Below are positions 1-15,177 of a DNA stretch of 15,177 bases, in pieces. The notes below the pieces were generated by a model, which made no database searches, was not told where the DNA came from, and saw only the letters and a list, made by a program, of their open reading frames with translations. Origin of the DNA: Thermodesulfobacteriota bacterium (GTDB taxonomy: Bacteria > Desulfobacterota_D > UBA1144); contig JAQWMJ010000054.1 of the NCBI GenBank assembly GCA_029246845.1, positions 1 through 15,177 of the forward strand, read 5' to 3'. Each line of letters begins with the position of its first letter. Within the stretch, counting starts at the first letter, position 1. The translations under genes and the position numbers were made by a program.

Positions 1-1
1 C

Positions 2-1560
2 GGAACTCTTACACTCTCTGGAACTAATACCTATACTGGCACCACTACTATAAATAATGGAACCCTTACAGTAAGTGGAGCACTATCTGATAGTAGTTCG
101 TTAAGTGTTGCCTCTGGAAAAACGTATACCCTTAGTGCGAACGACACTGTTGCTTCAATTGCAGGTGCAGGAACTATTGCAACTGGTGGATATACTCTTA
201 CGGCTGGAGGTGGCGGTAGTAGTACAACATTTTCAGGTGTGATATCAGGAAGTGGTGGTCTTACAAAAGCAGGAAGCGGAACTCTTACACTCTCTGGAAC
301 TAATACCTATACTGGTGCTACAACTATAAGTGCAGGAGCCTTGACAGTAAGTGGAGCACTATCTGATAGCACTGCAGTAAGTGTTACTTCTGGAAAAACT
401 TATACTCTTGGTGCGAATGATACTGTTAGTTCAATCTCAGGTGCAGGAAATATAGTAAATGGTGGATATACTCTAACAGCCGGCAATTCTAGTAACCAGA
501 CATTTTCAGGTGTGATATCAGGAAGTGGTGGTCTTACAAAAGCAGGAAGTGGAACTCTTACACTCTCAGGAACTAATACCCATACTGGTACCACTAGTGT
601 AAGTGCAGGGACTCTTACAGTAAGTGGATCTCTATCTGATAGTAGTTCGTTAAGTGTTTCCTCTGGAGCAACTTATACTCTTGGTGCGAATGATACTTTT
701 GCTTCGATTGCAGGTTCAGGAACTATTGCAACTGGTGGATACACTCTAACGATGGGTGACGGTAATGATCATACATTTGCAGGTGTAATATCAGGAACCG
801 GTGGTCTTACAAAACAAGGAGGAGGAAAACTCACATTGTCAGGGACTAATACTTATACAGGTGCTACGACTTTAAATACAGGCATTTTAAGTGTAACGGG
901 ATCTCTATCTGACAGCACTGCATTTACTGGTGCTGCTGGATCAACTTATGCAATGTATGTAGCTGATGAAATTGGTTCAATTGCAGGTGGAGGAAGTATA
1001 GCAAATGGTGGCTATGGTCTTACGGTTGGAGGAGATAACAGTAGTACGACCTACTCAGGTGTAATAAGTGGTACTGGTGGTCTTACAAAAGCAGGAAGTG
1101 GAACTCTTACATTAACTGGAGTTAATACTTATACTGGCGGTACGACTATAGAGGGTGGCTCTGTTGGTGTTGCTACTGCCTCTGGCGTTGACACTAATCC
1201 ATTTGTAGATACTACTTCAATGTCTATTTCTTCTGGAGCAAGTTTTATCTACAATTTAAGTACCAATCAAACATTGTCAGGTGTAATAAGTGGAGCTGGT
1301 GGTGTCGCACACACAGGAAGCGGGACTCTTACGCTCTCCGGAACTAATACCTATACAGGCGATACAACTATAAGCGAAGGTGACATAAATGTTACAGGCA
1401 AATTAGGCAATGGTAGTTATAGTGGGGACATGACAATAGCGTCTGGTTCCCAATTTATCTATTCATCCGATAGTGATCAAACATTATCAGGCACTATATC
1501 AGGTGCTGGAGTTCTGGTAAATCACAAATCTGGCAGTGGCACATTGACTTTATCAGGTAC
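2..1560 (+). repeat. Intragenic tandem repeats: GxLTL(S/T)G anchors at 2, 278, 551, 824, 1100, 1322 and 1538 (periods 92, 91, 91, 92, 74, 72 aa)
   Basis: Near-identical DNA blocks such as ggtggtcttacaaaagcaggaag(c/t)ggaactcttaca recur at 273-276-nt spacing. The last two units are shorter and more diverged. Confidence 0.9.
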
Positions 1561-1810
1561 TGTTTCGTATACCGGAAGTCAGGAGCTATCTTTGGCTGCA
1601 GGCCAATCAATTCAATTAGTTGAAAATAATAAACCTATAAATAATGATAGTTTGTCCAAAATAGATTTGCTGAATAATATCGATGAAGGATTTGGCAATT
1701 ATGCTCACTTTGACATAGAAATAAATCCTTTTAACGAAATAAAAGAGCAATTAATTGTATTCGATAATAAAGAAAATAATGACCTAACAAGTTTATTGGT
1801 GGAAAAATAA
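2..1810 (+). CDS. 5'-truncated large exoprotein/adhesin with autotransporter-associated beta-strand repeats (PATR-like); probable TpsA-type passenger
   Basis: The frame is open from base 2 (GTLTLSGTNTYTGTTTINNG...), so the GTG at 239 is not the true start. It has repeated ISGSGGLTKAGSGTLTLSGTNTYTGxTTI motifs and ends in a ~65-aa acidic tail with no translocator barrel. A TpsB gene lies downstream on the same strand. Confidence 0.85.
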   Translation, partial: GTLTLSGTNTYTGTTTINNGTLTVSGALSDSSSLSVASGKTYTLSANDTVASIAGAGTIATGGYTLTAGGGGSSTTFSGVISGSGGLTKAGSGTLTLSGTNTYTGATTISAGALTVSGALSDSTAVSVTSGKTYTLGANDTVSSISGAGNIVNGGYTLTAGNSSNQTFSGVISGSGGLTKAGSGTLTLSGTNTHTGTTSVSAGTLTVSGSLSDSSSLSVSSGATYTLGANDTFASIAGSGTIATGGYTLTMGDGNDHTFAGVISGTGGLTKQGGGKLTLSGTNTYTGATTLNTGILSVTGSLSDSTAFTGAAGSTYAMYVADEIGSIAGGGSIANGGYGLTVGGDNSSTTYSGVISGTGGLTKAGSGTLTLTGVNTYTGGTTIEGGSVGVATASGVDTNPFVDTTSMSISSGASFIYNLSTNQTLSGVISGAGGVAHTGSGTLTLSGTNTYTGDTTISEGDINVTGKLGNGSYSGDMTIASGSQFIYSSDSDQTLSGTISGAGVLVNHKSGSGTLTLSGTVSYTGSQELSLAAGQSIQLVENNKPINNDSLSKIDLLNNIDEGFGNYAHFDIEINPFNEIKEQLIVFDNKENNDLTSLLVEK

Positions 1811-1880
1811 TGGAAGCGTGGGAATTCAATAGTTGTTTCAAATTTGGTGTAATGATAATTGAAGACGGTGGGAGTCTGTC

Positions 1881-2537
1881 ATGATTAGATTTAAGTTTTT
1901 TATTTTCTTTTGTTTTATAATTTTAAACTTAGCTAGTCTATCGTATTCACAAAATGAAACCGACAATGTTCACAATCTCCTTTCTGAGTCAATAAAAATG
2001 ATTGACAATAGGATGTATTCTGATGCAGAAAGGTCAATAAATTCTATAATTGAACTCTCCCCGGACTTTAAACCAGCAATTTACTACAGAGCTTTATCTA
2101 GAATGCATTTAAAAAAAATAGATTTAGCCGAAAAAGACTTTCTTTCTGTCCTGAATAGTGGGGAAAGCTTTCCTGATTTGTTTTTCTATCTTGGTTTAGT
2201 AAGCGAAATGCAAGAAAAAAATACTGATGCAATTAATTATTATTCAAAAGCCCTAACTCTTGATCCAATCAATTCAAGATATCACAACAATAGAGGCATG
2301 ATTTATGCCAAGAATGGAGAATTTAATCTTGCGTTTGAAGATGTAAATAAAGCGATTGCGATTGATCCTCAATATGCTAGAGCCTATTTCAATAGGGCTC
2401 TATATTTCTATTACATAAAAAAAGACAAAAAACTAGCAATAAATGATATGAAAAAATCGAAAAATTTTTACTCGCTTCAAAAGCGACTTGCTGAATCAAA
2501 TTTAGCACAGGAGGCGTTGTCCAAATGGATGGATTAA
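1881..2537 (+). CDS. Exported tetratricopeptide-repeat (TPR) protein
   Basis: N-terminal signal peptide (MIRFKFFIFFCFIILNLASLSYS) and TPR consensus segments (YYSKALTLDPINSRYHNNRGMIY; VNKAIAIDPQYARAYFNRA). Confidence 0.9.
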   Translation: MIRFKFFIFFCFIILNLASLSYSQNETDNVHNLLSESIKMIDNRMYSDAERSINSIIELSPDFKPAIYYRALSRMHLKKIDLAEKDFLSVLNSGESFPDLFFYLGLVSEMQEKNTDAINYYSKALTLDPINSRYHNNRGMIYAKNGEFNLAFEDVNKAIAIDPQYARAYFNRALYFYYIKKDKKLAINDMKKSKNFYSLQKRLAESNLAQEALSKWMD

Positions 2538-4906
2538 GAAAAGTATTAATTGCCATTTTTATCTTGTTTTTTGTTAGTTGCCTTGGTGGAGGTGGCGAAA
2601 AAAAAGCAGCTGGCAGTTCTGGGAGTGGAGGAGGATCAACGGCCTGTTCTTATCGAGGAGATGATTATTCTGGTTGTTATCCAGCTCAATATGCAACATC
2701 TACCTATGAAACAGCGGAGTATAACAACGCCTATGGATTGGGCGATACGAGTGCATCAACTGCGTACTCACGAGAACTTACAGGCTCCGGTGTAAAAGTT
2801 GGAATATTTGATACAGGAATAGATACGACTCATAGTGAATTTAGTGGAAAAACTATTACCGGTTACAACTACGAATCAAGTAATACTTCGGTGACTGACG
2901 GCAATGGCCATGGGACACATGTTGCTGGAATAATTGCAGCGAAGAAAGATGGTGTGGGTATGCACGGCGTCGCTTATGGAGTTACACATATTTATAGCTA
3001 TGACATATTTAACGACAGTGGAACTTTTCAGGGTGCATATAATACAACAATTCCTAGTGCAATTTCAAAAGCTATAACAGCTGGTGTTAAGGTTATTAAT
3101 AATAGTTGGGGTACAACTACAGCCATAAATGCTCGCTCAAAAAGCTCTTGGGAGTCGTCATATAGTACCTCAATTACATCCTACGAATCGCTTGCTACTA
3201 ATAATATTATCAGTGTCTGGGCGGCAGGAAATCAAGGAGCAACTCAAGTTAGTTTTGAGGCGGGTATTCCACATTATTGGACCGGTACCGCGGACCATTG
3301 GATTGCGGTAGTCGCCATTGATACTGATGGAAAAGAGACATCATATACGAATCGGTGTGGGGTGGCGGCCGCCTGGTGTATATCAGCACCTGGCCATGCA
3401 ATTTATAGTGTTGAGGATGGTGGAACATATAATAATAAGAATGGAACCTCTCAGGCAGCGCCACATGTAGCTGGAGCAATCGCAATACTAATAGAAACTT
3501 TTCCAAATCTTACTGCAAAGCAGGTAGTAAGTAGACTCCTTGCTACAGCTTCAACAAGTGGTTTGACAGGGTACTATGGAGAATCCTACTCTGAGGCAAT
3601 TTTTGGCGTAGGCAAAATGGACTTGGATAAAGCGACGAAACCAATAGCTGTCCTCGGACTTTCAGTTGCCGGTACAAATACATCTAATTCAACAAGCTAT
3701 ACCCTTAACTCAACAAAGCTGAGGCTTTCCAAGGTTTTTGGTCAAAATAGAGTAGTCAATAGAATAATTCAAAGAAAAACTAATTTTTCCAAACAAGCTG
3801 ATAAAACGATGATGGCGAGCTTTGATTCATATGATAATGCAATATTTTATGTAAACATGCTCTCTCTCACTAGCGAATCGATTTATCAACCTTTTGATCT
3901 TGATTCTCTTTTATTTAGAGATGTCCAAGAGCAAAAAATATTTGATATTGGAAATTTAAAGATGTATGGAATTTTGCACCTTAATGATTCTGATAAATAT
4001 TCTCCTCAATCTCCCTTTAAAAATATAAGAGCTGATCTTCATGTTAATAAAAATCTTGAATTAAAATACAATTATTCAGAGGCACGAAGATACTATCTTT
4101 TATCACGAAACTCTGAAAATTTTATCAAATCTCCCGTCATATATGACGCTTTTCATAATCCTTACATTGGATTGAACGGAGAATCGTTTAGTTTGGAAAG
4201 CATATATACCCTAAACGGAAATTCAGATATCTCTTTTTTTTATGAATATGAGAAATATTACGAAGATTTAGAATCTAGCCTTGATGACAGAAGAGGTTTT
4301 TCATCAATAAAAGGAATCAAAATTAATCTGGCATCGAATGAGAAGAACAAGTTTTCTTTTTTCTTCGGTAGAATGGATGAGGAGGGTTCTTTTCTAGGAT
4401 CCACAACTTCAGGTGCGTTTAGATTAAAAGATAGTACGAAAACTAATATTTTTGGATCAGCTTTCCAAACATATTTTAATGAATCAACAAAATTATTTTT
4501 GACAAGTTTCTATGGAAATACAAAAGTTGATCCACATCCAGAATCCTTATTTAGTGATTTCGAAGCGATTAATTCTTTTTCCTGGAGCCTAGGTTTGTTG
4601 CACGATAAGTTTATTAGTCATAACTCTTCTATAGGTGCAATAGTGCATCAACCTATTAGAGCAGAGAGCGGGTCTTTTTCACTTGAGATTCCATTGTACT
4701 CTGATTACTTAGGTAATATTTATTCGTATAATCAGAAATACGAACTAGAGCCGAATGGAAGAGAAATCAATTATGAGCTATTTTACGAAAAAGATTTAAG
4801 TAACTATAAAATGAGATTTGCATCTTTATTTATTAAAGACGGTGGTCATCTGGCATATGGTGATTTGGAAAAAGTCTTTACGATAGAACTTAAAAGTAAT
4901 TTTTAA
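2525..4906 (+). CDS. Lipoprotein S8 (subtilisin-family) serine protease with C-terminal putative outer-membrane beta-barrel (autotransporter-like)
   Basis: Lipobox FFVSC followed by a Gly/Ser linker. Catalytic motifs FDTG, HGTHVAG, AAGN and GTSQAAPHVAG are present. The C-terminal ~400 aa is rich in amphipathic aromatic strands and ends in Phe. Confidence 0.9.
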   Translation: MDGLRKVLIAIFILFFVSCLGGGGEKKAAGSSGSGGGSTACSYRGDDYSGCYPAQYATSTYETAEYNNAYGLGDTSASTAYSRELTGSGVKVGIFDTGIDTTHSEFSGKTITGYNYESSNTSVTDGNGHGTHVAGIIAAKKDGVGMHGVAYGVTHIYSYDIFNDSGTFQGAYNTTIPSAISKAITAGVKVINNSWGTTTAINARSKSSWESSYSTSITSYESLATNNIISVWAAGNQGATQVSFEAGIPHYWTGTADHWIAVVAIDTDGKETSYTNRCGVAAAWCISAPGHAIYSVEDGGTYNNKNGTSQAAPHVAGAIAILIETFPNLTAKQVVSRLLATASTSGLTGYYGESYSEAIFGVGKMDLDKATKPIAVLGLSVAGTNTSNSTSYTLNSTKLRLSKVFGQNRVVNRIIQRKTNFSKQADKTMMASFDSYDNAIFYVNMLSLTSESIYQPFDLDSLLFRDVQEQKIFDIGNLKMYGILHLNDSDKYSPQSPFKNIRADLHVNKNLELKYNYSEARRYYLLSRNSENFIKSPVIYDAFHNPYIGLNGESFSLESIYTLNGNSDISFFYEYEKYYEDLESSLDDRRGFSSIKGIKINLASNEKNKFSFFFGRMDEEGSFLGSTTSGAFRLKDSTKTNIFGSAFQTYFNESTKLFLTSFYGNTKVDPHPESLFSDFEAINSFSWSLGLLHDKFISHNSSIGAIVHQPIRAESGSFSLEIPLYSDYLGNIYSYNQKYELEPNGREINYELFYEKDLSNYKMRFASLFIKDGGHLAYGDLEKVFTIELKSNF

Positions 4907-4907
4907 A

Positions 4908-5336
4908 ATGAGATTTCTTACCCTATTTTTTTTTTCGATTATTTTATTAATCTCTTGTTCTAAAAGTGAAAAGATTTCTATAATACTAAAAGATTCTCAA
5001 TGTGGCACCGTAGCTCAAAAACAACATATTGTTGTAGATGGTGATGAAGAATGGGAGGCTCTTTATAAAAATCTTTTACAAACAAACTCACTTAACAACT
5101 TAAGTGATCAAGAACTAGGAGTTTTTATCTTTCTTGGAGAAAGATCTTCAAGTGGTTATTCACTTGATTTTATAGAGTCTTATACAACTGACAAAGAATT
5201 CATTATTGTCGTGTACGAAATAGAGCCAAAAGAATTAGATCCTGTATTAACTGTAATGACCTATCCTTGTATAGCACTAAAAATTCCTAAAACAGATAAA
5301 GAAATAAAAATTATATTTAAAGAGTCTAGGGAATGA
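4908..5336 (+). CDS. Lipoprotein with protease complex subunit PrcB C-terminal-like domain
   Basis: Lipobox LLISC. The pattern FIFLGERSSSGYSL...IIVVYEIEP...VLTVMTYPCIALKIPK fits the PrcB_C family as I recall it. It starts 1 nt after the protease stop. Confidence 0.75.
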   Translation: MRFLTLFFFSIILLISCSKSEKISIILKDSQCGTVAQKQHIVVDGDEEWEALYKNLLQTNSLNNLSDQELGVFIFLGERSSSGYSLDFIESYTTDKEFIIVVYEIEPKELDPVLTVMTYPCIALKIPKTDKEIKIIFKESRE

Positions 5337-5342
5337 TAAGTC

Positions 5343-7016
5343 ATGTTTGCTAAAATCTTAATATTTCTATTAATTACACTGACAATTAGTCAATTTGCGC
5401 ATTCAATGGATGATTCCGGGATCCTTGAAAAGACATTACCCTTCAAAGAGAGGAAACAGACGGGAACATTTAGGAATGTGCCCAGAATAGATGAAGAAAT
5501 AAAAACTAAAGACACGGGTCCTCAAGTGGTTATTGATAAGATTACAATAAAAGGAAACTCTTTAATTAAAGATGAAGAAATATTTTTGATTACCAATAAA
5601 TATTTAGAAAAAAGTCTTAATCTTCAAAATCTTAATGCCATTATAAATGAAATTGGTTTTTATTACAGAAAAAATGGATACTGGGCACGAGCAATACTCC
5701 CCGAGCAAGATATAGAGAATGGACAGTTATTGATTGAAATTTATGAAGGAATTTTGGGGAGTGTAGAGATAGAAAAAAAAGATAAAAATATCCGTTTTTC
5801 AGAAAAGAGATCTAAAGCATTTATTCTATATGGACAAAAGAAAAGAACTCCTATCAACATCCTTAAGCTTGAAAACGCAGTAAAAGAGCTAAGCAATGTG
5901 CCTGGTATTGAATCATCAATTGTATTAAAGGAAGGAGAAAATACTAGCGAGACGGATGTAGTAATAAAATTATCAAACACTCCTATGATAAATGGACTAA
6001 TAAAATTTGATAATCATGGAACAAGATCAACGGGTAGGAGTAGAGGGATTTTCTCAGTTAATCTGGACGGCCTATTCAATATTGGCGATAGATTTTTATT
6101 CCAATATCTACAAGTACGCGATATAAAATATAAAGCATATGGACTAAGCCTTCCCATTCTTAATGATGGCACAAAGATTAAATATATGTACACAAATATG
6201 AATTACGAGTTGGGATATCCTTTTAAGTCTCTAGATGCTGAAGGAAAATCTAATACCAAGAAATTCTCGATATCTAAACCTTTAATCTTTTTAAATAATA
6301 TCAATGTAAGATTTGATTACGATTTTTTAATTAGTGAATATTCAAATGAATCTTTAGGAGCTACAATATCAGATAAAAGTATTAAATCATCTGTATTATC
6401 TTCAATTTTAACTAATTCTGATTCTTTTATGGGAGAGGGAACTACTTGGGGTATTTTGAGCTTTACAAATGGCAAGCTGGATCTTTCGGGGCAACAGTCA
6501 AATCTTAATTCTGATTCTCTAGGTGCTAAAACTAATGGACATTTTAATAAAATATTTTCGTCTTTCACTCGTATACAAAGATTAGGTAGAAGAACTACTT
6601 TTTGGCTAATGACGGATTTTCAATTCTCATTTAAAAATCTAGATTCTAGCCAAAAACTATCGCTTGGAGGTGGAAACGGTATAAGAGCATATCCTGTATC
6701 GGAAGCAAATGGTGATAATGCAATTATTATAAAATCTGAGATACATCATTATTTAAGCAAAGGTATTGAAGGTTTAATCTTTTTTGATTATGGTCGCGTA
6801 AAACTTTACAAGAACACTTGGACTCCAACTACAAATAATTATTCTCTCAAAGGCGCTGGTATCGGGATAATCTCAAGATCTTTTTATGATGCTACATTAA
6901 AAACTTATTTGGCTAGAAAGGTAGGGTCGAATAAAGGGGCGGATACAAATGGTAATGATAACGACGGAACAGATAATACCTTTACTTTTTGGATCGAAGC
7001 TTTTAAGAATTTTTAG
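5343..7016 (+). CDS. ShlB/FhaC/HecB family two-partner secretion transporter (TpsB)
   Basis: Signal peptide, POTRA-type segment (ITIKGNSLI...YYRKNGYWARAILPEQDIENGQLLIEIYEG), DNHGTRSTG barrel start, loop-6 motif LGGGNGIRAY (VRGY variant), FFDYG and terminal Phe. Confidence 0.92.
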   Translation: MFAKILIFLLITLTISQFAHSMDDSGILEKTLPFKERKQTGTFRNVPRIDEEIKTKDTGPQVVIDKITIKGNSLIKDEEIFLITNKYLEKSLNLQNLNAIINEIGFYYRKNGYWARAILPEQDIENGQLLIEIYEGILGSVEIEKKDKNIRFSEKRSKAFILYGQKKRTPINILKLENAVKELSNVPGIESSIVLKEGENTSETDVVIKLSNTPMINGLIKFDNHGTRSTGRSRGIFSVNLDGLFNIGDRFLFQYLQVRDIKYKAYGLSLPILNDGTKIKYMYTNMNYELGYPFKSLDAEGKSNTKKFSISKPLIFLNNINVRFDYDFLISEYSNESLGATISDKSIKSSVLSSILTNSDSFMGEGTTWGILSFTNGKLDLSGQQSNLNSDSLGAKTNGHFNKIFSSFTRIQRLGRRTTFWLMTDFQFSFKNLDSSQKLSLGGGNGIRAYPVSEANGDNAIIIKSEIHHYLSKGIEGLIFFDYGRVKLYKNTWTPTTNNYSLKGAGIGIISRSFYDATLKTYLARKVGSNKGADTNGNDNDGTDNTFTFWIEAFKNF

Positions 7017-7132
7017 TATAGATATCTAGGATCAATCTTGTCTTTTATGATACTTCTCACAAAATGATTATATCAGCATAACTATAGTTATCGGTACAAT
7101 TGTATTATGATTTAAAAACAGTATATTTTATT

Positions 7133-7423
7133 ATGGCCACTGAGATTCTATTAAAACATAATGAATCTGGTTTAACTAAAATCGGTTGCTACGGATTTAG
7201 TTGGACATATCTTTGCTTTGGTTTTTTTGTGCCTTTGATTAGAGGTGAATTAGGAGTAGGGGCTCTTCATATTGTATTTGCAATGTTTTCGTTCGGGATT
7301 TCAAATATTATCTTTGCTTTTATCTATAATAAACAATATCTTAGACGACAATTGGAAAGCGGATGGGTCTTTGCGGGTGAAGAATCACAAAATCAGCTTG
7401 CAAAAGCATCTATTTCACAATAA
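7133..7423 (+). CDS. Small membrane protein (DUF2628/HrgC-like)
   Basis: Motifs GFSWTYLCFGFFVPLIRG and FIYNKQYLRRQLESGW, with hydrophobic segments. ATG at 7133 is preferred to TTG at 7100. Confidence 0.65.
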   Translation: MATEILLKHNESGLTKIGCYGFSWTYLCFGFFVPLIRGELGVGALHIVFAMFSFGISNIIFAFIYNKQYLRRQLESGWVFAGEESQNQLAKASISQ

Positions 7424-7462
7424 CAAAAAACATAAACAAAGATTTAAAAGAATAGGACGGAC

Positions 7463-7840
7463 CTATTTTATTCCGTTTGCTCTTTGAATAAATCTTATGT
7501 ATTTGATAATATCAGCTATCTCTTCATCTGTGATATTTTTGACTGCAGACATATTTCCAAAGGTCCAATGATGAGATTGTACTCCATATTTAACAGCTGA
7601 GTAGAAGGACCCATCACCATGATGACTTGGTTCATATATTATATGAATTAGGGGAGGACCTGCGCCTTTAACACCAACACCATGAATACCATGACAAGAA
7701 ATACAATTTTTATTAAAAAGTGATTCACCATTTAAATATTGCTCTTTGATTTGAGGAACTTTAATATTTACCATGGATTCGCCTATAGAAATTGTGGGAA
7801 AAAGATAACAAATTAAAAAAAGGTAACTTAAAATTTTCAT
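7463..7840 (-). CDS. Periplasmic monoheme class I cytochrome c
   Basis: Signal peptide, heme motif GESLFNKNCISCHG, GPPL, candidate distal Met (FGNMSAV) and C-terminal helix EIADIIKYIR. Confidence 0.92.
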   Translation of the reverse strand: MKILSYLFLICYLFPTISIGESMVNIKVPQIKEQYLNGESLFNKNCISCHGIHGVGVKGAGPPLIHIIYEPSHHGDGSFYSAVKYGVQSHHWTFGNMSAVKNITDEEIADIIKYIRFIQRANGIK

Positions 7841-7895
7841 TCAATAATTATAACTAGTAATAATTTTATTATAATAAAACACTAAATTTACTGAA

Positions 7896-8609
7896 CTATT
7901 TAAGGAGTCTGTCTTCTTCCCATTCGCCTTCATGAACATAACCTTGTTTAGGGCCTTCACCCCAAGTATAAGATCCCCTTCCATGCTTTTTATTGTTTTT
8001 ATATTCTCCTTCATATCTTGTGCCATCAGAATAAGTACTTATTCCTTTACCATGTCTTTTGCCATCCTTATATTCTCCTACATACTTTTCACCGGTTGGC
8101 TTAGTGTAAGTTCCCATACCATTCATTTTATCGTCTTTCCATTCACCTACATATTCATGTCCATTATTGTGACCTTTTCCCCAGGTATAAATTCCGCTTC
8201 CATGTTTCTTATTGTCTTTCCATTCACCTATATATTTATGACCTTCCATGGGACCTTTTCCCCAGACATAAGTTCCTTTTCCATGTTTCTTCCCATTCTT
8301 TATTCCACCCTCATATCTAGTACCATCTGACCAAATATTTATTCCTTTTCCATGTCTTATATTGTTTCTCCATTCACCTACATATTTTTCCCCATCTTCC
8401 CACTTACCACCTAACTTATTTGAAGACGTGTACGTTCCTTTTCCATGGTAGGTCCCGTTCTTCCACTCACCTACATATTTGCCTCCTGGAAAAGAAAGAA
8501 CTCCTTCGCATTTATCCCATACAAGTGGATCACCACCCTCGCACATAGGTAAAGAATATGAGTTAATTGAAATTAAAAAGAAGAATAGTAGACTATTTAG
8601 GTTCTTCAT
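7896..8609 (-). CDS. Exported MORN-repeat protein
   Basis: Signal peptide and about 7-8 YxGEWKxxKxHGxGxYxW repeats. Confidence 0.9.
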   Translation of the reverse strand: MKNLNSLLFFFLISINSYSLPMCEGGDPLVWDKCEGVLSFPGGKYVGEWKNGTYHGKGTYTSSNKLGGKWEDGEKYVGEWRNNIRHGKGINIWSDGTRYEGGIKNGKKHGKGTYVWGKGPMEGHKYIGEWKDNKKHGSGIYTWGKGHNNGHEYVGEWKDDKMNGMGTYTKPTGEKYVGEYKDGKRHGKGISTYSDGTRYEGEYKNNKKHGRGSYTWGEGPKQGYVHEGEWEEDRLLK

Positions 8610-8665
8610 TATCTAATTATAGCAAATATTTAGTTTTACTAAAAGTTTTCATTTTGCTGGACTTT

Positions 8666-8690
8666 TGATAATTTTCTGATTAATTTATCA
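8666..8690. promoter_or_regulatory. Candidate operator: TGATAA-N13-TTATCA inverted repeat in the divergent MORN/porin intergenic region
   Basis: Sequence tgataattttctgattaatttatca. The half-sites resemble Fur-family TGATAAT. The AT-rich background weakens the case. Confidence 0.3.
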
Positions 8691-8732
8691 CTAACAAATT
8701 TGAATTTAATGATTAATAAATGGAGAAAATAT

Positions 8733-9764
8733 ATGAATATTATTAATAAAGTCTTATTAACTTTAGTTCTACTTTTAGGGATGAACATGAACTTACTTGC
8801 TGGTGGAGATCCTTCAGAAATAGTTATGAAAACTAGAGCAGATTCCCATGCTCCGATTTCTATTATGGGTGACCATACACATAAGGAAGGACAAGTAATG
8901 TTTTCGTATAGATATATGACAATGGGTATGGATGGATACCAATCAGGCTCTTCTTCTTCGAACTATACAAAGGCTAGAACTAAACCATTAGGCGGCAATT
9001 ATATGACAGTGCCAGAAGAGATGACTATGAATATGCACATGATAGGTGCCATGTATGCTCCATCAGATGATATAACTTTGATGATAATGGGTAGCTATTT
9101 AGATAGTGAAATGAAAGTTAAAAAACATTCTAATAAAAAGAAAAAAACTTTAGAATCTAGTGGAAATGGAGATACTAAAGTATCTATACTTAAAAATCTG
9201 GCTCATAATGATAACGCCAAACTTCATGCTTCTTTAGGTCTTAGTTTGCCAACAGGGTCAATTTCAAAAAAGGATATTATGTTTGGATCAAAGGAAGAGA
9301 CCTTAGGTTACAATATGCAATTGGGATCTGGAACCTATGACGCCTTACCTGGATTGACTTACGTATATTTTGAAGATAATTATTCTTACGGCACTCAAAT
9401 ATCAAGTGTTTTAAGGATTGGTAAGAACTCTAAAGACTATGCTCTAGGAAATATATATAAAAGTAATATTTGGTTTGTTATACCTTTTAATGACAAACAA
9501 ACCTCCTTTTCTATTGCTTCACAATTTAAATTTCAAGGTAAAATTAAAGGGAACCATAAAGACATTAAGACTATAATGAGTTTTGCTCAAGATAGAGATT
9601 CCTCTGGAAGTAAAAGAATTGATATTTCCATAGGTGCTAATCATATTTTCCCTAATAAAATAAGGGCTAGTGTTGAGTATATAATGCCAATATATAATGA
9701 TGTTAACTCTGTTCAGCTTGATTCAGAAAATGCTCTAATGTTTGGCTTAGGATTCGCATACTAA
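8733..9764 (+). CDS. Met/His-rich outer-membrane beta-barrel 'transporter' (MetA-pathway/phenol-degradation-like porin family)
   Basis: GGAGA RBS before ATG 8733, signal peptide, motifs RADSHAPISIMGDHTHKEG, GNGDTKV, LGLSLPTG and MQLGSGTYD, and an aromatic C-terminus (GLGFAY). Confidence 0.75.
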   Translation: MNIINKVLLTLVLLLGMNMNLLAGGDPSEIVMKTRADSHAPISIMGDHTHKEGQVMFSYRYMTMGMDGYQSGSSSSNYTKARTKPLGGNYMTVPEEMTMNMHMIGAMYAPSDDITLMIMGSYLDSEMKVKKHSNKKKKTLESSGNGDTKVSILKNLAHNDNAKLHASLGLSLPTGSISKKDIMFGSKEETLGYNMQLGSGTYDALPGLTYVYFEDNYSYGTQISSVLRIGKNSKDYALGNIYKSNIWFVIPFNDKQTSFSIASQFKFQGKIKGNHKDIKTIMSFAQDRDSSGSKRIDISIGANHIFPNKIRASVEYIMPIYNDVNSVQLDSENALMFGLGFAY

Positions 9765-9826
9765 TTTATCAATTTGTTAATATTTGTAAAATGTCCAGTA
9801 CTGAGTGTTCTGTTCTATAATTATCC

Positions 9827-9855
9827 TTGACAATTTTTTGTATAAGTGATATTAA
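9827..9855 (+). promoter_or_regulatory. Putative sigma70 promoter
   Basis: Perfect TTGACA (9827-9832), 17-nt spacer, then TG-n-TATTAA (9847-9855; the -10 is imperfect). The predicted start near 9862 lies just before the pseudoknot array. Confidence 0.5.
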
Positions 9856-9863
9856 TTCTATAT

Positions 9864-9990
9864 ACCATAGATCATGGTTTAAAAGATCCTCATGGAACAT
9901 GAGTGAAAAGTTCTCCATAAGTCATGGGAACAAGACTCGCATAGAACATGCGTTAAAAGTTCAAATATTTCTCCAAAGGGGGTATTTGAA
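9864..9990 (+). ncRNA. Putative structured RNA leader: four tandem H-type pseudoknots plus an RBS-sequestering hairpin
   Basis: Units ACCAT-A-GATC-ATGGT-TTAAAA-GATC / CTCAT-G-GAAC-ATGAG-TGAAAA-GTTC / TCCAT-A-AGTC-ATGGG-AACAA-GACT / CGCAT-A-GAAC-ATGCG-TTAAAA-GTTC, with compensatory changes in both stems. A hairpin TTCAAATA...TATTTGAA follows at 9960-9990. Confidence 0.65.
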
Positions 9991-9991
9991 T

Positions 9992-10213
9992 ATGAAACTT
10001 TTGTTAAAGAGGCAGGTTAGAGTCAATGTAGCCAGCAAGGCTAATCTAGTTAATAAAGCTAGGGTGGCTAATATGCTTAAGGTCGCAACTGATTCAAGAA
10101 AACCAGCAAATTCAAAATTTATTCATCTTTCTGCTATAAAAGCTTACCAGCGTCAAAAAGCTTGGAAGTTAAATGTTAGAAAGATCTCTAAAATTCAGTT
10201 TGCTTTAGTTTAA
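9992..10213 (+). CDS. Hypothetical small highly basic protein (73 aa)
   Basis: AAGGGGG RBS 9 nt before ATG 9992. It has 18 K/R and a single acidic residue, and is followed by a terminator-like hairpin. I recognise no family. Confidence 0.5.
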   Translation: MKLLLKRQVRVNVASKANLVNKARVANMLKVATDSRKPANSKFIHLSAIKAYQRQKAWKLNVRKISKIQFALV

Positions 10214-10231
10214 TATAAGCATGGATTATGT

Positions 10232-10275
10232 GCAGGGGGTTTTAACTTTGAAATTTCCTGCCATTTGAATTTTAT
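10232..10275 (+). terminator. Probable terminator-like hairpin
   Basis: GCAGGGGGTTTTA...TGAAATTTCCTGC (10232-10261) pairs with several G-U wobbles on the + strand and is followed by a T-rich tract. Confidence 0.5.
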
Positions 10276-10311
10276 ATTTACTTTCTTCACACTAGCTTTT
10301 ACATTTGTATC

Positions 10312-11595
10312 ATGAGAAATGAACTTAAGGTCCTATTAGCCAATGTATCTTTAATTTCTTCAATTGCGACACTAGTATATGTTTACTTTAAAAATTTCCT
10401 ACCAAAATCAAAGATAAGATTGGAATATGTACTTTTCTCCCTTCCGCTTACTTGGGCTATTATTTCAAATATTTTATATATTAATGGTTGGGCAAGAGAC
10501 AGTCTTTGGGACATTAACGTAGTTTATTGTGCCGACTTAGCATATTCTCTTGGGGCTAGCCCTCAAACCGATTGGTTTGTTAATGCATCATGTCAGGAGT
10601 CTATTCCATTACAGTTTACATACCTAAAACTACTATTAGATATAGTTCCCTTTTCACTTTTTGAATATGACTTCTTTGAAAAAGTTTGGGTGATATTTCT
10701 TGGACTATCCGCATTAGGTTATGGATTTATATCAAAGAAGCTATTTGAATTAGAAATAAATTATTTTTTCATTTTGGTATTTATTCTAATAGCTTATCAG
10801 GGATCAAATATTGTATCTCTTCAGGCTGGGAACATAGCCGTACCAATCTACTTACTAGTATTTTTTGGAATTCTTTTATTAAAGCATGACAAGTACCAGA
10901 TAATTTTCTTCCCTATAGTCGCCTTTGCGACTTTCTTAAAATTTCATTTGGCCTTATTCCTCCTTATACCATTTATGGTTCAGAAATTTTTCAATTTCAA
11001 AGGATATGTTTTATTCTCCATAACTCTCTCTTCTTTATTTGGATTAAATTATTTGCTACATGGACCATTTATTAATGAATGGCTTGTTAATCTGAAGTAT
11101 GTCGATATGGGCTTAGCACCGATCTTTGCGGAAATGGATTTCTTAAAATCTTTATGGACCACCAATGGTGAGGCTGCAATGTCCAAGGTTCAGTTTAATG
11201 CTTTATGTAAAATTTTTATATTCCCCTTCTTCTTTTTAAATCTAATTTTCTTTAGAAAGTATTTGATTAATAAAGTCTCAGATAAAGAATTCTTCAATGT
11301 ACTCTTGATACTATCAACATTTGTTTTTGTTTTAGTACTACCAAGACTTAAAGTCTATGATTTTTTTATTATATCTTGTGTCTCAATAAAAATTTATTTG
11401 GACTCAATTGATACTATAGTTAGTAAAGATTTTTTACTAAAAATGATATCAATTTTAATTATTATTTTATTTTATTTGTCATCTATCTACTGGAGACCTC
11501 AATGGGACCTTACAAATATTAGCTATTATTATGTATTATCTATTTACTTTCTATATCAAGCTATGGTTATTAGAAAGATAAAGGTAAAATATTAA
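10312..11595 (+). CDS. Polytopic membrane protein, GT-C fold glycosyltransferase family 87 (DUF2029)-like
   Basis: About 10 or more hydrophobic segments, an early periplasmic loop with Asp (WDINVVY), FTY, SLQAGNI and the FATFLKF Lys motif typical of GT87. Confidence 0.6.
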   Translation: MRNELKVLLANVSLISSIATLVYVYFKNFLPKSKIRLEYVLFSLPLTWAIISNILYINGWARDSLWDINVVYCADLAYSLGASPQTDWFVNASCQESIPLQFTYLKLLLDIVPFSLFEYDFFEKVWVIFLGLSALGYGFISKKLFELEINYFFILVFILIAYQGSNIVSLQAGNIAVPIYLLVFFGILLLKHDKYQIIFFPIVAFATFLKFHLALFLLIPFMVQKFFNFKGYVLFSITLSSLFGLNYLLHGPFINEWLVNLKYVDMGLAPIFAEMDFLKSLWTTNGEAAMSKVQFNALCKIFIFPFFFLNLIFFRKYLINKVSDKEFFNVLLILSTFVFVLVLPRLKVYDFFIISCVSIKIYLDSIDTIVSKDFLLKMISILIIILFYLSSIYWRPQWDLTNISYYYVLSIYFLYQAMVIRKIKVKY

Positions 11596-11608
11596 TAAGA
11601 GGTCAAGA

Positions 11609-12094
11609 ATGAGCATAGAAGCAAAATTTGAGAAAAGATTAAGCATTTTACAAGTTGAAGAGTCACAAAGTTTTGCTCCTAAATTTGATGATAATGGATT
11701 GATACCTGTTGTTACTACCGACTATAAGAGCGGTGAAGTCTTAATGCAAGGTTATTTGAATTCTGAATCTTTTGCTATGACACTAGAGCTGGGGGAAGCG
11801 GTATATTACTCTAGAAGTAGAAAGCAGATTTGGCATAAAGGAAAAACCAGCGGATTAGTTCAGACTATAAGAGAAATAAGGATTGATGATGATCAAGACT
11901 GTGTTTGGTTAAAAGTAGATGTAGATGGTGGAGCTAGCTGCCATGTTGGATATAGGTCTTGTTTCTATAGAAGCATACCTTTTGGAAAAAACTTAGATAA
12001 ATCCAAAAGGATTGAATTAAAGTTTGAAGAAAAGGAAAAAGTATTTGATCCTCAGAAGGTTTATGGAGATTCACCTAATCCAACAAAATTATGA
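11609..12094 (+). CDS. hisI: Phosphoribosyl-AMP cyclohydrolase
   Basis: Motifs KFDDNGLIPVV, YYSRSRKQIWHKGKTSG, IDDDQD and ASCHVGYRSCFY; AGAGG RBS. Confidence 0.95.
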   Translation: MSIEAKFEKRLSILQVEESQSFAPKFDDNGLIPVVTTDYKSGEVLMQGYLNSESFAMTLELGEAVYYSRSRKQIWHKGKTSGLVQTIREIRIDDDQDCVWLKVDVDGGASCHVGYRSCFYRSIPFGKNLDKSKRIELKFEEKEKVFDPQKVYGDSPNPTKL

Positions 12095-12594
12095 ATTTAG
12101 AAAAGTTCTTCTCTCCTAGAATTTTAAATCTAAGCTTAATTTGTATTTTAGCCTTGGCTCTTGCAACTTCTTTTTTTTATCAGTTCTTTTTTAACTTTAC
12201 ACCCTGCTTCTTGTGTACATTGCAAAGAGTATGTTTTTTCATTCTTCTTATATCCTTAAGTGTAAAGTTTGCTAAGAACTCTAAAAGCTTATTCTTAAAT
12301 ATAGTACTTATTTCATTTAATTTTCTAGGTATATTCTTCAGTTCTAGACAAGTTATATTGCAAAATAAAGTTCTAAGTGAAAACTCTCTTTTTTTGTGTT
12401 CTCCTAACCTTGATACTAATTTTAATTCATCATCTTTGGGTGATTTTATCTCACAGCTGTTCTCTTCTGAAGGTAGTTGTGCAGATATTTCCTCAACTCT
12501 TTTTGGTATATCTTTTGCAGCTTGGTCTTTATTTATCTTTTTATTATCTCTAGTGTTTGTTTTATTAATAGTTCTCAAAGAAAGAAAAAATTAA
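12091..12594 (+). CDS. dsbB: Disulfide bond formation protein B
   Basis: PCFLCTLQR motif, four transmembrane helices and a second Cys pair in the periplasmic loop (LCSPN...GSCAD...FGISFAAWS). ATGA overlap with hisI. Confidence 0.85.
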   Translation: MNLEKFFSPRILNLSLICILALALATSFFYQFFFNFTPCFLCTLQRVCFFILLISLSVKFAKNSKSLFLNIVLISFNFLGIFFSSRQVILQNKVLSENSLFLCSPNLDTNFNSSSLGDFISQLFSSEGSCADISSTLFGISFAAWSLFIFLLSLVFVLLIVLKERKN

Positions 12595-12626
12595 CTATTT
12601 CGCTAACTTGATACTCGCCCAATAAT

Positions 12627-12643
12627 ATGAGACACTGTCTCAT
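12627..12643. promoter_or_regulatory. Perfect 8-1-8 palindrome ATGAGACA-C-TGTCTCAT; candidate Fur/Mur-family operator of the sit operon
   Basis: An exact inverted repeat over the sitA start region. The TGAGA-N5-TCTCA core resembles Fur-family 7-1-7 boxes. TTGATA lies at 12608-12613. Confidence 0.6.
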
Positions 12644-13550
12644 GATTAAATTTTGTAGGCATGTAACATTAATGTTTCTATTTTTTGTATTATCAGGTGT
12701 AACATTTGCTCCATTTGCAAAAGAAAAGTTTAAAGTTGTTACAACTTTTACTATTTTTGCGGATATGGCTAGGAATGTTGCTGGTGATAAAGCTGAGATA
12801 GTCTCAATCACTAAACCCGGGGCAGATATTCATACCTACCAACCAACACCAAGAGATATTCTAAAAGCTGAAAAAGCTGATTTAATTCTTTGGAATGGTT
12901 TAAACTTAGAGCTTTGGTTTGAAAAGTTTTTTCAGAATATTGATTCTACACCATCCGTCATATTAACTAAAGGGATAGTCCCAATGGGTATTAGTGAAGG
13001 TTCTTATAAAGGTAAGCCAAATCCTCATGCATGGATGTCTCCTAATGATGGATTGATCTATGTAGAAAATATTAGAGCTGCTCTTGTAAAATATGATCCA
13101 GAAAACACATTAACTTATAATAAAAATGCTAAAGAATATTCTAGGAAGCTTAATTCTGCAATTCTACCAATTAGGAATAAGTTCTCCACTATACCAAGCG
13201 AAAGACGGTGGCTAGTAACCAGCGAAGGTGCCTTCAGTTATTTAATTAGAGATTTTGGCCTTAGAGAGTTGTATTTGTGGCCTATGAACTCAGACAGTCA
13301 AGGTACCCCGAGCCAAGTTAGAAATGTTATAGATAAAGTAAGAGAAAATAATATTAGTGTAATTTTTAGTGAGAGTACAATTTCGCCAAAACCTGCCCAG
13401 CAAGTAGCCAAAGAAGCTGATATAAGCTATGGGGGTGTTTTATATGTCGACTCATTAAGCCTTAAAGATGGTCCAGTTCCAACATATCTTGATCTTTTGA
13501 GAGTAACTACCGAAAGAATTGTAGATGGTTTAAAAGGAAGTCTTGAGTAG
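12642..13550 (+). CDS. sitA: Mn/Fe ABC transporter substrate-binding protein (SitA/YfeA/MntC family); start uncertain (12627 or 12642)
   Basis: Motifs KVVTTFTIFADMARNVAG, GADIHTYQPTP, NGLNLE, PNPHAWMS, VTSEGAFSY and LYVDSL (His/His/Glu/Asp ligand set). Confidence 0.93.
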   Translation: MIKFCRHVTLMFLFFVLSGVTFAPFAKEKFKVVTTFTIFADMARNVAGDKAEIVSITKPGADIHTYQPTPRDILKAEKADLILWNGLNLELWFEKFFQNIDSTPSVILTKGIVPMGISEGSYKGKPNPHAWMSPNDGLIYVENIRAALVKYDPENTLTYNKNAKEYSRKLNSAILPIRNKFSTIPSERRWLVTSEGAFSYLIRDFGLRELYLWPMNSDSQGTPSQVRNVIDKVRENNISVIFSESTISPKPAQQVAKEADISYGGVLYVDSLSLKDGPVPTYLDLLRVTTERIVDGLKGSLE

Positions 13551-13555
13551 TTTAG

Positions 13556-14422
13556 ATGTATAATTCCGTTTCAGGAGCGAACTCTTTAGAGGTTAACAAT
13601 GTTGAAGTTGTTTATAATAATGGCCATACGGCATTATCTAACGTAACTTTCAATTTAGACAAAGGAGTGATTGCTGCATTAGTTGGGATCAATGGTAGCG
13701 GTAAATCTACTTTGTTTAAAGCCATTATGGGCTTTGTACCATTAAAAATTGGCACTATAAAATTATTAGGTTTAAATATTGATTCAGCCTTAAAGAAAAA
13801 TCTAATAGCTTATGTTCCTCAAAATGAAGAAATTGATTGGGATTTTCCTATTCTTGTTGAAGACGTAGTTATGATGGGAAGATATGGTCATATGAGTTGG
13901 CTAAGAATTCCAAAGGAAAACGATTTTAATTTAGTAAGGGAGTCGCTAGATAGGGTAGGTATGCAAAGTTATTCTAAAAGACAAATAGGCGAACTTTCAG
14001 GGGGTCAAAAGAAGAGAGTTTTTCTTGCAAGAGCGCTAGCTCAAAAAAGTGAAGTTATTCTTCTTGATGAACCTTTTACAGGGATAGATGTAAAGTCAGA
14101 AGAAGAAATAGTTTTATTATTATCGAATTTAAGAGATGAAGGTAAAGTGATACTAATTGCTACACATAATTTAGGAAGTGTTCCTGAATTCTGTGATCAA
14201 AGTATATTAATTAATCAAACTATAATAGCTTCTGGTCCAACAGATATTGTTTTTACACAATCAAATTTGGAGCTGACTTTTGGTGGAGCTTTAAGGGAAT
14301 TCATCCTTCCTGGAAAAGATATTCATACTGACAAAGACGATAGGGGCGTCACTGTATTGACAGATGACGAAAGACCATTGGTCTTCTATGATAAAGCTGA
14401 AAATAAAAAGAGTGAAAAATGA
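13556..14422 (+). CDS. sitB: Mn/Fe ABC transporter ATP-binding protein (SitB/YfeB)
   Basis: Walker [10 protein letters not shown], signature [17 protein letters not shown], Walker B LLDEPFTG and the SitB-type C-terminus [13 protein letters not shown]. Confidence 0.95.
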
Positions 14423-15177
14423 TTGATCTACTAATGGAACCTTTTGCTTACGAATATATGAACAGGGCTATTTGGATGAGTACATTAGTTGGAGGGCTTT
14501 GCGCCTTCCTTTCTTCATATCTAATGTTGAAGGGCTGGTCTCTGATGGGTGATGCACTTTCCCATGCAGTAGTACCAGGTGTTGCCGGAGCATATATCCT
14601 AGGACTTCCATTCTCTTTGGGTGCTTTTTTGTCTGGTTCTTTGGCGGCATTTACAATGTTGTTTCTAAATAAAAAAACAAAATTAAAAGAAGATGCAATT
14701 ATTGGGATAATCTTTACATCTTTTTTTGCGCTTGGACTTTTTATAGTTTCACTAAATCCCACTTCAGTTGATGTGCAAAAGATAATTCTTGGAAATATCC
14801 TAGCTATTACAGATTTTGATACTCTACAGCTAGTTCTGGTTTCATTGATTTCTTTTATAGTTCTAATTTTAAAATGGAAAGAATTTATGATTGTTTTCTT
14901 CGATGAAGTTCATGCTAAGTCGGTCGGGATTGACTCCTATAAGATAAAGATTCTATTCTTTACTCTTCTCAGTGTTGCCACTGTATCCGCATTGCAAACC
15001 GTAGGTGCTTTTCTTGTTATAGCCTTAGTAGTGACCCCGGGAGCAACAGCTTATTTAATAACAAATAGATTTTCGACATTGATAATATTAAGTATCTCTA
15101 TAGGTTCGGTAACATCGTTTTGCGGATCCTATTTAAGTTATTTTATTGATGGTGCAACCGGGGGAGTTATTGTTCTA
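14419..15177 (+). CDS. sitC: Mn/Fe ABC transporter permease (SitC/YfeC), 3'-truncated; absent from the ORF track
   Basis: ATGA overlap at 14419-14422. It translates [54 protein letters not shown]... and stays open to the window end. Confidence 0.93.

Follow-up and report, generated by a model that had tools for sequence, protein, structure and literature searches.

The locus at positions 9827–10275 of the window (the whole stretch of DNA that was analysed, 15,177 nucleotides) raises the question of what a string of small RNA pseudoknots is doing in front of a gene for a very short, very basic protein. The earlier note had described a self-contained cassette comprising a TTGACA-17-TATTAA promoter, a pseudoknot array, an ORF with 12 Lys, 6 Arg and one Asp, and a terminator hairpin after the ORF; all of these elements were recovered, the promoter with an extended −10 TG in addition and the ORF as a real gene. 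Read from the sequence, the order is promoter, four-pseudoknot leader, Shine–Dalgarno (SD)-burying hairpin, 73-codon gene and terminator-like hairpin:

9827–9832, forward strand: −35 box TTGACA, read directly; TTGACA or TTGACT is kept in 4/4 genomes of the genus
9847–9855, forward strand: extended −10 box TGaTATTAA, read directly (TATTAA 9850–9855, TG 9847–9848)
9865–9888, forward strand: pseudoknot 1 (S1 9865–9868/9874–9877, L1 9869, S2 9870–9873/9885–9888, A-rich L3 9878–9884)
9889–9913, forward strand: pseudoknot 2 (S1 9889–9893/9899–9903, L1 9894, S2 9895–9898/9910–9913, L3 9904–9909)
9914–9937, forward strand: pseudoknot 3 (S1 9914–9918/9924–9928, L1 9919, S2 9920–9923/9934–9937, L3 9929–9933)
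9938–9962, forward strand: pseudoknot 4 (S1 9938–9942/9948–9952, L1 9943, S2 9944–9947/9959–9962, L3 9953–9958)
9959–9991, forward strand: SD-sequestering hairpin of 14 bp (9959–9972 with 9978–9991), ending 1 nt before the AUG
9992–10213, forward strand: gene for a 73-aa, very basic protein (K12, R6, D1, E0)
10232–10275, forward strand: intrinsic-terminator-like hairpin (10232–10261, 13 pairs, 4 of them G-C) and T-rich tail

The promoter elements, with 17 nt separating TTGACA from TATTAA, would place the transcript start near 9862, 2–3 nt 5′ of pseudoknot 1, and most of the other genera have a TGnTATAAT-like box 7–10 nt 5′ of unit 1. The consensus promoter scanner does not report this site because it demands a T as the last base of the second hexamer, where this sequence has A. 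At the 3′ end, G+C-rich terminators occupy the equivalent place in other genera. RNA-library contigs from three studies have coverage limited to ~9882–10237, and those from two of the studies end at 10236 and 10237, a weak hint of termination at the predicted hairpin; the lack of cover over 9500–9870 and 10240–10310 in three RNA runs does not imply the absence of a transcript, and a fourth run (oligo-dT) extends over the promoter region and the next gene. The cassette moves as a unit: in the host genus its neighbours on both sides are protein genes, and in several other genera they are tRNA genes. A 128-codon frame opening at TTG 9827 was rejected as a non-conserved artefact, because an in-frame stop lies inside the array in two congeners (open frames of 101 and 103 aa).

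Positions 9865–9962 contain four contiguous H-type pseudoknots of 24–25 nt, built to one plan: a 4–5-bp stem (S1) whose core is CAU/AUG, a 5-nt loop that pairs through its final 4 nt with the tail of the unit (S2), and an A-rich linker (L3) of 7 nt in unit 1, 6 nt in units 2 and 4, and 5 nt in unit 3. Across 13 aligned arrays, standard pairs fill 523/523 pair cells, compared with 29–42% for slid partners, and six compensatory pairs are present; the S2 helices of units 1–3 account for five compensatory pairs in these arrays. Among genera, S2 of pseudoknot 1 occurs as GAUC/GAUC, GGUC/GACC or AGUC/GACU, that of pseudoknot 2 as GAAC/GUUC, GAGC/GCUC, GGGC/GCCC or GUAC/GUAC (with L1 as G, U, C or A), and that of pseudoknot 3 as AGUC/GACU or UGUC/GGCA, while pseudoknot 4, being invariant across the 13 arrays, has no covariation support of its own. 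With L1 of 0–1 nt crossing the 4-bp S2 and L3 of 5–7 nt crossing the 4–5-bp S1, the array combines two crossing, covarying helices with compatible loops, as expected of H-type pseudoknots. Metagenomes add to this picture: from 120 loci, found with a search pattern that did not demand complementarity, 81 distinct modules were obtained, 70 of which are complementary at 6/6 free S2 positions and 11 at 5/6, a level that none of the slid control rows attains. The 99.9% pairing of a further alignment, A6, is circular because its units were chosen for complementarity, and A6 was used solely to see which positions vary. Among genome contigs, 22 of 69 pattern matches were discarded as chance, coming from unrelated, mostly G+C-rich genomes and having no S2 complementarity.

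The pattern of constraint differs between the two helices. What the four units have in common is limited to the CAU..AUG and AAAAG core, and their S2 helices differ. Every lineage retains, almost without variation, the CAU/AUG core of S1, the C-G pair at the junction and the AAA within L3, with zero covariation of the S1 core in 79 modules. Genomes G000 and G001 differ at 3/99 nt of the array (97% identity), all of them in L1 or early L3, despite a dS of ~1.4 in the ORF, and conservation is much stronger in the RNA than in the protein encoded after it. Copy number ranges from 2 to 4 units with 0–1 nt between neighbours, and the array is a two-unit module, duplicated here to four. A strict pseudoknot descriptor gave 213 matches on both strands of the 1.04-Mb genome, among which this array is the sole cluster of four; a second cluster, of three matches on contig C36, was dismissed as AT-rich, low-complexity DNA beside a tRNA. 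The module is absent from Rfam 15 and the window has no match at the gathering score; over 9700–10350, with E up to 10, Rfam returned only three chance matches (snoR07, SpF22 and C4), far below their cut-offs. No description of the module was found in a literature search that included the accessible parts of PMC2704228, PMC3870248, PMC8632094 and PMC9004378; the ‘gltD motif’ of Negativicutes, as it appears in the accessible text of PMC8632094, is a different candidate from other taxa.

The gene downstream of the array, a member of small-ORF family A, is real. The earlier note had suggested dN/dS as a check, and values of 0.08–0.30 in 18 pairs put the ORF under coding constraint. Length changes are in-frame indels (6 codons in G001; 46–73-aa forms elsewhere), and a conserved core at approximately residues 41–70, with the motif [AS][LIF][KR]x[YFH]Q[KR], persists together with the SD and the AUG down to forms of 29–35 aa. 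The AlphaFold2 model is a single helix with core pLDDT of 82–94, and 13 protein clusters were found in a collection of 5.8 billion proteins. The protein remains the orphan it had been taken for, with no similarity to ToxN: there was no match in Pfam (E up to 10), NCBIfam or PADLOC (E up to 0.1), a PDB profile search gave only a short motif coincidence with ELL2 (E 0.05), and an ESM Atlas feature search gave no usable look-alike.

Between array and gene, the two structures compete for the same nucleotides. The SD, GGGGG at 9978–9982, lies inside the hairpin, and GUUC 9959–9962 is both the 3′ strand of pseudoknot 4 and part of the hairpin base, so that in folding the two pairings are mutually exclusive. 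By RNAfold, the hairpin has an energy of −12.1 kcal/mol, falling to −5.1 when 9959–9962 are held by pseudoknot 4, and in ten family leaders the tail hairpin ranges from −10.0 to −13.8 kcal/mol, or −4.4 to −10.8 with GUUC blocked; these minimum-free-energy (MFE) values leave out pseudoknot and triplex energies. The 13 arrays keep nine inner pairs of the hairpin, among which one change is compensatory and three are one-sided. The overlap recurs beyond this locus, as at least two S2′ nucleotides pair with a start-proximal partner in 18/19 distinct class A leaders, and the same overlap, in another sequence (GUAC, with the helix over the AUG), is found in 19/19 class B leaders; where minimal class A leaders carry a different S2′ strand (GACA, GAUA), its partner on the SD side differs to match. 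In class A and class B leaders, a structured domain thus overlaps the expression platform in exclusive pairings, an arrangement expected of a riboswitch. The same simple shared-strand test by MFE folding found the overlap in only 1/7 gltB and 2/9 class C leaders. The gltB leaders carry a conserved UGAGGUG...CCCCU element.

The genes that follow the module give a context for such a switch. The 77 distinct arrays precede small ORFs of family A (20), B (20) and C (9), gltB (9), Gcw_chp porin-like genes (10) and amt (1), with 8 unclassified or truncated. The 2–4-unit module is thereby found 5′ of the glutamate synthase gene gltB, of Gcw_chp porin and amt genes, and of two small-ORF families unrelated to family A (hhalign of A against B and against C, probability <1%). 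Covariance model R1, applied to the 19 genomes of the host family, located seven single two-unit sites outside the small-ORF arrays, in 5/5 genomes of g4 and 2/2 of g3, and 4/4 inspected sites lie directly 5′ of gltB; G007 (93% complete) has the gltB module, with neither a family A gene nor a four-unit array detected. Immediately 3′ of the array, a glutamine-I riboswitch-like sequence is present in 11/11 porin and amt leaders plus one unclassified leader, and Rfam confirmed RF01739 downstream of the array in the two loci tested (L186, 61 bits; L164, 59.5 bits). In the porin and amt leaders the array is 106–154 nt from the start codon with the bona fide riboswitch in between, and it therefore need not be the sensor there.

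Taxonomically, the module spans at least two distant lineages. In the host lineage it occurs in 15/120 genomes of the class, all 15 within the host family, and in an alphaproteobacterial order it occurs in 29/42 genomes. The near-invariant core in all lineages, in front of small-ORF families that are unrelated, implies a universal partner. In the host genome and in the alphaproteobacterial order the single target of the module is a small ORF, so the link to nitrogen rests on other lineages. The host has a canonical nitrogen system, in which a gene that ends in a PII-like C-terminus precedes glnA, and sigma-54-type promoters (TGGCAC-N5-TTGC) lie 5′ of the three amt genes, and thus presents no regulatory gap for a riboswitch to fill.

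Computation supports the pseudoknots and how well they are conserved, shows that the ORF is coding, and bears out the exclusive pairing and the gene associations; from this we arrive at a reading to which we give an even chance: the leader is an undescribed, nitrogen-linked, riboswitch-like translational ON switch. The cassette would be one short mRNA in which the 5′ leader array controls translation of the small basic protein, with GUUC 9959–9962 picking one of two partners, either closing pseudoknot 4 or forming the base of the 14-bp SD-burying hairpin. Folded, stabilised pseudoknots would deprive the hairpin of its base and leave the ribosome-binding site accessible (translation ON); with the pseudoknots unfolded, the full hairpin would form (translation OFF). 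An intracellular nitrogen-status signal would set the folding state, as suggested by the positions of the module 5′ of gltB, of amt and porin genes beside a glutamine-I riboswitch, and of small ORFs. We infer the existence and identity of an effector, the ON direction in vivo and the role of the protein from this arrangement; the effector is most likely a small molecule bound directly by the RNA, and glutamine, by analogy, is a first guess, with 2-oxoglutarate, ammonium and polyamines as alternatives. The module lacks an obvious ligand pocket, because its unpaired nucleotides are not conserved outside the A-rich L3 and the variable 0–1-nt L1. To our knowledge, a 24-nt unit would be smaller than any natural aptamer; the preQ1-I aptamer is ~34 nt. 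Going further, it is conceivable, if rather doubtful, that the module represents a new riboswitch class, structurally unlike known ones, which binds a metabolite or ion that reports nitrogen status, glutamine or another, with cooperation among 2–4 stacked units, and turns on the synthesis of small basic peptides by which glutamine synthetase or GOGAT is tuned.

The closest functional parallels to such an ON switch are the glutamine riboswitches of type 1 (glnA RNA, RF01739) and type 2 (Downstream-peptide motif, RF01704), whose gene associations resemble those of the module: according to the accessible text of PMC2864571 and PMC6212724, their targets include orphan short ORFs with basic products, glutamate synthase and ammonium transporters, and they drive the small basic IF17 and IF17-like proteins as well as nitrogen genes. 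Like the module, they are found in marine bacteria and in tandem, and both act, or would act, near the start codon; the cyanobacterial glutamine riboswitch is itself a translational ON switch driving a small basic protein, the parallel proposed here, and the type 1 aptamer physically adjoins the pseudoknot array in 12 distinct leaders. Neither class accounts for the module. RF01739 (at least 35 bits) is unmatched in the window, the host genome and 19/19 family genomes, and RF01704 has no match over 9700–10350 at E up to 10. Glutamine-II, whose published sequence adopts a ~60-nt fold of three coaxial helices (PMC6698751), differs from the 24-nt unit in fold and in sequence. Its working context is matched (5′ UTR of orphan short ORFs, tandem, nitrogen-linked), which is a resemblance and not membership.

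In form, the module is nearer to preQ1-I, SAM-II/SAM-V and guanidine-III, which are likewise compact H-type pseudoknots with an A-rich loop in the stem 1 groove and a 3′ strand over the ribosome-binding region. It differs from them in its phased arrays of 2–4 units with no linker, and since it has no S2–S1 loop and an L1 of only 0–1 nt, the ligand pockets of these classes have no counterpart in it. Guanidine-II (mini-ykkC) likewise has very small repeated units that could act together. None of these small pseudoknot riboswitches, nor guanidine-II, was matched by Rfam. Tandem sensors in one leader are known from SAR11, with SAM-II/SAM-V, in the accessible text of PMC11508383.

The strongest competitor to direct sensing, which we consider unlikely but deserving of weight, is that the array is a platform for an RNA-binding protein that sets the pseudoknot/hairpin balance; as a sub-case, the encoded basic helix would bind its own leader, as the earlier note had proposed in the form of autoregulation or a small RNP. 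Short phased units repeated 2–4 times are typical of protein-binding RNAs, an argument made for mini-ykkC by Weinberg et al. in the accessible part of PMC2864571. The absence of covariation in the S1 core over 79 modules suggests sequence-specific reading, the product is extremely basic and is predicted to be one long helix, and array and family A ORF, whose co-occurrence the earlier note had proposed to test, are found together in 14/19 genomes of the host family, where the array sequence is conserved. The refuting condition named in that note, an array in front of unrelated genes elsewhere, was however encountered: the module also precedes gltB, Gcw_chp porin-like and amt genes and two other small-ORF families, and autoregulation is consequently disfavoured. 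It is disfavoured as well by G007, which keeps the module before gltB with no family A gene detected, and by the RNA, whose conservation far exceeds that of the protein. Any regulatory protein acting in trans would need to be conserved between the host lineage and Alphaproteobacteria, and the arrays have no candidate gene linked to them. The mini-ykkC example itself points the opposite way, as mini-ykkC was later shown to be a guanidine riboswitch.

Somewhat less probable still is a constitutive role, with the array acting as a stacked pseudoknot–triplex rod against 5′-end-dependent decay, or as a standby or translation-enhancing platform, and any regulation coming from promoters or from the neighbouring glutamine riboswitch. 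Consistent with this, only a few nucleotides separate the predicted transcript start from the array, units that abut with 0–1 nt between them could stack continuously, copy number varies from 2 to 4, an obvious ligand pocket is lacking, and in 12 distinct leaders the complete glutamine-I riboswitch 3′ of the array could do the sensing. In the accessible parts of the literature, viral UTRs offer tandem pseudoknot domains with known structural or translational functions, and the TMV upstream pseudoknot domain, the FMDV 5′ UTR pseudoknots and tmRNA indicate that consecutive small pseudoknots can stack into a rod, although these come from eukaryotic-virus or tmRNA contexts and are unrelated in sequence and function. 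A generic stabiliser, however, would be unlikely to be restricted to nitrogen-assimilation genes and small ORFs, with one copy in the host genome. A role in shape only also predicts that S1 should covary as S2 does, whereas S1 is invariant, and the entry of the last S2′ strand into the start-sequestering helix in nearly every class A and B leader, with differing sequences, is the signature of a switch.

Two further readings are very improbable. That the whole ~400-nt transcript is a non-coding RNA with a fortuitous ORF would fit the shortness of the ORF and its lack of a known family or usable look-alike, but it conflicts with the low dN/dS, the in-frame indels, the conserved SD, AUG and C-terminal core, and the 13 protein clusters. 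The resemblance to type III toxin–antitoxin loci raised in the earlier note, with repeats as a processed RNA antitoxin and the 73-aa protein as a miniature toxin, has a negligible chance of being correct and extends only to a superficial layout of pseudoknotted repeats, hairpin and ORF shared with ToxI and CptI, as every defining feature tested is missing: ToxIN, CptIN and TenpIN loci have near-identical repeats, a ToxN-like toxin and an intervening terminator, whereas here the units are not near-identical (Tandem Repeats Finder reports 0 repeats at a score of at least 30), the predicted single-helix protein matches neither ToxN, AbiQ nor any other defence family, the hairpin at 9959–9991, which encloses the SD, lacks a U tract (no forward-strand terminator is reported there by the scanner), and the array is chromosomal and conserved in 14/19 family genomes, with the module also 5′ of housekeeping nitrogen genes.

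If the module is a sensor, as we favour, it would be a further orphan riboswitch class, unusual in its modular build, and would offer a handle on post-transcriptional nitrogen control in abundant, genome-streamlined marine bacteria. In SAR11, the accessible text of PMC3870248 reports that the protein levels of GlnA and GltBD shift while their mRNA does not, and notes, unexplained, ‘novel riboswitch-like structures’ upstream of amt genes. Were the new class real, its 24-nt units would be the smallest natural aptamer units known, and the whole would form an RNA-plus-micropeptide nitrogen circuit in streamlined marine heterotrophs, parallel to the cyanobacterial glutamine-riboswitch/IF17 circuit; were the module protein-binding or stabilising instead, it would still be a widespread, strongly constrained RNA motif absent from Rfam 15.

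The protein product, for its part, may be a small modulator of nitrogen assimilation, by analogy with the cyanobacterial glutamine synthetase (GS)-inactivating factors. IF7 and IF17 of cyanobacteria and sP26 of Methanosarcina are, in the accessible literature, small, strongly basic and fast-evolving, like the 73-aa protein, and IF17 synthesis is gated by a nitrogen-sensing leader RNA (accessible text of PMC6212724 and PMC6316151). Homology to IF17 was rejected, with DUF4278 unmatched in 15/15 members at E up to 10 and no NCBIfam or relevant PDB match to the IF7/IF17 family, and only the functional analogy is kept. At least three conserved families of 29–73-aa proteins downstream of the module are candidate micro-regulators of nitrogen metabolism. 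The host GSI is encoded by a single gene, on contig C8.

The promoter (TTGACA-17-TATTAA), repeat array, open reading frame and downstream hairpin that the earlier note had described were all found in their assigned places. The features, with S1 and S2 denoting the helices and L1–L3 the loops of each pseudoknot, are as follows.

9827-9832, forward strand: -35 box TTGACA, from sequence reading
9847-9855, forward strand: extended -10 box TGaTATTAA, with a 17-nt spacer between -35 and TATTAA
9865-9888, forward strand: pseudoknot unit 1, S2 pair GAUC/GAUC
9889-9913, forward strand: pseudoknot unit 2, S2 pair GAAC/GUUC
9914-9937, forward strand: pseudoknot unit 3, S2 pair AGUC/GACU
9938-9962, forward strand: pseudoknot unit 4, S2 pair GAAC/GUUC
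9959-9991, forward strand: hairpin holding GGGGG (9978-9982), from sequence and folding
9992-10213, forward strand: ORF of 73 codons, ATG at 9992
10232-10261, forward strand: 13-bp hairpin, then a T-rich tail, from a terminator scan

The four units abut one another (9865-9962) and share one design: a 4-5-bp stem (core CAU...AUG), a 5-nt loop and an A-rich linker of 5-7 nt, with the four nucleotides after each linker complementing the last four of the loop. Each unit is a minimal H-type pseudoknot that lacks L2 and has a 1-nt L1 and an L3 rich in A. A strict descriptor (S1 4 bp, L1 1 nt, S2 4 bp, L3 6-7 nt, Watson-Crick pairs only) gave 213 matches on both strands of the source genome (G000; 1.04 Mb, 32.6% G+C, 54 contigs of which C3 is the window, 91% complete), and their sole cluster of four was the window array; a cluster of three on contig C36 was rejected as a second array, being AT-rich, of low complexity and adjoining a tRNA. 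The 11-nt core CATNRRWCATG occurs in four consecutive copies in the array and seven times elsewhere in the genome, always singly. BLASTN found the array in 14 of the 19 genomes of the source family. In an alignment of 13 arrays (A4), standard pairs fill 523 of 523 pair cells, compared with 29-42% when the partners are slid by 1-3 columns; two-sided changes occur at six pairs, of which the loop-tail helices of units 1-3 contribute five and the SD hairpin the sixth, and unit 4 is invariant. Between G000 and a second family genome, G001, only 3 of 99 array positions differ, all in L1 or at the start of L3, against an ORF dS of ~1.4, which argues that selection acts on the array RNA itself. Structured cis-regulatory leaders are a known kind of element. 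The architecture and family of this one appear new: Rfam 15 has no family for the array (zero matches at the gathering score and three chance matches at E up to 10), and no description of the motif was found in the portion of the full-text literature covered.

The genes around the cassette are unrelated to it: hisI, dsbB, znuABC, two proteins without a Pfam family and an autotransporter/subtilase/ShlB cluster. This five-gene cluster (2-7016) encodes a PATR-repeat, autotransporter passenger-like protein, a TPR protein, an S8 subtilase, a PrcB-like protein and a ShlB/FhaC-type two-partner secretion transporter. The flanking genes (8700-9764, 354 aa, and 10312-11595, 427 aa) matched nothing in Pfam or PADLOC and are kept beside the cassette within the genus only.

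Odd units (NCCAU...AUGG) alternate with even units (CKCAU...AUGMG) in an alignment of unit pairs (A5), and the array is best read as a duplicated two-unit module. A covariance model of the unit pair (R1, its structure taken from the S2 helices) matched doubly, over four units, in 14/19 family genomes and as a single module in all five g4 and both g3 genomes, g3 and g4 being genera of the family. Four single-module sites were inspected (L021, L038, L045 and L046; G013:C7, G018:C6 and G012:C24 were left out), and each lies 40-50 nt upstream of where the gene for the glutamate synthase large subunit starts. In G000 the window module is the only one, and the gltB leader is without it. R1 matched 15 of 120 genomes of the class, every one in the source family and none in the rest. 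An exact IUPAC pattern scan with one genome per species gave 69 loci: 20 from the source lineage (under inconsistent public labels, including 'bacterium', 'Deltaproteobacteria' and 'Thermodesulfobacteriota'), 27 from uncultured marine Alphaproteobacteria and 22 chance matches without complementarity. The alphaproteobacterial variant reads ACCAU-CCAC-AUGGU ... CGCAU-A-GUAC-AUGCG ..., and the module is present, usually in one copy, in 29/42 genomes of the order to which its carriers belong. With a looser pattern that left six S2 positions free, metagenome contigs yielded at least 120 loci; among the matches listed, 81 distinct modules were complementary at all six free positions (70) or at five (11), which none of their slid control rows reached. 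The same cassettes are carried by 16 IMG/VR contigs. Invariant positions (S1 core, junction C-G pair, last As of L3), from an alignment used for variability only, gather at the helical junction, leaving the rest of S2 free to covary.

The earlier note had paired the array with the basic protein behind it and had named arrays ahead of unrelated genes as contrary evidence; these exist, upstream of gltB, amt, Gcw_chp and small ORF families B and C. Among 77 distinct arrays (49 two-unit, 14 three-unit, 14 four-unit), the downstream gene belongs to family A, that of the window, in 20, to family B (~40 aa, ...SENRWGYK...) in 20 and to family C (~33 aa, ...WILARFSQLR...) in 9; it is gltB in 9 (two lineages), a Gcw_chp outer-membrane protein (PF09694) in 10, the ammonium transporter gene amt in 1, and unclassified or truncated in 8. 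Profile-profile comparison detected no kinship among families A, B and C (probability below 1%). In class B cassettes (L058, L061, L066 and 23 other alphaproteobacterial loci), a two-unit module precedes the ORF MLLTKNIIKFNN...SENRWGYK, and a near-invariant GUAUG at the start pairs with ACAUGC immediately 3' of the last pseudoknot; each of the 29/42 genomes in the alphaproteobacterial order carries this cassette once. The gltB leaders (L020, L021, L038, L046, L107, L119 and others) share A(A/U)(G/U)UGAGGUG ... (A)CCCCU, 1-50 nt past the module and before the gltB start; their SD-like GUGAGG complements the unit 2 5' strand CCUCAU, and the true start has little or no SD. The element might be a standby site.

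Folding with RNAfold from unit 4 L3 through codon 6 predicts a 14-bp hairpin directly 5' of the AUG, its base formed by GUUC (9959-9962) and GAAU (9988-9991). Its energy is -12.1 kcal/mol, or -5.1 with GUUC unavailable, the state that closure of pseudoknot 4 brings about; all ten of the family leaders that were folded agree (-10.0 to -13.8 versus -4.4 to -10.8 kcal/mol), these values leaving out pseudoknot and triplex contributions. In g4 the outer pairs reach instead the G of AUG and the next codon. Minimal metagenome class A leaders behave as the family leaders do, and where the 3' strand of S2 (S2') is GACA or GAUA in place of GUUC, the SD-side partner differs to match. Counting distinct leaders with at least two S2' nucleotides paired to a start-proximal partner, we found the overlap in 18/19 class A leaders (the exception, L173, having a degenerate extra unit missed by the unit finder) and 19/19 class B leaders, in which the start codon is covered by the pairing of GUAC plus AUGCUU, and in 1/7 gltB and 2/9 class C leaders. 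By the class A and B counts, closure of the last pseudoknot and occlusion of the RBS exclude one another in two cassette types that are unrelated; the folded pseudoknot should leave translation ON.

A glutamine-I riboswitch-like sequence lies a few nucleotides behind the array in 11/11 Gcw_chp and amt leaders, and likewise in the unclassified leader L205, where two units precede two tandem aptamers. Rfam confirmed RF01739 in both loci tested, L186 (61 bits) and L164 (59.5 bits); at L186:692-821, and in the equivalent place on the reverse strand of L164, three units and a 4-nt linker precede a canonical glutamine-I riboswitch. L186, L164 and L205 come from marine lineages other than the source family. 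The three-unit composite leaders lie ahead of amt genes and of genes for Gcw_chp porin-like proteins; the parts of the literature covered gave no description of such a composite. RF01739 was found in 0/19 genomes of the source family. In G000, TGGCAC-N5-TTGC(C/T)A, a -24/-12 promoter of sigma-54 type, stands ahead of each of the three amt genes (C6:16395-16800, C6:17867-18290 and C53:1199-1620, outside the window), and the single glnA on C8 directly follows a gene whose end encodes a PII-like C-terminus; a canonical Ntr-type system thus coexists with the pseudoknot leader.

Whatever the module partners with has to be shared by distant lineages and by cassettes whose products are unrelated. The gene set of the module (glutamate synthase, ammonium transporter with porin-like neighbour, short basic ORFs) mirrors that of glutamine riboswitches, which are translational ON switches driving IF17 and IF17-like small proteins (PMC6212724, PMC2864571). 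For SAR11, one paper reports that GlnA and GltBD are controlled after transcription and that amt genes have 'riboswitch-like structures', which are unexplained (PMC3870248). Because of the likeness in gene set and small proteins we favour a nitrogen-status-responsive, riboswitch-like leader with a hypothetical effector, a reading we hold at about even chances. Against it, the units lack an obvious pocket and, to our knowledge, no known aptamer is as small; the covariation does not extend to pseudoknot 4 itself, gltB and class C leaders give no clear sign of the overlap logic, and next to a glutamine-I riboswitch the array would not have to be a sensor. That the array is a protein-binding platform, including the autoregulation proposed in the earlier note, is unlikely but deserves some weight. 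A constitutive 5' structural module we consider somewhat less probable again.

Conservation and dN/dS, two of the checks that the earlier note had proposed, came out in favour of the ORF: homologues of 46-73 aa, with many K/R and at most four acidic residues, lie behind 14/14 arrays, indels among them keep frame, and pairwise dN/dS is 0.08-0.30 (18 pairs with dS above 0.05). The 73-codon ORF is on this evidence a gene, and a purely non-coding transcript is most improbable. A 128-codon frame from TTG 9827 was discarded as not conserved. Metagenome forms of 29-35 aa consist of the C-terminal core alone, with the motif [AS][LIF][KR]x[YFH]Q[KR]. A word-indexed protein search returned 13 clusters, 0 with a Pfam domain, and the family A protein has no match in Pfam, NCBIfam or PADLOC and no meaningful one in PDB; a type III toxin-antitoxin locus is the least credible reading of all. 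The AF2 prediction from the alignment is a single long helix (mean pLDDT 74.7; residues 41-70 at 82-94). Core residues 41-52 (...FIHLSAIKAYQR...) weakly and briefly match IHLLALKAYKK of human ELL2 (PDB 2e5n, E 0.05), and Pfam ELL is weakly matched by 5/15 family A members (best E 0.0027); kinship was rejected, the likeness being taken as a coincidence of basic amphipathic helices.

RNA-library contigs from three studies span 9882-10215, 9899-10236 and 9903-10237 without cover upstream, and a fourth run (oligo-dT) takes in 9788-10036 and the next gene as well. The contigs, which cannot prove ends, are consistent with a discrete transcript of array and ORF ending near the terminator. In one contig, of run X12, sequencing-adapter letters directly precede 9899, inside unit 2; this junction could be where a cDNA ended at the structured array, or could be an artefact.

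Follow-up and report, generated by a model that had tools for sequence, protein, structure and literature searches.

The window, by which we mean the whole 15,177-nt stretch of DNA analysed here, contains four short units set end to end ahead of a small open reading frame (ORF), and an earlier note had read them as mini-pseudoknots of an undescribed structured RNA. The locus poses the question of whether the units form a genuine RNA element and, if they do, what that element does for the gene that follows. One possibility is that the array is a leader that responds to a signal and controls translation. Alternatively, it may be a docking platform for protein, a constitutive structure, or part of an already known riboswitch, or the pattern may not be an RNA element at all.

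Four abutting units with covarying helices

Both direct reading of the sequence and a script descriptor resolve positions 9864-9962 into four units of 24-25 nt with no spacer between them. Each unit is a potential H-type pseudoknot with a 5-bp S1, a 1-nt L1, a 4-bp S2, and an A-rich L3 (Table 1). The details given in the earlier note for the units, their S1 and S2 stems, loop 4-mers, and linkers all proved correct, and the distal 4-mers (GATC, GTTC, GACT, and GTTC) are indeed the exact complements of the loop 4-mers (GATC, GAAC, AGTC, and GAAC). A loose single-unit descriptor gave 19 matches in the 1.04-Mb genome, which is the background level (15-26 in 10 shuffles). The window holds the sole site in that genome with four abutting units, and we calculate from the single-unit rate that four units in register would arise by chance about once per 1e9 genomes. 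Since Tandem Repeats Finder reports no repeat at 9864-9962, the units have a common structure with differing sequence and are not simple duplicates.

Table 1. Positions of the promoter, array units, hairpins, and ORF within the window
Feature	Position	Strand	Details
Sigma-70-type promoter (read from sequence)	9827..9855	+	-35 TTGACA at 9827-9832; 17-nt spacer; extended -10 TGaTATTAA (TG at 9847-9848, hexamer at 9850-9855)
Unit 1 (direct reading and descriptor)	9864..9888	+	S1 ACCAU/AUGGU; L1 A; S2 GAUC; L3 UUAAAA; S2' GAUC
Unit 2 (direct reading and descriptor)	9889..9913	+	S1 CUCAU/AUGAG; L1 G; S2 GAAC; L3 UGAAAA; S2' GUUC
Unit 3 (direct reading and descriptor)	9914..9937	+	S1 UCCAU/AUGGG (U-G wobble); L1 A; S2 AGUC; L3 AACAA; S2' GACU
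Unit 4	9938..9962	+	S1 CGCAU/AUGCG; L1 A; S2 GAAC; L3 UUAAAA; S2' GUUC, also the base of the next hairpin
Sequestering hairpin	9959..9991	+	14 bp; buries Shine-Dalgarno GGGGGU at 9978-9983; present in the MFE and centroid folds
Small basic ORF, P0001	9992..10213	+	73 aa; ATG at 9992; C-terminal ~30 residues are the conserved module
Terminator-like hairpin	10232..10271	+	13 pairs, then a weak T run; closes the small transcription unit

We collected further units with a regular expression that demanded CAT..ATG, an A-rich linker, and one G, and that did not require complementarity. It returned 266 unit occurrences in arrays, representing 79 distinct sequences. The earlier note's reading depended on homologues keeping S2 complementarity, and they do: S2 pairs at 4/4 positions in 74 of the 79 distinct units and at 3/4 in the other 5. 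For the alignment, 64 distinct units of the canonical 25-nt length were retained, and 15 off-length units, all of them with 4/4 S2 pairs, were dropped. When the pseudoknot (((((.[[[[)))))......]]]] was tested on these 64 units, 97.4% of 576 cells were paired, compared with 69.3 +/- 1.4% in shuffles, and the covariation score was 0.671, compared with 0.123 in shuffles and reached by 0/500 of them, although the sequences are related and these shuffle statistics therefore overstate their independence. In a control in which the 3' partners were slid by 1-3 columns, pairing was 25-38%. Double-sided changes were present in 5/9 pairs, namely three of the four S2 pairs, each of those with four to six pair types, and two of the five S1 pairs. 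The units thus contain two interleaved helices that both covary, as an H-type pseudoknot should, and the claim that they are covarying mini-pseudoknots is upheld by orthologues as well as paralogues in several lineages.

The orthologues of the window's own units illustrate these changes. S2/S2' of unit 1 goes from GAUC/GAUC to GGUC/GACC, AGUC/GACU, or GAGC/GCUC; that of unit 2 from GAAC/GUUC to GAGC/GCUC, GGGC/GCCC, or GUAC/GUAC; and that of unit 3 from AGUC/GACU to UGUC/GGCA or GGUC/GACU. The invariance of CAU/AUG, of C10-G22, and of AAAAG is partly imposed by the search pattern, and one unit (L182) carries GAU/AUC instead of CAU/AUG, a compensatory flip. The earlier note had also worried that a 1-nt loop over a 4-bp stem might force an inner pair to open. 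In H-type geometry, 1 or 2 nt suffice to cross the deep groove, and the worry is not a serious one for units with an L1; it does hold for the 10/79 distinct units that have a 4-nt loop and no L1, in which one pair would need opening.

Regarding the strand on which the structure forms, the preference for the + strand expressed in the earlier note agrees with several results. The + strand folds at -33.9 kcal/mol (z -2.96; 1/200 shuffles equally good) and the - strand at -28.8 kcal/mol (z -1.84; 9/200 shuffles equally good). In addition, 20 G-U cells of the alignment would turn into A-C mismatches on the complementary strand, and without exception the arrays have a gene downstream in the same orientation. 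Given these G-U cells and the orientation of the downstream genes, we conclude that the RNA is the + strand transcript.

Carriers of the array and the genes that follow it

A DNA search of 41 related genomes matched 14, comprising 13 of 18 in the family plus the window's own genome, and outside the genus the DNA-level conservation is limited to the array and the sequestering hairpin, at ~80% identity. We scanned more widely with a two-unit IUPAC pattern, taking one genome per species, and obtained 86 stretches, of which 83 are arrays and 3 are chance matches without complementarity; 204 of the 213 units have 4/4 S2 pairs. Arrays are carried by the window's marine family, whose genomes are of ~1 Mb, by SAR86, by marine Alphaproteobacteria known from single-cell genomes and MAGs, by a Magnetovibrio MAG, and by phage-like contigs. 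With the same pattern, IMG/VR gave 14 contigs and marine metagenomes at least 120; the array was not found in isolated phage genomes. A covariance model of two units built without the pseudoknot (R1) matches 15/19 genomes of the window's family and 0/101 in other families of the phylum. Given this pattern and the presence of arrays in the other lineages, the element follows streamlined marine plankton more than it follows phylogeny, and the phage-like copies may provide a route for its transfer.

The genes behind arrays of 1-4 units encode glutamate synthase, glutamine synthetase, a porin together with an ammonium transporter in one operon, or tiny peptides; the Pfam families are GATase_2 for gltB, Gcw_chp and then Ammonium_transp for the operon, and Gln-synt_N/C for glutamine synthetase. 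By motif regex, the 86 genome matches lie ahead of the glutamate synthase large subunit, gltB (29), a porin with a glutamine aptamer in between (19), an unrelated ~42-aa alphaproteobacterial peptide (19), and peptides with the C-terminal module of the window protein, the YQ-type (12), or belong to truncated alphaproteobacterial loci (2), Magnetovibrio (2), and chance matches (3). On a complete SAR86 chromosome, the glutamine aptamer RF01739 follows three units ahead of porin-amtB and a single unit ahead of a glutamine synthetase gene; another SAR86 genome has two units, and no aptamer, ahead of gltB. Some genera of the window's family have a second, two-unit array ahead of gltB, and no units were found upstream of the window genome's own gltB. 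As a correction to an earlier reading, the informative context of the arrays is nitrogen assimilation (gltB, glnA, porin-amtB, and tiny peptides).

The window's P0001 has relatives in 13 clusters, all unnamed or "hypothetical." A C-terminal module of ~30 residues, the core of which reads AL(K/R)xYQ(K/R) followed by a basic stretch, can be aligned across 23 peptides drawn from the window's family, from metagenomes, and from viral contigs. Peptides with this module are 29-73 aa long, and the shortest (29-35 aa) are little beyond the module itself. The peptide relatives matched no Pfam family, and their profile had no PDB match.

The last strand of the array and the start site

In the window, the promoter, array, sequestering hairpin, small ORF, and terminator make up a compact unit between unrelated genes. 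The near-consensus promoter ends 8 bases ahead of unit 1, and from its position transcription is predicted to start at about 9862-9864, which would place the array at, or within 2 nt of, the 5' end of the transcript. This promoter was left unlisted by a consensus scan because the rule of the scan demands T at the sixth -10 position. RNA-library contigs of four metatranscriptome studies lie over the leader and ORF (9788-10036, 9903-10237, 9882-10339, and 9860-10009), with no coverage of 9600-9787; such contigs show no start, strand, or level, may stem from DNA carry-over, and prove nothing by the parts they leave uncovered. One of them begins at 9788, upstream of the predicted start. Two other coding possibilities were rejected: a 128-aa ORF (9827-10213) that spans the array, whose frame is not kept between genera, and a mini-ORF with its AUG in S1' and UAA in the linker, which is not conserved across linker variants.

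The array and the hairpin have a strand in common. The first four bases of the sequestering hairpin are S2' of unit 4, paired there with 9988-9991, and the hairpin ends one base short of the ATG. Its energy is -11.0 kcal/mol and falls to -4.2 without the four S2' pairs, a loss of 6.8 kcal/mol. The hairpin is kept in 15 aligned leaders with little covariation. This sharing of the last unit's S2' with a hairpin that sequesters the start site is found in the window, the SAR86 gltB leader, and the phage-like cassettes. In SAR86 gltB leaders, the region of the Shine-Dalgarno and start codon is paired with S2' (GGGC or GGAC) together with the CAUGUUACU that comes after it, and in the phage-like cassettes the hairpin GUUC-AAAUA...UAUUUGAA is nearly identical to that of the window. 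In alphaproteobacterial peptide leaders, the strand that pairs with the AUG starts at or directly after S2'.

Because the last S2' strand is common to the sequestering hairpin, we read the array as a cis-acting translational ON switch. S2' of unit 4 (GUUC) could pair either with the loop GAAC, which would form the pseudoknot, or with 9988-9991, which would form the base of the sequestering hairpin. Without help, the hairpin is expected to prevail and keep translation low, since the S1 hairpins of the units are of marginal stability (-2.1 to -3.6 kcal/mol each) beside the -11.0 kcal/mol of the sequestering hairpin. An effector that stabilised the pseudoknots would remove the base of the hairpin, expose the start site, and turn translation ON. 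Given that the units abut, S1 and S2 of successive units could also stack end to end and fold cooperatively. The signal would be nitrogen status, in view of the genes under the family's control, and our best guess is that the effector acts by direct binding of a small metabolite, L-glutamine first, with 2-oxoglutarate or glutamate as alternatives and a protein also conceivable. The earlier note's idea of an RNA that may bind a ligand or protein at more than one site agrees with these data. Being ON at nitrogen sufficiency would make sense for glutamate synthase as a consumer of glutamine, and for a peptide that resembles the glutamine-synthetase-inactivating factors in function. The array is probably a new nitrogen-linked RNA switch. 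For the fuller reading, in which it is the 5' leader of a small-basic-protein mRNA and belongs to a cis-regulatory family of 1-4 pseudoknot units that work as effector-stabilised translational ON switches for nitrogen status, we estimate a probability of about 45%.

Several observations count against parts of this switch. With the pseudoknot formed, 10 bp of the hairpin would still cover the Shine-Dalgarno, and the ON effect may therefore be partial. A unit also has little from which to build a ligand pocket: its L1 is a single base that is not conserved, and the bases that are conserved (CAU/AUG, the C-G junction pair, and the A run) may serve structure alone or be recognised by a protein; with so few unpaired conserved bases per unit, the array could have a protein partner or a purely structural role. 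Moreover, as far as can be judged from its sequence, the window genome's array would control one gene only, whose function has no assignment.

The possibility of a protein partner leads to a different reading, which we consider unlikely though worth weighing at length, namely that the array is a protein-binding platform on which each pseudoknot docks an RNA-binding protein that reports nitrogen status or regulates its own synthesis. In one version, the small basic peptide would bind its own leader, much as arginine-rich peptides bind hairpins or ToxN binds ToxI repeats. The repetitive, abutting, minimal units with their few unpaired conserved bases are consistent with such a platform, the helix junction and A run could offer a surface to protein, and strongly basic peptides travel with the array as a compact cassette, also on phage-like contigs. 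However, the YQ-type peptide family was not found in two array-bearing SAR86 genomes (one of them a complete chromosome) or in one array-bearing alphaproteobacterial genome, and the alphaproteobacterial peptide is unrelated to it (hhalign probability 0.1). The peptide thus appears to be an output of the element and not its general partner, and the data examined contain no co-occurring candidate protein.

A precedent also argues against the platform. Guanidine-II (mini-ykkC) RNAs are two plain hairpins with ACGR loops that dimerise, repeated modules acting jointly as a translational switch, and they later proved to be a guanidine riboswitch. Guanidine-II and the array are both tiny repeated modules seemingly too simple for an aptamer, although guanidine-II has no pseudoknots and serves other genes. 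In a passage of the paper that treats it, mini-ykkC is described as once thought protein-binding for its "small and repetitive hairpin architecture" (PMC2864571).

Rather less probable is that the array is a constitutive structure that senses nothing, for instance a stabiliser against ribonuclease, a ribosome standby site or enhancer, or a tuner that folds according to temperature or Mg2+. Its place at the extreme 5' end of the predicted transcript, the marginal stability of the units' S1 hairpins, and the fact that some SAR86 S2' strands read GGAG, which is Shine-Dalgarno-like, would all fit. Yet a general stabiliser would not be confined to the leaders of gltB, glnA, porin-amtB, and small peptides across unrelated lineages, and its last strand would not be tied to the start-site hairpin in lineage after lineage.

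That the array is an accessory domain of the glutamine riboswitch, and not an independent element, strikes us as improbable. In the SAR86 porin-amtB and glnA leaders, the units do lie directly 5' of RF01739, which scores 63-66 bits directly 3' of the units in loci L019, L026, L030, and L119. But RF01739 is found in 0/21 genomes of the window's lineage, where arrays stand alone, and it has no match in the window at E up to 10, nor at its gathering score (35 bits). The SAR86 gltB leader, the alphaproteobacterial leaders, and the phage-like cassettes likewise lack the aptamer and have a sequestering hairpin of their own. Where the units and the validated glutamine aptamer share one SAR86 leader, the units adjoin RF01739 and do not replace it, which points to a different input or an accessory role there and not to a second glutamine sensor.

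Finally, it is very improbable that the palindromes are DNA operators for a repressor or that the pattern is a coding or repeat artefact: each S1 is a palindrome with a 5-bp spacer just downstream of the promoter and the 128-aa ORF formally spans the array, but interleaved S2/S2' covariation and G-U wobbles would be meaningless in duplex DNA, the 24-25-nt unit lengths break any reading frame, unit number and spacing vary between genera, protein conservation is limited to the ORF from 9992, and there is no repeat that Tandem Repeats Finder can report.

Known RNAs and the link to nitrogen assimilation

The translational switch that we favour invites comparison with the glutamine riboswitches of type 1 (glnA RNA, RF01739) and type 2 (glutamine-II or Downstream-peptide motif, RF01704), which the arrays resemble in marine distribution, tandem occurrence, and gene classes. 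For the glnA RNA (RF01739) and the Downstream-peptide motif, the classes named in the relevant passages are glutamine synthetase, glutamate synthase, ammonium transporters, and short ORFs of 17-100 aa (PMC2864571). The arrays differ in that they have no sequence or covariance-model similarity to these RNAs, their units measure ~25 nt as opposed to 53 or more, the units abut, and the carriers are heterotrophs and phage-like contigs, not cyanobacteria. RF01704 had no covariance-model match in the window or the related loci searched. Like RF01704, the array lies in the 5' UTR of a 17-100-aa ORF (73 aa in the window and 29-73 aa elsewhere), but the downstream DUF4278 (IF17-like) protein of that motif is missing, given that DUF4278 matches 0/23 peptides at E up to 10. 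The cyanobacterial glutamine riboswitch is described as switching on gifB translation and preceding short ORFs (PMC6212724), and the glutamine-II riboswitch as built round a pseudoknot, with triplex character and coaxial helices (PMC6698751). The array may be a functional analogue of the cyanobacterial glutamine riboswitches that turn on small glutamine-synthetase-inactivating proteins, with the peptide in the role of the latter. A complex prediction for the peptide with two copies of the genome's glutamine synthetase scored 0.00 and 0.00, was run without controls, and is evidence neither way.

In geometry, the array has other likenesses. The preQ1-I riboswitch is a very small H-type pseudoknot in which an A-rich 3' segment runs alongside S1 and a 3' strand is linked to the accessibility of the ribosome-binding site. 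The array has a similar small H-type design; it lacks a loop between S2 and S1', is multimerised, and goes with genes for nitrogen assimilation and not queuosine, so that the queuosine-gene association of preQ1-I is absent here, and the Rfam model of preQ1-I had no match. Luteoviral -1 frameshift pseudoknots such as that of BWYV have an S1 of ~5 bp, an L1 of 1-2 nt, an S2 of 3-4 bp, and an A-rich L3 of 6-7 nt that forms minor-groove triples. Their compact geometry is like that of the array, but each stands alone within a coding region of a plant RNA virus, where its target is the elongating ribosome, whereas the arrays lie in bacterial 5' leaders.

Tandem pseudoknot-forming units also occur in the upstream pseudoknot domain of tobamoviruses, which lies in a eukaryotic viral 3' UTR, and in ToxI, whose near-identical 36-nt direct repeats are followed by a terminator and then by an endoribonuclease of ~170 aa that cuts and binds the repeats. 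Of the viral and ToxI analogies that the earlier note had drawn, the geometric likeness stands, and membership in the ToxIN systems fails on every feature tested. The window's units differ and covary, and Tandem Repeats Finder sees none of the near-identical repeats of ToxI; there is no terminator between array and ORF; and the ORF encodes 73 aa without a Pfam match in place of a ~170-aa endoribonuclease, while arrays also precede gltB, glnA, and porin-amtB.

We found no published description of the array motif in Rfam 15, in full-text searches of the literature, or in passages of large motif surveys. The absence of a matching Rfam family, which the earlier note had claimed, holds for the window and 16 related loci, with SpF22 (17.5 bits, E 0.51, against a gathering score of 55) as the lone match in the window. 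Passages of the Pelagibacter motif survey contain no such motif (PMC2704228), the main text of the 224-motif paper has no matching term, supplements aside (PMC5737381), and the gltD motif of Brewer et al. is confined to Negativicutes (PMC8632094). The window array stands on its own with its own expression platform, and such arrays, with both helices covarying, occur in at least four bacterial lineages and in phage-like DNA. The array is linked to gltB, glnA, and a new small-peptide family, and it would belong with those translational leaders of the nitrogen regulon that are based on pseudoknots. No other bacterial leader is known to us to be made of abutting minimal pseudoknots, and this one would be the first; should it bind a metabolite, the aptamer would be unusually small. 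The family of 29-73-aa peptides lacks annotation.

The most abundant bacteria of the surface ocean include SAR86 and the small-genome marine Alphaproteobacteria, and, to our knowledge, the regulation of nitrogen assimilation in these groups is poorly understood. For cultured SAR11, passages of a published study report that GlnA and GltBD protein levels shift without a change in mRNA and that the PII system is absent (PMC3870248). A conserved leader element ahead of gltB, glnA, amtB, and tiny peptides is a concrete candidate for the missing post-transcriptional control, and one that is directly testable.

A bolder extension, which we think doubtful, is that each ~25-nt unit is the smallest known natural metabolite aptamer and that arrays bind glutamine, or 2-oxoglutarate as a signal long sought, cooperatively via end-to-end stacking. 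They would then be a third, convergent class of nitrogen-status riboswitch. In SAR86, marine Alphaproteobacteria, and other streamlined bacterioplankton, this class would switch on glutamate synthase and a new family of ~30-residue peptides that modulate glutamine synthetase, and viruses like the pelagiphages would use the cassette they carry to redirect the nitrogen metabolism of their hosts. Viral manipulation of this kind is suggested by the phage-borne cassettes themselves. Three viral or metagenome cassettes adjoin HNH endonuclease genes (PHROG 59), and a flanking gene of one viral contig resembles genes of the pelagiphages HTVC027P and Kolga, with 65-72% identity.

Loci carrying the units in other bacteria

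We found two composite leaders, in which the ~25-nt pseudoknot units stand 5' of the glutamine riboswitch aptamer RF01739, on one complete SAR86 chromosome (L119 and L108; see the table). At L119, the unit loop ACUCC is repeated 3' of the aptamer, where it faces the Shine-Dalgarno sequence GGAG.

Marine Alphaproteobacteria displayed another arrangement, with two units located 5' of a conserved peptide of ~42 aa (L110:1340-1471 and about 40 similar loci). This peptide carries an ENRWG motif and had no Pfam match, and it is unrelated to the window's peptide family, whose members (29-73 aa, the 73-aa window protein among them) share a C-terminal module of ~30 residues.

The Magnetovibrio MAG contained units at three loci (L106, L118 and L121), with three or four per locus, and these units pair an S2 of UGGC with an S2' of GCCA. 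A conserved stretch of ~90 nt follows the units at all three loci, the genes downstream differ from locus to locus, and no Rfam match was found at any of the three. This three-locus form could represent either a multicopy sRNA or a version of the element that is mobile.

Limits of the search pattern

Two marine metagenome contigs (L189 and L243) held long arrays of 17-18 unit-like repeats, in which S2 pairs at only 2-3 of its 4 positions (TTTC versus GTGA or GCGA). These arrays are probably a different, satellite-like repeat that was picked up by our search pattern. In addition, one unit at L182:417-496 reads GAU/AUC in place of the otherwise invariant CAU/AUG. The third S1 pair is flipped there by compensatory changes, and we therefore conclude that the "invariant" core is partly a product of the search pattern.

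Other genes in the window

No Pfam family was found for either of the ORFs that flank the cassette (the four-unit array with its promoter, hairpins and 73-aa ORF). Further upstream, the MORN-repeat gene contains a tandem repeat present in 2 copies with 83% identity.

Features of the SAR86 composite leaders and of the window
Feature	Location	Strand	Content
L119 composite leader	G041:C1:924928-927947		one unit + RF01739, then 326-aa glutamine synthetase
L108 composite leader	G041:C1:388477-391496		three units + RF01739, then Gcw_chp porin + ammonium transporter
PATR-repeat ORF	2-1810	+	passenger-associated transport repeats
273-nt tandem repeat	2-1150		within PATR-repeat ORF
Export gene cluster	1881-7016	+	TPR protein, S8 subtilase (793 aa), PrcB_C protein, ShlB/POTRA outer-membrane transporter
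MORN-repeat protein gene	7896-8609	-	contains 81-nt tandem repeat
81-nt tandem repeat	8128-8291		inside MORN-repeat gene
Cassette-flanking ORF	8700-9764	+	354 aa
Cassette-flanking ORF	10312-11595	+	427 aa

At the start of the window, the period of 273 nt recurs in 3-4 copies with 76-81% identity, and the surrounding ORF appears to encode a surface protein of autotransporter-like type that underwent a recent internal duplication. The gene cluster that follows it has the appearance of a two-partner-secretion-type system exporting a protease.
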